Below the pieces are notes generated by a model. It ran no database searches. It was not told the DNA's origin and worked only from the letters and a program-made list of their open reading frames with translations. Shown one piece after another: positions 1 through 64,000 of a stretch of 64,000 nucleotides of DNA. The stretch is taken from NCBI GenBank assembly GCA_965203195.1, contig OZ241860.1, positions 1,555,362 through 1,619,361 of the forward strand, written 5' to 3'. The stretch's first letter is position 1. Each line of letters starts with the position of its first letter. The stretch comes from Dehalococcoidia bacterium. GTDB lineage: Bacteria; Chloroflexota; Dehalococcoidia; Lucifugimonadales; UBA3495. The position numbers and the translations under genes are program-made.

Positions 1-162
1 GATGTAGGTCAGGCGGTTGCTGCGCCCGATTTCGTCCGTCCAGAAGCCCAGGTATTTCACGCCGTGCTTGCGGAACAGGCCGCAGGTGTGGTTGGCGAAG
101 CGCCCGCTGATGTCGGGCAGCCGGCCGGCCACGGCGTCGTAAATGCGAAGTTCGTAAAGCAT
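1..162 (-). CDS. NIPSNAP family protein, N-terminal 54 codons (gene runs off the left edge)
   Basis: Reverse-strand ATG at 160-162. Translation MLYELRIYDAVAGRLPDISGRFANHTCGLFRKHGVKYLGFWTDEIGRSNRLTYI fits the NIPSNAP N-terminal pattern. Absent from the ORF track because it is truncated. Confidence 0.55.
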   Translation of the reverse strand, partial: MLYELRIYDAVAGRLPDISGRFANHTCGLFRKHGVKYLGFWTDEIGRSNRLTYI

Positions 163-667
163 TGCCAGTCCTCCTGATTGGGGGCAAACTGATTGGGGCA
201 AACTGATCCGGGGCCGGCGCCGGCCCGCGTCCGTCGCCAGGTTGGGTTGGCGTTCCCGGGTTGGCGCCGGTCTGAACCCGCCCGGCGCCAGCACGGCGGC
301 GCCGGCAGTAGTATAGCGCCGCCGGCGCCGGTAAAATCGGGCCGTCCCGTCCCCAATCCGCCGCCCGGTTCCGGGGCGTAGATTAAGAGTGCGCTGGCGC
401 ATTCCCGTTGCGGCCACAGCCCGCGCCGTCTATCCTGTTCCTGTCAATCTCGGCGCGGCACAGAAACGCCGGCAATGCGGCCCCGTTGAGCCGGGAAATG
501 CTTCGTAGATCAAGGATACCCGGCTACTTGCTGCTGCATTCTATTCTTGGAACCGGACGATTAAACCTGTGGAGGTGTCAAAGTTGAATACCCGCGCAAT
601 TTCCCGTTGGGGATGGCCCCCGCCGGCGTCGTGGCCGAGTGGCTGGTGGCTAGGGAACTGGCGGCGA

Positions 668-1969
668 ATGAACGCCCTGGCCGGCATTGTCGGGGCGGCC
701 GCCCTGATGCTGGTTTTCATTGCTTGCAGCGCGCCGGCGGCGGCCCCGCCGGCGCCGGCCGTAGCCTTGACGCAGCCCCCGCCGGCGGCGCTCAACACGG
801 CAGCTCCGGCCCCGGCGACTACGGGCGGCGGTAGCGGCGCGGCGGAGGCCGCCCCCGACCGGCAGACGGAAGCGCCGACGGCCGCCGTGGCCGCCCGCCC
901 GCCTGATGATGCCCCGGCTGGCCTGAGCGAAGCGGAAATCACCGCCGCCCACGACCGGATAATGACCGGCATCTACGAAACCGCGCTGCCGTCCGTGGTC
1001 GGGCTGCGGATTGTCAAGTCGGTCACCCTCGGCGGCGGCAGCGGCGCGCCGGGGATGATGCCGCCCCGGGATTTCCCGTCCCGCGCCGCCGGCTCCGGTT
1101 TCGTATGGGATGACGACGGGCATATCCTTACCAACCGTCATGTGGTCGCCGATGCCGAGCGGATTCTGGTGACCCTCAGCGATGGCGCGCAGGTGGACGC
1201 CGAAATTGTCGGCGCGGACGCCGATTCCGACCTGGCGATAATACGGATCGCCGATGCCGCTGTCCGTCCGCCGCCCATTGCCCTGGGCGACAGTGATGAC
1301 CTCAAAACGGGGCAGCTGGCGATTGCCATCGGCGACCCGTTTTCCCGCGGTTTTTCAATGACTTCGGGCATTATCAGCGCCGTGGGGCGTACGATCAATC
1401 CCACCGACAGCAACTTTTCCGTGCCGCGCGTCATCCAGCACGATGCCGCCACCAACCCCGGCAATTCCGGCGGGCCGCTGCTCAACCGCGCCGGCGAAGT
1501 GGTTGGCATCAACACGCAGATTATCAGTCAGACCGGCGCTTTTTCCGGGGTTGGCCTGGCCGTGCCGGTCAACCTGGCCAAGCTGGTGGCGCCGGCGCTG
1601 ATTCGCGAGGGGCATTACGAGTATCCCTACATCGGCATTCGGGGGACGACGGTGGGGCCGGACATTGCGCGGGCGATGGGGCTGCCGGCGGATACCCGGG
1701 GCGCGCTGGTGCTGGCGGTGGGTATGGACAGCGCCGCCGAAAGGGGCGGCCTGCGGGCGGCCAGCGCCACTACGGTACTGGACGGCGCAGAGGTGCCTAC
1801 CGGCGGCGACATTATCATCGCCATCAACGGAACGCCGGTGCGTGGGATGGACGATGTGCTGGCTTATGTGGTGGAGAATACACGACCGGGCGACCGGGTA
1901 GAGTTCAGCGTGCTCCGCGACGGCGCGGAAACCTCGGTAAGCGTCACTATGTCCGCGCGCCCCCGGTAG
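668..1969 (+). CDS. HtrA/DegP-type S1C serine protease with C-terminal PDZ domain; probable lipoprotein or secreted
   Basis: ORF 569..1969. Catalytic triad motifs TNRHVV, DLAIIRI, GNSGGPLLN. Start placed at the ATG at 668 (MNALAGIVGAAALMLVFIAC, signal/lipobox-like). Confidence 0.9.
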   Translation: MNALAGIVGAAALMLVFIACSAPAAAPPAPAVALTQPPPAALNTAAPAPATTGGGSGAAEAAPDRQTEAPTAAVAARPPDDAPAGLSEAEITAAHDRIMTGIYETALPSVVGLRIVKSVTLGGGSGAPGMMPPRDFPSRAAGSGFVWDDDGHILTNRHVVADAERILVTLSDGAQVDAEIVGADADSDLAIIRIADAAVRPPPIALGDSDDLKTGQLAIAIGDPFSRGFSMTSGIISAVGRTINPTDSNFSVPRVIQHDAATNPGNSGGPLLNRAGEVVGINTQIISQTGAFSGVGLAVPVNLAKLVAPALIREGHYEYPYIGIRGTTVGPDIARAMGLPADTRGALVLAVGMDSAAERGGLRAASATTVLDGAEVPTGGDIIIAINGTPVRGMDDVLAYVVENTRPGDRVEFSVLRDGAETSVSVTMSARPR

Positions 1970-2027
1970 CGGGCCAGCGCCCGGCGGCGGCGCGGCGACG
2001 GGGCATAATTTCCAGTGCGCGGCCCTG

Positions 2028-2067
2028 AAAAAGCGGGCGGACGACAGAGAATCTGTCGTCCGCCCGC
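2028..2067 (-). terminator. Rho-independent terminator downstream of the tRNA-His/tRNA-Arg pair
   Basis: Perfect 16-bp stem GCGGGCGGACGACAGA / TCTGTCGTCCGCCCGC (2033-2048, 2052-2067). An A5 run at 2028-2032 gives T5 after the hairpin on the minus strand, 16 nt past the tRNA-Arg 3' end. Confidence 0.65.
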
Positions 2068-2083
2068 CTTATGGTATTTCCGC

Positions 2084-2159
2084 TGGCGCGCCTGGCAGGA
2101 CTCGAACCCGCAACCTCTGGGTCCGAAGCCCAGTGCTCTGTCCATTGAGCTACAGGCGC
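2084..2159 (-). tRNA. tRNA-Arg (anticodon TCG)
   Basis: Reverse complement GCGCCTGTAGCTCAATGGACAGAGCACTGGGCTTCGGACCCAGAGGTTGCGGGTTCGAGTCCTGCCAGGCGCGCCA folds as a cloverleaf. Anticodon loop CTTCGGA. CCA is encoded. Confidence 0.9.
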
Positions 2160-2290
2160 CTGTTGCGCGCGCTGTCCGTTGTCTGTCTGTCCGTCCCTCC
2201 GGGGACAAGTGTCCGTCCGGGGACAAGCGCCCCGTTCTGACGCGACTGGCGGCAGGCGACGGCCGGCATAGATGCGATGCGATGGAAAAT

Positions 2291-2368
2291 TGGGGCGAGC
2301 AACGGGATTCGAACCCGTGATCTCCTGTGCCACAGACAGGCGCCTTAGACCACTTGGCTATGCTCGCC
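2291..2368 (-). tRNA. tRNA-His (anticodon GTG) with encoded G-1 and CCA
   Basis: Reverse complement GGCGAGCATAGCCAAGTGGTCTAAGGCGCCTGTCTGTGGCACAGGAGATCACGGGTTCGAATCCCGTTGCTCGCCCCA. Anticodon loop CTGTGGC. The extra 5' G pairs with C73. Confidence 0.9.
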
Positions 2369-2462
2369 GCGCGGGGCATACCGTCAACAGCGCGCCGGAT
2401 GCGTGAATACAGGTTAGCACACGAATGGCGGTTAGCGCAATAGCGCCGGGCGGTCGGTATTT

Positions 2463-2918
2463 TCAGCACGCGCTGGCATCGGATTTTTGGCCCCGCCGCG
2501 GACGCAAACACAGCAATGCCAGCGAGCCGCGCAATACCCATACCTGCTTCGTGTACCCCGTAGTCGCCCGCGCCAATCGCTTCAACCGCCCCCGATACTC
2601 CGAGTGCAATCCCTCATTCCGGTTCGCCAACTTGCCTTTGCCCACGATGTGCCGCTCCGCAGGCAGCCAGCTCCCGTACACCCCGTAGTCATCGCTGTAA
2701 TACCGCTCCGCCTCCGGCAACCTTTCGTACAACCGCAGAAAAGTCTCCCCACTGCGGTCGCCCACCTCAAAGTCCACACACCGCCGACCATCAGGCAACT
2801 CAATCACCGCCGTCCAAATCCACACTTCCTGCCGCTTCTTCCCGCGCCGCGCCCGCTGATAAGTCCACATCTCGTCAAAAGATATGGCTGGCACCATCCC
2901 CAAATCCCCAATGTCCAC
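2463..2918 (-). CDS. IS1-family transposase catalytic part (InsB-like), cut off from its InsA part by the nested IS
   Basis: 151 aa with FDEMWTY..., YSDDYGVY, and NRNEGLHSEYRGRLKRLARATTGYTK, the IS1-type DDE layout. The T6 run at 2924-2929 is an A6 slippery site on the coding strand. Confidence 0.75.
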   Translation of the reverse strand: MDIGDLGMVPAISFDEMWTYQRARRGKKRQEVWIWTAVIELPDGRRCVDFEVGDRSGETFLRLYERLPEAERYYSDDYGVYGSWLPAERHIVGKGKLANRNEGLHSEYRGRLKRLARATTGYTKQVWVLRGSLALLCLRPRRGQKSDASAC

Positions 2919-2946
2919 CGGGCTTTTTTGACCACTCGTACACGGC

Positions 2947-4029
2947 GGTAGCGTTTCGTTTTAGGTGGTTTGGTTGATCAGGCCCTGCTCCTGTAGCAGC
3001 GCCAGCAGGTTGTGCTCCGTCTACACCGTCCCCAGCTTCTCCCGTCGCCGCAACTCCCGATTATGCCGCTCCAATCGCGACGTCGTCCGATGCCTCGCCT
3101 GCCCCGTCGCCAAGTGACGCAGTCCTTTGGACAACGCTTTCTCACATCAGTAACCCGCCGCCCCAGCCGTCTCCCGCATAATTCGCCTTGCCCATTCCCG
3201 ACCCTCCGCCAGACTAGTCGCGTCCAACAGCCGCCGTGCCGCCGCAAATCCCGCCATCCCAATGTTCCTCCGGTACTCCCGCAGCAGCTGATACGCGCAC
3301 AACTGATGCGGCGCCTCCCCGCCATAGACCAGCTCAATCCCCGCCGCGATGGCCCCATCCCCATCGCTGACCAGATGCGCCGGATGCTGCGCCCCCAACT
3401 GCCAGGCCCGGTCAATCACCTCCGCCCAGGAACCGAAAGCACCCAGGGCCGTTCCCGCAGTAGCGTTGCGGATTACCTTCAATTCAGTACGTCCGGTACG
3501 GGTTCGCGTCCACAGGCCATCCATTTCCAGCGTTCCGCCCGGCGGCAACTCCGGCACGGCCAAAGGCGCCTTCCGCAGCCACTGGCAAACCGTACTCTTG
3601 ACGCAGCCTACCCAGTTCCCGGCGCGGGCGTAACTCAATCCCTGCGCGGCCAGGCTGATGGCGATGTCACGGTTTTTTCGGAAAACCGCTGGTGGCGCAT
3701 TTCCTGGCCCAGCAGCGTCATGCCGCCGGCCATACGGCGACACTGCCCGCAGCGGAACACGGGTATCTGCACGCGGACTTCGCCATAACTGGTAGCAATG
3801 GCGCGGGCGTAGCGATGGTGGCGATGCATGGCCAGGCGGCAATGGTCGCAAAGGGGCTGGTAATCGTCCAGGGCCTGTTGGAGGGCGGCTTGCAGTTGGA
3901 CGGGGATTTGGCGTTCCAGTTGGGTTTCCAGGTGGTCCAGCAGTCCCATAGCGGCGCATCTCCGGTAGGGGGTAGGGCGGGCATTGTACCCCCATCTTAT
4001 AACCAAACCACCTAAAACGAAACGCTACC
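2947..4029 (-). mobile_element. Nested 1083-bp IS inside the IS1-family element (copy 1)
   Basis: Perfect 29-bp IRs GGTAGCGTTTCGTTTTAGGTGGTTTGGTT (2947-2975; reverse complement at 4001-4029). 9-bp target duplication GTACACGGC at 2938-2946 and 4030-4038. Confidence 0.85.
2978..4006 (-). pseudogene. Transposase of the nested IS, split over three frames with an in-frame TAG (DDE type, family uncertain)
   Basis: Part 1 (3635..4006) has Cys-rich CDHC...CGQC. It joins part 2 at the A6 run (T6 at 3673-3678), giving HTH NRDIAISLAAQGLSYARAGNW, then EMDGLW and SDGDGAI. The frame breaks again near 3147, followed by TSRLERHNRELRRREKLGTV-TAG-TEHNLLALLQEQGLI. Confidence 0.6.
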
Positions 4030-4281
4030 GTACACGGCGCCCAGCTTGACTTCCAGAACCCGGCTGATGGCGGCTACGGCCATGCCTTCGCCGTACAGAT
4101 CGATGGCCTGTTCTTTGATCTGTTCCGAGTAGTAGTGGCGGTTGCCGTCGGGCGTGAAGCGGTAGTGGCAGAGGCGACAGCGGTAGGTCTGTTTGCCCCG
4201 GGAGCGTCCGTCTTTGGGCAGCCAGTTGGAGCCGCAGTGGGGGCGCTGGAGATCGTCGCGGTAGGAACGGGCGGCGGCCAT
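4012..4281 (-). CDS. IS1-family InsA-like protein (zinc finger plus HTH), C-terminus replaced by read-through into the nested IS
   Basis: MAAARSYRDDLQRPHCGSNW...YRCRLCHYRF...AISRVLEVKLGAVY, then SVSF-stop inside the inner IR. GGAGG lies 7 nt upstream of the ATG at 4281. Confidence 0.7.
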   Translation of the reverse strand: MAAARSYRDDLQRPHCGSNWLPKDGRSRGKQTYRCRLCHYRFTPDGNRHYYSEQIKEQAIDLYGEGMAVAAISRVLEVKLGAVYGSVSF

Positions 4282-4468
4282 GGGATCACCTCCGACAGTG
4301 GCAAAATCCAGCCCCAATCATATCACCAGCACGTGCTAAAAATACCGCTTCGCGCCGGGGTAGCAACTTGCGGGACGATGATGTACAATAGGCTAGCCAA
4401 GCGGCAAAAGTTCCCGTCAGCGCGCCGGGCGGCCCGGCGCGTCTGTCGCCGGAGCGAGTCTGACTTGC

Positions 4469-4559
4469 GGAGAGATGGCCGAGTGGTTGAAGGCGCCGGT
4501 CTCGAAAACCGGTATGCGTCTCTGGCGCATCGCGGGTTCGAATCCCGCTCTCTCCGCCA
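4469..4559 (+). tRNA. tRNA-Ser (anticodon CGA), class II with long variable arm
   Basis: GGAGAGATGGCCGAGTGGTTGAAGGCGCCGGTCTCGAAAACCGGTATGCGTCTCTGGCGCATCGCGGGTTCGAATCCCGCTCTCTCCGCCA. Anticodon loop CTCGAAA. Confidence 0.9.
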
Positions 4560-4706
4560 TACCTTACAGGTACAATGCGCCTAGAGGTCGGCAAGCCGGC
4601 TGCGCCGTTGCCGCACGCTGTCGTTATCGCTGTGGCATTGACATTGCTTGCCACCGCCGCTGTCTTTCCCGGCTTCCAGGCCCGGCTTCCAGGAGTTTTC
4701 GTTCCA

Positions 4707-5312
4707 ATGACTACCCGCGGATTTTTCGGCCGGCACCGGGAGACGCCATCCCGTCCCATCCCGCCCGGCCAGTATCTGGAGCGGGGCTTCCCCGTGCTTA
4801 CCGCCGGCCCCACCCAGCGCATTTCCCTGGAACAGTGGGTCTTCACCCTGGTCGGAGTCGACGGCGAGCCGGTGGCCCAATGGGACTGGCGTCAATTCCT
4901 GGCCCTGCCCCAAACAGAAATCTTTACCGACATCCACTGCGTCACCAAGTGGAGCAAGCTGGACACCACCTGGAAAGGCGTAACCGTTGACGACCTGCTG
5001 GCTGCCGCCGGCATCGCCACGCCGCCGCCCTACCTGATGGCGTTCTCTTATGGCGGTTATACCACCAACCTGCCCACCTGGGATGTGCTGGACGGGCGCG
5101 GGATGGTGGCTTTTGAGTTTGACGGCAAGCCCATTCCGCCGGAACATGGCGGCCCGGCGCGGCTGGTGGTGCCGCATCTCTACTTTTGGAAGTCCGCCAA
5201 ATGGCTGCGGGGCATTCACTTTATGACCGAGGACCGGCCCGGCTTCTGGGAGCAGTACGGCTATCATATGTACGGCGATCCCTGGAAAGAACAGCGCTAC
5301 TGGGGCGACTAG
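4707..5312 (+). CDS. Molybdopterin-dependent (sulfite-oxidase-like) oxidoreductase, short YedY/MsrP-like form
   Basis: ORF 4575..5312. Motifs DIHCVTKWS, GGPARLVVPHLYFWKSAKW. AGGAG lies 11 nt upstream of the ATG at 4707. Confidence 0.75.
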   Translation: MTTRGFFGRHRETPSRPIPPGQYLERGFPVLTAGPTQRISLEQWVFTLVGVDGEPVAQWDWRQFLALPQTEIFTDIHCVTKWSKLDTTWKGVTVDDLLAAAGIATPPPYLMAFSYGGYTTNLPTWDVLDGRGMVAFEFDGKPIPPEHGGPARLVVPHLYFWKSAKWLRGIHFMTEDRPGFWEQYGYHMYGDPWKEQRYWGD

Positions 5313-5419
5313 GGCGGGCCGGCATTTTGCCGCGCTGCCGGGTTTCGGAGGCGGCGCGGCCTCACTTCTTCCGAACTACGGCTGGCGCCGCCGGGCCCGT
5401 TGCCCGCCCAATCGCCACT

Positions 5420-6241
5420 ATGGAAACCTCGCCCCGGCCCGGAATAACGCCAATGCCGCTGCTGGCCTGGCAGACGGCAACGGTGGAGCGCATCGTCGTT
5501 GAAACCTGCCGCGCCCGCACTTTTACCCTCCGCCTGGCCGAACCCCGTCCGTTCCGCGCCGGCCAGCATTGCGATGTGCGTCTCACCGCCCCGGATGGCT
5601 ACCAGGCCCAGCGCTCCTACTCAATAGCCTCCGCGCCCCCGCCGGACGGCAAGCCCGCCGCCCGCATTGACCTCACCATAGAGGTGATTCCCGACGGCGA
5701 AGTATCGCCTTATTTCCACGAAGTCGTCCAACCGGGCGATACTTTTGAAGTGCGCGGCCCCATTGGCGGCCCCTTTGCCTGGGTGCCCGGAGCTGACCGC
5801 AGCCCCCTGCTGCTGCTGGCCGGCGGCTCCGGCATCGTGCCAATTCGTTCCATACTGGCGCACCGGGAGGCCGTGGCCCCGGAAATACCGGCGCTGCTGC
5901 TCTACTCCGCCCGTTCCCCGGAGGACATCATCTACCGGGCGTGGCTGGACTGCCGCCGTCGCATTCGCGCCAATGCCGTCATACGCTATGCCGCGACCCG
6001 CCGGCGGCCCCCCGGCTGGACGGGTTACGCCCGCCGGGTTGACCCGGCGATGCTGCGCGAATGTATCCGCGAGCTGGCTGGCCACGACCCCGGCCACAAT
6101 TACGAGGCCGGCGAGGCAGTATGGCCGCTGTGCTACGCCTGCGGGCCGACCGGATTCGTGGAGGCGGCCGCCGACGCCCTGCTGTCCATCGGCATACCCG
6201 AAGCCAGCATCCGCACCGAACGGTTCGGGCCTACGGGGTAA
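5420..6241 (+). CDS. FNR-like FAD/NAD(P)-binding oxidoreductase (ferredoxin-reductase type), likely partner of the upstream Mo enzyme
   Basis: RSYSIAS (FAD RxYS motif), GGSGIVP (NAD GGxG motif), C-terminal CGPTGF. Start taken at METSP (5420). Confidence 0.8.
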   Translation: METSPRPGITPMPLLAWQTATVERIVVETCRARTFTLRLAEPRPFRAGQHCDVRLTAPDGYQAQRSYSIASAPPPDGKPAARIDLTIEVIPDGEVSPYFHEVVQPGDTFEVRGPIGGPFAWVPGADRSPLLLLAGGSGIVPIRSILAHREAVAPEIPALLLYSARSPEDIIYRAWLDCRRRIRANAVIRYAATRRRPPGWTGYARRVDPAMLRECIRELAGHDPGHNYEAGEAVWPLCYACGPTGFVEAAADALLSIGIPEASIRTERFGPTG

Positions 6242-6264
6242 GCAGCGCCGGACGCGGTTCAACA

Positions 6265-6963
6265 TCAATAGCCGGTGGCGACGCCGGCCAGCCACCGGGC
6301 CAGCGGCAGCGCCGTTGACCACAAAATGCCCGGCCGCAGCACATAATCCGAGGCCACCAGCGCCACCAGCAGCAGCGGCGCAAACCGCTGAAACCGCCGG
6401 TGGGTTTCGCCGGCACCCGCAGGCAGCAGCGCCGCCAGCGCGCGGTAGCCGGCCAATGGCGCCAGCGGCAGCAGCTGGAACACCGCCTGCAACAGGTTGT
6501 AGATGACTAGCAGCCCCAACACATCGGAGGCCCCGGAACGCAGCCCGCCGGTCATTACCAGCGTCAGGCTGTCCGGGGACGGGTAAGTCCAGGTCAGCCA
6601 GCCGCCCTTGAAGGGCGTTGCCAGCAGGAAAGCGATGGTCAGGTTCCCCAGTGGGCCGGCGGCGGCGACGGCTACCGAGGGCCAGCGTCCCTGCCGTCCC
6701 GGTTGGCCCGGCAGCGGACGCCCCCAGCCGAAGCCGCCGGATACCGTGGCCAGCAGCAGCCCCGCCGCGTCCAGCTGCCGCAGAGGGTTGCCGAACAATC
6801 GGCCTTGGGCGCGGGGCGCCGGGTCGCCGAAGGCGGCCGCCGCCACCGCCTGGAACCAGCCGCCGACTCCGGTAGCCAGCGCGGCGGAGATGGCGCACAG
6901 CGCCGCCAGCCGGATGAAAACGCCCGCGTCATCGGGCAGCAGGTTGAAAGATGAAATCAACAT
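6265..6963 (-). CDS. Site-2 protease (M50)-like membrane protein lacking the zinc-binding motifs
   Basis: Family-typical GDPAPRAQGRLFGNPLRQLD...GGFGWGRPLP and NLLQAVFQLLPLAPLAG are present. HExxH is replaced by GGWFQ and the PLDG Asp by Ala. Confidence 0.65.
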   Translation of the reverse strand: MLISSFNLLPDDAGVFIRLAALCAISAALATGVGGWFQAVAAAAFGDPAPRAQGRLFGNPLRQLDAAGLLLATVSGGFGWGRPLPGQPGRQGRWPSVAVAAAGPLGNLTIAFLLATPFKGGWLTWTYPSPDSLTLVMTGGLRSGASDVLGLLVIYNLLQAVFQLLPLAPLAGYRALAALLPAGAGETHRRFQRFAPLLLVALVASDYVLRPGILWSTALPLARWLAGVATGY

Positions 6964-7021
6964 AGGCCGGCGACTATTCTACGCCATCGCCGGCCATTTT
7001 GCCGGCCGCCGGGCGGCCGGG

Positions 7022-8140
7022 TCACTTGAAATGAGGTATCACCTGGTCGGTAAGCAGCCGCATGGTGTTCATCACCACATCGCGCGGCACGGATGAAGTC
7101 CAGTTGACTTCAAACATAATCTCGTCGGTGCTGAAGGCTTCGCGGAGCAGTTCGATCTTGTCCACCACTTCCGCCGGCGTGCCGAACAGGTTCACTTCCT
7201 CGGTGGCGTCCGGGCTGGCGGCGCCGGCGTCGGTGCTGCCGATGCCCACCCGGCCGGCGTAATAGCGGCGGGCCAGGTTCATCAGCGCCGCGGTCTGCCG
7301 GGTAGCCTCCTCTTCCGTAGCCGCTACCAGCGTAGGGATGCGGACTACGGTGGTCGGGTCGCCGGGGTGTCCGGCGTCCATCCAAGCCTGGCGGTAGCTC
7401 TTGACATCCTCGCGCAGGATGGCGGAGCCGCGCAGGTTGTGAGGCGAGCTGCCGGCGCCGATGGCGATGCGGTAGCCCTTTTCGCCCATCGGCACGAAAC
7501 TTTCCTGGCTGTCCACCGGCAGCAGCATCGGCGGGTAGGGCTTCTGGTAGGGCTTGGGGATGGCCAGATAGGGTTCGTAGAACGCCGGGTAGTTGTAGTA
7601 CCGGCCCTCAAACCCGGAGAAATGCTCCTCCGTCCAGAGCTGCTTCATCACTTCCAGGAATTCAAAGAACGAATCCCGCCGCGCGTCGGAACCCCGGGAA
7701 CGGGCCCCGGCGCCGTAGATGAACCGCCCCTGGCTGACCTGGTCGACGATGGACACCTGCTCGGCGACCTGAAAGGGGTCATCCAGCTGCAAGTTGTCAA
7801 AGGCGTATCTTTCGTGGGGCAGCGCCCTTTCCGACAGGGCCTCGCCGGGCAGTTTCATCACCGGGCGGTGGATGGACGAGCCGATTTTGATGCGGTTGGT
7901 GCGCTCGGCCAGCACGGCCGCCAGCATCAGCACCTGCGGGTCCATACTGGCCTGCTTGGAGAAGTGGCCGCCGCCGAGCCATACATAGTCCCAGCCCATT
8001 TCCTCCACGGCGTCAATTTCGGCGTAGTTTTGGGCGTAAGCGTCCTCCTCCAGCAGCCGGCCGCCCCGGTAGTCGGCGTCCCACGGCACCTTGCCGCCGT
8101 CGTACAGCGCGTTCCAGGTATTGAAAAGTCCGAAGTCCAT
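7022..8140 (-). CDS. LLM-class (luciferase-like) flavin-dependent oxidoreductase
   Basis: ORF 7022..8272. Start at MDFGLFN (ATG at 8140, GGAGG upstream). Typical LLM layout: GWDYVWLGGGHF, NRIKIGSSI, GRFIYGAGA. Confidence 0.8.
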   Translation of the reverse strand: MDFGLFNTWNALYDGGKVPWDADYRGGRLLEEDAYAQNYAEIDAVEEMGWDYVWLGGGHFSKQASMDPQVLMLAAVLAERTNRIKIGSSIHRPVMKLPGEALSERALPHERYAFDNLQLDDPFQVAEQVSIVDQVSQGRFIYGAGARSRGSDARRDSFFEFLEVMKQLWTEEHFSGFEGRYYNYPAFYEPYLAIPKPYQKPYPPMLLPVDSQESFVPMGEKGYRIAIGAGSSPHNLRGSAILREDVKSYRQAWMDAGHPGDPTTVVRIPTLVAATEEEATRQTAALMNLARRYYAGRVGIGSTDAGAASPDATEEVNLFGTPAEVVDKIELLREAFSTDEIMFEVNWTSSVPRDVVMNTMRLLTDQVIPHFK

Positions 8141-8192
8141 TTTGCCCCTCCGTCCGCGCAGACGCCGGCGTGGCGTCTGCGCCGGCATTGTG

Positions 8193-9401
8193 TCATTTCG
8201 GGAAGCCCGCCGGCTGCAACGCCGCCGCCAGGTCGGGATGCAGGGCGCTTGCCGGCTTGTCGATGCCCACATACCCTAGGCGGGCGAGATAGTGCCGGAT
8301 GTAGTCGGCGCGCAGGCGGGACACGGCCATCATTCCCATGCCGATGGCGCTGACGGAACCGCCGGCGATGATGGCCAGCGCCTCCCACAGCGCCGGGTCT
8401 TTCATTTCGCCGGCCATATCCTTTTCAATGGAACCGAGGATGCGGCGCAACGATACGCCGAAGTCGGGGCCTTTCACGGCCACCGTGTGCTTGAGCATCG
8501 CCTGCCCGTAGGCCAGATGCCGGGCCTTGTCTTGCAGGCACAGGCTGAACAGCCGGCGGTCCACCGGGTTGCCGGCGAAGTGCGCCCCGAAGCGGTACAG
8601 CATCAGGGTGAGGACGGCGCGCGCGATGTACATTGACACGGCCACTTCCGGCCAGCCGGCGCGGGTTTCCAGCATCCGGCGGCTCATAAAGCCGGGCGAT
8701 TCCAGTCCCAGGGCGCCGCCGTTGCAGAGGGCGCGGTGGCGCATCGCCTCAAAATGGCGCGCCGCGTCGAATTCCTGCGTCGCCAGAAACATTTTGGGTT
8801 CAATGTAGGCGTAGTTCATCCGGTGCAGCCACTGGCCGATGGTGTCGATCTCGGCGGTGGCGTGGTGTCCCAGTTCGGTGCAGAGCTGGCACCAGGCCAG
8901 TTCCACATCATGCGGCTGGGCCGGCAGCGCGTCCCAGGAGATGTCCTGCATTGCGTTCCAGCGCCGCTGGATGGCTTCCTCGTAGAGGGTGGCGGCGTTG
9001 TCCGACCACAGTTCATCCTTGCGGTTCACGGAGTAGTTGTCCAGGCGGGGCATCCCCGGCGTGGCGAAAGAGCCGCGGGGCATCCGGGTCATTTCCCGGC
9101 TTTCGTCGGGGATTTCGCCGTAGATGCCCGTAGCGATGGCCTGCACGGTGAGGCCGTGGGGCGACAGGGCGGCGCGGGTGCCCCACTGCCGGGTGTCTTT
9201 CATCCAGGGAAAACGTTCTGTGGGAGATTGAGGCGGCGTCTTGGCGGCATTGTCATCACTCGCCGGGGATGCCGGGGCATCGTCGGCGGCAACATCCTCC
9301 TGGACGCGGCCGGCGGCGGAGGAACGGTAGCGGCCGGTGGGGTCGCTGTCGTCAGCAGAGCCGGCGGGATGGACGCCATTACCGGGGTTTTGTGTAGTCA
9401 T
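8193..9401 (-). CDS. Ferritin-like/diiron-oxygenase-family paralog with degenerate metal motifs
   Basis: Paralog of 11672..12769. The two DExRH-type motifs read FDAARH and DKARH. The start (MTTQNPG at 9401, or 9464) is uncertain. Confidence 0.6.
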   Translation of the reverse strand: MTTQNPGNGVHPAGSADDSDPTGRYRSSAAGRVQEDVAADDAPASPASDDNAAKTPPQSPTERFPWMKDTRQWGTRAALSPHGLTVQAIATGIYGEIPDESREMTRMPRGSFATPGMPRLDNYSVNRKDELWSDNAATLYEEAIQRRWNAMQDISWDALPAQPHDVELAWCQLCTELGHHATAEIDTIGQWLHRMNYAYIEPKMFLATQEFDAARHFEAMRHRALCNGGALGLESPGFMSRRMLETRAGWPEVAVSMYIARAVLTLMLYRFGAHFAGNPVDRRLFSLCLQDKARHLAYGQAMLKHTVAVKGPDFGVSLRRILGSIEKDMAGEMKDPALWEALAIIAGGSVSAIGMGMMAVSRLRADYIRHYLARLGYVGIDKPASALHPDLAAALQPAGFPK

Positions 9402-9460
9402 AAGGCGGCACCATAAGTTGAGTTGACGGCGGATTGATGATGCGGGGGCAGTTGGGCGGA

Positions 9461-9841
9461 TCAAGTTGCGCCATCGCCGGCGCCGGCGTCCACCAGCGGT
9501 TCCAGTTTGTCCAGCAGCGTTTGGATGTCGTCCAGGCCCAGGAGTACATCGTTGGAGCTGTCGGCATTCTCGTAGAAGTTAGTATGCAAATCGCTGGCCA
9601 CCCGGTACAGCCGGCTGATTTCCCGGTCGCCGGTTTCCTGCACCAGTCGCGTAGCCGCCTGACGGATGTGCCGGTGACTACGGTGGGGCCAGCCGCGCTG
9701 CTCGGCGATGGACTTGAGCATTTGGGCGGTTGCGCCCCAGCCTTTTTCGGAGGCTTGGCGCGTGTCGCCTTGCCCGAGCTCGGCCCGCGCCTGCGCCAAA
9801 AGCGACCGGCTGGCGCTCTGATAAGTTTTGACCTGTTGCAT
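9461..9841 (-). CDS. HEPN-like (PaREP1-type) helical protein, copy A
   Basis: 126 aa. GDTRQASEKGWGATAQMLKSIA and RLYRVASDLHTNFYE (an R-x5-H motif). AGGAGA upstream of the ATG at 9841. Confidence 0.6.
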   Translation of the reverse strand: MQQVKTYQSASRSLLAQARAELGQGDTRQASEKGWGATAQMLKSIAEQRGWPHRSHRHIRQAATRLVQETGDREISRLYRVASDLHTNFYENADSSNDVLLGLDDIQTLLDKLEPLVDAGAGDGAT

Positions 9842-9911
9842 AAAGCTCTCCTGCGTTCCGGGTGTGGCGTGCGCGCCTTATCCCATCCGCCGGCTGGGAG
9901 GCTAGGCCGGA

Positions 9912-10244
9912 TTAATCGGCGGCAATGTCAGCTTTTGCCGGCTTGTCCGCGATGTCGCCATTGCCCGGCTGGTTCGCCGCGATGCGCGCCAGCGTTTCCC
10001 GGTAGCGGGCTTCCAGCCTGAGCCAGAGTTGCGCCGAGATGCCCAGCTCTTTTTCCAACCCGGCGGCAATATCAAGCGTGATGACCTGTTCCCCGGTGAA
10101 GATTTTGAACATCACATCCCCCGACAAGCCGAGCCTGTCGGCCATTTCGATCGGCGGGATGTCCCGGAATTCCAGTTCCTCCGCCAGGGTTTCGCCGGGC
10201 GGTATCGCCAAATTGGAAAACAAGTTCCTGTTGCTAGTCGTCAT
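9912..10244 (-). CDS. higA: HigA-family antitoxin (XRE-type HTH)
   Basis: IPPGETLAEELEFRDIPPIEMADRLGLSGDVMFKIFTGEQVITLDIAAGLEKELGISAQLWLRLEARY matches the HigA antidote pattern. Overlaps the toxin gene by 11 nt. Confidence 0.8.
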   Translation of the reverse strand: MTTSNRNLFSNLAIPPGETLAEELEFRDIPPIEMADRLGLSGDVMFKIFTGEQVITLDIAAGLEKELGISAQLWLRLEARYRETLARIAANQPGNGDIADKPAKADIAAD

Positions 10245-10533
10245 AATGATTGCTCACCTCATTAATGATGACGCTTTGCGCCGTATCCCCCCGGGTTACG
10301 ATGAGACGCCATCGCCCTGTCAGGTAAATGGAAAATTCTCCCGTTCGCGACCCGCGCAGAGGATGCAAACGCAGGTGGGAATATTCATACAACTGACGAA
10401 AACGCTCAACCTCGAGAATTTTGTCAATGCGGTTGATGTACATTCGCCCGGCATCGTATCCCCATTGCATCGCGGCGCGGCGCACATCCTCGTAATTACG
10501 CTGCAACCGCCTGGTGCGAAAAATAACCTCCAT
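10234..10533 (-). CDS. higB: HigB-like (RelE/ParE superfamily, plasmid-maintenance killer type) toxin
   Basis: 99 aa. LHPLRGSRTGEFSIYLTGRWRLIVTRGD...VIINEVSNHY. GGAGG upstream. Toxin-first order typical of higBA. Confidence 0.75.
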   Translation of the reverse strand: MEVIFRTRRLQRNYEDVRRAAMQWGYDAGRMYINRIDKILEVERFRQLYEYSHLRLHPLRGSRTGEFSIYLTGRWRLIVTRGDTAQSVIINEVSNHYDD

Positions 10534-10748
10534 CGTACCTCCACGCTATGCCACGGTTGACCAGCAATCAACCAGTAACATGGCTACCATAAGAATGGCG
10601 ATAGGCCGACTTGCGGTCGGGCAATGGCAAGTAAGAACGCTGAGGCCCTGCCAGCGCGCTCACCTGCCTGACGACCACGAATACGACTGTGATGACGGTT
10701 CCCCAATTGGGTTGAAACTTGCCGGGTTGACGACGGCGGGGCCAACTT

Positions 10749-11147
10749 TCATTCCGATTGCCGGGACAATTCGTTATTGCGGTCAGGCCGGGCCAGAGGC
10801 CCCAGTTTGTCCAGGAGTCGGCGCACATCCTCCAGTCCCGCGGCTACATCAGCAGCAGTGTCCAGATCTTCGTAGAAGTTGATGTGCAGGCTGTCGGCTA
10901 CCCGGTACAACCGGCGTATTTCCGCATCTCTGGTTTCGTCCGCCAGCCGACTGGCCACGCGCCGGATCAGCCGGTGGCCTCGATGCCCCCATCCCCGATG
11001 CTGGGCAATGGATTTGAGCATCTGGGCCGTTGCGCCCCAAGCCTTTTCGGATGCCTGGCGCGTGTCGCCCTGCTCCAGTTCGGCGATAGCTTGGGTCAGC
11101 AGCGTCCGGCTGGCGTCCTGGTACATCTGAACTTGCGTAGTGACCAT
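10749..11147 (-). CDS. HEPN-like (PaREP1-type) helical protein, copy B
   Basis: 132 aa. Same motifs as copy A (GDTRQASEKAWGATAQMLKSIA, RLYRVADSLHINFYE). Confidence 0.6.
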   Translation of the reverse strand: MVTTQVQMYQDASRTLLTQAIAELEQGDTRQASEKAWGATAQMLKSIAQHRGWGHRGHRLIRRVASRLADETRDAEIRRLYRVADSLHINFYEDLDTAADVAAGLEDVRRLLDKLGPLARPDRNNELSRQSE

Positions 11148-11220
11148 ACTGCTACCCTCTGATATGACGGCGACCGGATTCTATGGTGATACTCAACGGG
11201 GCGTCGCCTTGTAGCAACCA

Positions 11221-11595
11221 TCAGCCTTCGGTGTCATCAAGGCAAGGCGCCAGTTTGTCCAACAGACGCCGCACATCATCCAATCCGGCCTTTACATCCG
11301 CGGCGGTGTCCGTGCCTTCGTAGAAATTGGTATGCAAATCGCTGGCAACCCGGTACAGCCGGCGTATTTCCGCATCTCCGGTTTCGTCCGCCAGCCGGCT
11401 GGCCACGCGCCGGATCAGCCGGTGGCCCCGATGCTCCCATCCCCGATGCTGGGCAATAGACTTGAGCATCTGTGCCGTTGCGCCCCAGCCCTTTTCGGAT
11501 GCCTGGCGCGTGTCGCCCTGCTCAAGCTCGGCAAAACCCTGCACCAGCAGCGTCCGGCTAGCATCTAGGTAGGTTTGAACCTGCGCCGTGACCAT
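11221..11595 (-). CDS. HEPN-like (PaREP1-type) helical protein, copy C
   Basis: ORF 11221..11739. Start placed at MVTAQVQTY (ATG at 11595) by alignment with copy B. RLYRVASDLHTNFYE. Confidence 0.6.
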   Translation of the reverse strand: MVTAQVQTYLDASRTLLVQGFAELEQGDTRQASEKGWGATAQMLKSIAQHRGWEHRGHRLIRRVASRLADETGDAEIRRLYRVASDLHTNFYEGTDTAADVKAGLDDVRRLLDKLAPCLDDTEG

Positions 11596-11671
11596 TGCTG
11601 CCTTCCTGTATGCCGTTCCGGTATGCCGTTGTCCGGCCGGCCAAGCACTGGCCGGCCGGATACAACCGATG

Positions 11672-12769
11672 CTACGCAGCGGCCTTGTAAGCTTCCAGCA
11701 GGGCGGGGTTGACGCGGCCGTTCTCAATGCGGTCGTCAAAGCCGCAGGACTTCAGGCGCTGGAAGTATTCCTTCACCTGCCGCTGCCGGATGGCGGCCAG
11801 GATTTTCTGGCCTTCCTCCGCCTTGTCCGCGCCGCCGCCCAGCAGGATGGCCAGCGACTCGGCGGTCAGGTTGGCGCTGCGGGCGGCCGGGTTTTCGCCG
11901 CCGTTGCCCGTGGCCTGCCGGTCCTCGGCCTCGTCCAAGTAGGCGTGGATCTCCTCGCGGCGTTCCGGCGTGCATTCGTTCATATAGCGGGCGTGGAGGA
12001 CGCCAAAGGCCACATGGCGCGCCTCGTCCTGGGCGGCGCGGCGATAGATGGCCTTTTCGGCGTCGTTGTACGCCATCAGCTCGCCCAGCCGGAACAGCGT
12101 CAGCACATTGCCCTCGCCCACGATGTGCAGGCGACTGGACATTTCGGTGAACTCCCGGGCGTTGTCGGTACTGCCGCCGGTGACGTCGCTCACCGAGTCG
12201 ATCATCCGCATCAGGCCGCCGCCGTTGGCCAGGGCGCGCTTGCGGAACACCTCCATATGACGGGATTCGTCCATCACCTGCGTCAGCAGGAACATCCGCA
12301 CTTCGTGATAGTCGGGCGACATCTGGGCGATGAACCGGCCCGGCACATCGGCGGCGACAAACTCCACCTGAGCGAAAAAGGTCGCCAGCTGGCACTGGGC
12401 CGCTTCAATGTCATCGGGCAGCGGGCGCAGCGTGGGCCACGGAATGTCCGTAGCCGACGACCACTGCCGGGAGACGGCTTCCTGGTACAGCTTGGTCAGG
12501 TTGTAGCCCCAGACTTCGTTCTTGTCCCGGAATGTGTAGGCGGCGAATTGCGGCACACCCGCGCGGGGTAGCGCGCCCCGGGTGCGCTGGGTCTGGTTGG
12601 GCGATTCGTCCAGCAGGCCGGGCGTGTTATCGGCCAGCGTGGGGTCGTTGGCGAGCTCCGCGGCGGCGCCGGGAATCTGTTCCTTCAGCTGCTGCAGCCA
12701 GTTCAGGCTGAAACCGTCCCGGACGGTTTGCTCCATTTCCAGAGCGGGGCGTTCCTGCAAAGTGGTCAT
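11672..12769 (-). CDS. Ferritin-like diiron-carboxylate protein (AurF-like/diiron oxygenase family)
   Basis: 365 aa with two canonical motifs, QVMDESRHMEVF and AAQDEARHVAFG. GAGGAA upstream of the ATG at 12769. Confidence 0.65.
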   Translation of the reverse strand: MTTLQERPALEMEQTVRDGFSLNWLQQLKEQIPGAAAELANDPTLADNTPGLLDESPNQTQRTRGALPRAGVPQFAAYTFRDKNEVWGYNLTKLYQEAVSRQWSSATDIPWPTLRPLPDDIEAAQCQLATFFAQVEFVAADVPGRFIAQMSPDYHEVRMFLLTQVMDESRHMEVFRKRALANGGGLMRMIDSVSDVTGGSTDNAREFTEMSSRLHIVGEGNVLTLFRLGELMAYNDAEKAIYRRAAQDEARHVAFGVLHARYMNECTPERREEIHAYLDEAEDRQATGNGGENPAARSANLTAESLAILLGGGADKAEEGQKILAAIRQRQVKEYFQRLKSCGFDDRIENGRVNPALLEAYKAAA

Positions 12770-12847
12770 AGTAGTTCCTCACGACCGGGGAAGCGACCGA
12801 TAGTTGCGATGCTTTGCGGGCAATGTACCCGATATGGCGGCTTATCG

Positions 12848-13627
12848 TCAAGCGGAACGGTTGCGGACGCCGGGCATCCCCAGCCGCCGCTCGGTGCCGT
12901 TGGCGATGCGCCGGATGTTGTCCCGGTGCTGCCAGATGATGATGGCGCCGCCCACCAGCGCATAGACGGCATAAAGCCGGTGGTGGGCGCCGGCCAGCGT
13001 CAACGCCAGGCTCAACGCCGCCACCGTCACCGTGGCGGCAATGCTGCCCAATGACAGGTAACGGCTGGTCAGCGTCACCGCCAGGAACAGGGCAATGCCG
13101 GCCAGCGCCAGCCAGGGCGCCATCACCGACAGCGCGCCTACGCCGGGCATAATGCCCCGCCCGCCGCGAAAGCGCAGGAACACCGGCCAGTTATGCCCGC
13201 ACAGCGCCGCCAGCGCCGCCGCTATTTCCGCCAGTTCCGTAGCCTGCGTCTCGCCTGTTCCGATGGCGTGCCGCGCCAGCAGCACGGCGAAAATGCCCTT
13301 GCCGGCGTCCAGCACGAACACCAGCGCCGCCGCCCGGCCGCCGGCTGTCCGCAGGATGTTGGACATTCCGGTGCGCCCGCTGCCGAAGTTGCGGATGTCC
13401 TCGCCCATCGTAAGGTTGACGAATATGTAACCCCAGGACACTGCCCCGGCCAGGTAAGCGATGACACCGACGGCGGCGTAGCGCGCGGCCAGCGCTCCTT
13501 CCGACGGGGCCAGCTGCCACAGGACGAAGGCCGCTGCCGCCAGCAACGGCGCTACGGCTAGCATCGTCCAGGCGGCGGGGTTGGCGCGGCGCAGGGAAGG
13601 CATCGTATCCTGCCGGCGGCGGAACAT
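12848..13627 (-). CDS. plsY: Glycerol-3-phosphate acyltransferase PlsY
   Basis: GSGRTGMSNILRTAG, LDAGKG, GHNWPVFLRFRGGRG. The start overlaps the der stop (TAATG). Confidence 0.85.
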   Translation of the reverse strand: MFRRRQDTMPSLRRANPAAWTMLAVAPLLAAAAFVLWQLAPSEGALAARYAAVGVIAYLAGAVSWGYIFVNLTMGEDIRNFGSGRTGMSNILRTAGGRAAALVFVLDAGKGIFAVLLARHAIGTGETQATELAEIAAALAALCGHNWPVFLRFRGGRGIMPGVGALSVMAPWLALAGIALFLAVTLTSRYLSLGSIAATVTVAALSLALTLAGAHHRLYAVYALVGGAIIIWQHRDNIRRIANGTERRLGMPGVRNRSA

Positions 13628-15213
13628 TACGCAGGCGGGCGGCGGGCCGGAGCATGGCCGCGGACGCCGGCGCGGGTTGTCCGGGTTTCCCGCTCCGGGC
13701 GGAAAATCAGACGCAGGTGAGTGCGGTCAAAGCCGAAACGGTTGCGGATCTGGTTCTCCAGGTAGCGTTGGTAGGAAAAGTGCAGCAGCTTGGGGTCGTT
13801 GACCGAAAAGGCGAAAGTAGGCGGGTTGACGCCCACCTGCCGCACCCGGCGGATCCGCAACCGATGGCGAATGTTGCCCCGTTGGGCCGGCGGCGTGTGC
13901 GCCGACACCGCATCCGCGAGCAGATACTGCAACTCCCGGAAAGGCACGCGTTTTTGCCGTTCCCGCCACAGCGACAGGGCGGTATCCAGCAAATCGTCAA
14001 TCCCCTCTCCGGTGAGCGCCGAGGTGAAGCACACCGGCACATAGGGCATAAAGTGCAGCCGTTCCCGCACCCGGTGCAGGCTGCGTTCCATCCGAAAGCG
14101 GTTGCGGTTCACCAGGTCCCACTTGTTGACTACCACAATGAGGCCCCGGTTGGTGTCCCACGCCAGGCCGGCGATGTGGGCGTCCTGCGCGGTGGCCAGT
14201 TCGGTGGCGTCGGTGACCAGCAGAGTAATGTCGCTGCGATGGACGGCGTTGACGGCGCGCAGCACGCTGTACTTCTCAATGCCCCGCTGCACCTGACCCG
14301 GCCGGCGGATGCCGGCGGTGTCCACCAGCGTGATGGTATGGTCGCGGTAGGCAACGGGCGTGTCCAGTGCATCCCGCGTAGTGCCGGCCACCGGGCTGAC
14401 GATGCTGCGTTCCGCTCCGATGATGGCATTAGTGAGCAGGGACTTGCCCACATTAGTGCGGCCGACAATGGCCACACGCAACTCGGTGGGCGGCGCGGCG
14501 TCGGCGTCGGCCGCAACGGCATCCGCATCGGCTTGGACTTCGTCATCGCCGGCGTCCGGACCGGGCAGCATATCCGGGCCGTCCGCATCCCAATCCCACA
14601 GGTCGGCCAGTTCGGGCGCCGGCAGCAGCTCAATGATGCGCTCCAGCAAGTCGTAGATGCCATAGTTGTGATAGGCGGAGATGAACGCCGTTTCGGGCAT
14701 CCCCAGCCCGTAGAACTCGGCGGCGGCGATTTCCCGGTTGTCGTTGTCCACCTTGTTGACGGCCAGAATGACGGGTTTGTCGGTGCGCCGCAGTCGCTGC
14801 GCCACCGCTTCGTCGGTCGCTGTAACGCCCTGGATAGCGTCGGCAAGAAAGACGATGACCTCGGCGGCGCTCATGGCCATATCGGCCTGTTGCTGGACAC
14901 GCTGGGGAATATGCCCCTCCGGGTCATCCTCCAGACCGCCGGTGTCAACCAGCAGAAAGGGCCGGCCTTTCCAGGATGCGCGGCTGATCAGGCGGTCGCG
15001 CGTTGTCCCCGCCACTGGGGACACGATGGCGTGGCGCCGGGACAGAATGCGGTTGAACAGCGATGATTTGCCCACATTGGGCCGGCCGATGATGGCCACC
15101 ATCGGGATGGCATCAACTACGGTCTGGCGCGGCGCCGGCTGCGGATCCCCGGATGGGACGATAGCGGGCGGCGTAGTAGCCATGGCGGCTGCGGTGTAAT
15201 CAGAAGTAGTCAT
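13627..15213 (-). CDS. der: Ribosome-biogenesis GTPase Der (EngA), two GTPase domains plus KH-like domain
   Basis: Two P-loops (GRPNVGKSSLFN, GRTNVGKSLLTN), DTGG/DTAG, NKVD/NKWD. An acidic insert lies between the G domains. Confidence 0.9.
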   Translation of the reverse strand: MTTSDYTAAAMATTPPAIVPSGDPQPAPRQTVVDAIPMVAIIGRPNVGKSSLFNRILSRRHAIVSPVAGTTRDRLISRASWKGRPFLLVDTGGLEDDPEGHIPQRVQQQADMAMSAAEVIVFLADAIQGVTATDEAVAQRLRRTDKPVILAVNKVDNDNREIAAAEFYGLGMPETAFISAYHNYGIYDLLERIIELLPAPELADLWDWDADGPDMLPGPDAGDDEVQADADAVAADADAAPPTELRVAIVGRTNVGKSLLTNAIIGAERSIVSPVAGTTRDALDTPVAYRDHTITLVDTAGIRRPGQVQRGIEKYSVLRAVNAVHRSDITLLVTDATELATAQDAHIAGLAWDTNRGLIVVVNKWDLVNRNRFRMERSLHRVRERLHFMPYVPVCFTSALTGEGIDDLLDTALSLWRERQKRVPFRELQYLLADAVSAHTPPAQRGNIRHRLRIRRVRQVGVNPPTFAFSVNDPKLLHFSYQRYLENQIRNRFGFDRTHLRLIFRPERETRTTRAGVRGHAPARRPPA

Positions 15214-15222
15214 AACGGGTTG

Positions 15223-16008
15223 CTAACCTTGCCCGGAGGCATCGTCGCCGCTGTCGCTGCCATTGGCGGCCGGGCGTTGCCCGTTGACCTGCTGTTGCAG
15301 CAGTTGCAGCATAGTCTCCATAATGGCCTGCTGGGTGGCGGCCTGCTGGCGGCGCTCCGCTTCAGCCTGGCGACGTTCGGCCTCGGCCTGGCGGCGTTCG
15401 GCTTCGGCTTGACGGCGTTCCTCGCGAAAATCGCCGACCAGTTCGGCGAACATATTCTGCGCCGCATCCGCGCGTTGGTTCGCCTGCGTTATGGCCGCCG
15501 ACACCTGTTGCTGCGCCGCATCCGCGCGTTGGTTCGCCTGCGTTATGGCCGCCGACGCCTGTCGTTGCGTTTCAACCGCCTGCTGCTGCGCTTCGGCCAG
15601 CTGTTGTCGCGCTTCAATCATCAATTGGTGCGCTTCCTCGCGCCCCTCGGCCAGTTCTTTGCGGGCGTCATCCGCATCCTGGCGCGCTTCGGCCAACCGT
15701 TCCTCGGCGTGCTGGCGCGCTTTCTGTTCCCGGTTCAGCATATCGCGCATCATATACCTGTCGTAGCCTCCTTTGATAGCGACGGCGGCGAAACCGGCAC
15801 TGCCCGCTTTAAGCAGAATGTCCACGTTGATGTACTGGGCGATGATGCCGGGGTGGCACAGGCCGGCCTCGGCCGCCGCCGGGATGCATGGCGTCCTGGT
15901 AAAGTGCCACACCGTCCAGACGAAAGCCGCCGTGAGCGCGCCCAGCGCAAGGGCGCGCCACCAGTCAGCCAGAGTCCTCCGCCAGCGTTCCGCAGTGCGC
16001 TTGAGCAT
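15223..16008 (-). CDS. Membrane-anchored coiled-coil protein with internal repeats (hypothetical)
   Basis: 261 aa. N-terminal hydrophobic helix, then A/E/Q/R-rich repeats. Sits 10 nt downstream of der in the same orientation. Confidence 0.6.
   Translation of the reverse strand: MLKRTAERWRRTLADWWRALALGALTAAFVWTVWHFTRTPCIPAAAEAGLCHPGIIAQYINVDILLKAGSAGFAAVAIKGGYDRYMMRDMLNREQKARQHAEERLAEARQDADDARKELAEGREEAHQLMIEARQQLAEAQQQAVETQRQASAAITQANQRADAAQQQVSAAITQANQRADAAQNMFAELVGDFREERRQAEAERRQAEAERRQAEAERRQQAATQQAIMETMLQLLQQQVNGQRPAANGSDSGDDASGQG
15353..15564 (-). repeat. In-frame tandem repeats inside the coiled-coil gene (21 bp x3 and 54 bp x2)
   Basis: 21-bp units at 15353, 15374, 15395 encode RRQAEAE x3. 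54-bp units at 15457 and 15511 encode QQVSAAITQANQRADAAQ x2. Confidence 0.85.
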
Positions 16009-16025
16009 AAGCCGTTGCCGCTCCC

Positions 16026-16958
16026 TTATGATAGCAGAAATTCCAGCACGGCTTTCTGCGCGTGCAACCTGTTGTGCGCCTGCCGGTAGGCTACCGATTG
16101 CGGGTATTCCAGCATCCCCGGCGGCACCTCCTCCCCATAGTGCGCCGGCATATCGTGCATAAAGATGGCGCCGGGCGCGGCCTGCCTCATCAGCGCGTCG
16201 TCCACCGTGTAGCCCCGGAAATCGCGCCGCCGCTGTTCCGCCTCGGCTTCGTCGCCCATACTGGTCCAGACATCGGTATAGACAATGTGGGCGTCAACCA
16301 CAGCGTCCGCCGGGGGCACCAGGGGATGGACAGTGGGCCTGGAGCCGCCGTTGGCGCGGATGCCCCGGTCGCTGGCAACGGCGAATACCCCCTCCTCCAG
16401 CTGATAGCCGTGAGGCGCGGCGATGGCAAAGTTGATGCCTACCGCCGGCGCGCCCAGGCACAGGCTGCGCGCCACATTGTTGCCGTCGCCAATGTAGGCC
16501 AGATTCAGCCCGTCGGTATGACCGTAGCTTTCGGCCACCGTCAGCAGGTCGGCCATAATCTGGCAGGGATGCTCCACATCCGACAGGGCGTTGATGACCG
16601 GCACACTGCTGTACTGCGCCAGCTCCACCAGCGACTGGTGCCGATTGACCCGCGCCACAATGCCGTCCACATAGCCGCTGAGTACCCGCGCCACATCGGA
16701 CACCGGCTCACGCCGGCCCAGGCCCACCTCATCGGGCGACAGGTAAATGCCGAACCCGCCCAGTTCCTCAATGCCCACTGCAAAGCTGACCCGCGTACGC
16801 AAGGACGGCTTTTCAAAAAGCAGGGCGATGCGTTTGCCAGTCAGCGGCCGGATGCTGCCCGGCGGCGCCCCCTTCAGCTCCAGCGCCCGGTCAATCAGCC
16901 GGCGCGTTTCGGCGGGCGAGAAGTCGGTGATGGAAAGAAAATCGCGCTTGGAAGTCAT
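16026..16958 (-). CDS. argF: Ornithine carbamoyltransferase
   Basis: FEKPSLRTRVSF, HPCQIMADLLT, DGNNVARS, HDMPAHYGEEV. Confidence 0.9.
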   Translation of the reverse strand: MTSKRDFLSITDFSPAETRRLIDRALELKGAPPGSIRPLTGKRIALLFEKPSLRTRVSFAVGIEELGGFGIYLSPDEVGLGRREPVSDVARVLSGYVDGIVARVNRHQSLVELAQYSSVPVINALSDVEHPCQIMADLLTVAESYGHTDGLNLAYIGDGNNVARSLCLGAPAVGINFAIAAPHGYQLEEGVFAVASDRGIRANGGSRPTVHPLVPPADAVVDAHIVYTDVWTSMGDEAEAEQRRRDFRGYTVDDALMRQAAPGAIFMHDMPAHYGEEVPPGMLEYPQSVAYRQAHNRLHAQKAVLEFLLS

Positions 16959-17438
16959 ATCACCCGTCCGGTAGGGATGGTTGTTCGGTAGTGCTGCCCG
17001 GTTGCGGCTGTGACCATCGCGGCCGGCTTTGCTGCCGCAGATGAAAACGACAGCCGGGCCGGTCTGGCAAGACCAACCAGCGTGCTGCCGGCTCAGCCGT
17101 GGCCGATAGCGATGAGATATATGTTGCCGGCAATGATACGATAAAGCCGGCGGTCAGGCCCGGGCAGGAGTGCCTGGCATCTGAGGCGGCAACCGTCCGT
17201 TCGATGTCCGCCATCCTCCGCCGGTGGGTGCGTTCCTGTTGCTTCTCGAGCAATGGCGCAATGCGGACAATTGATACCGGGACTGTCTGCCCCGAAAGGA
17301 TAGGCGAGGATAGTTGAATCGGCGGTTCCTGCCGGCCATTTGCAACGCCCTCCGTGCGTCTTTGCCGAGCTCCGGTTAGCGACAGGATAGGCTATCTGCT
17401 ATGATAGCGCAAATCCAACTTATGGAGACACGGCCCCA

Positions 17439-17867
17439 ATGCCTGACTATTCCGATTGCAATGCCAACGCCGGCGCCGGCCTCGTCCCCGGCCTGACCGG
17501 TCGCCGCGCGGTGCTGGTCTGCGAGCACAACGCCGCTCCTCATGTCGCCAAAATCAGCACCCCTTCTATGATTCGCGCTATGGAACAGGCCGCCCAGCGC
17601 GCTGTCCTGGACCGTCTGCCGCCGGAGCAATCCACTGTGGGGTTTGAGGTCAACATTCGCCACGTGGCTGGCGCCGACATCGGAGCCACCGTGGTGGCTA
17701 CCGCCGAGCTGGAAAGGGTGGACGGACGCTGGCTTTATTTCAAGGTGGAGGCCAAAGATGGCGACCGCATCATCGGCATCGGCACGCACCGCCGCGCCGT
17801 TATTACCCTGCCGCCTGATGCTGCCAATCGGGGCGGCGGCAACGACAGTCATAGCCACGAGTTGTGA
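17439..17867 (+). CDS. Hotdog-fold thioesterase family protein
   Basis: 142 aa. STVGFEVNIRHVAGADIGATVVATAELERVDGRWLYFKVEAKDGDRIIGIGTHRRAVI is typical of fluoroacetyl-CoA-thioesterase-like hotdog proteins. Confidence 0.7.
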   Translation: MPDYSDCNANAGAGLVPGLTGRRAVLVCEHNAAPHVAKISTPSMIRAMEQAAQRAVLDRLPPEQSTVGFEVNIRHVAGADIGATVVATAELERVDGRWLYFKVEAKDGDRIIGIGTHRRAVITLPPDAANRGGGNDSHSHEL

Positions 17868-17876
17868 TGTGAACCG

Positions 17877-17911
17877 AAAAAATCCGGGGCGGATTTTGCA
17901 ACCCGCCCCGG
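17877..17911 (-). terminator. Rho-independent terminator after the NHL-repeat gene
   Basis: Stem CCGGGGCGG / CCGCCCCGG (17884-17892, 17903-17911). The A6 run at 17877-17882 gives a T-tract on the minus strand. Confidence 0.6.
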
Positions 17912-17956
17912 TTATGGCCTCCGAAAAGGTTTCCCGTCCGGCCCTACGGTCAGCCC

Positions 17957-18985
17957 TTACAGGTTGAACTGCGGGTCCAGAAAGTTGTTGTCCTTTTCGT
18001 AAATCTGTAGGCGGGAGCGCAGGGTGTCGCAGACCACCAGCCGATTGTTGGCCCGGTCGTAGGTCAGGCCCATGGGCATTCGGAAGGCCCGCTGCTGCTG
18101 CTCCAGGTCGGGAACCCGGCGCCGCGCCTTTACCATATCGGGGTTGGCGTCCAGCGACAGGTTGCCCCACTGGGACACCTCAACGGCGTCGCCTTCCAGG
18201 TAGGCCAGCGGACGGGTTTCGTGGTCGTAGATGACCACCCGCTCGTTGTACCAGTCGGCCACATAGACATCGCCGTCGTTGTCAATGTCAACATCCAGCG
18301 GATGCTTCAGCTCGCCGGAGCCGGCGCCTTCGCTGCCGAAGGTCGCCAGATGCGTGCCGGCGGCAGTGTATTTCTGCACCCGGTGGTTGCCCCAGTCGGC
18401 AATATAGATGTCCCCGGCGTTGTCAATGCCGATGCCCGACGGCATTTCCATTTCCGCCGGCCCGCTGCCTTTGGCGCCGAAGCCGGCCAGGTATTCGCCG
18501 TCCTTGCTGAATTTCTGCACCCGGCTGTTGCGAGAGGATACCACCCACAGGTTGCCGTCGGCGTCAAAAGCCAGGCCGGCGGCGCCGTTCAGCTGGCCTT
18601 CGCCGTCGCCGCTTTCGCCCCACTGGGTGAGTACATTGCCGTCGGCGTCAAAGGCGGTAATCTGGTTTTTCCATTCGTCCGAGGCGTACACATTGCCGTC
18701 GGCGTCGGTGGTTACGCCGGTGAGCCAGGTAAAGAGGCTGCCGGAGCCGGCCTGGTAGGCGATGCCTTCCCGGCCGAATTCGCCGATATATTCCTGGTCA
18801 ACGGTGAGTTTGGTGATGCGGGCGCTGGGGTTTTGTTCGCCGGAGCGGTTAGCGACATACAGCACGCCGTCAGGGCGCGCCGACACGCTTACCGGCTGGC
18901 TGAAGCCCATGCCCACCTGCGCGTTGCGGCCGATGTTGTGGCTGTACAGCCACGCGCGCCCGCTGGCTACGGTGTTAAGCGCCAT
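17957..18985 (-). CDS. NHL-repeat beta-propeller protein
   Basis: ORF 17957..19273. Start at MALNTV (ATG at 18985, GGAGGA upstream). Repeated DGN(V/L)(Y/W)V.D....R(V/I)(Q/V)K(F/Y) blades. Confidence 0.8.
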   Translation of the reverse strand: MALNTVASGRAWLYSHNIGRNAQVGMGFSQPVSVSARPDGVLYVANRSGEQNPSARITKLTVDQEYIGEFGREGIAYQAGSGSLFTWLTGVTTDADGNVYASDEWKNQITAFDADGNVLTQWGESGDGEGQLNGAAGLAFDADGNLWVVSSRNSRVQKFSKDGEYLAGFGAKGSGPAEMEMPSGIGIDNAGDIYIADWGNHRVQKYTAAGTHLATFGSEGAGSGELKHPLDVDIDNDGDVYVADWYNERVVIYDHETRPLAYLEGDAVEVSQWGNLSLDANPDMVKARRRVPDLEQQQRAFRMPMGLTYDRANNRLVVCDTLRSRLQIYEKDNNFLDPQFNL

Positions 18986-19085
18986 GGTTTTGTCCTCCGG
19001 GTTGAAAGCTGGATCGTCGGGATTGGAGCAAGCGCGGCGCAGAACCGAAATTCTGCGCCGCAGTCCGGGCGCAGAGCGCCGGAGC

Positions 19086-20219
19086 TTACTTCCGGATGAA
19101 GTCCAGCTTCGGGAACGCGCCGTTGACGATGGGGTTGGCGTCCATGCCCAGCCAGTCTTCAACGATGCTGGAGTAGGCGCCGCGGAAGTCGTAGTTGGGA
19201 ACCAGGTCGCCCTGCTCCAGATCCTCGGCCTTCCGGGAGGGGTACTCGCCGTAGAAGCCGCCCTTGACCGCATCGCCGATGACGAAGGCCGCGCCGGCGG
19301 CGCCGTGGTCGGTGCCGGAGCCGTTGTCCCGCACCCGGCGCCCGAATTCGGAGAACAGATACATTACGATGTTCTCGCCGGTGTTGTGCTCCTTCATATC
19401 CTGGAAAAAGGCGCTGATGCCTTCGGAGACTTCCTTCCACAGCACGGGGTGCGCGGCGGCCTCGCCGGCGTGGGTGTCAAAGCTGGCGTGCTGGGTGTAG
19501 AAAATCTTGGTACCCAGGTCGGCCAGGTACACCTGGGCGATGTCACGCAGGTGCTGGGCGATGGGGCTGTTGGGGTACTCCACATTGCTGGAGTACCGTT
19601 CCGGGGCTACCTTCACGATGTCGGCGCCGACCATGGCGTCGGTGCCGGTGGAGCGCAGATAGTCGTTGACGAAGCTGCCGCCCACGGTAGGGGCATACAT
19701 CTTGGAGAACAGGTCCAGGGCCTTGGAGCGCTGTTCGGTGTCGCTGATGCCGGTCAGCAGGCCGTAGGTGCTGAGGTCGGCGATGGCGGCCACGGGGACG
19801 CCGGGAACGGCCAGGGCGCGGGGCAGGCCGTGTCCGAAGTTGATGGCCGTGAGCACGTTTTCCTTGTTGGGATCCATCTCGCGGGCCACGCGGCCGGCCC
19901 AGCCCTCGGTGCCGACCTTGTCCGGCTCGCAGGTGTGCCAGATGTCCATGCTGCGGAAGTGCGAGCGCGGGCTGTCGGCGTAGCCGATGCCATGGATGAC
20001 GGCGACCCGGCCCTCGTCAAACAGCTCTTTCATCGGCCCCATGGTGGGCATAAAGCCGAGTTCGTCGTTGACGGGGATGATGTCCTCCCGCTCGTAGCGG
20101 ATGGTGGGCCGGTTGTCGTAGTACAGCGGGTCGTTGTAGGGGATGACCGTGTTGAAGTAGTCATTGCCGCCGGTGAGCTGCAGGACTACGATGACCGGGT
20201 CTTTTTTGGTGCTGGTCAT
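19086..20219 (-). CDS. DUF1501 domain protein (sulfatase-like fold)
   Basis: 377 aa. LQLTGGNDYFNT, SFDTH, GSGTDHG. Confidence 0.8.
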   Translation of the reverse strand: MTSTKKDPVIVVLQLTGGNDYFNTVIPYNDPLYYDNRPTIRYEREDIIPVNDELGFMPTMGPMKELFDEGRVAVIHGIGYADSPRSHFRSMDIWHTCEPDKVGTEGWAGRVAREMDPNKENVLTAINFGHGLPRALAVPGVPVAAIADLSTYGLLTGISDTEQRSKALDLFSKMYAPTVGGSFVNDYLRSTGTDAMVGADIVKVAPERYSSNVEYPNSPIAQHLRDIAQVYLADLGTKIFYTQHASFDTHAGEAAAHPVLWKEVSEGISAFFQDMKEHNTGENIVMYLFSEFGRRVRDNGSGTDHGAAGAAFVIGDAVKGGFYGEYPSRKAEDLEQGDLVPNYDFRGAYSSIVEDWLGMDANPIVNGAFPKLDFIRK

Positions 20220-20359
20220 TGCCTTTGCTCCTTGCGATTCAAGTTTCGCGTGCGTGATGAGTTCGCGGGGCGCGCCGGGGATTGGGACGGGGCGGAGCGG
20301 GCGGCGTCGGATACCGGCCGGCGGCGCGGTGCTCCGCCCCGTCCGTAGTGGCGGGTTGA

Positions 20360-21760
20360 CTAGCCGAACTGGTACTCGGTGGTGGCGCTGATGAGGGCCA
20401 TGGTCTCGCCGATGCGGGTGGCCGTGGCCGGGCGGTCGCCCCAGTTGATGTCGCCGCCGGCGCGCACGTGTTCCGCCAGCTGGCCGCGGGTTTCCTCGCT
20501 GAGGTCAACGAAGCCCATATACTCGGTGCAGGCATTGAGCAGATGGTCGGGGCTGGACACCCCTTCGTCCTCCATCCGGCGGATGATGTCCTGCATCCCC
20601 GGCAGTTCGGGGTTGGACACCCGGTCGGCGACGAAGTTGATGCGGGCCAGCAGGGCGCCGGAGTTGATCCACTCCAGCCCGGTGTGCCAGCCTTCCACCG
20701 ACGGCGGGTCCAGGATGGACTGGCCCATATAAGTGGGTTCCTTGCCGATGTTCAGCACGCCGGGATCCGGGTTCTCAAAGAGGCCCACCATCCGCAGGGT
20801 GCCGGCGACCACTTCGGCGGGGCTCTTGATCTTCTGGAAGCGGGCGTCCTGGAACCACTGCGACAGGAACATATGCCGCAGCACAGCCTTCATGTCAAAG
20901 CCGGAGTCCTCGAACACCTGGCACATTTCGTCCAGGGCGTCCTCGTCCCGGGCCGGCTCGATGGTCCACGCGGGAACCTGCGGCTCGTCCGCCACAAAGA
21001 AGTTGTACAGGTGGCGGCAGATGAAGCGGGAGGTGGCGGGCTGCTTGAGGACGATGTCGATGATGTCCTCGCCGTCAAAGTTGCCGGTTTCGCCCAGGAA
21101 GGTCTTTTCCCCGAAGTCGTGGTCCTCCTCGCGGTAGGCGAACTTCCACGGGTAGCGGCCGTAGGGCGCGCGGGGCAGCTTGGCCTGGATCGTCCAGCCG
21201 GTGAAGGCGCGCGAGCACTCCCGCACATCCACCTCGGTGTAGTTGGAAACGCCCATGGAGAACAGCTCCAGGAGCTCCCGGCCCCAGTTCTCGTTCACGG
21301 CGTCCCGGTGGTTCTCGTTGTTGTCCAGCCAGAAAATCATGGCCGGGTTCTTGGACAGCTCAATGAGTATGTCCCGGTAGTTGCCCATCCCGCAGTCGCG
21401 GAGCATATCAATCTGCTCCAGCAGCTGGTCGCAGTTGTCCACCTTGGAGTTGCCGGTGGCGAAAACATGGTGCCAGAACAGCGCCATCTTTTCCTCCAGG
21501 GGGCGGTCGCTGGAGACCATGTTGTACATCCAGTTGGCCTGCCCGGAGAAGGGCACGCCGCCGGGGAGCAGAAAACTGGGGTGATAGCGGAGCAACAGCG
21601 CCATCTTGCCGCCCGCGCGCTCCGTGGGCGGGTTCAGCAGTTCCTCTACGGTGGCTTCGTAGCCCTGGGCAACGCAGCGTTCCAACTCGGCGCGGTTGGC
21701 GCCGAACCCGGCGCGCCGCATCAGGTGGGCCATCAATGCCAGGTCATCCTTGTATGACAT
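20360..21760 (-). CDS. DUF1800 domain protein
   Basis: ORF 20360..21793. Start at MSYKDD (ATG at 21760, GGAGG upstream). LMRRAGFGAN and WHHVFATGNSKV. Usual partner of DUF1501. Confidence 0.8.
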   Translation of the reverse strand: MSYKDDLALMAHLMRRAGFGANRAELERCVAQGYEATVEELLNPPTERAGGKMALLLRYHPSFLLPGGVPFSGQANWMYNMVSSDRPLEEKMALFWHHVFATGNSKVDNCDQLLEQIDMLRDCGMGNYRDILIELSKNPAMIFWLDNNENHRDAVNENWGRELLELFSMGVSNYTEVDVRECSRAFTGWTIQAKLPRAPYGRYPWKFAYREEDHDFGEKTFLGETGNFDGEDIIDIVLKQPATSRFICRHLYNFFVADEPQVPAWTIEPARDEDALDEMCQVFEDSGFDMKAVLRHMFLSQWFQDARFQKIKSPAEVVAGTLRMVGLFENPDPGVLNIGKEPTYMGQSILDPPSVEGWHTGLEWINSGALLARINFVADRVSNPELPGMQDIIRRMEDEGVSSPDHLLNACTEYMGFVDLSEETRGQLAEHVRAGGDINWGDRPATATRIGETMALISATTEYQFG

Positions 21761-21887
21761 CCTGTGCCTCCTTCCTGCAAAATCCTGTTCCAAAACGACC
21801 GGGCCAACCCCGGACGACAGCCTTTGCCGCCTAGTCTAATTTACCGGCAACCCGCTGTCAACCGCAAAACGGCGATTCCGCTCAAAA

Positions 21888-21905
21888 TTGATAATGATTA
21901 TAAAG
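21888..21905. promoter_or_regulatory. AT-rich palindromic box, Fur-box-like (candidate operator)
   Basis: TTGATAATGATTATAAAG contains the perfect palindrome ATAAT-G-ATTAT. Matches 12 of 19 positions of the classical Fur box by hand alignment. Lies in the divergent region between DUF1800 (-) and dinB (+). Confidence 0.2.
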
Positions 21906-22111
21906 TGGTAAAGAACCCCAAACAAGCCGCCGCGCCGCCGCCTCTGCCGCCGCCGGCGTCATCCCGCGCCGTCATCCCGGCGACCGGCTGCGGTTAACCC
22001 GGCCCGCCCCCCGGCGTATAAAATAGACAACGGGATACGGCCCGTCAAACCGGAGCCCGTTCCTCAAACGTATCCCTATCCGGCGCATTCCCGCCGCGCT
22101 CTTTTCGCCGA

Positions 22112-23251
22112 TTGCCGAAAATGACCACGCACCCGCCCGCGCGCTACATCATTCACGCCGACCTGGACGCCTTCTATGCGGCGGTGGAACAGCGCGACCG
22201 CCCCGAGCTGCGCGGACGCCCGGCGCTGGTGGGCGGTAGCCCCGACGGGCGCGGCGTGGTGGCCGCCGCATCCTACGAAGCCCGCCGCTACGGCGTCCAT
22301 TCCGCAATGCCCATGGCCACCGCCGTGCGCCACTGCCCGGAGGCCATCGTCATCCGGCCCCGCTTTGACCACTACCGCGCCGTTTCCCGCCAGGTGATGG
22401 CCGTCTTTCGCGGCGTCAGCGCCATCATCGAACCCCTCTCCCTGGACGAAGCCTATATTGACATCAGCGCCGCCGCTGGCCAGCGCTCGCCGGTGGCCAT
22501 CGCCATTGACCTCAAGGAACGGGTGGCCGACGAAGTGGGGCTGACCATATCCGTGGGCCTGGGGACGGGCAAGTGCGTGGCCAAAATCGCCTCCGACCTG
22601 CACAAGCCCGACGGCCTGGTGGTCGTCCCGTCCGGCGCCGAAGCCGAGTTCCTGGCGCCCCTGGCCGTGGGCAAACTGCCCGGCGTAGGCCCCAAATCGG
22701 CGGCGCGCCTTAAAGAAGAAGGCATCCAGACCATCGGCCAGCTGGCGACAATGCCCGACGCCTGGTTCGTCCGGCACTTCGGCAAGCGCGGCGCCGCCAT
22801 CCGCGACCACGCCCGGGGCAACGACCAGGACCCGGTGCGAACTACCCGCCCCACCAAATCCATCAGCAGCGAAACCACCTTCCCCCAGGACATCGGCGCC
22901 CCCGACGAACTGCTGGCCGCCCTGGAACGGCTGGCCGGCAGCGTGGCCGACGCCCTGGCCCGCAAAGACCTGGCCGGGCGCACCATCACCGTCAAAATCC
23001 GGCTGGCCGACTACACCACCTTCACCCGCCAGGCCACGCTGCCCGCAGCCACCAGCGAGGATGCCGCCATTGCCGCCACCGCCTGGACACTGCTGGAACG
23101 GGAACTGGCCCCGGAACGGGCTTTCCGGCTGCTGGGCGTGGGCGTATCCGGCTTCGCCTCTCCCGGCGACGGCGGCGCGGAAAACGCGCCGGCCGCCAAT
23201 CCCGATGCTAACCCGGCGTGGGGTGCCCGGCAGGAAACCCTGAACCTGTGA
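22112..23251 (+). CDS. dinB: DNA polymerase IV
   Basis: IIHADLDAFYAAVEQRD, SLDEAYIDIS, KPDG, GVGPKS. Confidence 0.9.
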   Translation: MPKMTTHPPARYIIHADLDAFYAAVEQRDRPELRGRPALVGGSPDGRGVVAAASYEARRYGVHSAMPMATAVRHCPEAIVIRPRFDHYRAVSRQVMAVFRGVSAIIEPLSLDEAYIDISAAAGQRSPVAIAIDLKERVADEVGLTISVGLGTGKCVAKIASDLHKPDGLVVVPSGAEAEFLAPLAVGKLPGVGPKSAARLKEEGIQTIGQLATMPDAWFVRHFGKRGAAIRDHARGNDQDPVRTTRPTKSISSETTFPQDIGAPDELLAALERLAGSVADALARKDLAGRTITVKIRLADYTTFTRQATLPAATSEDAAIAATAWTLLERELAPERAFRLLGVGVSGFASPGDGGAENAPAANPDANPAWGARQETLNL

Positions 23252-23395
23252 CGCCCGGCCCAGCGCAGACCCGGCGTTGATCAGTGGGAGGCAGGGGGTA
23301 GCGGCGCGCGGGCCGTGCTATAATCCGCCTCGGCAGCCGGCTGTCCGGCATCGGTATCAAGGCTTCAGACGGCGGGCGGGCGAGGAGTAATCGGT

Positions 23396-25261
23396 TTGCG
23401 GGCGAAAGGATTTTTGACGACGGCTTTGGCGTTGACGCTGGCGCTGCTGCTACTGGCGGCAGCAGCCGGGTGCTTCCGGGCGCCCGCAGCGCCGCCGGCG
23501 CGCGTGGACGACGCCACACTGGACGCCATGGTAGCGGTGGCGCTAACGGAAGCCGCGCCCACGCCCACGGATCCTATCGACGACGTGCGCGCCACCTTGG
23601 ACGCAATGATGGCGGCGCCCACCCCGACAATGCCTCCGCCGCTGCCCACGCCCACCGACCCGGCGGACGACTTGCAGGCTACCCTGGTGGCCATCATAGC
23701 GGCGCCTACCCACACGCCCATTCCAACCGCCACGCCGCGCCCCACGCCCCGGCCGACGTATACGCCGCGCCCCACCGCAACGCCCACCCGCGCGCCGCAG
23801 CCCACGCCTACCCCTACGGTTGCCGATCTGGTAGCCCGCCTCAAGCCCAGCATCGCCCGCATCGTCACGACGAGGTCCACCGGCTCCGGGTTTGTTTATG
23901 ACGCGCGGGGGCTGGTTGCCACTAACGCCCATGTGGTGGATTGCTGCCGGGATGTTGCCGTCATTCTGAACGGGCGGCGGTATGAGGGCACCGTGCTGGG
24001 GCGCAACGACGCCGCCGATCTGGCCGTGGTGCAGGTGAATGCCGGCAGCAATTTCCCGTCAATGTCTTTCGGGCAGGCCAACCGGGTGGCGGTGGGGGAT
24101 GATGTGATTGCGCTGGGGTTTCCATTGAACCTGGCCGGCGATTTCACCGTTACACGGGGCATCGTGTCATCGGAGCGGCTTATTTCCGGCTATGATTTCA
24201 TTCAGACCGATGCCGCCATTAACCCGGGCAACAGCGGCGGGCCGCTGATTAATCAGCGTGGCGAAGTCATCGGAATGAACACTCTGAAACGCTTTGACGC
24301 CGATGGGGTGGGCTTTGCGCTTTCGGTGGCGGAGATAGAACACCGGCTGCCGGGGCTGTCCAGTTATGCCGCCGCTCCTACGCCTAGGCCGCGACCAACA
24401 GCCACACCTTGGCCTACGGCGACGCCACGACCGCGCCCGACAGCCACGCCGCGGCCAAATCTGGCACAAGCCACCGCTATTACCCACAATTCCGCCGATG
24501 ACCACCATCCTGATTGGTCGCCCGATGGGAGCAGGATTGCATTTAGCTCTGACCCGGGTGGAAACAGGGACATCTATGTGATGAATGCCGACGGCTCCGG
24601 CATAGCCCGACTTACCAGTAGCCCTGCCCACGACGGCGCGCCAGTGTGGTCGCCGGATGGACAGCGAATTGCGTTTGATTCCAACCGGGGCGGCGATTTT
24701 GAAGTCTATGTGATGAACGCCGACGGTTCGGGACTTATCCAACTCACTGATAATTCCTCGCACGATGGCGTTCCAGATTGGTCGCCGGACGGGAACAGGA
24801 TTGTGTTTAGCTCTGACCGGTACGGAAACAGGGACACCTATGTGATGAATGCGGACGGTTCAGGTGTTACCAATATCACCAATAACTCTGCTTACGAATT
24901 CTGGCCACAGTGGTCGCCGGATGGGAAGCGGATAGCGTTCAACTCCAAGTTGGACGGGGACAGTAACATCTACGTGGTGAACGACGATGGTTCCGGCCTC
25001 ACCAATCTTACCAATCGCTACTGTAGTTCTGGAGAGCCCGCGTGGTCGCCTGACGGACGTCGGATTGTGTACAGCTCTACTGATTGTTTTGATAACCGAT
25101 CTATCTATATTATGAACGCCGACGGTTCGGGCGGTACCTTACTCAGCGATGTAGCTGACTACGAAATACACCCTCGCTGGTCGCCCGATGGACGTGCGAT
25201 TGCTTTCGCATCCAAAGTTGATGGTGACTTTGACATCTATGTGGTGGCGGCCCCGCGTTAG
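23396..25261 (+). CDS. Trypsin-like serine protease fused to a TolB-type (PD40/WD40-like) beta-propeller; probable lipoprotein
   Basis: TTG start with GAGGAG upstream. Signal LLLLAAAAGC. TNAHVV, DLAVVQV, GNSGGPLIN. Then about 7 repeats of W.SPDG.RIAF.S...G..(D/N)IYVMNADGSG. Confidence 0.85.
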   Translation: MRAKGFLTTALALTLALLLLAAAAGCFRAPAAPPARVDDATLDAMVAVALTEAAPTPTDPIDDVRATLDAMMAAPTPTMPPPLPTPTDPADDLQATLVAIIAAPTHTPIPTATPRPTPRPTYTPRPTATPTRAPQPTPTPTVADLVARLKPSIARIVTTRSTGSGFVYDARGLVATNAHVVDCCRDVAVILNGRRYEGTVLGRNDAADLAVVQVNAGSNFPSMSFGQANRVAVGDDVIALGFPLNLAGDFTVTRGIVSSERLISGYDFIQTDAAINPGNSGGPLINQRGEVIGMNTLKRFDADGVGFALSVAEIEHRLPGLSSYAAAPTPRPRPTATPWPTATPRPRPTATPRPNLAQATAITHNSADDHHPDWSPDGSRIAFSSDPGGNRDIYVMNADGSGIARLTSSPAHDGAPVWSPDGQRIAFDSNRGGDFEVYVMNADGSGLIQLTDNSSHDGVPDWSPDGNRIVFSSDRYGNRDTYVMNADGSGVTNITNNSAYEFWPQWSPDGKRIAFNSKLDGDSNIYVVNDDGSGLTNLTNRYCSSGEPAWSPDGRRIVYSSTDCFDNRSIYIMNADGSGGTLLSDVADYEIHPRWSPDGRAIAFASKVDGDFDIYVVAAPR

Positions 25262-25282
25262 GCGAGGGACGAGGGCAAAACG

Positions 25283-25315
25283 CTAGGGGGGCGGGTTGGG
25301 AACCCGCCCCCCTAG
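25283..25315. terminator. Hairpin between convergent genes (bidirectional terminator candidate)
   Basis: 15-bp stem CTAGGGGGGCGGGTT / AACCCGCCCCCCTAG. No clear T-tract. Confidence 0.45.
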
Positions 25316-25317
25316 CA

Positions 25318-25986
25318 CTACTTACGCCTCCGCTTGTTGCCCTTTTTTGTGCTAGCGAAAACGGCTAGCACGGTTACGACTTGCAGCAACGCCAGTAGTA
25401 CTTGCACTATTGCCAGCAACGCCAGTAGTGCAAGTACTACTGGCATTTGCTTGTCCTCCTTGCGCGCTCCTGCCGGTTGGTTAGGCTGTACTGCCGGTTG
25501 GTTAGGCTGTACTGCCGGTTGGTTAGGCTGTACTGCCGGTTGGTTAGGCTGCCCTGGGCGTATCCGTTTCCGGAGGCGCTCTCCAAACATATACAAAGTG
25601 GTGCCAGTTACTACTGCTTGTTGAGCCAGCACCATTGCTACGTTCGTCTGACTGAGACCGTTAGTCTCGTCATTCCCTGACAGCAGCAAAGCACCAAGAG
25701 AAGCGCCGCTCAGTATCGCTGCATAATGCATTGCCGCTCCTACGATTACCTCTGTCCACGCTTTCCGTATCGTGGCAAGCCAGTGCCAAGGGGGTGGCTG
25801 TGTCAAGGGCCATACGACGATCTGTGTTGCGGTTATGGCCAAAGATAACGCAGCAGCGATGATGATCGCCCCTGCAAGTTCATTTTGGTCGTACAGTATC
25901 CAAGCCGCCATGAATACGGTGACGCCGAATGCTGCGATAATCACAATCGCAAACACCGCGATTGCCTCAATGACTTCTGTTCTCAT
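25318..25986 (-). CDS. Multi-pass membrane protein with (PNQPAVQ)x4 repeat (hypothetical)
   Basis: ORF 25318..26046. Start moved to MRTEVIEAIAV (ATG at 25986), 10 nt after AAGGAG. Hydrophobic helices. Visibly more AT-rich than its neighbours. Confidence 0.6.
   Translation of the reverse strand: MRTEVIEAIAVFAIVIIAAFGVTVFMAAWILYDQNELAGAIIIAAALSLAITATQIVVWPLTQPPPWHWLATIRKAWTEVIVGAAMHYAAILSGASLGALLLSGNDETNGLSQTNVAMVLAQQAVVTGTTLYMFGERLRKRIRPGQPNQPAVQPNQPAVQPNQPAVQPNQPAGARKEDKQMPVVLALLALLAIVQVLLALLQVVTVLAVFASTKKGNKRRRK
25470..25553 (-). repeat. 21-bp tandem repeat x4 (in-frame)
   Basis: CTGCCGGTTGGTTAGGCTGTA at 25470, 25491, 25512, 25533. The last unit ends in GCC. Confidence 0.9.
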
Positions 25987-26566
25987 TTTCCATGTGCTCC
26001 TTTGCCCTTGCGGGCGTTTGGGATTGGCATATGCCGTCACTCCCATTCCAAAAATTTCGCACCTGCTGCATCAGTGTCCCGGTCGTAGGTGCCCAAGAGC
26101 AGGGCGGCGTCAGGCGGTTGTGACGAACTCGATCACCACAACGCGTCCACGACACCGCAGGCCGCGTTGTTGAAAAGGAAGGCGACGGGTATCCACAATC
26201 CGAAGGGTAGCATAGCCGGCCTAGCCTTGTCAAGCAAAAGCGCGCCGCACAAGGCGTTATTCCCGTTTCAGGAACTCCCGCACCCGCCGCATCAGCGCCT
26301 CCCGGTCGTAGATGCCCAGTAGCAGGGCAGCATTCCGCGCCAGGCGAACCGGTATGTCCCCGCCGCCCTTTGCCGTGCATAGTGTATAATGTCATCCTTG
26401 CCGCCCGCCCAGCCCGCAATTCCGACGGCGGCACCGCCCTCCGCAAAACGGATCAGCACTTAAAGCCGTATGCGACTAGGCCCGACGCGCCCGACCGCCG
26501 ATATAGCCGTGCGCCGGGCAGATGCTTGGCGCACGGCCTCACCCCCCAACACATTGAGGTGTTCTA

Positions 26567-27316
26567 ATGCGCTACGCCGGCTTGGCCATAATGGCCGCGC
26601 TGCTGGTCGCCGCGGCCGCTGTCGCCGGCTGTAGCCGTTTCGTAGCCACCCACACGGACGTCGGCCAGCAAAGCCCGCAGGCAAGTTGGCAACCCTGCTT
26701 TGTGGGGTGGAGCGCCAGCAAAGACCAGTGGCAGCCCGTCTCCGTTCTGGTATCGGACGGCCCCGTCACGCTGTACGCCTGGTACAGTAGCGATTCCAAA
26801 TCGATTAAACCCATTGCCAGCGCGCCGGCCATTGCGGTGACCACCCGCCCGCGGTTTTTCATTAGGAGTCTTTTGCACGGCTGGGGGCGCGATTACTTCA
26901 AGGAAACCGTCACCTTTGGCCCGGCGCCGGTGGCGATTTTGACCGCCGCCGCCCTGTGTCGCGAATATCACCCCGATTTGGGCGACAGTGCCCCGGCTGA
27001 AACGGCCCGCGTCACCGTAGTGCGCTCCGATTTGCAGTCGCAAATTCCTCGCCCGGAGGCCGGGCCGGTTGCCTGCCACCGCAACGGCATCACCGTGTCG
27101 TGGACGGAGCCCAGCCGACTGGGCTTTCCCCTCGCCGTGTCGGAATACCGATGGCGGTTTCCCCATCGGCAGGGCGCCGCCAAGTCGGGCGTAACGGAAA
27201 GCGCCACCCTGACTTTCGCCGGCGACTACCGCCGGCTGACGCTGGATTTTTATGTTGCCGCCGATTACGGCCCGGCGCAAAGCGACGAAACGCTGATACT
27301 CATCAACTGCCCGTAG
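26567..27316 (+). CDS. Putative lipoprotein (hypothetical)
   Basis: 249 aa. Signal peptide with lipobox AVAGC. No recognisable catalytic motif. Confidence 0.55.
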   Translation: MRYAGLAIMAALLVAAAAVAGCSRFVATHTDVGQQSPQASWQPCFVGWSASKDQWQPVSVLVSDGPVTLYAWYSSDSKSIKPIASAPAIAVTTRPRFFIRSLLHGWGRDYFKETVTFGPAPVAILTAAALCREYHPDLGDSAPAETARVTVVRSDLQSQIPRPEAGPVACHRNGITVSWTEPSRLGFPLAVSEYRWRFPHRQGAAKSGVTESATLTFAGDYRRLTLDFYVAADYGPAQSDETLILINCP

Positions 27317-27460
27317 GCCGTGTGGGTAGCGTTTCCAGTGGACTGCGGTTTCGCCGGAGCGACGGCAAGATCAAACCGCCCGATTGGAAACGCTAACCAT
27401 TGCGGCCGAAAGCCTTGCGCGCCGCCCGCCGGCCTGCTACAATGGGGCCATTGGCAGCGC

Positions 27461-27534
27461 ACCGGCGTGGTGTAATGGTAACGCATCGGTCTCCAAAACC
27501 GAAAATGTGGGTTCGATCCCTGCCGCCGGTGCCA
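27461..27534 (+). tRNA. tRNA-Trp (anticodon CCA)
   Basis: ACCGGCGTGGTGTAATGGTAACGCATCGGTCTCCAAAACCGAAAATGTGGGTTCGATCCCTGCCGCCGGTGCCA. Anticodon loop CTCCAAA. Confidence 0.85.
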
Positions 27535-27608
27535 ATTTTCTTTTCCTCCCCATTGAATACCCGCAGCGGGCGACGGATGCCGTCGCCCGTTTTGCGTTTC
27601 CGCGCCGC

Positions 27609-28313
27609 TTACCCGGGGAAGGCGCCCGTTTGCTGGGCCAGCGGTTCCGCCGGCTCGGCCACGCGCGACAGCAGCGGCGCCGGGGGCGGGCGGCGGCTGG
27701 GCGGGCGGTTGGCTTCCGCTTCGGCGGCCAGCTGCGCCATAATGATGTTGGTCAGCTCCCGGCGCATGGGGTCGGCGTCCAGGTCGCAGCCGGCGAACAC
27801 CTCAAATCCCGGCGCCATCTGCTCGATCAGCTGCTTGACGCGGGCGCTGCCGTGCCGGGAGGCGATAATCATCCTGATGGACTGGGCGTCGCGGCCCGGG
27901 GGGGCGTCCTCGTCGGGGGGCTGTTGCTGTTGCAGCTGCTGCTGTTCCGCAAAGTTGTCCATATCGTCCTCGTAGTCCATGCGGTCGACCACGCTGAGGG
28001 CGGTGGTGGCTTCGCGGCGGTAGGTATCCACCTCGCGCAGGGTGCGCGCCAGCTGGCTGACCAGGTTGGCGGCGTTGATGACGATGTCCGGCAGATTGGC
28101 CTGGGCCTCGTTGGCGGCGGCCAGGGCCACCCGGGCCCGTTCCAGGGCGGCCTGTCGGTGCTGCTCGCGCTCTTCCATCCGTTGCAGTATGCTGACCTGT
28201 TCCCGCAGCGAGGGGGCCTGCGAGGCCAGCGACTCCAGCTTCTCCATGGCGCTGGCGGCCTGTTCCGCTTGCCGCAGCCGTTGGGTCAGTTCGTAAGAGC
28301 GTGCTTCGGGCAT
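27609..28313 (-). CDS. Coiled-coil protein (hypothetical)
   Basis: ORF 27609..28598. Start at MPEARSYEL (ATG at 28313, AGGAAGGA upstream). A/E/Q/R-rich N-terminal half and a QQQLQQQQ tract. Confidence 0.5.
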   Translation of the reverse strand: MPEARSYELTQRLRQAEQAASAMEKLESLASQAPSLREQVSILQRMEEREQHRQAALERARVALAAANEAQANLPDIVINAANLVSQLARTLREVDTYRREATTALSVVDRMDYEDDMDNFAEQQQLQQQQPPDEDAPPGRDAQSIRMIIASRHGSARVKQLIEQMAPGFEVFAGCDLDADPMRRELTNIIMAQLAAEAEANRPPSRRPPPAPLLSRVAEPAEPLAQQTGAFPG

Positions 28314-28588
28314 TTTCCCTATCCTTCCTGCTCCGGCGGCGATGCGAGGCAATGCGGCGTGGCGCGGCGCAAGGCGGCCCGCCCCGGGGTATGTTGGGGA
28401 TGGCCCGGGGCGGCGGCGTTGCAAACAGCAACCAGGCGAGGAACCGCCGCCCCCGGTATCGCCGCCTTTATAGCAGAACCGGACGCCCGCGCGGGGTAGC
28501 GCAACCGAACCGATTTGGGGCATTTTTGAAAAAACCGGCGCCGGGAACCCGGAACGCGGCGTTGCTGACCGGCAACAGTCAACGGAGC

Positions 28589-30034
28589 CTAGCCGCAATC
28601 CGGCGGCGACACGGCCGCCGCCAGTCGCTGTAGTTCGGCGGCCTCCGCGTCGGCGGTAGGCGCCCAGGCGGCCCGCGCCTGCGCCAGCAGCTGCCGGGAG
28701 GCGGCGGCGTTGCCCAGAACCGCGTCCGCTTCCAGCCGCCCCAGCCAGTAGGTATCCCGCACCGAGGACCGGCGGGAGAGACGCTCGTCCAGCATAGTCC
28801 GCGCTTCGTCGTACCAGCCGGCGCGCAGGTAGGTTTCCAGCAGCGTGTCCTCAAACACTTCCCGCTGGGCGTGGCTGCCGCCGATGCGGGCCAGCATCGG
28901 GTAGGTTGGCCCCATCAGACGGGCGGCTTCGGCGTAGTCGCCGGCCACGAAAGCGGCGGCGGCCAGAGCGATGGGCAGGGTCATTTCACGGGACAGGTCG
29001 TCGCCCTGGTCGCCTTGCGCGGCGAGGCGGTCGACGAGCCGCCCGGTGGCGTCGGCATCGCCGGCGCCGGCGAAAGCCAGGGCGGCGTGACAGTCGCGGA
29101 AAGCGGCGCCGGGGGTGTCGGCGGCGGGCGCGGCCAGAGCCCGCACTTCGCGCCAGGGCTTGCCGGGGGCGGCGCCGGAATAGACTTGCAACCGCCACAT
29201 CAACGAGGCGGCGTCGGCCAGGTTGGCCAGGTTGCGCGCCTGGACGCCGGGGCGAATGTGGGTTTCGTACAGGTCCAGCGCCGCGCCGTAGCGTCCCTGG
29301 GCCAGCTCAAAGAGGGCCAGGTGCCAGGACAGATGCACATTGTAGGCGGCGCGGCGGTCAAAGCCGTCCAGCCAGTCCGACAGCCAGAGCCCGCCGGTGG
29401 CGGCATCGCCCTGCTCAAAGTAGGAATGGGTAACGGAGTGGCAGGCGACGGCGTTTTGGGGGTTGCCGTCCAGGGAACGGGTCGCCAGCGCCATAGCTTT
29501 GACCGGCTGGTTGGTTTCGTGATGGGCGAAAGAGTACTGCCCCAGAAAGGCCCAGTCGTCGCCGTTGGCGGGGGCGACCTTGCGCATCATCGCCAGCAGG
29601 TGGTCGGGGAAATCGGGGACGCCGGCGCCGAAGCAGCCCAGCATATAGAGGCGCTGGGCGACGCGCATCGCCAGGGTGTCGGTGGGGAAATCCTCCAGGT
29701 GTTCGTGGATCAGGCCGATGGCTTCGGTTCCCTGGCCGTGGGTGAAGGCGCGCATAATCCGCGTGGCCTGTCGCTCCTCTTGGGAGATGCCGGCGGAGAG
29801 GGCGACGGCCTTGTCGGCGGCCTGGCGGGCGGCCGGGACGTCCATTTGCAGATGGAGTATGTAGGCCAGCACGGCGTGGGCCATGGCAAAGCCCTCGTCG
29901 GCGTCAATGGCGGCGCGGATTTTCTGCTCCGGCCCGTAGTTCTGGGACAGCACCAGGTCCAGCCCCTGCCGGTACATATCGGCGGCGGCCGGCGATGCTG
30001 TGGTGAGGGTCAGTCCCTTGCGTTTCGTTGCCAT
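28589..30034 (-). CDS. Tetratricopeptide-repeat protein (TTC38-like)
   Basis: About 481 aa, helical-repeat composition, HLSWHLALFELAQGRYGAALDLY. The start is MATKRK at 30034 or 30043. Confidence 0.65.
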   Translation of the reverse strand: MATKRKGLTLTTASPAAADMYRQGLDLVLSQNYGPEQKIRAAIDADEGFAMAHAVLAYILHLQMDVPAARQAADKAVALSAGISQEERQATRIMRAFTHGQGTEAIGLIHEHLEDFPTDTLAMRVAQRLYMLGCFGAGVPDFPDHLLAMMRKVAPANGDDWAFLGQYSFAHHETNQPVKAMALATRSLDGNPQNAVACHSVTHSYFEQGDAATGGLWLSDWLDGFDRRAAYNVHLSWHLALFELAQGRYGAALDLYETHIRPGVQARNLANLADAASLMWRLQVYSGAAPGKPWREVRALAAPAADTPGAAFRDCHAALAFAGAGDADATGRLVDRLAAQGDQGDDLSREMTLPIALAAAAFVAGDYAEAARLMGPTYPMLARIGGSHAQREVFEDTLLETYLRAGWYDEARTMLDERLSRRSSVRDTYWLGRLEADAVLGNAAASRQLLAQARAAWAPTADAEAAELQRLAAAVSPPDCG

Positions 30035-30197
30035 AGCGCACATTGTACAGCCCTCCTGGTGGTTGGGAGATTGGGTACGGGGCAGGTTATCACAGCGGGG
30101 CGGGCGGAGTCATTGGCGAATCCGGCGCCGGAATGCGTTGGCGTTGGCGTTGGCGTCCGCGCGCGGTTGGGCCGGCGGAAGGCTATCGGGCCGAGGG

Positions 30198-30692
30198 TTA
30201 TGCGGTGGAGGGGGGCTCCATATCGGGCGGCAGGTCAAAAACGGGGCGTCCGTCGGCCCGGTGCGAATGGGACAGAATGGCCATCATTATCTGGTAGTGG
30301 TTGCGCTGCATTTGCAACTGCATCTCGTGCTGCGCCTTGAGCAGCGCATCTACGGAAGCTTGCAACGCGGCGAACTTTTCGTTGCTGGAAGCCTGTAATG
30401 CGGCGAACTTTTCATCGAGAACGGCGGTCTTTTCATCGATGTAGGCCCGCAATTCGGCAGTTTTTTCATCGATGTAAGTCCGCAGGTCGGCGGTTTTTTC
30501 GTCGATGGAAGCTTGCAGGCTGGCGGTCTTTTCCGTCAGCGACGACTGCGTTCCGGCGACCTGCACGCTGAGGGCGCCCAGCTCACGCTGGGTATTGCCG
30601 AAGCGATACCAGAGGGCGCTTACGGCCATCAGCAGAAACAGCAGGATGCCGCCGTAGAAAAGGGGCGGTATCCAGTTGGCAATTTCATCCAT
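30198..30692 (-). CDS. N-terminally anchored coiled-coil protein, paralog 1 (hypothetical)
   Basis: 164 aa. MDEIANWIPPLFYGGILLFLLMAVSALWY (TM), IDEKTA-type repeats, tail HSHRADGRPVFDLPPDMEPPSTA. Confidence 0.65.
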   Translation of the reverse strand: MDEIANWIPPLFYGGILLFLLMAVSALWYRFGNTQRELGALSVQVAGTQSSLTEKTASLQASIDEKTADLRTYIDEKTAELRAYIDEKTAVLDEKFAALQASSNEKFAALQASVDALLKAQHEMQLQMQRNHYQIMMAILSHSHRADGRPVFDLPPDMEPPSTA

Positions 30693-30779
30693 AATCGCGC
30701 TGGCTCCTTTGGCGGGTAGAGACGAGACGGGTCTGTCGCCCTCCGATTTTACCAGACAATCGGCACAGTGGGCTGAGGG

Positions 30780-31208
30780 TTATCCGGTGGACGGAGGTTC
30801 CATATCGGGCGGCAGGTCAAAAACGGGGCGTCCGTCGGCCCGGTGCGAATGGGACAGAATGGCCATCATAATCTGGTAGTGGTTGCGCTGCATTTGCAAC
30901 TGCATCTCGTGCTGCGCCTTGAGCAGCGCATCTACGGATGCTTGCAACGCGGCGATCTTTTCCTCGAGAGGGGTGGTCTTGTCATCTATGTAGGCCCGCA
31001 ATTCGGCGGTTTTTTCGTCGATGGAAGCTTGCAGGCTGGCGGTTTTTTCCGTCAGCGACGATTGCGTTCCGGCGACCTGCACGCTGAGGGCGCCCAGCTC
31101 ACGCTGGGTATTGCCGAAGCGATACCAGAGGGCGCTTACGGCCATCAGCAGAAAGAGCAGGATGCCGCCGTAGAAAAGGGGCGGTATCCAGTTGGCAATT
31201 TCATCCAT
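30780..31208 (-). CDS. N-terminally anchored coiled-coil protein, paralog 2 (hypothetical)
   Basis: 142 aa. Near-identical N- and C-termini to paralog 1, with 22 fewer residues in the repeat region. Confidence 0.65.
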   Translation of the reverse strand: MDEIANWIPPLFYGGILLFLLMAVSALWYRFGNTQRELGALSVQVAGTQSSLTEKTASLQASIDEKTAELRAYIDDKTTPLEEKIAALQASVDALLKAQHEMQLQMQRNHYQIMMAILSHSHRADGRPVFDLPPDMEPPSTG

Positions 31209-31264
31209 AATCGCAAGGGCTCCTTTGGCGGGTAGAGACGAGAGGGGTTTGTCGCCGGCCGATT

Positions 31265-32479
31265 TTACCAGACAATCCGCGCCGCTTGCAGGGCGGCCAG
31301 CTCCGCTTCGTCCATACCCAGCAGGCCGCAGAATACCTCGCGGTTGTGTTCGCCCAGCTCCGGCGTCCAGCGCAACGCGGCGGCGGGGGTTGCGGAGAAA
31401 CGCCAGGGTGGGGCTACAGCGCGCTGCTCACCGCGGTCGGCATGGCTTGCCGAAGGGAAGGCGTTCCGAGCGGCAAGGTGCGGGTCGGTCAGCAGCCGGT
31501 CGGCCGAGAGGGAGGGGAAAGCGGCGACGCCGGCGGCTTGCAGCCGCTCCGTTATTTCGTCCGCAGTATGCGCCTGCGTCCATTGGGAAAGGCGGTGTTC
31601 CAGAGCGTCCTGATTCCGCCAGCGTTGGAAGCCGTCGCCGTAGTCATCGGCGTCGGCCCACGCCGGGTTGCCCATGGCCCGCTTCAGGGCACTCCATTCC
31701 CCATCGCTGGCGACGGCGATGGTTACCCAGGAGTCCTGGCCGGCGCAGGGGAAAACGCCGTGAGGGGACATATCGTCAGCGCGGTTGCCGGTACGCGCGG
31801 CGTCGCGTCCGTTCATTGCCGTGTCCATCAAGGTATGGCCCATAAAGGCGGTGGCGATGTCGCGGACGGCCACATCGGCGCGCTGGCCAGTGTGGCGGCG
31901 GCGATGGGCGCAAAGGGCGGCTACGGCGGCGAAGGCGGCCATCATTCCGCCGGTGTGGTCCATAGCGTGGCGCAGTTCCACCGGCGGGCCGTCGGGATAG
32001 CCGGTGATATGGCCCAGCCCGCCCAGGGCGGCGAACATAGGGGCATAGCCGGCGTAGCGGGCCTCCGGGCCGGTCTGCCCGTTGGAGGACAGGGACACCA
32101 TAATGATGTCCGGCTTGATTTCCCGCAGTTGGGGGTAGCCCAAACCCAGCCGCGCCATCACGCCGGGGCGAAAGTTTTCCAGCACGATGTCGGAAATCCG
32201 CGCCAGGTCATAAGCCAGTTCCAGGGCGCGGGGCTCTTTCAGGTTCAGGGTAACGGAACGCTTGCTGGCGTTGACCTGCTCAAAGGATGAGGGCGGCTTG
32301 CCATACATTGCGTGGGGGCGGCGGGTAATGTCCAGGCGCGCCGCCGATTCCACTTTGATGACATCGGCGCCGAGGACGGCCAGCAGCATACCGGCGAAAG
32401 GGCCGGCGGCGTGGACGGAAAAGTCGGCCACGCGGACGCCGGCAAGAGGGGCCGGCGGCGGTTTGAATTGGGCAGGCAT
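31265..32479 (-). CDS. Family III CoA-transferase (CaiB/BaiF type)
   Basis: 404 aa. VRVADFSVHAAGPFAGMLLAVLGADVIKVE. Confidence 0.85.
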   Translation of the reverse strand: MPAQFKPPPAPLAGVRVADFSVHAAGPFAGMLLAVLGADVIKVESAARLDITRRPHAMYGKPPSSFEQVNASKRSVTLNLKEPRALELAYDLARISDIVLENFRPGVMARLGLGYPQLREIKPDIIMVSLSSNGQTGPEARYAGYAPMFAALGGLGHITGYPDGPPVELRHAMDHTGGMMAAFAAVAALCAHRRRHTGQRADVAVRDIATAFMGHTLMDTAMNGRDAARTGNRADDMSPHGVFPCAGQDSWVTIAVASDGEWSALKRAMGNPAWADADDYGDGFQRWRNQDALEHRLSQWTQAHTADEITERLQAAGVAAFPSLSADRLLTDPHLAARNAFPSASHADRGEQRAVAPPWRFSATPAAALRWTPELGEHNREVFCGLLGMDEAELAALQAARIVW

Positions 32480-32765
32480 TGCGGGGCACCTCGTCAGCGC
32501 GTGTTGACATTTCAGCGTCGCTATACTTCGTCTTATCGTTGCTGTACTTCAATCGTTCCGGCTTGCGCCGGGATCCAGAGGGCCTGGCAGCCGAATGGGC
32601 GGCAACGGACGCTGGTTCCAGAATCCTGCTGAAACCATTATCTGCCGAATGACGCGGCGCGTACAGGGCCGGGAACCTGCCCCCTCGCCCCCCGGTTTTG
32701 AGGGCAACGGGGATAATCGGACAGCCTTTCCGAGGCGGGCGGCTATGCCCCGCGGTCCGGTTGGG

Positions 32766-33611
32766 CTACAGCAGGGCCGCCACGCCTTGCCAGACCAGCA
32801 GGATGCCCACTACCAGCAGGGTAATGCCCATAGCCAGTATCAGCAGGTTGAGGTTGACCTTGCCGGTCAGGTTGGCGCCGAGGTAGCTGCCGGCCATGGC
32901 GGTGGCGCCCATCATCGCGAGGAGAACCCAGTCCACCTGGCCGCTGATGATGTGGCCGGCCCAGCCGGCGGCGCCCATTACGAAGCCGATGAACAGGTTG
33001 GTGCCGGCGGCGATGCGCGGGTCAACGCGGAGGATGCGGACCAGGGCGGGCAGGCGGATGCTGCCCAGAATCAACCCGACGGCGCCGCCCAGCATACCGA
33101 CGGCGAATCCGATGCCGCCCTCGGCGGCCATCCGTCCGGGAGTAAAGAGGCCGGGGGATCCCTCCAGGCCGGCACCGAAAAGGGCGCTGTCGCCGGCTCC
33201 GGAACGCATCCGGTCGCGGGCGATGATGAGGAACTCCACGCCCTGCCAGAACACCAGGGCGCCGGCCAGGGCAATCAGTAGATGCTCCGGCGTGCGGTCG
33301 CTGAACAGGCCGCCGATGAAGGCGCCGATGAAGGCCGGCACGCCCATTGTGAGCACGATGCGGAGGTTGACGCGGCCGGCGCGCAGGTGGCGGATGGTTC
33401 CGGCCAAGGAGGCCAGGCTGCTGACCATAATGTTGGTGCCGCCGGCGACGGGGGCGGGCATACCCAGCAGCAGCATAGCGGGCAGGCGCATCGTGCCGAG
33501 GGCGAGGCCGACGAAGCCGCCGAGGATGCCGACCAGGAAGGATATGGCCGCCAGCAGCAGGGCGTGCCAGATCGGGACGGCGGAGGGCAGGCCGATTTCA
33601 GCGAGGGTCAT
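32766..33611 (-). CDS. TauE/SafE family anion (sulfite) exporter
   Basis: 281 aa. Repeated GG..G...G.G(G/A) membrane motifs, about 8 TM segments. Confidence 0.8.
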   Translation of the reverse strand: MTLAEIGLPSAVPIWHALLLAAISFLVGILGGFVGLALGTMRLPAMLLLGMPAPVAGGTNIMVSSLASLAGTIRHLRAGRVNLRIVLTMGVPAFIGAFIGGLFSDRTPEHLLIALAGALVFWQGVEFLIIARDRMRSGAGDSALFGAGLEGSPGLFTPGRMAAEGGIGFAVGMLGGAVGLILGSIRLPALVRILRVDPRIAAGTNLFIGFVMGAAGWAGHIISGQVDWVLLAMMGATAMAGSYLGANLTGKVNLNLLILAMGITLLVVGILLVWQGVAALL

Positions 33612-33748
33612 AGCGTGTCAGCCCGGAGTGGTTAGTCCAAAGTGGTTAGGCCAGAGTCGCCAGGCCAGAGTCGCCAGGACGCCCAGCAATCTGCCGCAGG
33701 CCACCAGCCACAGCAGGATGGCGGCGGCGGCAATCAGGTTCAGCGTTA

Positions 33749-33997
33749 TCACCGCCAACCCCCCGCCAACAGCCAGCCAGCCGCCCAAGCGATGTAGGCG
33801 GCGGCAAACAGGTTCAGCGTTATCCCCGCTGTGGCCATACTCGCACCCGCTCCGCCATTGTTCCGGCGCGCGCGGCGAAAGCCGGCCAGCGACAAAGGCA
33901 ACCCCACTGCCACCAGCGGAATGGCAACAATGGTGGCCGGAGGCGTCCAGGCGGTTATGATGGCCAGGATGCCCAAAATCATACCGGCGATGCCCAT
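33749..33997 (-). CDS. Small membrane protein (DUF4190-like), possibly frameshifted
   Basis: MGIAGMILGILAIITAW... A related hydrophobic segment (VITLNLIAAAAILLWLV) continues in another frame at 33618-33748. Confidence 0.35.
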   Translation of the reverse strand: MGIAGMILGILAIITAWTPPATIVAIPLVAVGLPLSLAGFRRARRNNGGAGASMATAGITLNLFAAAYIAWAAGWLLAGGWR

Positions 33998-34097
33998 TGG
34001 CAACCCTCGTCCATTGCATATCGCGTGCATATCGCGGCGGAGCGCCGGGGCGATGGCAGCGCAGGGCCGGGGCGTGGCCCCGTTTGCTGCATCCTGT

Positions 34098-34188
34098 TTG
34101 CCGAGTCCCGCTTGCCGAGTCCCGCTTGCCGAGTCCCGCTTGCCGAGTCCCGCTTGCCGAGTCCCGCTTGCCGAGTCCCGCTTGCCGG
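34098..34188. repeat. 14-bp tandem repeat TTGCCGAGTCCCGC x6.5 (intergenic)
   Basis: Perfect units at 34098, 34112, 34126, 34140, 34154, 34168, plus a 7-nt partial unit. Confidence 0.95.
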
Positions 34189-34200
34189 CGACAATGCCGG

Positions 34201-35253
34201 CTAGGGCTGGCCGACGGCGTCGGCGACGCCTACTGCCTGCATGAGATCGGAGATTTGGCGCCAGGTTTCGTCCTCGATAAAGACGCCGGCGGCGCGGCGC
34301 TGCTGTTCGGTGCGGTACTCAATTTCGCCGGGGTAATAGACTTCGGTGAAGCCGGCGGCGGGCGGCGAGGTTTTGACGAATTCGGCGAACTCGGTCATTT
34401 CCTGCTTGAAGTCGTCCAGGGGGCGGAACTTGGAGACATCAAAGACGGCGAGGAAACAGCCGTCGTTGTGGCGGGCGTGGGGGTCGATGCCGAAGCCGAG
34501 GCCGGTGAGGAGGCCGGAGAACATTTCCACCATAAAGGAGAGGCCGAAGCCTTTGTGTCCCTGGTCGGCGCCCACGGGGAGGATGGCGCCGCCGGCGGCG
34601 TAGTCGTTGGGGTCGGTGGTGGGGTTGCCGTCCTGGTCCACGATCCAGCCGGGGGGGACGGGTTCGCCGCGGTTGCGGGCCAGGCTGATTTTGCCGGCGG
34701 CGACGGCGGAGGTGGCCATATCCAGCAGCACCGGGCCGGGCAGGTTGCTGGGGACGCCGATGCAGATGGGGTTGGTGCCGAGGCGGCGGGCGCGGCCGCC
34801 AAAGGGGGCTACGGCTTTGGGGCCGGCGCCGGAGTCGGCAGTCAGCAGGGCAATCATCCCCTCTTGGGCGCACATTGTGGGGTAGTCGCCCAGGCGTCCG
34901 ATGTGGCTCTGGCGGCGGACGGTGAAGGCGGCGACGCCGTTTGCTTTGGCCTTGGCGATGGCCATACGGGTGGCCTTTTCGGTGACGACGAAACCGAAGC
35001 CCCAATGGCCGTCCACGACGGCGGTGGTGGGGGTTTCGGAAAGCACCTCAAAGGGGGCGCCGGGGACGATGTGGCCGCGGTCAATACGCTCACAGTATTC
35101 GGGGATGTGGATGACGCCGTGGGAGTCGTGGCCGACGAGGTTGGCCTTGACCTGGTGGGCGGCGACGATTTCGGCTTCGTCGGCGGGGGTTCCTTTGGCG
35201 CGGTAGATGGCGGCGGCGGCCTGATGCAGGTATTCGGGGGGAAAGACGGGCAT
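34201..35253 (-). CDS. Ldh family 2 (malate/L-lactate/sulfolactate dehydrogenase-type) oxidoreductase
   Basis: ORF 34201..35388. Start at MPVFPPEY (ATG at 35253, GGAGG upstream). GHDSHGV, GGHKGFGLS. Confidence 0.8.
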   Translation of the reverse strand: MPVFPPEYLHQAAAAIYRAKGTPADEAEIVAAHQVKANLVGHDSHGVIHIPEYCERIDRGHIVPGAPFEVLSETPTTAVVDGHWGFGFVVTEKATRMAIAKAKANGVAAFTVRRQSHIGRLGDYPTMCAQEGMIALLTADSGAGPKAVAPFGGRARRLGTNPICIGVPSNLPGPVLLDMATSAVAAGKISLARNRGEPVPPGWIVDQDGNPTTDPNDYAAGGAILPVGADQGHKGFGLSFMVEMFSGLLTGLGFGIDPHARHNDGCFLAVFDVSKFRPLDDFKQEMTEFAEFVKTSPPAAGFTEVYYPGEIEYRTEQQRRAAGVFIEDETWRQISDLMQAVGVADAVGQP

Positions 35254-35413
35254 TGGAAAACCTCCGCAGCGGGCGGTTGGGGATGGCAAGGGCGCCGCCG
35301 CTGGCGCCCCTGATTGTAACAGGAAAACAGCCGGGCCTGCTCTCCGACGCCTCAAGCGGGCCGGCGCGTCAGGCGGGCCGCCGGGCAAGGCAAGGAAGGG
35401 TTGAGGACGCCGC

Positions 35414-36196
35414 TTACTGGGCGGTGTAGCCGCCGTCGATTACCAGTTCGCTGCCGGTCATAAAGGAGGATTCGTCGGACGCCAGGAACAGGACGCCGTT
35501 GGCGATGTCGTCCACAGTGCCGATACGACCCAGGGGGGTAGCGTCCAGGCGGCGCTGGCGGGTTTCCGGGTCGGACATCATCCGTTCCGTCATGGCGGTG
35601 TCAATGTAGCCGGGGTGGACGGAGTTGCAGCGGATGCCGTCGGCGGCGTACTGCACGGCGGTGGCTTTGGTGAGCAGGCGGACGGCGCCTTTGGAGCTGG
35701 CGTAGGCGGAGCCGGCGCCGGAGCCAGGGTAGAGGCCCACCAGCCCGGCGATGGAGGATATGTTGATGATGGAGCCGCCGCCGGCGGTACGCATAGCGGG
35801 TATGGCGGCGCGGGAGCCCAGGAAGACGCCCTTGCCGTTGACGTCCATAATCTGATCCCATACGGCGGCGTCGGTTTCGTGGATGCGAGGGGCGTTGAGG
35901 CCGCCTACGTTGGTACTGCCGATGCCGGCGTTGTTCACCAGGATGTCCAGCTTGCCGTAGCGGGTCACGGCGGCGGTGACGGCGTCGGCCCACTGGTCGG
36001 CGTGGGTTACGTCCAGGTGGACGAAAGTGGCCTGGCCGCCGAGTTCGCGGATTTCGGCTTCCAGTTTCATTCCTTCGTCGTCCAGGATGTCGCCGATGAC
36101 CACGGCGGCGCCTTCGCGGACGAACAGGCGGGCTTCGGCGGCGCCCTGCCCGCGGGCGCCGCCGCTGATGAGGGCAACTTTACCTTGCAGTCGCAT
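35414..36196 (-). CDS. SDR family oxidoreductase
   Basis: GKVALISGGARGQG, NNAG, YASSKGAV. Confidence 0.9.
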   Translation of the reverse strand: MRLQGKVALISGGARGQGAAEARLFVREGAAVVIGDILDDEGMKLEAEIRELGGQATFVHLDVTHADQWADAVTAAVTRYGKLDILVNNAGIGSTNVGGLNAPRIHETDAAVWDQIMDVNGKGVFLGSRAAIPAMRTAGGGSIINISSIAGLVGLYPGSGAGSAYASSKGAVRLLTKATAVQYAADGIRCNSVHPGYIDTAMTERMMSDPETRQRRLDATPLGRIGTVDDIANGVLFLASDESSFMTGSELVIDGGYTAQ

Positions 36197-36307
36197 AATG
36201 GCATCTCCTAATTGCGGCCCGGAGCGCCGGATGGCCCGGATTGGGGGCGACCCGGACGGGGGCGTTCATAGTAGCGCCTGACGCGGCGGCGGTCGCCGGC
36301 CGGCGGG

Positions 36308-36967
36308 TCAGGGGCGGGAAACGTGGCTGATCAGTTCCTGGGCCACGGCGATGACGCCGCGGCGGCGGACGGTGATGACGCGGGGGTCGCCTTTGCCGTC
36401 GAAGTGTTCGGAGACCTTGTGGTCCAAGGGGGTGCTTTGCCAGATAATGATGACCTGGGCCCAGTCGCGGTGGGGCTGATAGTAGCGGTCGTCCTGGACT
36501 CTTTTGCCGTCGATGAAGCGCCAGTCCAGGTCGGGGGGGGATTTCTGGCGGAGTTCGCGTTCTTTGCGCTCGGTGCCGCCGACGATGAGGATGCGGCGGA
36601 CGCCGGCGGCGGTCAGGGCCAGGCCGGCCTGGGCGAGGACGCTGGCGCTGGGGTCGCCGCCGCAGATGCGGCAGACGGACTGGGCCACGAGGAGCAGGGG
36701 GCGGGCGGCGGCGTTGCCGGCGGCGGCGTTGCTGGTAGCGGATTCGTCCCGCGCGGCCGCCTGGCGACACTCGCCGTTGTTGCAGTGCCAGAGGAAGGCG
36801 TCCTCCAGAACCGCGCGGGCGAAGTCGGCTTTGTGGGCGGCGATGTTTTTGCGGTGGGGGCTTTTCTGGATGATTTCCCACTCAAACAGGGCGGCGCGGG
36901 CCTTGTGGTATTCGCTGGCGGCGAGGCCAAAATCCGCCAGCATATTGTCGATGGCGATGTCGGGCAT
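36308..36967 (-). CDS. Hypothetical protein, 4-Cys motif plus DUF2325-like C-terminal domain
   Basis: 219 aa. WHCNNGEC...CRICGG, then RRILIVGGTERKE...VIIIWQSTPLDHKVS. Starts 19 nt after the HigA stop. Confidence 0.5.
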   Translation of the reverse strand: MPDIAIDNMLADFGLAASEYHKARAALFEWEIIQKSPHRKNIAAHKADFARAVLEDAFLWHCNNGECRQAAARDESATSNAAAGNAAARPLLLVAQSVCRICGGDPSASVLAQAGLALTAAGVRRILIVGGTERKERELRQKSPPDLDWRFIDGKRVQDDRYYQPHRDWAQVIIIWQSTPLDHKVSEHFDGKGDPRVITVRRRGVIAVAQELISHVSRP

Positions 36968-36985
36968 AGTACCTCTGGGGCGGGG

Positions 36986-37342
36986 TCAGGCGGCGGTCAG
37001 GGTGGCGATGGGGAAGCCGGTTTGTTCGGCGATGGCCTGGGCCATTGCGGGCGGGATTGGCGTACGGCCGGCCAGCATATCGTCCAGGCGGGCGGCGGTG
37101 CCGGCCAGGGGGAGCAGGTGGCGGCGGGACAGGTTTTTCTGGTCCAGCAGGAACTCCAGCATGGCGGCCTGGCTGGGTTCCGGGATGGGGTAGTGCACGG
37201 CTTCGTAGGCTTCCACGAGGCAGGACACGCGGTCCAGTTCCAGTTCCTCCGGGCTACCCGGCGGGGCGTGGATCAGGTCGTCGATGCGGGCCAGCGCCGC
37301 CTCGTATTCCGCTGTGGTCCTGATTGCGTTGATGGCAAGCAT
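36986..37342 (-). CDS. higA: HigA-type antitoxin (HTH)
   Basis: 118 aa. Resembles E. coli HigA in layout (N-terminal helical part, C-terminal HTH). Sits 1 nt downstream of the higB stop. Confidence 0.7.
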   Translation of the reverse strand: MLAINAIRTTAEYEAALARIDDLIHAPPGSPEELELDRVSCLVEAYEAVHYPIPEPSQAAMLEFLLDQKNLSRRHLLPLAGTAARLDDMLAGRTPIPPAMAQAIAEQTGFPIATLTAA

Positions 37343-37343
37343 C

Positions 37344-37637
37344 CTATATTACCTCCGCGTTGATTCGGTCGTATTCAGCGTGAGTGCCGATAAAGCGGAT
37401 ATAGACCCGTCGCTGCCGGTAGCTGATACGCACCACCAGCCGGTAGGTGTTGCCCTTGATGTTGAACACTACCCGGTCGTTGGCAATGAAGCTGGCGCTG
37501 GCAAAGTCGGCCTTTACCTGGTCGGGCGTAGCCCAATCCGCCTTTGCGACCCTCTGGTGCCAAGTTTGAAGTGGAACAGCGGCGTCGGGATGGCGTTCCC
37601 AGAAATCCCGAAGTGGCCTTTTGACAAGGATACGCAT
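37344..37637 (-). CDS. higB: HigB-family mRNA interferase toxin
   Basis: 97 aa. RVVFNIKGNTYRLVVRISYRQRRVYIRFIGTHAEYD matches the HigB_toxin pattern. Confidence 0.8.
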   Translation of the reverse strand: MRILVKRPLRDFWERHPDAAVPLQTWHQRVAKADWATPDQVKADFASASFIANDRVVFNIKGNTYRLVVRISYRQRRVYIRFIGTHAEYDRINAEVI

Positions 37638-37709
37638 TAGACGTCCTTTCCCGTTTGCATAGTCCCGTAGCCGGCGGCGGCGCTTTGCCGCCGGCTACGG
37701 GCCGCCGGA

Positions 37710-38561
37710 TCAGCGGAGGAGGGTTTCGGCCATGCGTTCCAGCTGGTGGGACATTTCGGTTTCGGAGTCGGAGTGGGTGGGCCAGACGCAGACGCGCATT
37801 GCGCCGGCGTTGAGGTAGTCGTCCACCTGCTGGCGGGTGGTTTCAGGGGGCTGGCCGAATACGGAGATGGTGAGGGACTGGGGGTCGCGGCCGCGTTCGT
37901 CGGCCAGGGCGTCCAGCTGGCGGCGTCCGTCCTCGATCTGGGTTGGAGTGGCGCGGTTGGGGAGCCAGCCGTCGCCCCAGCGGGCGACGCGCCGGAGGAC
38001 ATTGCGGGCCATGCCGCCGAGGAGGATGGGCGGGTGGGGCTGCTGGGCGGGCTTGGGGTACATATAGACGGGCGGGAAGTCGTAGTAGTGTCCGTGGTAT
38101 TCGGCCTGTTCCTGGGTCCAGAGGGCCTTGAGGGCGGCGACGGCTTCGCGGGTTTGGGTCCAGCGGTGGTCGAAGTCGCCGCCCATCATTTCGGTTTCCT
38201 CGCGGTTCCAGCCGGCGCCGATGCCGAAGACGAAGCGTCCGTTGCTGTGCTGGTCCAGGACGGAGATCTGCTTGGCGAGGATTAGGGGGTTGCGTTCCGG
38301 CACCAAGGTGATGCCGGTGCAGAGCTTGATGCGCTCGGTGACGGCGGCGGCCATGGCGAGGGCGATGTAGGGTTCGGAGAAGTGGCGGTAAGTCCAGGGG
38401 ATTTCGCCGCCGGTGGCGGGGAAGGGGCTGGCGCTGTGGACGGGCAGGATGGGGTGTTCGTGGTACCAGATGGACTCGAAGCCCAGTTCCTCGGCCTTTT
38501 GGGCGATGAAGGCCGGGTTGAGGGTGTAGGCGGGCAAGGGGACGATCAATCCGACGGACAT
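37710..38561 (-). CDS. LLM-class (probably F420-dependent) oxidoreductase
   Basis: ORF 37710..38879. Start at MSVGLIVP (ATG at 38561, AGGAG upstream). GFESIW, RIKLCTGI, GRFVFGIGAGW. Confidence 0.8.
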   Translation of the reverse strand: MSVGLIVPLPAYTLNPAFIAQKAEELGFESIWYHEHPILPVHSASPFPATGGEIPWTYRHFSEPYIALAMAAAVTERIKLCTGITLVPERNPLILAKQISVLDQHSNGRFVFGIGAGWNREETEMMGGDFDHRWTQTREAVAALKALWTQEQAEYHGHYYDFPPVYMYPKPAQQPHPPILLGGMARNVLRRVARWGDGWLPNRATPTQIEDGRRQLDALADERGRDPQSLTISVFGQPPETTRQQVDDYLNAGAMRVCVWPTHSDSETEMSHQLERMAETLLR

Positions 38562-38865
38562 AGGGCGGCTCCTTTGGCGAAACGGGCGGGCGGTGCGGGG
38601 TAGTTGGCGTTGGGAGTGGCGGGTTGGGATTGGCGACGGCGGCAGGGCGCCGGGGCGCATCGTATCAGGGGCGGGGTTGCAGTTGCCCGGGGGACAAGTG
38701 TAACAGGGAATTGGGCATTCGGTACTACGGGCGGGAAGGTTGGGGAAAGGCGGAACGGCCCGATGGGGAACCGGGCGCTGACCCCGATGGCCCCGCTGGC
38801 GGCGCTGACTCCAATGGCGGCGGCGGTGCAAACCCGGCGGGCCGGCGCTACAATACGCCCTGTTT

Positions 38866-39007
38866 GTCGGATTGCTCATCTGTCAGATTGCCCAGCCCGT
38901 TAGATGGCACGTCCGTCAGAATGCCCCGCCCGCCAGACGGCGCGTCCGTCAGGATGCCCGTCCGTCAAACTGCCTGCCTGTCAGATCGCACGCCGGTCAA
39001 GCTGCCC
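38866..39007. repeat. Degenerate 16-17-bp tandem array, about 9 units (consensus GTCAGAtTGCCC)
   Basis: Motif starts at 38866, 38882, 38899, 38915, 38932, 38948, 38964, 38980, 38996. The array ends 48 nt before the M16 peptidase ATG. Confidence 0.8.
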
Positions 39008-39054
39008 GGGGGCCGCACGGTCCGGCGGCCTGATGACCAAAGGATGCCGCGCTT

Positions 39055-41793
39055 ATGTCCGCCATTGCCTACGAAAAGCATACCCTCTCCAACGGGCTGG
39101 ATGTCATCCTGCACCGGGATCCCGCCATTCCGGTGGCGGCGGTGAATGTCTGGTATCACGTCGGTTCCAAAGACGAGGAGCCGGGGCGCACCGGGTTTGC
39201 CCATCTTTTTGAGCATATTATGTTCCGGGGGACGCGGCACCACAAGGGCAGCCATTTTGAGCCGTTGCAGAAAATCGGGGCCACGCTGAACGGTTCTACC
39301 ACGGGCGACCGCACCAACTACTGGGAGGATGTGCCGTCCAACTACCTGGAGCTGGCGCTGTGGCTGGAGGCCGACCGGATGGGGTTTCTGCTGGATGCGT
39401 TGGACCAGGAGGGTTTTGACACGGAGCGGGATGTGGTCAAGAACGAGCGGCGGCAGAGTTACGAGAACCGGCCCTACGGGATGGCGCAGTGGCACATTCA
39501 GCAGGCGCTGTTTCCGCAGCCGCATCCGTATCACTGGATGACCATCGGTTCGCAGGAGGATTTGGACGCGGCCAGCCTGGATGATGTGAAGGATTTTTTC
39601 CGGCGCTACTATTCGCCGGCCAACGCCAGCCTGGCGATTGCGGGGGATATTGACACGGGGGCGGCTCTGGAGCTGGCGCATCGGTATTTTGCGGAGCTGG
39701 CGCCGGGCCCCGCCGTGCGGCGCGTGGGGCGGGCGGATTCGCCGCTGACGGGGCGGGTGGAGCTGGAGATGACGGACCGGGTGACGCTGCCGCGTTCCTA
39801 TACGGTGTGGCTGGCGCCGGCCAATCTTTCCGGGGCGGATGACGCAGGGGACATTCTGCGGGCCATACTGTCGGACGGGCAGAGCAGCCGGATGTACCGG
39901 GCGCTGGTTTATGAGAGGCAGATCGCGCAGTCGGCATCGGTCAGTTATTACGCCGCCGAAATTGCGGGGCAGTTTCGTATGGAGGTGACGCCGGCGCCGG
40001 GGCATAGCCTGGAGGAGGTGGAGGCGGCGGCGGCGGAGGTCATTGACAGCATCATTGCGGAACCGCCTACGGACGCCGAGATGGAGCGGGCCGTGAACCG
40101 GATTGAGATGCAGCATTACCGGACGCTGACGCGGGTGGGCGGCTTCGGGGGGCGGGCGGATGCGCTGAACTATTTCAATGTGTTCGCGGGCGACCCCGGC
40201 CGGCTGAACGGGGTGATGGAGGATTACCGGAAGGTGACGAAAGAGGATGTGATGGGAGTGCAGCGGCAGATTATGTCCGGCGGGCGGGTGCGGATGCGGG
40301 TTTGGCCGGAGGCGGCGCTGGCGCCGGCGGCGACGGGGGTGGATCGGGGGGCGCAGCCGGCAGGGGGGCCGGCGCCGTCTTTCACGCCGCCGCAACCCCG
40401 GCGGGGGCGGCTGGACAATGGCATGGAGGTTATAGTGGCGGGCAAGGCCGGCCTGCCGCTGGTGTCGTTCTCGCTGCTGGCGCGGGCAGGGGCGGCGGGG
40501 GATCCGTCGGGGATGCCCGGCCTGTCGTCGTTTATGGCGGCGATGCTACCGGAAGGCACGGCGCGGCGGGGCAGCCCGGAGATAGCGGCGGCGTTTGAGC
40601 AGATCGGTTCCCGGCTGGTTGCCGAGGCGCGGAAGGAGGTTACGCTGCTGACGGCGGAGACGCTGAACCGGCACTGGCGGCACGCTCTGGAGCTGGCGGC
40701 GGATGTGGCGCGCAACGCGGCGTTTCCGGAGCAGGAGCTGGAGCGGGTGCGGCGGGAACGGATTACCGATCTGCGGCGGGCGCGGGACGAGGCGGGGTTT
40801 GTGGCGGAGACGAACTTCGGGGCGCTGGCGCTGGGGGCGGAGTCGCCGTACGCCCATTCCAATCTGGGGAGGGAGGCGACGGTGGCGGCGGCGTTGCGGG
40901 ACGACCTGGCGGCGCGGCACCGGGCGGCGCTGCGGCCCGAGGGCCTGTGTCTGCTGGTGGCGGGGGACATCGCGCTGGATGATGCGCTGGAGGCGGCCGC
41001 GGCGTATTTCGGGGACTGGGCGCCGGCGTCGGATGGCGAGGCGGGGCGGGCCGGGGGCGGGCCGGATGGCGGCGGCAGCGGCAGTGTCATCAATGGCGGC
41101 GGCAACGATGGCGATGGCGGTGGCAACGGTGGCAATGGCGGTGTCGGCGATGGCGACGGGCCGCGGATTTATCTGATTGACAAGCCGGGGGCGGCGCAGT
41201 CGGTGATACGGGCGGGGATGCCGCTGGCGGCGCGGGGTCATTCCGACTATATGGCGCTGGCGGCGCTGAATTATGCCTTTGGGGGCCAGTTTTCGGCGCG
41301 GCTGAACCGGAACCTGCGGCAGGACAAGGGGTATTCTTACGGCTACCATTCGGCGATTGCGTGGTACAACGCGCCATCGCTGCTTTCCGCCGGGGGTAGC
41401 GTGCAGACGGCAGTGACGGGGCCGGCGGTGTCGGAGACGCTGCGGGAGTTCGGGGACATCAGCGGGGGGCGGCCACTGACGGGCGAGGAGCTGGAGGACG
41501 CGCGCAATGGCCTGCGGCTGGGCTACCCGGCGGGGTTTGAGCGGCCGGCGCAGGTGCTGGGGCAGCTGGCGTCGCTGGCGCAGTTCAACTTGCCGGACGA
41601 TTATTTCGCCTCCTTTGAGGAGAGGCTGGCCGGGGTCAGCCTGGATGATACGCACCGGGTGGGGGCGGAGTATCTGGGGCCGTCCCGCCTGGCCGTGCTG
41701 GTGGTGGGCGACCGGGCGCAGGTGGAGCAACCGCTGCGGGAGCTGGGGTACGGGCTGACGCTGCTGGATGCGGAGGGGGCGGTGGTAGGGTAG
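39055..41793 (+). CDS. M16-family zinc metallopeptidase (pitrilysin-like), fused double-unit form
   Basis: 912 aa. HLFEHIMFRGT (inverted HxxEH zinc motif). The second M16 unit lacks the motif. A Gly-rich insert lies near residue 680. Confidence 0.9.
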   Translation: MSAIAYEKHTLSNGLDVILHRDPAIPVAAVNVWYHVGSKDEEPGRTGFAHLFEHIMFRGTRHHKGSHFEPLQKIGATLNGSTTGDRTNYWEDVPSNYLELALWLEADRMGFLLDALDQEGFDTERDVVKNERRQSYENRPYGMAQWHIQQALFPQPHPYHWMTIGSQEDLDAASLDDVKDFFRRYYSPANASLAIAGDIDTGAALELAHRYFAELAPGPAVRRVGRADSPLTGRVELEMTDRVTLPRSYTVWLAPANLSGADDAGDILRAILSDGQSSRMYRALVYERQIAQSASVSYYAAEIAGQFRMEVTPAPGHSLEEVEAAAAEVIDSIIAEPPTDAEMERAVNRIEMQHYRTLTRVGGFGGRADALNYFNVFAGDPGRLNGVMEDYRKVTKEDVMGVQRQIMSGGRVRMRVWPEAALAPAATGVDRGAQPAGGPAPSFTPPQPRRGRLDNGMEVIVAGKAGLPLVSFSLLARAGAAGDPSGMPGLSSFMAAMLPEGTARRGSPEIAAAFEQIGSRLVAEARKEVTLLTAETLNRHWRHALELAADVARNAAFPEQELERVRRERITDLRRARDEAGFVAETNFGALALGAESPYAHSNLGREATVAAALRDDLAARHRAALRPEGLCLLVAGDIALDDALEAAAAYFGDWAPASDGEAGRAGGGPDGGGSGSVINGGGNDGDGGGNGGNGGVGDGDGPRIYLIDKPGAAQSVIRAGMPLAARGHSDYMALAALNYAFGGQFSARLNRNLRQDKGYSYGYHSAIAWYNAPSLLSAGGSVQTAVTGPAVSETLREFGDISGGRPLTGEELEDARNGLRLGYPAGFERPAQVLGQLASLAQFNLPDDYFASFEERLAGVSLDDTHRVGAEYLGPSRLAVLVVGDRAQVEQPLRELGYGLTLLDAEGAVVG

Positions 41794-41837
41794 GCCGGCG
41801 GCGGCGCCGGCCGACAGATGGGTAAGCGGGCGGGGGG

Positions 41838-42770
41838 TTAGAGGGGGAGGAGGTGGGGGATTTGGAGGTGGGGGTAGGCGTCGGTTAGGGCGGCGCGCCA
41901 TTGGGGGACGAGGATTATGTTGCGGTCGTGGTCGGTGACCAGGTGGCGCGGCTCGGGGGCGCAGCGGCAGATGCGGCGGGCGGCGTTGCCGTAGCTGGGG
42001 TGGAGGTCGAAGTTGGTGGACATCGGGACGCCTACCAGGTTGTACCTTTTCAGGAATTTCTGGTAGTAGGGGAGGCGGGTGATTTCGCCGGCGGACTGGA
42101 TTGCGCCGTCGGTGGGCGTGGTGGGGACGAAGTCGATGTCGAAGCGGAGGCTGCGTTTGGCGGGGCGGACCAGCTTCGGGCGGCCGGCGATGATGGCAAA
42201 GATGGCGTTTTTGAGGGACGCCACGCGCTTCCGCATCTTGCGGATGGTCTGGATGGTGGTTCCCATGGGGGTATGGCCGATGGGGACGCGGAGGCCGGTG
42301 GTAGCGTGAGGGGTGCGGCGATGGGGGCGGCGGCGGACGACGTGGCCGGCACTGCCGGCATTGCCGGCGTGGCTGGCGTTCCCGGCGTTGGCGGCGGCGC
42401 GGGCTAGGCTGGCGATTTTGTAGGCGGGCGTGGGGAGGTTGAGGACTGCCGCCAGGGTGTAGGTGTGGCGGAAGGTTCTCAGGTGGCCGCGGCGGAGGCG
42501 GTCGCAGAAGATGGCGTCGGTCAAGGCGATTTGGAGACGGCGGGTGGTGTTGTGACGGAGGCCGATGTGGACGGCCAATGCGGTGGCGGCGTGGGCGGCG
42601 GCGCGTTGGATGGAGTCCACGGCGTCGGCGAGGCCGTCGATGAAGGGGTCGATGTAGTCCGGCGGGTGAGGGCCGGGGATTGCGGGCGCGGCGATGGCGG
42701 CTTCGGTGGCGTTGCGGGCGTGGCGAAGCAGGGCGTCGCTGCGGGACTGGTGGTGCTGGACGGTTCCCAT
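41838..42770 (-). CDS. Hypothetical protein (no recognisable domain)
   Basis: ORF 41838..42791. Start preferred at MGTVQHH (ATG at 42770), 10 nt after AAGGAG. Confidence 0.5.
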   Translation of the reverse strand: MGTVQHHQSRSDALLRHARNATEAAIAAPAIPGPHPPDYIDPFIDGLADAVDSIQRAAAHAATALAVHIGLRHNTTRRLQIALTDAIFCDRLRRGHLRTFRHTYTLAAVLNLPTPAYKIASLARAAANAGNASHAGNAGSAGHVVRRRPHRRTPHATTGLRVPIGHTPMGTTIQTIRKMRKRVASLKNAIFAIIAGRPKLVRPAKRSLRFDIDFVPTTPTDGAIQSAGEITRLPYYQKFLKRYNLVGVPMSTNFDLHPSYGNAARRICRCAPEPRHLVTDHDRNIILVPQWRAALTDAYPHLQIPHLLPL

Positions 42771-42882
42771 AACAAGGAATGCTCCTTTCATTTCATCAGG
42801 CTGGCGGCCGGTTCGCGGGCTGTTGGCTGGTAGCTAACGGCGGGCTGGCGGCGGCGGCTGATGGTCGGTAGTTGGGGTATTT

Positions 42883-43338
42883 TCAGCACGCGCTGGCATC
42901 GGATTTTTGGCCCCGCCGCGGACGCAAACACAGCAATGCCAGCGAGCCGCGCAATACCCATACCTGCTTCGTGTACCCCGTAGTCGCCCGCGCCAATCGC
43001 TTCAACCGCCCCCGATACTCCGAGTGCAATCCCTCATTCCGGTTCGCCAACTTGCCTTTGCCCACGATGTGCCGCTCCGCAGGCAGCCAGCTCCCGTACA
43101 CCCCGTAGTCATCGCTGTAATACCGCTCCGCCTCCGGCAACCTTTCGTACAACCGCAGAAAAGTCTCCCCACTGCGGTCGCCCACCTCAAAGTCCACACA
43201 CCGCCGACCATCAGGCAACTCAATCACCGCCGTCCAAATCCACACTTCCTGCCGCTTCTTCCCGCGCCGCGCCCGCTGATAAGTCCACATCTCGTCAAAA
43301 GATATGGCTGGCACCATCCCCAAATCCCCAATGTCCAC
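42883..43338 (-). CDS. IS1-family InsB-like transposase part (copy 2)
   Basis: 151 aa, identical to 2463..2918. Confidence 0.75.
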   Translation of the reverse strand: MDIGDLGMVPAISFDEMWTYQRARRGKKRQEVWIWTAVIELPDGRRCVDFEVGDRSGETFLRLYERLPEAERYYSDDYGVYGSWLPAERHIVGKGKLANRNEGLHSEYRGRLKRLARATTGYTKQVWVLRGSLALLCLRPRRGQKSDASAC

Positions 43339-43366
43339 CGGGCTTTTTTGACCACTCGTACACGGC

Positions 43367-44449
43367 GGTAGCGTTTCGTTTTAGGTGGTTTGGTTGATCA
43401 GGCCCTGCTCCTGTAGCAGCGCCAGCAGGTTGTGCTCCGTCTACACCGTCCCCAGCTTCTCCCGTCGCCGCAACTCCCGATTGTGCCGCTCCAAACGCGA
43501 CGTCGTCCGATGCGCCACCCGCCTCGTCGTCAAATGACGCGGTCATTTGGACAACGCTTTCGCACATCAGTAACGCGCCGCCCCAGCCGTCGCCCGCATA
43601 ATCCGCCGCGCCCATTCCCGTCCTTCCGCCACACTGCCCGCATTCAACAGCCGCCGCGCCGCCGCAAATCCCGCCATCCCAATGTTCCGCCGGTACTCCC
43701 GCAGCAGGTGGAACGCGCACAACTGATGCGGCGCCTCCCCGCCATACACCAGCTCAATCCCCGCCGCGATGGCCCCATCGCCATCGCTGACCAAATGCTG
43801 CGGATGCTGCGCCCCCTGCTGCCAGGCCCGGTCAATCACTTCGGCCCAGGAACCAAAAGCCCCCAACGCCGTTCCCGTAGCGACAGCGCGGATTACCTTC
43901 AATTCGGTTCGCCCCCGGCTGGTTCGCGTCCACAAACCGTCCATTTCCAGCGCCCCGTCCGGCGGCAACTCCGGCGCGGCCAAAGGCGCCTTCTCCAGCC
44001 ACTTACAGACCGTACTCTTGACGCAGCCCACCCAGTTCCCGGCGCGGGCGTAGCTCAATCCTTGCGCGGCCAGACTGATGGCGATGTCACGGTTTTTTTG
44101 GAAAACCGCTGGTGGCGCATTTCATCGCCCAGCAGCGTCATACCGCCAGCCATGCGGCGACACTGGCCGCAGCGGAACACGGGGATTTGGAGGCGGACTT
44201 CGCCGTAACTGGTGGCAATGGCGCGGGCGTAGCGATGGTGGCGATGCATGGCCAGGCGGCACTGGTCGCAGAGGGGTTGGTAATCGTCCAGGGCCTGTTG
44301 CAGGGCGGCTTGCAGTTGGACGGGGATTTGGCGTTCCAGTTGGGTTGCCAGATGGTCCAGCAGTCCCATAGCGGCGCATCTCCGGTAGGGGGTAGGGCGG
44401 GCATTGTACCCCCATCTTATAACCAAACCACCTAAAACGAAACGCTACC
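43367..44449 (-). mobile_element. Nested 1083-bp IS (copy 2)
   Basis: Same 29-bp IRs and the same 9-bp duplication GTACACGGC (43358-43366, 44450-44458) as copy 1. Confidence 0.85.
43398..44426 (-). pseudogene. Transposase of the nested IS (copy 2), same frame breaks and in-frame TAG as copy 1
   Basis: ORFs 44055..44426 and 43567..44058 plus a C-terminal fragment. A7 run (T7 at 44093-44099) at the first junction. Confidence 0.6.
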
Positions 44450-44701
44450 GTACACGGCGCCCAGCTTGACTTCCAGAACCCGGCTGATGGCGGCTATGGC
44501 CATGCCTTCGCCGTACATATCAATGGCCTGTTCCTTGACCTGTTCCGAGTAGTAGTGGCGGTTGCCGTCGGGAGTGAAGCGGTAATGACAGAGGCGGCAG
44601 CGGTAGGTTTGCTTGCCCCGGGAGCGTCCGTCTTTGGGCAGCCAGTTGGAGCCGCAGTGGGGGCACTGGAGATCATCGCGGTAGGAGCGGGCGGCGGCCA
44701 T
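44432..44701 (-). CDS. IS1-family InsA-like protein (copy 2), truncated by the nested IS
   Basis: MAAARSYRDDLQCPHCGSNW... GGAGG upstream of the ATG at 44701. Confidence 0.7.
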   Translation of the reverse strand: MAAARSYRDDLQCPHCGSNWLPKDGRSRGKQTYRCRLCHYRFTPDGNRHYYSEQVKEQAIDMYGEGMAIAAISRVLEVKLGAVYGSVSF

Positions 44702-45589
44702 AGCATCACCTCCGGCAATGGCAAAATCCGACCCCAATTATATCACCAGCACGTGCTGAAAATACCGTAGTTGGCAGGCGATTGACGGCTGGTTCGGTGG
44801 CTGGTAGATTGATGGGCATCGGGGAAGGTTCGGGCTGGCCGGTTGGGTTCCAGGTTGTCGGCGCTACGGCCTGAGAGCGTGCAAAGTGAATTTCGTCCTA
44901 GTTTTCCGTGTCCCGGAGCGGCGGCTTTTGAGGGCCGACAGCCCGGCACGGGGCGGTGGTGACATCCGCTGGCTGGCACAGAACTACACGGGCCGAAAGA
45001 TACATACGGCGACGAAGCAGGACCAGCTGAAAATTGGGTTCCGACAAGGGTTAGACCGTGTTCCTGGAGCCCGGTGGTTAGCCCGAAAGGTTTTCCCCGA
45101 TGGTGGCGTGACGCGGTTAATTGAGTGGACAGGGTTGTCCGGTTGGGTCGACACGAAAGCGGGCCGTTTTGCCGCCACGGTGCCCGTCGCGCGCTGGGCG
45201 GTGTGGCGGTGGCAGCCGGTGTAGCGCGCTAGAAAGCTTTGCCGGCGGCCGGGGCTGCTTTACCCGTGCATCAGCATAACGGACGGATGTTTGGGGGCGC
45301 AAGGGGCGGGATGTCATAAATGGCGGCGAATTTTAAATTCCGGCGGGCGGATTGGGCATAGCGCCGGGATTGAGGGATGTCGGGCGCCGGCGGAGGCCGG
45401 GATCGGCGCGGCCGGTCGGACGGTTGCGGCGGGCGGTCATTCCGCAAATCGGCGTAAAACGCGCGCTCCGTCCCTATAATTGGCGGCGGCGGATTGTGCT
45501 ATATTGCCGTTCTGATAATCCGGCGGCGGCCCGGCAGGGTCGGGCCGGCCGCCCCCACAATACCAGCACAATACCAGGAGGAACCGCCT

Positions 45590-46072
45590 ATGCCCTGGCC
45601 GGATGACCTGCGACAACTGCGGGCGCAATTGAAAGACAGCGGCTATGACCGCCAGATGGCCCAGGCCGCCGAGCGCCGCCGTCTGCTGGAACGATTCGCC
45701 GACCGCCTGTCGGTCCACGATATGCTCAACCGGATGAACGAGGCGCTGCTGGACGGCGGCGGCAGCGTGATTGTCGCCCGCTCGTGGCAGTACGATTTTG
45801 ACGGGGAGGATTCGCCGGCGACGGAGGATGAGCAGACGGACGAAATCGTCTATACCCTGTACTGGCACGATGGGGAGCCGGTGGAGCTGGCGGCGCAGGT
45901 GGGGATTGACGGCAGCGACAGCGGGTATATCATTGTTGACGACCTGGAGGTGGAGCTGGCGGAGGATGACGCCGGCGATATTGCCGCGCTGGGGTCGGCC
46001 CTGCTGGAGGCTTTCCGCGACCTTACCGACACGCCGGATCCGGACGCCGAGGCCGCCGAGTCTGACCGGTAG
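45590..46072 (+). CDS. Acidic hypothetical protein
   Basis: ORF 45494..46072. Start at MPWPDD (ATG at 45590), 8 nt after AGGAGG. The C-terminal half is very D/E-rich. Confidence 0.55.
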   Translation: MPWPDDLRQLRAQLKDSGYDRQMAQAAERRRLLERFADRLSVHDMLNRMNEALLDGGGSVIVARSWQYDFDGEDSPATEDEQTDEIVYTLYWHDGEPVELAAQVGIDGSDSGYIIVDDLEVELAEDDAGDIAALGSALLEAFRDLTDTPDPDAEAAESDR

Positions 46073-46213
46073 GCCGTAATCCGAATAGGCCGCGATCCGG
46101 TAGGCGAGCAATCCGGCAGGCCCGCAGTTCAGGATCCACAGCCCGCAACCCTCAATCCGCAATCCGCAATCCGCTACCCGCCACCCGATGCCATACCAAA
46201 AAGGAGTTCCGTT

Positions 46214-46672
46214 TTGCCGCTGGTAGGAGTAATAATGGGCAGCGCGTCCGATGAAGCGGCGGTGCAGCCCACGCTGGATACGCTGGAATCGCTGGGGATT
46301 GAGTACGAAGTGCGGGTGATGTCCGCGCACCGGACGCCGGAGCGGGTACACGAGTACGCCGCCACCGCTTCGGAGCGGGGCTTGGAGGTGCTGATCGCGG
46401 CGGCCGGGGGTTCGGCGGCGCTGGGGGGGGCGCTGGCGGCGCAGACGATACTGCCGGTCATCGGCATACCGCTGACTTCCAGCGAGCTGAACGGCTGGGA
46501 TGCGCTGTTGTCCACAGCGCAGATGCCGCCGGGGATTCCGGTGGGGGCGATGGCCGTGGGCAGCTGGGGGGCGCGGAACGCCGCCTACTATGCGGCGCAG
46601 ATTCTGGCGATCAAGCATGATGGCATCCGCGTCGCGGTGGCCCAGTACCGGCAGTCGCTCCGTGAGCGCTAA
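46214..46672 (+). CDS. purE: 5-(carboxyamino)imidazole ribonucleotide mutase
   Basis: VGVIMGSASD, RVMSAHRTP, IAAAGGSAALGG, PVIGIP. TTG start after AAGGAG. Confidence 0.9.
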   Translation: MPLVGVIMGSASDEAAVQPTLDTLESLGIEYEVRVMSAHRTPERVHEYAATASERGLEVLIAAAGGSAALGGALAAQTILPVIGIPLTSSELNGWDALLSTAQMPPGIPVGAMAVGSWGARNAAYYAAQILAIKHDGIRVAVAQYRQSLRER

Positions 46673-47405
46673 CGCTAGTTCCAGCCCTGACCCCGCCGCT
46701 GCCCCCGGCGTAGGCAGTGGCGGCGGGGCGGGGCGTCTGCCGGCGGCGCTGACGGATTTTGATGACACCGCCGCCGTTCAGAATGTGGCGGAGCTGCTCC
46801 TGCATCGTTTCGGGCATCCCCGGTGGCAGGAGGTGCGGCAGCGGTTTCGGGCGGGCGAATTGTCCCTCAAGGATTACCAGGAAATTACCTTCCGGCAGAT
46901 GCGGGCGGGGAAGGCTGAGATGGAGGCGTATGTGCGCGCCAACGCCGGTTTCCGGCCCGGTTTTGTGGACTTATGCGAGTTCTGCCGGGGGAATGGCATT
47001 CCGCTGGCCATCGTGAGCCAGGGGCTGGATTTTTATGTCCAGGCTTTGTTGGACGCCAGCGGGCAATCGGATGTGCCGGTGTATGCGGTAACTACCCGGT
47101 TTGATGAGGCGGGGCGGATTGCCGGGTACGGCTATGATTTTCCGTATCCCGAGGCGCCGGAGCGGGGCAACAGCAAGGCGCTGCTGGTGCGGCGTTTCCA
47201 GCAGCGGGGGCATTATGTTTTTTATGCGGGCGACGGGCGTTCCGATTTTGAGGCCGGGGAGGTAGCGGATGCGGTGTTCGCCCACCGGCAGATGGCGGAG
47301 CTGTGCGATGCCGGCGGGGTTGCTTATATTCCGTTCACCGATTTTGTTCCGGTGCTGGCGGCGGTGCGGGAGTATTATGGGGGCATAGGGCGGGCGGCGG
47401 GTTAG
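46662..47405 (+). CDS. HAD-IB family hydrolase (MtnX-like phosphatase)
   Basis: ORF 46500..47405. DFDDT (motif I), IVSQG, YAGDGRSD (motif III). GTG start at 46662 overlaps the purE stop; the start is uncertain. Confidence 0.65.
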   Translation: MSANASSSPDPAAAPGVGSGGGAGRLPAALTDFDDTAAVQNVAELLLHRFGHPRWQEVRQRFRAGELSLKDYQEITFRQMRAGKAEMEAYVRANAGFRPGFVDLCEFCRGNGIPLAIVSQGLDFYVQALLDASGQSDVPVYAVTTRFDEAGRIAGYGYDFPYPEAPERGNSKALLVRRFQQRGHYVFYAGDGRSDFEAGEVADAVFAHRQMAELCDAGGVAYIPFTDFVPVLAAVREYYGGIGRAAG

Positions 47406-47618
47406 GGGGGCGGGGTCGGGGCGCCAGGTTGCGCCGGCGTTTTGCTGACGCCGGAGCCAGGTTTCCCATTCGCGTTGCCTTTCGGCCCGGCCTTCGGCCC
47501 AGCCCTCGACCCAGCCTTCGACCCAGCCTTCGACCCAGCCCTGGGCGAAGCCGGTGCGGTGGCGCTCGTTGAGGAGGGGGCGTATGGCGAATTGCAGGGC
47601 TTTTTGCGCTATGGACAT
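47406..47618 (-). pseudogene. Small-protein cassette A, the distal copy with an altered C-terminus and no family stop
   Basis: MSIAQKALQFAIRPLLNERHRTGFAQGWVEGWVEGWVEGWAEGRAERQREWETWLRRQQNAGATW, then RPDPAP... reading antisense into the HAD gene. Confidence 0.5.
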
Positions 47619-47678
47619 AGATCGCCTTCCTCCGTCATCCAGTGTTACGGTAAGGGTCAAGCGCGGCTGCTGTGGTGA

Positions 47679-47888
47679 CTATTGCGCCTCGGGTTTGGTT
47701 GTATCGCCGGGCGGCGGGTCGTCGGGGGGCCAGGTTGTGCCGGCGTCCTGCCGCCGCTGTAGCCAGGTTTCCCACTCGTTTTGCGTTTCGACTTGGCCTT
47801 CGACACGGCCCTGGGCGAAGCCGGTGCGGTGGCGCTCGTTGAGGAGGGGGCGTATGGCGAATTGCAGGGCTTTTTGCGCTATGGACAT
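47679..47888 (-). CDS. Small protein cassette B (69 aa)
   Basis: MSIAQKALQFAIRPLLNERHRTGFAQGRVEGQVETQNEWETWLQRRQDAGTTWPPDDPPPGDTTKPEAQ. GGAGG about 10 nt upstream. Confidence 0.55.
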   Translation of the reverse strand: MSIAQKALQFAIRPLLNERHRTGFAQGRVEGQVETQNEWETWLQRRQDAGTTWPPDDPPPGDTTKPEAQ

Positions 47889-47947
47889 AATCGCCTGCCT
47901 CCGTCGTCCGGTATTGCTGTAAGGGCCAAGCGCGGCCGCCGTGGTGG

Positions 47948-48157
47948 CTATTGCGCCTCCGGTTTGGTTGTATCGCCGGGCGGCGGGTCGTCGGGGGGCC
48001 AGGTTGCGCCGGCGTCCTGCCGCCGCTGTAGCCAGGTTTCCCACTCGTTTTGCGTTTCGACTTGGCCTTCGACACGGCCTTCGGCGAAGCCGGTGCGGTG
48101 GCGCTCGTTGAGGAGGGGGCGTATGGCGAATTGCAGGGCTTTTTGCGCTATGGACAT
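47948..48157 (-). CDS. Small protein cassette C (69 aa)
   Basis: Same as B with 2 substitutions. Has its own GGAGG. Confidence 0.55.
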   Translation of the reverse strand: MSIAQKALQFAIRPLLNERHRTGFAEGRVEGQVETQNEWETWLQRRQDAGATWPPDDPPPGDTTKPEAQ

Positions 48158-48216
48158 AGCTCGCTTGCCTCCGTCATCCAGGATTACGATAAGGGCCAGC
48201 GCGGTGGCCGTGGTGA

Positions 48217-48783
48217 CTATTGCGCCTCGGGTTTGGTTGTATCGCCGGGCGGCGGGTCGTCGGGGGGCCAGGTTGCGCCGGCGTTCTGCTGGCGGCGCAG
48301 CCAGGTTTCCCACTCGTTTTGCGTTTCGGCACGGCCTTCTACCTTGCCCTCAACCCGGCCCTCAACTTGGCCCTCAATCCGACCTTCGACCCAGCCGTCG
48401 ACGCGGCCCTGGGCGAAGCCGGTGCGGTGGCGCTCGTTGAGGAGGGGGCGTATGGCGAATTGCAGGGCTTTTTGCGCTATGGACATGGCTCGCTTGCCTC
48501 CGTCATCCAGGATTACGATAAGGGCCAGCGCGGTGGCTGCGGCGGCTGGCGATGCTACGCCCCGGCCGATTTGGGCGGCCAGCAGGGCGCTTACTCCGGC
48601 GGCGGTTTCGCCCAGCAGCCCGCTGACGGCCATTGCCTCCAACAGGGTTATCGCCGCCAGGGCGATTTTGACGCCGGCCAAGCCCGGCGCCGCCAGCCGC
48701 AGAAACGCGCCCCAAAAGCCGCGCCGTTCCGGCCGGGCAGCCTCGCGGGTGAGCAGTTCGCTGATTTTTGTTGCCAGGCCCAT
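48217..48783 (-). CDS. Full-length member of the array: hydrophobic N-terminal 99 aa fused in frame to cassette D
   Basis: 188 aa. Two predicted TM stretches, then MSIAQ... with an expanded (x-V-E/D-G) repeat region. An internal GGAGG plus ATG at 48486 could also give a 89-aa product. Confidence 0.55.
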   Translation of the reverse strand: MGLATKISELLTREAARPERRGFWGAFLRLAAPGLAGVKIALAAITLLEAMAVSGLLGETAAGVSALLAAQIGRGVASPAAAATALALIVILDDGGKRAMSIAQKALQFAIRPLLNERHRTGFAQGRVDGWVEGRIEGQVEGRVEGKVEGRAETQNEWETWLRRQQNAGATWPPDDPPPGDTTKPEAQ

Positions 48784-49042
48784 CCAGTAAGACCTGCGCC
48801 GATTATACCACTTTCGCCCGTCGCCCGTTGGCTTTCACAACCGGATAACCGCCGGATAATTGGAAACGCGGGCCGGCCGCGCCAGGGGAATCGCCCCGCC
48901 GGCGATAGCCCTGGCCGGCGGGGCGCTGTCCCTTGACACTTTTGCCGCTATGGGGTATAGATTTTTAATGCGCCGGCTGGGGGCGTCTTTGGTCCGGCGG
49001 CCACCTTACACCGGACGCCGTCATTGGGAGCGATGCAGCAAG

Positions 49043-49582
49043 ATGCGTGAACTGGTAATTGACAGCATCCGGATCAGCCAGATGAACTACCAGCGGGTGG
49101 TGGTGCTCAAAGAGCTGGAGACCAACCTGTTCCTGCTCATCTGGATTGGCCCCACCGAGGCGGAGGCCATCGCGGTCAAAATGCAGGGCATGACCGTGCC
49201 CCGCCCGCTAACCCACGACCTGCTGGTGGACCTGGTGAAGTCCGTCGGCGGCTCGTTTCAGCACATCCTAGTCAACGACCTGGAGAACGAAACCTTCTAC
49301 GCCAAAATCGTCATCCGCGTTGGCGACCGCACCCACGAAATTGATTCCCGTCCCAGCGACGCCATGGCGGTGGCCGTCCGCGCCGAGGTGCCGATCTATG
49401 TGGCCGACCGGGTAATGGACAAGGCGGGCATCTCTATGGACGAGGAAACGGGCCAGCCCAAGCCCCCCCCGTCCAGCGGGGAATCGGCTCCCGCGGAGGT
49501 CACCGAGGAGGAGTTGCAGCGGCTGTCGGCCTTTACCGACCTGATCAACGAGCTGGATATGGAGGATTTCGAGCGCCGGTAG
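49043..49582 (+). CDS. Bifunctional nuclease family protein (DUF151/BFN)
   Basis: ORF 48860..49582. Start at MRELVIDS (49043). GPTEAEAI, RPLTHDLL, IDSRPSDAMAVAVR. Confidence 0.8.
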   Translation: MRELVIDSIRISQMNYQRVVVLKELETNLFLLIWIGPTEAEAIAVKMQGMTVPRPLTHDLLVDLVKSVGGSFQHILVNDLENETFYAKIVIRVGDRTHEIDSRPSDAMAVAVRAEVPIYVADRVMDKAGISMDEETGQPKPPPSSGESAPAEVTEEELQRLSAFTDLINELDMEDFERR

Positions 49583-49598
49583 CGGACGCCCGCGTCTG

Positions 49599-49678
49599 CC
49601 GGCAAGGGGTTTGTTCGGCAAGGGGTTTGTCCGGCAAGGGGGCTGCCGGCAAGGGTTCCGTCCGCAAGGGGCCAGGTC
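49599..49678. repeat. Degenerate tandem repeat of about 16 bp, x5 (CGGCAAGGGGTTTGTC-like)
   Basis: ccggcaaggggtttgtt / cggcaaggggtttgtc / cggcaagggggctgc / cggcaagggttccgtc / cgcaaggggccaggtc. Lies between the BFN stop and its terminator. Confidence 0.8.
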
Positions 49679-49690
49679 GCTTGAGACGAA

Positions 49691-49730
49691 GCGTCATCCC
49701 GGCGTCGTGACGCCGGGATGACGCTTTTTA
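49691..49730 (+). terminator. Rho-independent terminator
   Basis: Palindrome GCGTCATCCCGGCGTC..GACGCCGGGATGACGC (49691-49724) followed by TTTTT. Confidence 0.75.
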
Positions 49731-49742
49731 GCGCGGGTCCGG

Positions 49743-50159
49743 CTACAGGTTCATCGCTTCCAGGCCCAGGCGGGACAAGTCCTCGTCGGCCTGGCCGCTG
49801 GGGTAGCCGCCCACGCCGATGCCGCCGAGGATGACGCCGTCCTGCATAATGACCAGGCCGCCCTGGCCGTGGGTGAAGCGGGGGTCGCCCAGGTCGGCGA
49901 TGTTGCGGCCCTGGGCGTGGAGGCCGGCGGCGTGGGCGCCGGAGTCGCGGCCCAGCAGCGCCGAGGTGTAAGCCTTGCGGAGGGCGTGCCGGCGGCTGAA
50001 AACCCGCAGGTTGTCCATAGTCAGGTAAGCCAGCAGTTCGCCGGCGGCGTCCACGATGGCCATGGCCACGGGCGCATCCGGGGTTTCGTTGGCCTGGTTC
50101 AGCATGGCGCTCATGGCGGCGGTGACCTGCGCGGTGGTAAGCGTGGGTTTGGTTGCCAT
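49743..50159 (-). CDS. GlcG/HbpS-like heme-binding protein (DUF336)
   Basis: ORF 49743..50321. Start at MATKPTL (ATG at 50159, AGGAGA upstream). GGLVIMQDGVILGGIGVGG. Confidence 0.8.
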   Translation of the reverse strand: MATKPTLTTAQVTAAMSAMLNQANETPDAPVAMAIVDAAGELLAYLTMDNLRVFSRRHALRKAYTSALLGRDSGAHAAGLHAQGRNIADLGDPRFTHGQGGLVIMQDGVILGGIGVGGYPSGQADEDLSRLGLEAMNL

Positions 50160-50590
50160 TGTGGCCTCTCCTTTCCGGTGCGGTACTGCATTCGGTACGG
50201 TACGGCGCGGCACTGCCTTACCGTTCCGGTTCCGGCGACGGGGGCAAGGCGCGGCCTGATGATACCACGCTTCGCGGCGGTTGGGGCCGCCCGGCGCGTG
50301 TCGCGGCGGCAACAAGGCCACGCTTGCGCCGGGCGGGTCGGGCCGTTATGCTTACGGGGGGCGTTGCCGGTCGGCTTGCCGGCCGGCCGGGAATTGGGCA
50401 AGTCCGGGCGCGGCGCGCACCCGCCCGGCCATCATTGCCGGCAATCATTCCCGACCGCTATCGCCGGCGCTATCCACAGCAACTATCCGCAGCAACCATC
50501 CCAGCCGGATTTTCACACCGGAAGGTCGCATTCGGAAGATCCCGTCCCATCGGAGTTTCACCACAGAGTTTCACCACGGAGTTTCACCTG

Positions 50591-51034
50591 ATGACTACCC
50601 AGGCTGCCCCCCAAATCCCGCTGCCGGCGCCCCAGCCGGAATCCGATTTTTACTGGGAGAAGTGCAAGGAGGGCGAGTTGTGGCTGCGCCACTGCGTCCC
50701 CTGCGACCGGGCGTATTTTTATCCCCGGGACATCTGCCCCTTTCCGGACTGTTTCACGCGGGAGACGGACTGGATCCGGAGCAGCGGGCGGGGCGTACTG
50801 CACACTTTCGCCATCGTCCACCGGGGGCCGACGCCGGCTTTCCGGGACAAGGTTCCCTACATTGTGGCGGTGGTGGAGCTGGAGGAGGGGGCGCGGATGC
50901 CGTCCTGGCTGGTGGGGGTTGACTTTGCGGAAGGCGAAGTCCGGCCGGCGTCCGTGCGGTGCGGGATGCCGGTGACGGTCACTTTTGAGGAAATTGACGA
51001 GAACATCAGCCTGCCGATGTTCCGGCCGGCGTAG
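50591..51034 (+). CDS. Zn-ribbon plus OB-fold protein (DUF35 family)
   Basis: Start at MTTQAAP (50591). CVPCDRAYFYPRDICPFPDC, then an OB-fold-like region. Confidence 0.75.
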   Translation: MTTQAAPQIPLPAPQPESDFYWEKCKEGELWLRHCVPCDRAYFYPRDICPFPDCFTRETDWIRSSGRGVLHTFAIVHRGPTPAFRDKVPYIVAVVELEEGARMPSWLVGVDFAEGEVRPASVRCGMPVTVTFEEIDENISLPMFRPA

Positions 51035-51126
51035 GCACGGTACGCCGGAGGACAGACGACACGCGACGCAGGACTCGCGACAGACGCGGGACTCACGACG
51101 CAGGATTCACGATACAGGAGGCGCAT

Positions 51127-51441
51127 ATGACTACCGCCCGCACGGTGATGCAGGAGATTTCCCCCAAACTGGCGGAGTTGTCCGCCGATGTGCTGTTCGG
51201 GGACGTTTGGGAACGGCCCGAGCTTTCCAAGCGGGACCGCAGCCTGATTACGGTGGCCACGCTGACGGCGCTGTATCGCACCGACCAGCTGCGGGGGCAT
51301 ATCGGTCGGGCGCTGGACAACGGCGTTACGCGCGCGGAGATTGCGGAGGTGATTACGCATATGGCTTTTTACGCCGGCTGGCCGGTGGCGGCCAACGCCG
51401 TGCGGGTGGCCAAAGAGGTGTTTGAGGAGCGGGGCGTCTAG
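51127..51441 (+). CDS. Carboxymuconolactone decarboxylase family protein
   Basis: 104 aa. RDRSLITVATLTAL...EVITHMAFYAGWP. AGGAGG upstream. Confidence 0.85.
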   Translation: MTTARTVMQEISPKLAELSADVLFGDVWERPELSKRDRSLITVATLTALYRTDQLRGHIGRALDNGVTRAEIAEVITHMAFYAGWPVAANAVRVAKEVFEERGV

Positions 51442-51570
51442 GGGTTCCCGATCCGCGCCGCTCCCGCCTCACCGCCCGCCCCCGGCGCCGCAATGCGCCG
51501 GGGATGGGCCCGTGCAATGCCCGTTTCAGGGCAAGCACCAGCAATGTCAATCAGATAAGGAGGCCGCCCG

Positions 51571-53241
51571 ATGCCTACGATGACCGGCGCCCGGTTTCTC
51601 GCGGAAACCCTGCGCGAGTACGGCGTTACCCATGTGTTTTTTGTCCCCGCCATCATCCGGCGCGCGCTGGTAGAGATGGAGGATGTGGGCATCAAGCGCA
51701 TTATCAGCCACGGCGAGAAGTCGGCGGCGTATATGGCGGACGCTTACGCGCGCGTTACCGGCAAGCCGGGGCTGTGTTTTGCCCAGTCGGTGGGGGCGGC
51801 CAACCTGGCGGCCGGGTTGCAGGACGCCTATCTGGGCGTTTCGCCGGTCATTGCCATCACCGGGCACCGCCCGCCGATGCACCGGCACCGCAATTCCTAC
51901 CAGGAAATTGAGCATTCCCGGCCCTTCGCGTCCGTCACCAAGTACAGCGCGGAGGTGGAGACGGTGGAGCAGCTGCCGCATCTGCTGCGGCAGGCGTTCC
52001 GGGAGGCGACTACGGGGCAGACCCTGCCGGCGCATCTGGATTTTTCCGGGATTTCCGGCGATGTCATCACCGACGGCGTGCTGGATACGGATGTCATCGT
52101 TGAGGAACCTTTCACGCAGCGGCCGGCTTTCCGTCCCGAACCGGAACCGGAGCGGGTGCGGGAGGCGGCGCGGCTGCTGGCGCAGGCGGAGCGTCCGGTG
52201 ATTGTGGCCGGGGGCGGCGTTACGGCGTCGGGGGCGCAGGCGGAGGTGAGGCGGCTGGCGGAAATGCTGAATATTCCGGTGGCCACGGCCCTGAACGCCA
52301 AGGGCTGCATACCCGAAAATCACCCGCTGTCCGTGGGCGTGGTGGGCAGCTACTCCCGGCGGTCGGCCAACCAGGTGGTGTCGGAGGCCGACCTGACGCT
52401 GTTCATCGGCAGTCATACCGGCAGCCAGGTTACGCTGGACTGGCGGCTGCCGGCCGTGGGCGCGGCTGTGATGCAGATTGACATTGACGCCGCGGAGCTG
52501 GGGCGTTCCTACCCCGGCGCCTACGGGCTGCATGGCGACGCCAAACGGACGCTGGAACGGCTGATTGATGTGCTGGAGCCTACGGGGGGCAACCCGGCGT
52601 GGACGGAGCGCGCGCAGGAACACGTGCGGGACTGGCGGGAGGAACACGAACCCGTCCTGCGTTCCGAGGCCACGCCGATACGCCCGGAACGGCTGTGCCA
52701 GGAACTGACCGACTTTTTGCCTTCCGACGCGGTGCTGGTAGCGGACACGGGACACGCGGGCATCTGGACGGGGAGCATGGTGGAACTGCATCATCCCGGC
52801 CAGTCTTACCTGCGGGCGGCGGGGTCGCTGGGCTGGGGGCTGCCGGCGGCGCTGGGGGCCAAGTGCGGGGTTCCCGACCGTCCGGTGGTGTGCTGGACGG
52901 GGGACGGGGGTATGTGGTATCACATCGGCGAGCTGGAAACGGCGGTGCGCTACGGCATCAACGCCGTCATTGTGGTGCATAACAACGGCGGGCTGAATCA
53001 GGACCGGCGGGGCGATGAGGCGGCTTACGAAGGGCGGGAAGGCAATTCCGGCGAGCTGTGGCGGTTCAATGACACCGATTTTGCGCGGATTGCGGAGTCC
53101 ATGGGCGCGCTGGGGATCCGGGTTACGGATCCCAACCGGATTAATGCGGCGCTGGACCAGGCGGTGAGCGCGAACCGGCCGGCGGTGGTGGACATAGTCA
53201 GCGACGGCGATGTGGCCGCCGCGCCGCCGTGGGGGCCGTAG
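51571..53241 (+). CDS. Thiamine-diphosphate-dependent enzyme (acetolactate-synthase-like)
   Basis: 556 aa. N-terminal TPP-PYR domain, central domain, and GDGGMWYHIGELETAVRYGINAVIVVHNNGG (TPP-binding motif). Confidence 0.9.
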   Translation: MPTMTGARFLAETLREYGVTHVFFVPAIIRRALVEMEDVGIKRIISHGEKSAAYMADAYARVTGKPGLCFAQSVGAANLAAGLQDAYLGVSPVIAITGHRPPMHRHRNSYQEIEHSRPFASVTKYSAEVETVEQLPHLLRQAFREATTGQTLPAHLDFSGISGDVITDGVLDTDVIVEEPFTQRPAFRPEPEPERVREAARLLAQAERPVIVAGGGVTASGAQAEVRRLAEMLNIPVATALNAKGCIPENHPLSVGVVGSYSRRSANQVVSEADLTLFIGSHTGSQVTLDWRLPAVGAAVMQIDIDAAELGRSYPGAYGLHGDAKRTLERLIDVLEPTGGNPAWTERAQEHVRDWREEHEPVLRSEATPIRPERLCQELTDFLPSDAVLVADTGHAGIWTGSMVELHHPGQSYLRAAGSLGWGLPAALGAKCGVPDRPVVCWTGDGGMWYHIGELETAVRYGINAVIVVHNNGGLNQDRRGDEAAYEGREGNSGELWRFNDTDFARIAESMGALGIRVTDPNRINAALDQAVSANRPAVVDIVSDGDVAAAPPWGP

Positions 53242-53400
53242 GCGGGGCGGGCGGGCGCGTCTCGGCTTTGCGATCCGGCGCGCTTCGCCTAAAATAAGGG
53301 CTACCACGGCGAGGGGAGGTGATCTGACCGGAAAGCGGCGCTCGTATCCCCGGGGTTGCCATAGGCTCGTCTGCTGCCCGAAACAGGAAACGATGCGCCG

Positions 53401-53979
53401 ATGGCAATGACATCCGGGCCCGGATTTACGCTGCTGGCCGCCAGAGTGCTGGCCGCGGCGTTGCGGTTCGTCGGCAAAGCGCTGTCGCCGCCGGATGACG
53501 GGGAGGAGCCGAGGTATGACCTGCTCAGCATCCGCAAGGGCGATTTTAAGGTATTCTACCGGCTGGCGTCCATTCTCTGGGCGGCGGCGCTGGCCCACTA
53601 CGGACGCCGGACGGTAGCGGGCAACCCGCCGGGGCCGGCGGGCTACACCGGGGAATATCTGGCCGAGGTAGCGGCGCAAACCGTGGCCGAGTTCCAGGGG
53701 GTTGCCATTGGGCTGGCGATAATCGCGCTGATGGCGACGCCCTTGGTTGCCTACACCGGGAGGAGAATGATGGCTATTGCCGAAATCATCCACAAGAAGT
53801 GGGTGGAACCTATACTTGCCGACAACTACAACCGGGGGCGGGTTGAGGGGTTGGTTGAGGGCCGGGTTGAGGGGGTGTCCGATGCTGACCAGGAATGGGA
53901 AGCGTGGCTGACCCGGCGCGAGATTGCGGTTGCCAATGGCGAGCCTTTTGACGAACCGCCGCCGAGCCGCCGTCGTTAG
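53401..53979 (+). CDS. Full-length member of the second small-protein module array (membrane-anchored)
   Basis: 192 aa. TM GVAIGLAIIALMATPLVAY, then an internal GGGAGGAGA plus ATG at 53767 preceding MMAIAEIIHKKWVEPILADNYNRGRVEGLVEGRVEG...QEWEAWLTRRE...GEPFDEPPPSRRR. Confidence 0.6.
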   Translation: MAMTSGPGFTLLAARVLAAALRFVGKALSPPDDGEEPRYDLLSIRKGDFKVFYRLASILWAAALAHYGRRTVAGNPPGPAGYTGEYLAEVAAQTVAEFQGVAIGLAIIALMATPLVAYTGRRMMAIAEIIHKKWVEPILADNYNRGRVEGLVEGRVEGVSDADQEWEAWLTRREIAVANGEPFDEPPPSRRR

Positions 53980-54014
53980 GTGGCAGAACGCCGGGCAGCC
54001 ATACCGGGACGGGG

Positions 54015-54299
54015 GTGGCGCAGACCGTGGCCGCATTCCAGGTGGTTGCCATCGGACGGGCGGTTATCTCGCTGATGGCGACGCCCTTGGTCGCCTACAC
54101 CGGGAGGAAAATGATGGCTATTGCCGAAATCATTCACAAGAAGTGGGTGGAACCTATACTTGCCGACAACTACAACAGGGGGCGGGTTGAGGGGTTCTCC
54201 AATGCCGACCGGGAGTGGGAGGCGTGGCTGACCAGGCGGGATGCCGCCATTGCCAATGGCGAGCCTTTTGACGAACCGCCGCCGAGCCGCCGTCGCTAG
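54015..54299 (+). CDS. Partial duplicate of 53401..53979 (TM plus small-protein module)
   Basis: 94 aa with GTG start. The internal SD plus ATG at 54111 gives MMAIAEIIHKKWVEPILADNYNRGRVEGFSNADREWEAWLTRRD...PFDEPPPSRRR. Confidence 0.5.
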   Translation: MAQTVAAFQVVAIGRAVISLMATPLVAYTGRKMMAIAEIIHKKWVEPILADNYNRGRVEGFSNADREWEAWLTRRDAAIANGEPFDEPPPSRRR

Positions 54300-54340
54300 G
54301 TGGCAGAACGCCGGGCGGCAATACCTAGACGATGCGGCGG

Positions 54341-54468
54341 GCGCAGACCGTGGCCGCGTTCCAGGGGGTTGCCATCGGGCGGGCGATTGTCGCGCTGGTG
54401 GCGACGCCCTTTGTCGCCTACACCGGAAGGGAATGATGGCTATTGCCGAAATCATCCACAAAAAGTAG
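54341..54468 (+). pseudogene. Third, degenerate copy of the module
   Basis: A 1-nt deletion before the internal ATG (54433), and a premature TAG at 54466 where TGG is expected (KKW becomes KK-stop). Confidence 0.6.
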
Positions 54469-54743
54469 GATGAACCTATTCTTGCCGACAACTACCAGTT
54501 GCAGCTGCCGGCGGCGATACCGGCATGGGCAGAGACACTATGCGAGTAACCCGTCGGGCTGACGGAAACACTGCGACTTATCGACAGAACGGGGTTCCAA
54601 CCCGTCGCAGCGGATGGCTCCGGGCGGCGCCGGAGGTAGATGAAGGCACTGGCGCATAGAGGCGCGCCGCGCAGCGGATGGCTCCATACCCTATCGGCAT
54701 GGTGGCGCGTCGGATGCCGGCGCGGCGCCGGGCGGCGGGCAGC

Positions 54744-55589
54744 CTAGCGGCGGGCAGCCTGGCGAAGAAACGCGCGGGCCGCCGCGTAGTTGCGCGCGCC
54801 GCCCCGGCGGATGGGCGGAACCAGGTAGCAGTCGGCGGCGCCGGCGGCTTGCAGGCCATCCCAAACCTGCCGGGCAATGTCCGCGCCGGGGCGGCCGGCG
54901 TCCAGGTTGGCGGCTATCCAGGCGGGAACGGGGGCGAAGGATATGCCCTGCGGCTCCGGTATCCCGACGCCGTAGAATACAGGGATGTCGAGGCCGGCGA
55001 CGGCATCGGCGAACCGGGCCGCGTCGGCCGGGTCATACACCGGCTGCGTAATCAGAAAGTGGGCGCCGGCGTTGACCTTGCGGGCCGCCAGCCCGGCCTC
55101 GGCGTCAATGCCCTTGCTCAGATCCACGGCGGCGCCGATGCAGAAATCGGTCGGAGCGCGGAGGCGGCGGCCCCGGTAGTCGACGCCATCGTTCAGCCGG
55201 GAGATGGCGGCGATGAGTTCGGTGGCGCGATAGTCATTGACCGCAACGGCGCCGGCATCGGACGCCGGGAACGGGTCGCCGGCGACGGCGATGACATTCT
55301 CCAGGCCCAGCAGCTGCGCTCCCAGCAGCAGCGATTCCAGCGCCAGACGGTTCAAGTCCCGCGTGGCTAGGGTGAAAACGGGGTTGGCGCCATACCGCTG
55401 CCGCAGGGCCGCCGCCATGGCCACCGGATTGACGCGGACGGCGCGGCCAGGGTTGTAGGCCGCCGATATAAAGTCCGCCTGCTCCGGGGGGGTGGGCGCA
55501 TCGGCGGGACGGCCGGAACGGGGGGGCGAGTAATCGCAGATAAAAGCGGGGCGGCCCGTAACGGCGTGGCAAAGGTCGGTTACTTTCAC
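54744..55589 (-). CDS. Methylenetetrahydrofolate-reductase-like (MetF family) protein
   Basis: ORF 54744..55886. GTG start at 55589 gives VKVTDL. TIM-barrel MTHFR-like pattern: FICDYSPPR, FTLATRD, VAGDP, FLITQPVYD. Confidence 0.6.
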   Translation of the reverse strand: MKVTDLCHAVTGRPAFICDYSPPRSGRPADAPTPPEQADFISAAYNPGRAVRVNPVAMAAALRQRYGANPVFTLATRDLNRLALESLLLGAQLLGLENVIAVAGDPFPASDAGAVAVNDYRATELIAAISRLNDGVDYRGRRLRAPTDFCIGAAVDLSKGIDAEAGLAARKVNAGAHFLITQPVYDPADAARFADAVAGLDIPVFYGVGIPEPQGISFAPVPAWIAANLDAGRPGADIARQVWDGLQAAGAADCYLVPPIRRGGARNYAAARAFLRQAARR

Positions 55590-55609
55590 GACCGGGGCAG
55601 GGCGCCGGG

Positions 55610-56380
55610 TCAAGCGTCCGACTGTTCCAGGCACTGCCGGAAACGGGCGATGGCCTGTTCCTCGGAACGGCCCACATAGTAGCGGATGCCTTGCACATAT
55701 TCCACTACATCGCGGGGCAGCATCAGCAGTTCGTCGCGGGGTTCGTTGAGGTGATAGAGGCCGTCCACGCCTTCCTCCAGGCCAACATAGAGGGCGTCCT
55801 CCAGCATTGCCTTGTCGCGGTCGGCGAGGTCTTTGCGCATTACCCAGCGGCTGAAAACGAAGGGCAGGTTGGTCCATTCGGCCCATTCTGCGCCCAGGTC
55901 AAAGCGGTGCGCGAAGCCCCGCGCGCCCCGCCGCCGCCGCAAGGCCCGGTTGCCGATGAGCAGAAAGGCGTCAAAGGTTTCGTCGGGCCGGATGACATCG
56001 CCGGGGCGGACGAGGAATTCGCCGGGTGTCACCCCGTATTTCTGGCGCAGGAGGACGGCCAGCAGTTGGGCGGCGGTGACATCCTCGTCGGATACGCCGA
56101 TAGGCACGCCGCCCAGGTCGGCCATCGGGCGCTGCGAATGCAGGGCGACGCTGACGGCGCGGCCGGGGCAGGCGAAGCAGAAGCCGCTCACCGGCTCGAA
56201 TTCGTCCTCCAGCCGGAAAGCGTCGGTCAGGTGGACCGGGCCGGCGTCCAGCTCGCCGTTGGCGAGGGCATTGCCCAGCTGCCGGGGCGTAGTTTCCCGC
56301 AGCTCAATGCCGCGGCGGGCCATATCAAAGTAGAAGGGTTCGGCTTCCAGGTACGGCACACGGCCGGCTTTTACAGGCAT
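55610..56380 (-). CDS. MqnA/MqnD/SBP-family protein (futalosine-pathway chorismate dehydratase-like)
   Basis: 256 aa. VPYLEAEPFYFDM, LANGELDAGPV, LPFVFSRWVMR. Confidence 0.65.
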   Translation of the reverse strand: MPVKAGRVPYLEAEPFYFDMARRGIELRETTPRQLGNALANGELDAGPVHLTDAFRLEDEFEPVSGFCFACPGRAVSVALHSQRPMADLGGVPIGVSDEDVTAAQLLAVLLRQKYGVTPGEFLVRPGDVIRPDETFDAFLLIGNRALRRRRGARGFAHRFDLGAEWAEWTNLPFVFSRWVMRKDLADRDKAMLEDALYVGLEEGVDGLYHLNEPRDELLMLPRDVVEYVQGIRYYVGRSEEQAIARFRQCLEQSDA

Positions 56381-56666
56381 ATCCTCGCCACCGCAGTCAT
56401 CGGGATGATTGACAACGCCCGGCGCGGCGCGGGAGCGTACAACCGGCCAGAGCTATTGCGAACCGGATTGTAGTGCGCGGGGGCATTGACGGTCAAGGAC
56501 GGGACGGCACCGGGTTTGGTTTCGGAACCTTTCTGCTGGTCGGGGATTATAACCGGGGCCGCTCCGGCGCAAGCCGGCTTACGGGTACAAGGTCGCCAGA
56601 CCGAAAGGCCCCCGGAGGCAGCGCGGGACGCCGGCCAATACGCCGGCACCCCGCGCTATCGCGCCG

Positions 56667-57500
56667 TTAGTCGGCTGCGCCCGGGGCCGGGGCCGTCGTA
56701 GTGGCCGCGTTGCGGTCGGGGCCGTTGCCGAACACCCCGAAGGGGTTGAGAGAGTGGGCGGAGTCGTAGGCGTCCATTCGCTCCGTCTTTTTCAGCCAGC
56801 CCACCACCAGATAGGTTAGGGGCGTGGCGAGGATTTCGTACACCGATTTGGCGATCCAGGCGGAGACGGCGGCGTTGAACACCGGCGCCCACGAGCCGTC
56901 ATCCCCAATCCAAAGGCCGGAGGCGCCGAAAGCGATGGTAAAGAACAGGATGGAGTCGATGCCCTGCCCGACTACGGTGGACATTATCGTCCGCAGCCAC
57001 AGCATCCGGCCCTGAGTTTTGTTCTTGAGCAGGGTCATCACGGTGGCGTTGGTGAACTCGCCGGTGATATAAGCGACGAAAGAGCCGAGCAGTATCCAGC
57101 CGGTTGCTCCGAGGATGGCTTCATAAGCGTGTTCACTGGGCAGGTTGGCGACCACATTGCCGGCGTCATCGGTGATTACCACCGGCTCGGCCGACCAGAA
57201 CACGGCGCCGGGTATCAGGTCGCCCATCCAGAACAGGAATACCATCAGCAGGTTGCACAGGAAACCCAGCCAGATAACGCCGCGCGCCACCCGGAACCCG
57301 TACACTTCGGTGAGCACATCGCTGATGATGTAGCCGATGGGGAAGCAGATAATGGCCGCCGACACCACAAACAGCTGGCTGCCGATGAAGCTGAACGGGA
57401 GCTCAAACAGCGCAACCGGCTTGGTGGCGATGATATTGCTGACCAGCAGCACCGTTACCGCCAGGGCGGCGATGATGACCAGCTTACCGGAGAATTGCAT
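56667..57500 (-). CDS. yhhQ: Queuosine-precursor transporter (YhhQ/DUF165 family)
   Basis: 277 aa. FPIGYIISDVLTEVYGFRVARGVIWLGF and multiple TM segments. Confidence 0.8.
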   Translation of the reverse strand: MQFSGKLVIIAALAVTVLLVSNIIATKPVALFELPFSFIGSQLFVVSAAIICFPIGYIISDVLTEVYGFRVARGVIWLGFLCNLLMVFLFWMGDLIPGAVFWSAEPVVITDDAGNVVANLPSEHAYEAILGATGWILLGSFVAYITGEFTNATVMTLLKNKTQGRMLWLRTIMSTVVGQGIDSILFFTIAFGASGLWIGDDGSWAPVFNAAVSAWIAKSVYEILATPLTYLVVGWLKKTERMDAYDSAHSLNPFGVFGNGPDRNAATTTAPAPGAAD

Positions 57501-57533
57501 GACGAAACCTCGCTTGTGGCCTGTTTTTGACGG

Positions 57534-58481
57534 CTATGGGGATGGGGATTGACCGTCCGGCGCCGGCCGGAGCTGCGCCAAAAGCTGCTGTACCCGGGTT
57601 TCGGCGGCCTGGCGGGCGGCCTGTTCTTCGGCGTGGGCGGTTTCGGCGGCCTGGCGGGCGGCCTGTTCTTCGGCGCGGGCGGTTTCGGCGGCCTGGCGGG
57701 CGGCCTGTTCTCCGGCGCGGGCGGCTTGCGCGGAGGCGAGGGCAGTTCGGGCCATCTCGTGCGCCACCTGTTCGGCAGTCAGCGCCGCCTCTGCGTCCAG
57801 GCGTTCCGCTTCCGATTCCGACAGGGAACGGAGATATTCGCCGGCTTCCGGGTCATAAAAGCGCAGCCGATCCCCATCCAGACAGACATCCAGCCCCAAC
57901 GCCGGGCTGTGCGCCCAGACTATGCCGTCATCCGTGGTGTGAACCGGCATCGGATGGTATTCGCCGTCGTCGCCGCGCTGCTCCCAGGCCATCTGCTGGC
58001 CGTAATGCTGGCCGCCGTCGGGGTCGCAGAGCCAGAGTTCGCCGGCGCCCATCCAGTGGTAGGCGTCGCGCTTGTAGCCCAGGTCGGCGCGGTAGGTGCT
58101 GGGCGAGGCCACTTCCATCACAAAATCGGGCGCCTTGCCGATCTCGCGCAGGGAAAGGCCGTAGCGGTCGCGGTAGCGGGCCAGATCCGGGCCAAAGATG
58201 ACCAGCAGATCCGGCGCCATCGCCCGGGGCAGGTCGTATTCGTCCCGATAGTAGATGAAAACGTCGCCGCTGACCAGGGCGTCGGAGCGCGGGTCAAAAC
58301 GGGTATGGAGGGTGGTCAGCATATTGCTGAACAGGGGTTCGCGCACTACGGCATCAGGCACGGGTACATCCTTGTAGGGGAAGCCTTCGGGGGGGCCGCC
58401 GCCGGGCTGCTGAAAGTCGCCGGGCGTGGTGAGGTCGATGCCGCCCGCGCGTAGCGGCGGCAAGGATATTTGAGGCGTCAT
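57534..58481 (-). CDS. Uma2-family (DUF820, PD-(D/E)xK) endonuclease with C-terminal coiled-coil repeats
   Basis: 315 aa. APDLLVIFG, PDFVMEVASPST, and a C-terminal (AARQAAETA.AEEQ)x3. Confidence 0.8.
   Translation of the reverse strand: MTPQISLPPLRAGGIDLTTPGDFQQPGGGPPEGFPYKDVPVPDAVVREPLFSNMLTTLHTRFDPRSDALVSGDVFIYYRDEYDLPRAMAPDLLVIFGPDLARYRDRYGLSLREIGKAPDFVMEVASPSTYRADLGYKRDAYHWMGAGELWLCDPDGGQHYGQQMAWEQRGDDGEYHPMPVHTTDDGIVWAHSPALGLDVCLDGDRLRFYDPEAGEYLRSLSESEAERLDAEAALTAEQVAHEMARTALASAQAARAGEQAARQAAETARAEEQAARQAAETAHAEEQAARQAAETRVQQLLAQLRPAPDGQSPSP
57597..57722 (-). repeat. 42-bp in-frame tandem repeat x3
   Basis: Units start at 57597, 57639, 57681. Confidence 0.9.
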
Positions 58482-58652
58482 AGCGAATCAACCTCCGGGG
58501 TAAAGATGCGAGGGAAAGCTGCGGAGCAGAGTCGCCCTAACCATAGCACAGGCCCGCCGCCGGCCGCCACTGGCGGAGCGGCGGGCAGCGGCCATTTCGC
58601 GGCCGGCCGGATCCGCCGGCGGACAGAGGCGGCGAAGGCCGTTCCGGGGTCA

Positions 58653-59585
58653 TTACGGCCCGGATGGGGTTCCGCCTTCCCGCAGGCGCCGCAGTTTGGC
58701 CTGCATTTGCCGGATTTGGGCTTCGGCGTCGGCGCGCGCCGCCTGCTCTTGCGCCAGGGCGGTTTCGGCGCTGGCGCGGGCGGTTTCGGCGTTGGCGCGG
58801 GCGGCGTCGGCGCTGGCGCGGGCGGTTTCGGCGCTGGCGCGGGCGGCCTGCTCTTGCGCCAGGGCGGTTTCGGCCATCCCGCGCGCTACCTGCTCCGCAA
58901 CCAGCGCGGCTTCCGATTCCTCGAGGGTGCGGAGATACTCGCCGGCCGACGGGTCGTAAAAGCGCAGCGTATCGCCCACCGCGCAAAGGTACAGTCCCAG
59001 CGCCGGGCTGTAGGCCCAAACGGTGCCGTCGGTATCCGTTTCTACCGGCATTGAGCGGTATTCGCGGCCGAACCGCTGTTCCCAGGCCAGCTTCTGCCCG
59101 TAGTGGGCACCGTCGTCCGGGTCCAGCAGCCAGTATTCGCCGGCGCCCATCCAGTGGTAGGCGTCGCGCTTGTAGCCCAGATCGGCGCGGTAGGTGCTGG
59201 GCGAGGCTATCTCCATCACGAAGTCGGGCGGACGCCCCACTTCGCACAGGGAGAGGCCGTAGCGGTCGCGGTACTGGGCGAAGTCCGGGCCGAAGGCGAC
59301 GAAGACATCCGGGGCGATGGCCCGGCGCAAGTCGTTCTCATCCCGGTAGTAGATGAAAACATCGCCGCTCAACATCACATCGGAGCGACGGTCAAAATGG
59401 GTGTGGAGCATGGACAGCGTGTGGCTGACCAGCGGCTCCCGTTTGGCGGCGTCGGGCACGGGTTCATCCTTGTAGGGGTAGCCGTCGGGGGGGCCACCGT
59501 CCGGTTCCTGCAAGTCGCGGCGTACGGAAAGGTCAATGCCGGCGACCCGCACCGGGGGCAGCGCTATTTGAGTGACCGTGGTCAT
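58653..59585 (-). CDS. Uma2-family endonuclease, tandem paralog
   Basis: 310 aa. APDVFVAFG, PDFVMEIASPST, and a C-terminal (ETARASA)-type repeat. Confidence 0.8.
   Translation of the reverse strand: MTTVTQIALPPVRVAGIDLSVRRDLQEPDGGPPDGYPYKDEPVPDAAKREPLVSHTLSMLHTHFDRRSDVMLSGDVFIYYRDENDLRRAIAPDVFVAFGPDFAQYRDRYGLSLCEVGRPPDFVMEIASPSTYRADLGYKRDAYHWMGAGEYWLLDPDDGAHYGQKLAWEQRFGREYRSMPVETDTDGTVWAYSPALGLYLCAVGDTLRFYDPSAGEYLRTLEESEAALVAEQVARGMAETALAQEQAARASAETARASADAARANAETARASAETALAQEQAARADAEAQIRQMQAKLRRLREGGTPSGP
58760..58843 (-). repeat. 21-bp in-frame tandem repeat x4
   Basis: CGGTTTCGGCGCTGGCGCGGG-like units at 58760, 58781, 58802, 58823. Confidence 0.9.
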
Positions 59586-59663
59586 CGCTAATCTCCTGGC
59601 GCCGGGATGGGCGCAATTATAACCCGCGGGGGCCGGCGTGCGCGCCGGCTCCCGCTTTGTGCT

Positions 59664-61007
59664 TTACAGCAGTGGCAGGTAGCTGGCGATTTCGTAGTCG
59701 GTTACGGCGGCGTTATAGCGCGCCCATTCCCGTTTTTTGTTGCGGATCAGGGTGTCATAGACGAAGTCGCCCAGGGTTTCCCGCAGCAGGACGCTTTCCT
59801 CGGCCAGGGCGATGGCTTCGCCGAGATTGGTGGGCAGACACCGGATGCCCCGCGCCGACCGTTCCGAGTCCGGCAGCGCCGACACATCGTCCGTCACCGG
59901 GGAAGGCAGGGGATATTCGTCCTCAATTCCCTTGAGGCCGGCGGCCAGCAGCGCGCTGAAGGCCAGGTAGGGGTTGCAGGCCGGGTCGGGGGCGCGATAC
60001 TCAACCCGCAGGGAGGTTTCGTAGTCGGACTTGTGCGAGGGCACGCGAATCAGGTCCAGCCGGTTGGCAACCGTCCAGGAGACATGAACCGGCGCTTCGT
60101 AGCCCGGCACCAGTCGTTTGTAGGAATTGACCCACTGGTTGGTGACCAGCGTAATTTCGGGGGCGTGGCGCAGCAGGCCGGCGATGAACCGCTTGCCGGT
60201 GACCGACAGGCTGAATTCGTCGTCGGCATCGTAAAAGGCGTTCCGGTTGCCGCGAAAGAGGGATTGATGGGTATGCATCCCGCTGCCGTGGCGTCCGTTG
60301 AAGGGCTTGGGCATAAAGGAGGCGTAAAAGCCCTGGAGCTGCGCCAGTTCCTTGATGACCAGGCGGGCGGTCATCACATTGTCCGCCATGGTCAGGGCAT
60401 CGGTGTACTGTAGGTCAATTTCGTGCTGGCCGTGGGCGCCTTCGTGGTGGGAATACTTGACGGGGATGCCCATATCGGCGAGGTTGAGCACCGTATCCCG
60501 GCGCAGGTCGGCGGAGGGGCCGCCGGAGAGCTGGTCATAGTAGCCGTAGCGGTCGATGGGTTCGGGTGTTTCGGCGTCTTTGAGGTAGAAAAATTCCAGC
60601 TCGGGGCCGACGTAGTAGATGTAGCCCAGCTGGGCCAGCCGGGCCAAGTTGCGCTGGAGGACATTGCGCGGGTCGCCGGAGAAGGCTTCGCCTCGGGGGG
60701 TGCGGATGTCGCAGAACATCCGGGCCACCGCGTTGCTGCGGGGGCGCCAGGGGAGCAGGGCGAAGGTGGTGGGGTCGGGGAAGGCGCGCAGGTCGCTTTC
60801 CTCGTCGCCCGTGTAGCCTTCGATGGCGGCGCCGTCAAAGCCCACGCCCAGTTCCAGGGCGTCTTCCAGGTCGTCCACGGTGATGGCAAAGCCCTTCAGG
60901 TTGCCCAGGATGTCGGTGAACCACAGGCGGACGAACTTGACATCAAAGTCGCGGGCGCTGCGGATAACATACTCGCGTTCGGCGGCATAGTTATCGGTCA
61001 TTGTCAA
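59664..61007 (-). CDS. glnA: Glutamine synthetase type I (short, GSI-alpha-like, 447 aa)
   Basis: FVRLWFTDILG, GFDGAAIEG, MPKPF.G..GSGMHTHQS, NPYLAF. Confidence 0.9.
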   Translation of the reverse strand: MTMTDNYAAEREYVIRSARDFDVKFVRLWFTDILGNLKGFAITVDDLEDALELGVGFDGAAIEGYTGDEESDLRAFPDPTTFALLPWRPRSNAVARMFCDIRTPRGEAFSGDPRNVLQRNLARLAQLGYIYYVGPELEFFYLKDAETPEPIDRYGYYDQLSGGPSADLRRDTVLNLADMGIPVKYSHHEGAHGQHEIDLQYTDALTMADNVMTARLVIKELAQLQGFYASFMPKPFNGRHGSGMHTHQSLFRGNRNAFYDADDEFSLSVTGKRFIAGLLRHAPEITLVTNQWVNSYKRLVPGYEAPVHVSWTVANRLDLIRVPSHKSDYETSLRVEYRAPDPACNPYLAFSALLAAGLKGIEDEYPLPSPVTDDVSALPDSERSARGIRCLPTNLGEAIALAEESVLLRETLGDFVYDTLIRNKKREWARYNAAVTDYEIASYLPLL

Positions 61008-61462
61008 ATCTCTCCCGGTGTATTTTGCGAACTGGCGTCGGATCCGGCGGCGGCAGGGGCGGCAACGGCGGCCGTATCGGCGTCAGTGGCGTGGGCCGCG
61101 CGCCACCGCTGCACCAACTCAATGGCGGAAGCTTCGGCGTGAAACTCCAGAATCCGATAGATTGCTTTCACACCCACATAGGCGGCGGCGACCCAGCACA
61201 AAACGCCCAGCGCCAGCGGGACAAGCCCAAACGCCGAATCAGAGGCAAACGCAGCAACCATACCCCAGAACAGCAGCACGGAAATGCACCAGAGGATAGA
61301 GGACGCCGCGATCAGCCCGACGACCGCCATGCCGCCCGAGTGGCGCCGGTAGTTCCAATCGGTGGGTTTCGGTTCCGGCGGCGGCGGCGGAAATGGGCGC
61401 CCGGTGGTTTCAGGGAGGTGGATATACGGGCCATCGTCACCGTGGTACCAAGCCATCATCAT
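61004..61462 (-). CDS. Membrane protein (hypothetical), translationally coupled to glnA
   Basis: 152 aa. Pro-rich N-terminus and 3 hydrophobic helices. The stop overlaps the glnA ATG by 4 nt. Confidence 0.5.
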   Translation of the reverse strand: MMMAWYHGDDGPYIHLPETTGRPFPPPPPEPKPTDWNYRRHSGGMAVVGLIAASSILWCISVLLFWGMVAAFASDSAFGLVPLALGVLCWVAAAYVGVKAIYRILEFHAEASAIELVQRWRAAHATDADTAAVAAPAAAGSDASSQNTPGEI

Positions 61463-61518
61463 TCTCCTACAAGCTAGCCAAGGCCGCCCCGCCTGGCACC
61501 GTTCCGTTCCCGGCGCGG

Positions 61519-61890
61519 CTAATCAATGCTGTACAGCGCCACTTCGCCGCCGGCCATAAAATCCGCCCGCAGGAAGCTGCCCAGCAGCAAGCCGCGCCCG
61601 ATCAGCGGCTGCGGCACCGGAGACTCAATGGCAATCACCGGCGTCAGGCCGTGATGCCACTGGATGTAGGCGACATAGTACGGGGCGTCCTGGACATCGC
61701 CCTCCGCTTCAAGCGAGTTGTCGCCGATGAGCCTCAAGCCCAAAACCGAAGCAAGCTGGGGAGGCAGCACCAGATCAGCGTTCAACTCGGTGGCGATGAC
61801 GGCGTCAATCTCCCGGTACGGCGGGCTGCCGTCCGAGATCTGTATTCTGATGGTAATACGCCCATCGGCGTCGACGTTCCCGGCAATCAT
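61519..61890 (-). CDS. Retropepsin-like (clan AA aspartic protease family) protein lacking the catalytic Asp
   Basis: ORF 61519..61920. Start preferred at MIAGNV (ATG at 61890, GAGGGA upstream). IDAVIATELNADLVLP sits where the family has (V)DTG(F/A). C-terminal LIGRGLL. Confidence 0.55.
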   Translation of the reverse strand: MIAGNVDADGRITIRIQISDGSPPYREIDAVIATELNADLVLPPQLASVLGLRLIGDNSLEAEGDVQDAPYYVAYIQWHHGLTPVIAIESPVPQPLIGRGLLLGSFLRADFMAGGEVALYSID

Positions 61891-61907
61891 CCTGGCAGTC
61901 CCTCGCT

Positions 61908-62417
61908 TTACCCGCCCCACCGGTAGGTGGCGCGGTAGCCGATGCGGAACGAAAAGAAGGCCCGTTCCTCGTCCACCGGGTGGCGTTCCAGCATCCGCAG
62001 GACGGCCTGGACGTGCTTGGCGTCAATTTCGTAGTCGCTGGTGGGGACATCCAGCACCAGGAATTTGCCCTTGTGCTCCGCTTCCAGATGCCGAAGTTCC
62101 GCATCGTAAATAGCCCGCGCCCGGTGGCCGATCGAATCCGGCGACGTGTCCGCTACCCGGACCGGCCGCTGCCAGTACGCCGGGGGGCTGCCCACGCGAA
62201 AGGAGAAGAAAGCCCAATCTTCCTCCGGGTGGCGTTCCAGCATCCGCAAAGTCGCCTGCGCGCGGTCGTTGTCAACTTCGTAGTCCCAAGTGCTGACATC
62301 CAGCACCAGGAACTTGCCCTTGTGCTCCGCCTCCAGATGCCGCAGTTGGGCATTGTAGATGGCTTTCGCCTGTTCGTAAATGTCGGGTTTGCGCCCGCCG
62401 GTATCAGCAGCCATCAT
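61908..62417 (-). CDS. Tandem-duplicated small domain protein (DUF5678-like, 2 x about 80 aa)
   Basis: 169 aa. The repeat AIY(N/D)A(Q/E)LRHLEAEHKGKFLVLDV...Y(E)(V/I)D...A..(T/V)LRMLERHP......FFSFR(V/I)G occurs twice. Confidence 0.55.
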   Translation of the reverse strand: MMAADTGGRKPDIYEQAKAIYNAQLRHLEAEHKGKFLVLDVSTWDYEVDNDRAQATLRMLERHPEEDWAFFSFRVGSPPAYWQRPVRVADTSPDSIGHRARAIYDAELRHLEAEHKGKFLVLDVPTSDYEIDAKHVQAVLRMLERHPVDEERAFFSFRIGYRATYRWGG

Positions 62418-62491
62418 ATTCCTCCTTTTCCTGATCCTTACCCCCGGTCGGAGAGAGTGGCGTCATCCTAGCACACCCGCTTGACGGCGGC

Positions 62492-62526
62492 AAAACGGCG
62501 GGGCCGGCTGCGTGCCGGCCCCGCCG
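62492..62526 (-). terminator. Rho-independent terminator after glnA (62562..63986)
   Basis: Stem CGGCGGGGCCGGC / GCCGGCCCCGCCG (62496-62526). The A4 run at 62492-62495 gives T4 on the minus strand. Confidence 0.55.
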
Positions 62527-62561
62527 TCCGCAAGGTGCGGTCGGGCACTGCAACGCCCGGT

Positions 62562-63986
62562 CTAGGCGTCGAAGTACTTGAAGAATTCGTAGGGATGCGG
62601 GCGCAGGTGCAGGTCGTCCACGTCCCCCTGCTTGAGTTCCAGCCAGGTCTCGATGAGGTCGTCGGTGAACACGTCCCCGCGCATCAGGAAGGCGTTGTCC
62701 CGTTCCAGGGCCGCCAGGGCTTCCTCCAGGGAGCCCGGCACCTGGCGGATGCGGGAGAGTTCCGCCGCCGACATTTCGTAGAGGTTCTGGTCCACCGGGT
62801 CGGGGGGCTCGATTTCGTTGATGATGCCGTCGATGCCGGCCATGAGCATGGCCGCGAAGGCCAGGTAGGGGTTGCAGGAGGGGTCGGGGGCGCGGAACTC
62901 CAGCCGCCGGGCCGCCGGGCTGTTGGAGTAGGTGGGAATGCGGATGCAGGCGGAGCGGTTGCGGACGGAATAGACCAGGTTCACGGGGGCTTCGAAGCCC
63001 GGCACCAGGCGCTTGTAGCTGTTGGTGGTGGGGGCGGCGAAGGCCAGCAGGGCCGGGGCGTGCTGGAGCAGGCCGCCGATGTAGTGGCGGCAGCTGGCGC
63101 TCAACATGGCGTAGCCGTTGGCGTCGTAGAACAGGTTGGCACCGTTTTTCCAGAGGCTCTGGTGGGTGTGCATTCCGGTGCCGTTGTCGCCGAAGATCGG
63201 CTTGGGCATAAAGGTGGCAACCTTGCCGTGGGCCTTGGCGACGTTTTTGACCACATACTTGAGGACGGTCACGGAGTCGGCCATGGAGGTCAGGCTGTCG
63301 TAGCGGACGTCGATTTCCGCCTGGCCGGCGGTGGCCACTTCGTGGTGGTGTTTCTCCACGATGATGTCAAAGTGTTCAATCTTTTGCACCATCTCGGAGC
63401 GGATGTCCTGGAAGGTGTCGAAGGGCGGCGCCGGGAAGTAGCCTTCCTTGGTGCGGGGGCGGTAGGCGAGGTTGATGCCGCCGCCGATGGTGGTCGGGGC
63501 GCCGGTGTTCCAGACCCCTTCGTCGGATTCGATGAAGTAGTAGCCGGAGTTCATATTCTGGTCGAAGCGGGCGGATTCGAAGATGAAGAATTCCGGTTCC
63601 GGCCCCCAGTAGCTGGTGTCGGCGATGCCGCTGTCCTTCAGGTAGGCTTCCGCCTTGTGGGCCACGTTGCGGGGGTCGCGGGTGTACAGCTCCCGCGTCA
63701 CCGGGTCCAGGATGTCGCAGAGCAGGTGCAGCGTGGGCACCTCAAAGAAGGGGTCCACCTTGGCCGTCGACACATCCGGGATGAGGAGCATATCGCTCTC
63801 CTCGATGGTTTTGAAACCGCGGATGCTGGAGCCGTCAAAGCCGTAGCCCTCGGCCATATTGGCCTCGGTCAGCTCGCTCAACGGGATGGACAGGTGCTGC
63901 AAGGTTCCCGGCAGGTCGGTGAACCGCAGGTCGATGATGCCGACCCCGTTGGCCTTACAGAAGTCAATGACTTCGGTGGGTGTCAT
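62562..63986 (-). CDS. glnA: Glutamine synthetase type I (long, GSI-beta-like, 474 aa)
   Basis: DLRFTDLPG, GFDGSSIRGF, MPKPIFGDNGTGMHTHQS, NPYLAFAAMLMAG, and DQNLYEMS (candidate adenylylation Tyr loop). Confidence 0.9.
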   Translation of the reverse strand: MTPTEVIDFCKANGVGIIDLRFTDLPGTLQHLSIPLSELTEANMAEGYGFDGSSIRGFKTIEESDMLLIPDVSTAKVDPFFEVPTLHLLCDILDPVTRELYTRDPRNVAHKAEAYLKDSGIADTSYWGPEPEFFIFESARFDQNMNSGYYFIESDEGVWNTGAPTTIGGGINLAYRPRTKEGYFPAPPFDTFQDIRSEMVQKIEHFDIIVEKHHHEVATAGQAEIDVRYDSLTSMADSVTVLKYVVKNVAKAHGKVATFMPKPIFGDNGTGMHTHQSLWKNGANLFYDANGYAMLSASCRHYIGGLLQHAPALLAFAAPTTNSYKRLVPGFEAPVNLVYSVRNRSACIRIPTYSNSPAARRLEFRAPDPSCNPYLAFAAMLMAGIDGIINEIEPPDPVDQNLYEMSAAELSRIRQVPGSLEEALAALERDNAFLMRGDVFTDDLIETWLELKQGDVDDLHLRPHPYEFFKYFDA

Positions 63987-64000
63987 TGGAAATTGCCTCC

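Follow-up and report, generated by a model that had tools for sequence, protein, structure and literature searches.

A candidate long/short protein pair with an internal start and tandem short copies in a Dehalococcoidia genome

The long gene and its tandem 3' copies

The window, that is, the whole analysed stretch of 64,000 nt from contig OZ241860.1, carries on its minus strand a gene (48217..48783) for a 188-aa protein, termed here L, which is directly followed by three partial copies of its 3' end, each 269-270 bp in length. The original prediction had described this region as four cassettes, minus-strand units of about 270 bp arranged head to tail with ATGs at 48486, 48157, 47888 and 47618. 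Open reading frames and Tandem Repeats Finder (47526-48339: period of 269 nt, 3.0 copies, 92% matches, additional 12-nt sub-repeats) bear out the unit structure. The term cassette suits the three downstream units, which are 3' partial duplicates; the first unit (D) is the module inside the full-length gene. Unit D does continue a hydrophobic N-terminal extension of 99 codons (Kyte-Doolittle peaks of 1.8-2.0) in the same frame, and translations of all units reproduce the expected module consensus. Each ATG is preceded by GGAGG, as had been noticed, with the motif ending 10 nt upstream in all four units. The predicted variation in the number of 12-bp xVEG repeats was recovered from stretch lengths: N-part and W-E-x-W motif are 102 nt apart in D, 42 nt in C and B, and 78 nt in A, the differences being multiples of 12.

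Since 269 = 2 mod 3, neighbouring units lie in different reading frames. The duplicated stretch begins about 50-60 nt 5' of each ATG, among the codons of the last hydrophobic helix of L. The first 72 nt of the module are 100% identical across all four window copies, while the flanks diverge. Open reading frames on the plus strand, antisense to the array, were considered as true genes and rejected; protein conservation, indels of 12 nt and a pN/pS below 1 are all properties of the minus-strand frame. Rfam search of the whole window retrieved four tRNAs only, distant from the array.

Cassettes C (47948..48157, minus strand) and B (47679..47888, minus strand) are intact short-form open reading frames of 69 aa, each with its own GGAGG. 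Cassette A (47406..47618, minus strand), with four W(V/A)EG repeats, is a decayed terminal copy. As stated in the original prediction, it has neither the family C-terminus nor the stop at its border with the HAD gene. Comparison with a close relative (L013) revealed that a 20-nt deletion takes out DPPPG together with the stop. In the shifted frame, the ancestral TAA, which lies across the stop of the HAD gene, is no longer read as a stop, and copy A continues antisense within the HAD gene to 46971.

L consists of an N-terminal amphipathic segment, two hydrophobic segments and the short module (six xVEG, W-E-T-W-L, DDPPPG). Fifteen full-length homologues were found (54-96% identity, 90-100% coverage), and indels among them affect nothing but 4-aa units and a single N-terminal loop. 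Judged from this alignment, L (160-190 aa) is a conserved protein without a name. Its homologues are mostly metagenomic; the spread of the family traced so far comprises metagenomes and one named genome, the Dehalococcoidia MAG. Hydropathy suggests that L is probably a hairpin membrane protein, the hydrophobicity of the N-terminus in its subfamily (subfamily 1; 1.7-2.0) being borderline for membrane spans. AlphaFold2 gave low-confidence models for both the long form (pLDDT 43) and the module, the latter as a single helix over residues 3-49 (pLDDT 62). Profile searches with the module, which had been proposed along with structure prediction, assigned it to no family.

An extended -10-like box, TGGTATAAT (48802..48810, minus strand), lies 18 nt 5' of the ATG of L, with no Shine-Dalgarno sequence in between. 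A TGnTATAAT or GGTATAAT box is located 16-20 nt 5' of this ATG in all seven subfamily loci. Promoter scan of the locus gave no full sigma-70 match, and terminator scan gave chance-level matches only, on the wrong strand.

Relatives, paralogue and genomic context

Arrays of the module recur in related genomes, as a survey advocated in the original prediction now reveals. At least one cassette follows L in 7/7 long-contig loci of the subfamily, with protein identity down to 57% and with common HAD/purE synteny; in a short contig (L012), a cassette has already begun where the contig ends. The same layout was detected in three more subfamilies (L014, L015/L016 and L019), and a divergent paralogous subfamily shows it in all its long-contig loci, among them that of the window (53401..54520, plus strand) and that of L007. 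By sequence comparison, the layout thus recurs across at least five divergent subfamilies. Five distant members (L008, L009, L010, L017 and L018) are single genes with no cassette. When a narrower alignment of the module was used as scan seed, 6 loci were obtained; JGI metagenome scan seeded by the full-length alignment gave nothing useful. In subfamily 1, xVEG-type units number about 1-6, and lengths differ by multiples of 12 nt throughout.

The paralogous long form of the window, L2 (53401..53979, plus strand; 192 aa), shows, immediately before the module, a far more distinct hydrophobic segment (peak 2.09) and has an internal GGGAGG 5' of ATGATG at 53767. It is followed by an intact short-form cassette (54111..54299, plus strand) with one GRVEG unit versus three in L2, and by a decayed second cassette (54433..54520, plus strand) whose frame closes after 11 codons. 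Repeat units of this paralogue number about 10-11 in L007.

Both the purine-biosynthesis genes and the HAD gene around the array form a stable housekeeping context with no defence island, and the position among the purine-biosynthesis genes looks conserved and vertically inherited. A divergent upstream gene with a nuclease domain (BFN_dom) was considered as partner and rejected, since it is not conserved beside the locus in L002-L006. The family was not found in phage and plasmid collections (tblastn) or in two scans of viral contigs, and PADLOC scan of long and short forms gave no match. Long and short forms and ten distant members, compared with Pfam, NCBIfam, PADLOC and PHROGs, matched glycine-repeat models only (Yae1_N, FliH, Rpn), all below threshold. 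PDB sequence-profile searches with full-length and module alignments gave no useful match. In the literature, the FDEPPP tail motif led to unrelated cytomegalovirus papers only.

Close relatives differ in cassette number: three in the window, one in L001 and possibly none in L013, which, like L012, is a short-read scaffold in which repeats may be collapsed. Flanks of L001 align colinearly with those of the window (94-96% identity), the array of the window being longer by exactly two units. Cassette A is the orthologue of the one cassette of L001. The module in the long gene of L001 differs from cassette B by one synonymous site, and this gene resembles a fusion of the N-terminus of L with a B-type cassette. 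To judge from these alignments, recombination between units has probably put cassette content onto the membrane anchor among close relatives. Long genes of P0001 and P0003 are further mosaics with cassette-type segments. Simple deletion of units accounts equally well for all three long genes, and two of the contigs are short-read scaffolds.

The putative internal start and the constraint on short copies

Within L, GGAGG (48501..48497) is separated by a 10-nt spacer from the ATG at 48486..48484, and together they form a putative internal translation-initiation signal (48484..48501, minus strand). The GGA and ATA codons at this site are unchanged in all 17 copies compared (7/7 long genes, 10/10 cassettes). 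Both codons are rare in flanking genes, at 1-12% of glycine codons for GGA and 4-8% of isoleucine codons for ATA. Other subfamilies carry GGAG(G) 6-11 nt before the start codon (at the paralogous locus, with its two adjacent ATGs, counted to the second one), encoded there via other residues (DGG, TGRR, TGV, TEA, KGG, IGG). The joint chance of this placement across subfamilies is about 4e-9. The signal is also kept in single-copy long genes that have no cassette. Since rare codons are invariant and different residues encode the same signal elsewhere, comparison of the copies indicates that the internal Shine-Dalgarno sequence and ATG are under selection at the nucleotide level.

Constraint on the cassettes begins abruptly at the same point, as alignment of each cassette with its own L reveals. 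Upstream of the Shine-Dalgarno sequence, identity is 85%, with frame-breaking indels; over the first 24 codons it is 97%, with zero indels (Fisher p = 7e-17 for the step). Seven of the ten cassettes in subfamily 1 are intact open reading frames. Orthologous cassettes show pN/pS of 0.27-0.34, a value that, like the identical N-parts, could also come from L by gene conversion, with no selection on the cassettes. Terminal cassettes have decayed in four arrays (window A, L004, the second in L006 and the last at the paralogous locus), hence cassettes are not always maintained. Among family representatives, at least 18 of 65 are gene calls that start at the conserved methionine.

The reading we favour, at about even probability, is that the products of the locus are a long/short pair from an uncharacterised protein family, that stand-alone short copies are added to it, and that the short form (S) modulates L. 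The tail of L would be one long helix composed of the conserved N-part, the variable xVEG run and the W-x-x-W motif, after which comes a proline-rich end. S (about 60-90 aa) would be this tail alone, made from two sources: the conserved Shine-Dalgarno sequence and ATG within the L gene, and the one to three partial 3' duplicates directly after it, which are probably co-transcribed with L. S may pair with the identical helix of L through its glycine-repeat face or compete for the binder of the tail, and could thereby titrate or silence L. Homologous recombination and slippage would alter cassette and repeat numbers and could move a cassette module onto the membrane anchor. Weighing against this reading are the decayed terminal copies, the distant single-gene members, repeat numbers that differ between each cassette and its own L, the borderline hydropathy, the low confidence of the structure models and the housekeeping context.

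Alternatively, the cassettes might be neutral by-products with no function of their own, arisen when unequal recombination or slippage duplicated part of a repeat-rich 3' end in tandem, with gene conversion and decay to follow. Decayed last copies in four arrays, the differing copy numbers of close relatives, the members with no cassette and the 72 nt identical in four copies between diverged flanks, as expected from gene conversion, all agree with this explanation. It leaves unexplained, however, why long genes, even single-copy ones, keep the internal signal via rare codons or different residues, why the duplicated segment constantly includes the internal start, and why identity rises and frames become intact at precisely this point. 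Moreover, the same layout occurs in at least five divergent subfamilies, and the orthologous cassettes of L003, L005 and P0017 share the derived residues EWEEWL and IDL while their frames stay open. We regard the by-product explanation as unlikely.

Comparison with Rpn and other known systems

The long/short pair has a precedent. The original prediction pointed to small proteins initiated within Rpn genes; this literature proved to be real and closer to the present locus than was then realised (PMC10400941). Zhong et al. (2023, PNAS; PMC10400941) described, for toxin-antitoxin defence genes of E. coli and other bacteria, an RpnS that is initiated internally, four-amino-acid repeats of variable number, rpnSs copies further downstream and their loss by fusion, proved both translation of S and its binding to L by experiment, and predicted many more genes-within-genes of such kind. 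In the searchable literature, Rpn was the only experimentally documented system in which a gene-within-gene modulates the longer product.

In both cases, a long and a short form have a common C-terminus, and the start residues are alike (MTIAE in RpnA versus MSIAQ and MAIAE here). In Rpn the short form begins at an internal Shine-Dalgarno sequence and ATG, and in our family the conserved sequence signals predict the like. A helix with 12-bp repeats, coding for four amino acids and variable in number between close strains, follows the start; repeats begin about 26 residues past the methionine here and 8-20 in Rpn. Some long genes are directly followed by extra short-form genes, each of which clusters with the long gene ahead of it, and short copies are lost when the N-terminal domain fuses to a downstream copy. 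On the contrary, the N-terminal domain is a hydrophobic hairpin here and a PD-(D/E)xK nuclease in Rpn, and the short form is modelled as one helix with a proline-rich tail, whereas that of Rpn is a three-helix DUF4351 bundle. The present loci lie in stable housekeeping synteny and Rpn in mobile or defence contexts, and up to three cassettes per array are found here, in a family known from sequence alone.

Similarity in sequence or profile to Rpn is limited to the glycine repeat. Pfam search of window proteins gave no PD-(D/E)xK (PDDEXK_Tnp_1) and no DUF4351 match, the one match to TIGR01784 (E = 0.039) came from a distant member and lies over its repeats, comparison of the module profile with the RpnA tail by hhalign gave a probability of 0.2%, and PDB profile searches did not find RpnAS. 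Of the earlier proposals, a multi-copy small-protein array is best supported, by the start signals and stops of the cassettes themselves, the constraint step and the conserved internal start; the likeness to Rpn is one of architecture, not of homology.

The analogy would extend further if this family of hairpin membrane proteins had reached the Rpn design independently and acted as a membrane-targeting toxin/antitoxin or a self-titrating regulator, which we consider conceivable though rather unlikely. In its sequence features, the family is a second one, unrelated to Rpn, with a conserved internal start signal, a helix of variable four-residue repeats, tandem short copies, and fusion and loss of these copies between relatives. 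If short forms are translated and bind L, this architecture would represent a convergent design principle instead of a peculiarity of the Rpn nuclease, and "hypothetical proteins" of poorly studied Chloroflexota-like genomes would gain a testable mechanism. Such loci also call for caution in annotation and assembly, since gene callers cut them into unrelated-looking small open reading frames and short-read contigs break or collapse at them.

A specific form of this analogy is toxin-antitoxin or abortive infection, in which L would be a membrane-damaging toxin, S from the internal start and cassettes its antitoxin, and repeat number, as in Rpn, the determinant of pairing specificity. The layout matches RpnL/RpnS/RpnSs point for point, the hydrophobic hairpin N-terminus is sized like small membrane toxins or holins, and long genes of L014, P0080, P0024 and P0094 are apparently disrupted. 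L has no Shine-Dalgarno sequence and S a strong one, which would favour S in excess. Nevertheless, no homology to a known toxin, antitoxin or defence protein was detected, the purine-biosynthesis position looks vertically inherited even in relatives whose protein identity is as low as 57%, and no family members came from the collections of phages, plasmids and viruses. Cassette repeat number differs from that of the own L in every locus examined, and in Rpn an S with mismatched repeat number fails to neutralise L (PMC10400941). We regard the toxin-antitoxin role as unlikely.

The other earlier proposal, a donor-cassette or gene-conversion locus in which the expressed long gene would have its 3' module exchanged by recombination as in pilE/pilS (Neisseria) or vlsE (Borrelia), holds as far as recombination may swap modules (the B-type module and two missing units of L001, the mosaics P0001 and P0003) and the identical 72-nt N-part and conserved 3' end could serve as homology arms around variable repeats; it is weaker than the small-protein array and improbable as main function, since each cassette carries a Shine-Dalgarno sequence, an ATG and a stop and hence is probably not silent, little diversity is available (repeat count and 2-4 residues), deletion or expansion of tandem units accounts for the differences equally well, the module is probably cytoplasmic with no obvious selective agent, and the short-read scaffolds L013 and L012 may collapse repeats. 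Silent-cassette loci hold donor cassettes that have no start signals and are unexpressed. They resemble the present arrays in having one complete, expressed gene ahead of partial 3' copies and mosaic genes in close relatives, and differ from them in that every cassette here has GGAGG and ATG, and a stop unless decayed. In addition, diversity here is minimal, the copies are in direct tandem and probably co-transcribed, and there is no sign of a surface-exposed variable part.

For the long/short pair, two further likenesses are of a more partial kind. The lambda holin and antiholin S105/S107 are opposing products of alternative starts that differ by two residues and both contain all membrane segments. 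Similarly, one small membrane-protein gene is predicted to give two alternative-start products here; in contrast to lambda, the short form has no hydrophobic part and there is no phage context.

The module repeat itself is a run of G-x-x-x units, to which Yae1_N, FliH and Rpn-tail profiles match weakly. Window L scored 11.6 bits with Yae1_N (PF09811), below the cut-off of 27.5, and FliH models gave 14-23 bits against cut-offs of 180-293. In Yae1-Lto1 (deca-GX3), such a run mediates helix-helix pairing of two proteins (PMC4523923), and in FliH the number of GxxxG-repeat units varies widely among species (PMC2674601). G-x-x-x units in a run along one helix are all that our family has in common with Yae1/Lto1 and FliH/YscL; there is no FliH C-terminal domain and no flagellar or Fe-S context here, and these families, for their part, do not have the layout of long and short genes. 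A relative with about ten repeats (P0026) is the one member to pass the Yae1_N cut-off (34.3 bits), which reflects the repeat only.

Organization of the first array and its long form

The gene of the long form L, a 188-codon ORF that includes copy D of the repeated module, starts with ATG 48783 and ends at 48217 on the minus strand. It contains an internal ATG (48486) with GGAGG upstream, and the module beginning there recurs three times downstream on the same strand (ATGs 48157, 47888 and 47618), in agreement with the layout given in the original prediction. Copies C (48157..47948, minus) and B (47888..47679, minus) are intact 69-codon ORFs. Tandem Repeats Finder reports a period of 269 nt at 92% identity, with 12-nt sub-repeats in each unit; since 269 = 2 mod 3, consecutive units lie in different frames. 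All four translations share MSIAQKALQFAIRPLLNERHRTGFA, followed by an x-V-E-G run and EWETWL...DDPPPG. Lengths of the variable run are 102, 42, 42 and 78 nt, every difference being a multiple of 12.

The last copy, A, was also thought to have lost the family C-terminus. In a relative, the module ends at a TAA that overlaps the stop codon of HAD; comparison with this sequence traces the loss in A to a 20-nt deletion. The frame is consequently shifted and the ORF runs on to 46971, about 145 codons of it (46971..47405, minus) lying antisense within the HAD phosphatase gene (46500..47405, plus). The Shine-Dalgarno sequence (SD) and ATG of copy A are intact; if it is translated, ribosomes would enter the transcript region of the convergent HAD gene.

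With the 188-aa product as query, a search of 5.8 billion proteins retrieved 15 relatives (149-189 aa, 54-96% identity), all from metagenome assemblies and none with a Pfam domain. Query coverage is 90-100% in 14 of them and 64% for the 149-aa P0015. Among GTDB species representatives, a match was obtained only in a Dehalococcoidia MAG. Relatives align from residue 1, and indels are found only in one N-terminal loop and in the four-residue units, of which there are between about one and six or seven. L is a real, conserved protein. The "MSIAQ" methionine is thus an internal, invariant residue of this ~170-aa protein, and the array represents partial duplications of the 3' part of the L gene, i.e. 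cassettes encoding the tail alone (short form, S). Two hydrophobic stretches in the N-terminal 99 residues of L peak at 1.8-2.0 on the Kyte-Doolittle scale, borderline values for membrane spans; in distant family members these stretches are unambiguous (2.1-2.7). A BFN_dom (bifunctional-nuclease domain) gene, annotated in the context of the related locus L001, is divergent from L and shares its upstream region (48860..49582, plus). It is probably no partner of L, because purB takes its place in loci L002-L006.

Recurrence of the design in relatives and in the window

Related loci were surveyed for similar arrays by fetching genomic context for seven members of subfamily 1 (close relatives of L) on long contigs, namely the window and L001-L006. 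One to three partial copies are located behind the long gene in all seven, among which pairwise protein identity reaches down to 57%, and in six the cassettes are followed by the convergent HAD gene and purE. On short-read scaffolds, a cassette begins before the scaffold end in L012 and none is present in L013, where short-read assembly may collapse such repeats.

When the whole window was scanned for the motif, another locus built in this way, absent from the original prediction, was found on the plus strand. Its 192-aa long gene L2 (53401..53979, plus) has a much clearer hydrophobic segment directly before the module and contains an internal GGGAGG with ATGATG. It is followed by an intact cassette (ATG 54111, stop 54299, plus) and by a decayed one (ATG 54433, plus, stop after 11 codons). 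The module here reads MMAIAEIIHKKWVEPIL...GRVEG...EWEAWL...PFDEPPP and shows only distant similarity to its counterpart at the first locus. A relative, L007, likewise has a long gene with cassette; their repeat units number about 11 and 10.

When 1.84 billion cluster representatives were searched in full with HMMER, 65 family proteins were recovered. These are designated "hypothetical protein" where the source gives a name; most are without one. Their plan consists of an acidic/Trp motif, two hydrophobic segments and a conserved Met, followed by a helix, (G-R-x-E)n and W-x-x-W-(L/N)-x-R-R...G-x-P-F-(D/N)-E-P-P-P. Gene calls of 50-100 aa starting at the conserved Met account for at least 18 of the 65, and several of these are plainly tails of longer matches. 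Among contexts fetched, a long gene with cassette was found in three more subfamilies (L014, L015/L016, L019) and a single gene in five others (L008, L009, L010, L017, L018). The long/short design with recurrent S cassettes is solidly documented family-wide, twice in the window, and this anatomy is more general than originally suggested.

In L014 (2588..3246), of a distant subfamily, the N-terminal motif, hydrophobic part and module of the long gene lie in three different frames, and the two short-form ORFs behind it are intact; the cause is either an error in sequencing or decay of L while S was retained. Database entries P0080, P0024, P0094 and P0098 are long forms that break off or shift frame, either past the hydrophobic part or within the module; L may really be inactivated in these, or the repeats may have caused assembly artefacts. 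Every module ends, few codons before the stop, with an invariant D/E-(D/E)-P-P-P-(G/S) motif (48240..48260, 47970..47990 and 47700..47720, minus; 53950..53965 and 54270..54285, plus). Three-proline runs with such flanks are strong EF-P-dependent pause sites, and the motif could have a role in coupling to the next cassette or in protein dosage.

Internal start and constraint on cassettes

In subfamily 1, GA(Y) GGA GGN NNN CGN GCN ATG TCN ATA is present in 7/7 long genes and 10/10 cassettes. GGA and ATA are invariant here despite their rarity in flanking genes of the same contigs (1-12% of Gly and 4-8% of Ile codons, respectively). Other subfamilies have GGAG(G) 6-11 nt upstream of the start codon (for the paralogous locus, with its tandem ATGs, the distance is to the second ATG), though the residues and frames that encode it vary (TGRR, TGV, TEA, KGG, IGG). 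At a GGAG rate of ~0.005 per nt, the joint chance of such placement in six lineages is ~4e-9. The internal start is selected in its own right. Because GGAG(G) and ATG are also conserved within single-copy family genes, the long mRNA is probably a source of S in the whole family. A TGnTATAAT-type box lies 16-20 nt upstream of the L ATG in all seven loci (48802..48810, minus, in the window), with no SD in between in any of them. This suggests a very short leader for L, contrasting with the strong internal SD, and L may be translated less well than S.

Thirteen cassettes were each aligned to their own long gene. Along the 48 nt upstream of the SD, coding for the last hydrophobic helix in L, identity is 85% and frame-breaking indels occur in 7/13; along the first 24 codons from ATG it is 97% with zero indels (Fisher p = 7e-17). 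Constraint on cassettes begins at the SD/ATG. At the paralogous locus, the duplicated helix gained an Arg in its hydrophobic core, with no change in the module that follows. For the orthologous cassettes of L002, L003 and L005, pN/pS is 0.27-0.34, based on small counts; they share derived residues with each other and with database cassette P0017.

The most likely mechanism, to which we give about an even chance, is that S would be translated from the internal start within the L gene and from cassettes as well, and would pair or compete with the tail of membrane-bound L. Cassette patterns of the above kind could be imported by gene conversion from the long gene, and the first 72 nt, identical in all four window copies, point to this process. 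Neutral duplication and decay of cassettes seems an unlikely account.

The window and L001 are colinear on both sides at 94-96% nucleotide identity, the window having exactly two extra units. A single synonymous site distinguishes the L001 long-gene module from window cassette B, and window cassette A is the orthologue of the only cassette in L001. These differences are most simply explained by recombination inside the identical N-part, either fusing the membrane anchor with a cassette further downstream or expanding the array. Repeat number of a cassette differs from that of its own long gene in every locus examined. Such reshuffling would suit a donor-cassette variation locus, a reading that we regard as improbable.

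Comparison with known systems

The long/short design represents Rpn-type architecture in an unrelated protein family. The internally initiated Rpn small proteins mentioned in the original prediction are borne out by Zhong et al. 2023 (PMC10400941), who report internal translation initiation of RpnS. The Rpn dimerising helix has four-amino-acid repeats, variable between strains, and S is specific for L of equal repeat number; extra rpnSs copies occur downstream, group with their own upstream gene and are lost by fusion (PMC10400941). E. coli RpnAS starts with MTIAE, resembling MSIAQ at the internal Met.

Membership in Rpn was rejected: neither nuclease nor DUF4351 domain was found in the family proteins scanned, hhalign of the module against the RpnA tail gave a probability of 0.2%, and PDB profile searches returned no match. 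AlphaFold2 models the module as a single helix with disordered proline-rich tail (pLDDT 62). The G-x-x-x run is reminiscent of that pairing Yae1 with Lto1 and of the variable-length run in FliH; Yae1_N/FliH profile models match it weakly.

A full toxin-antitoxin role, a special case of the pairing or competition reading, is doubtful. The genomic context is stable and housekeeping, and no link to phages, plasmids or known defence systems was found in the collections searched. The sole Rfam matches in the window are four tRNA genes (2087..2159 and 2294..2367, minus; 4469..4556 and 27461..27531, plus), none near either array. The single-copy member in L009 (612..1493) lies ~1.5 kb from a gene with the defence-associated CAP12-PCTIR TIR domain, the only defence-like neighbour in any locus seen.
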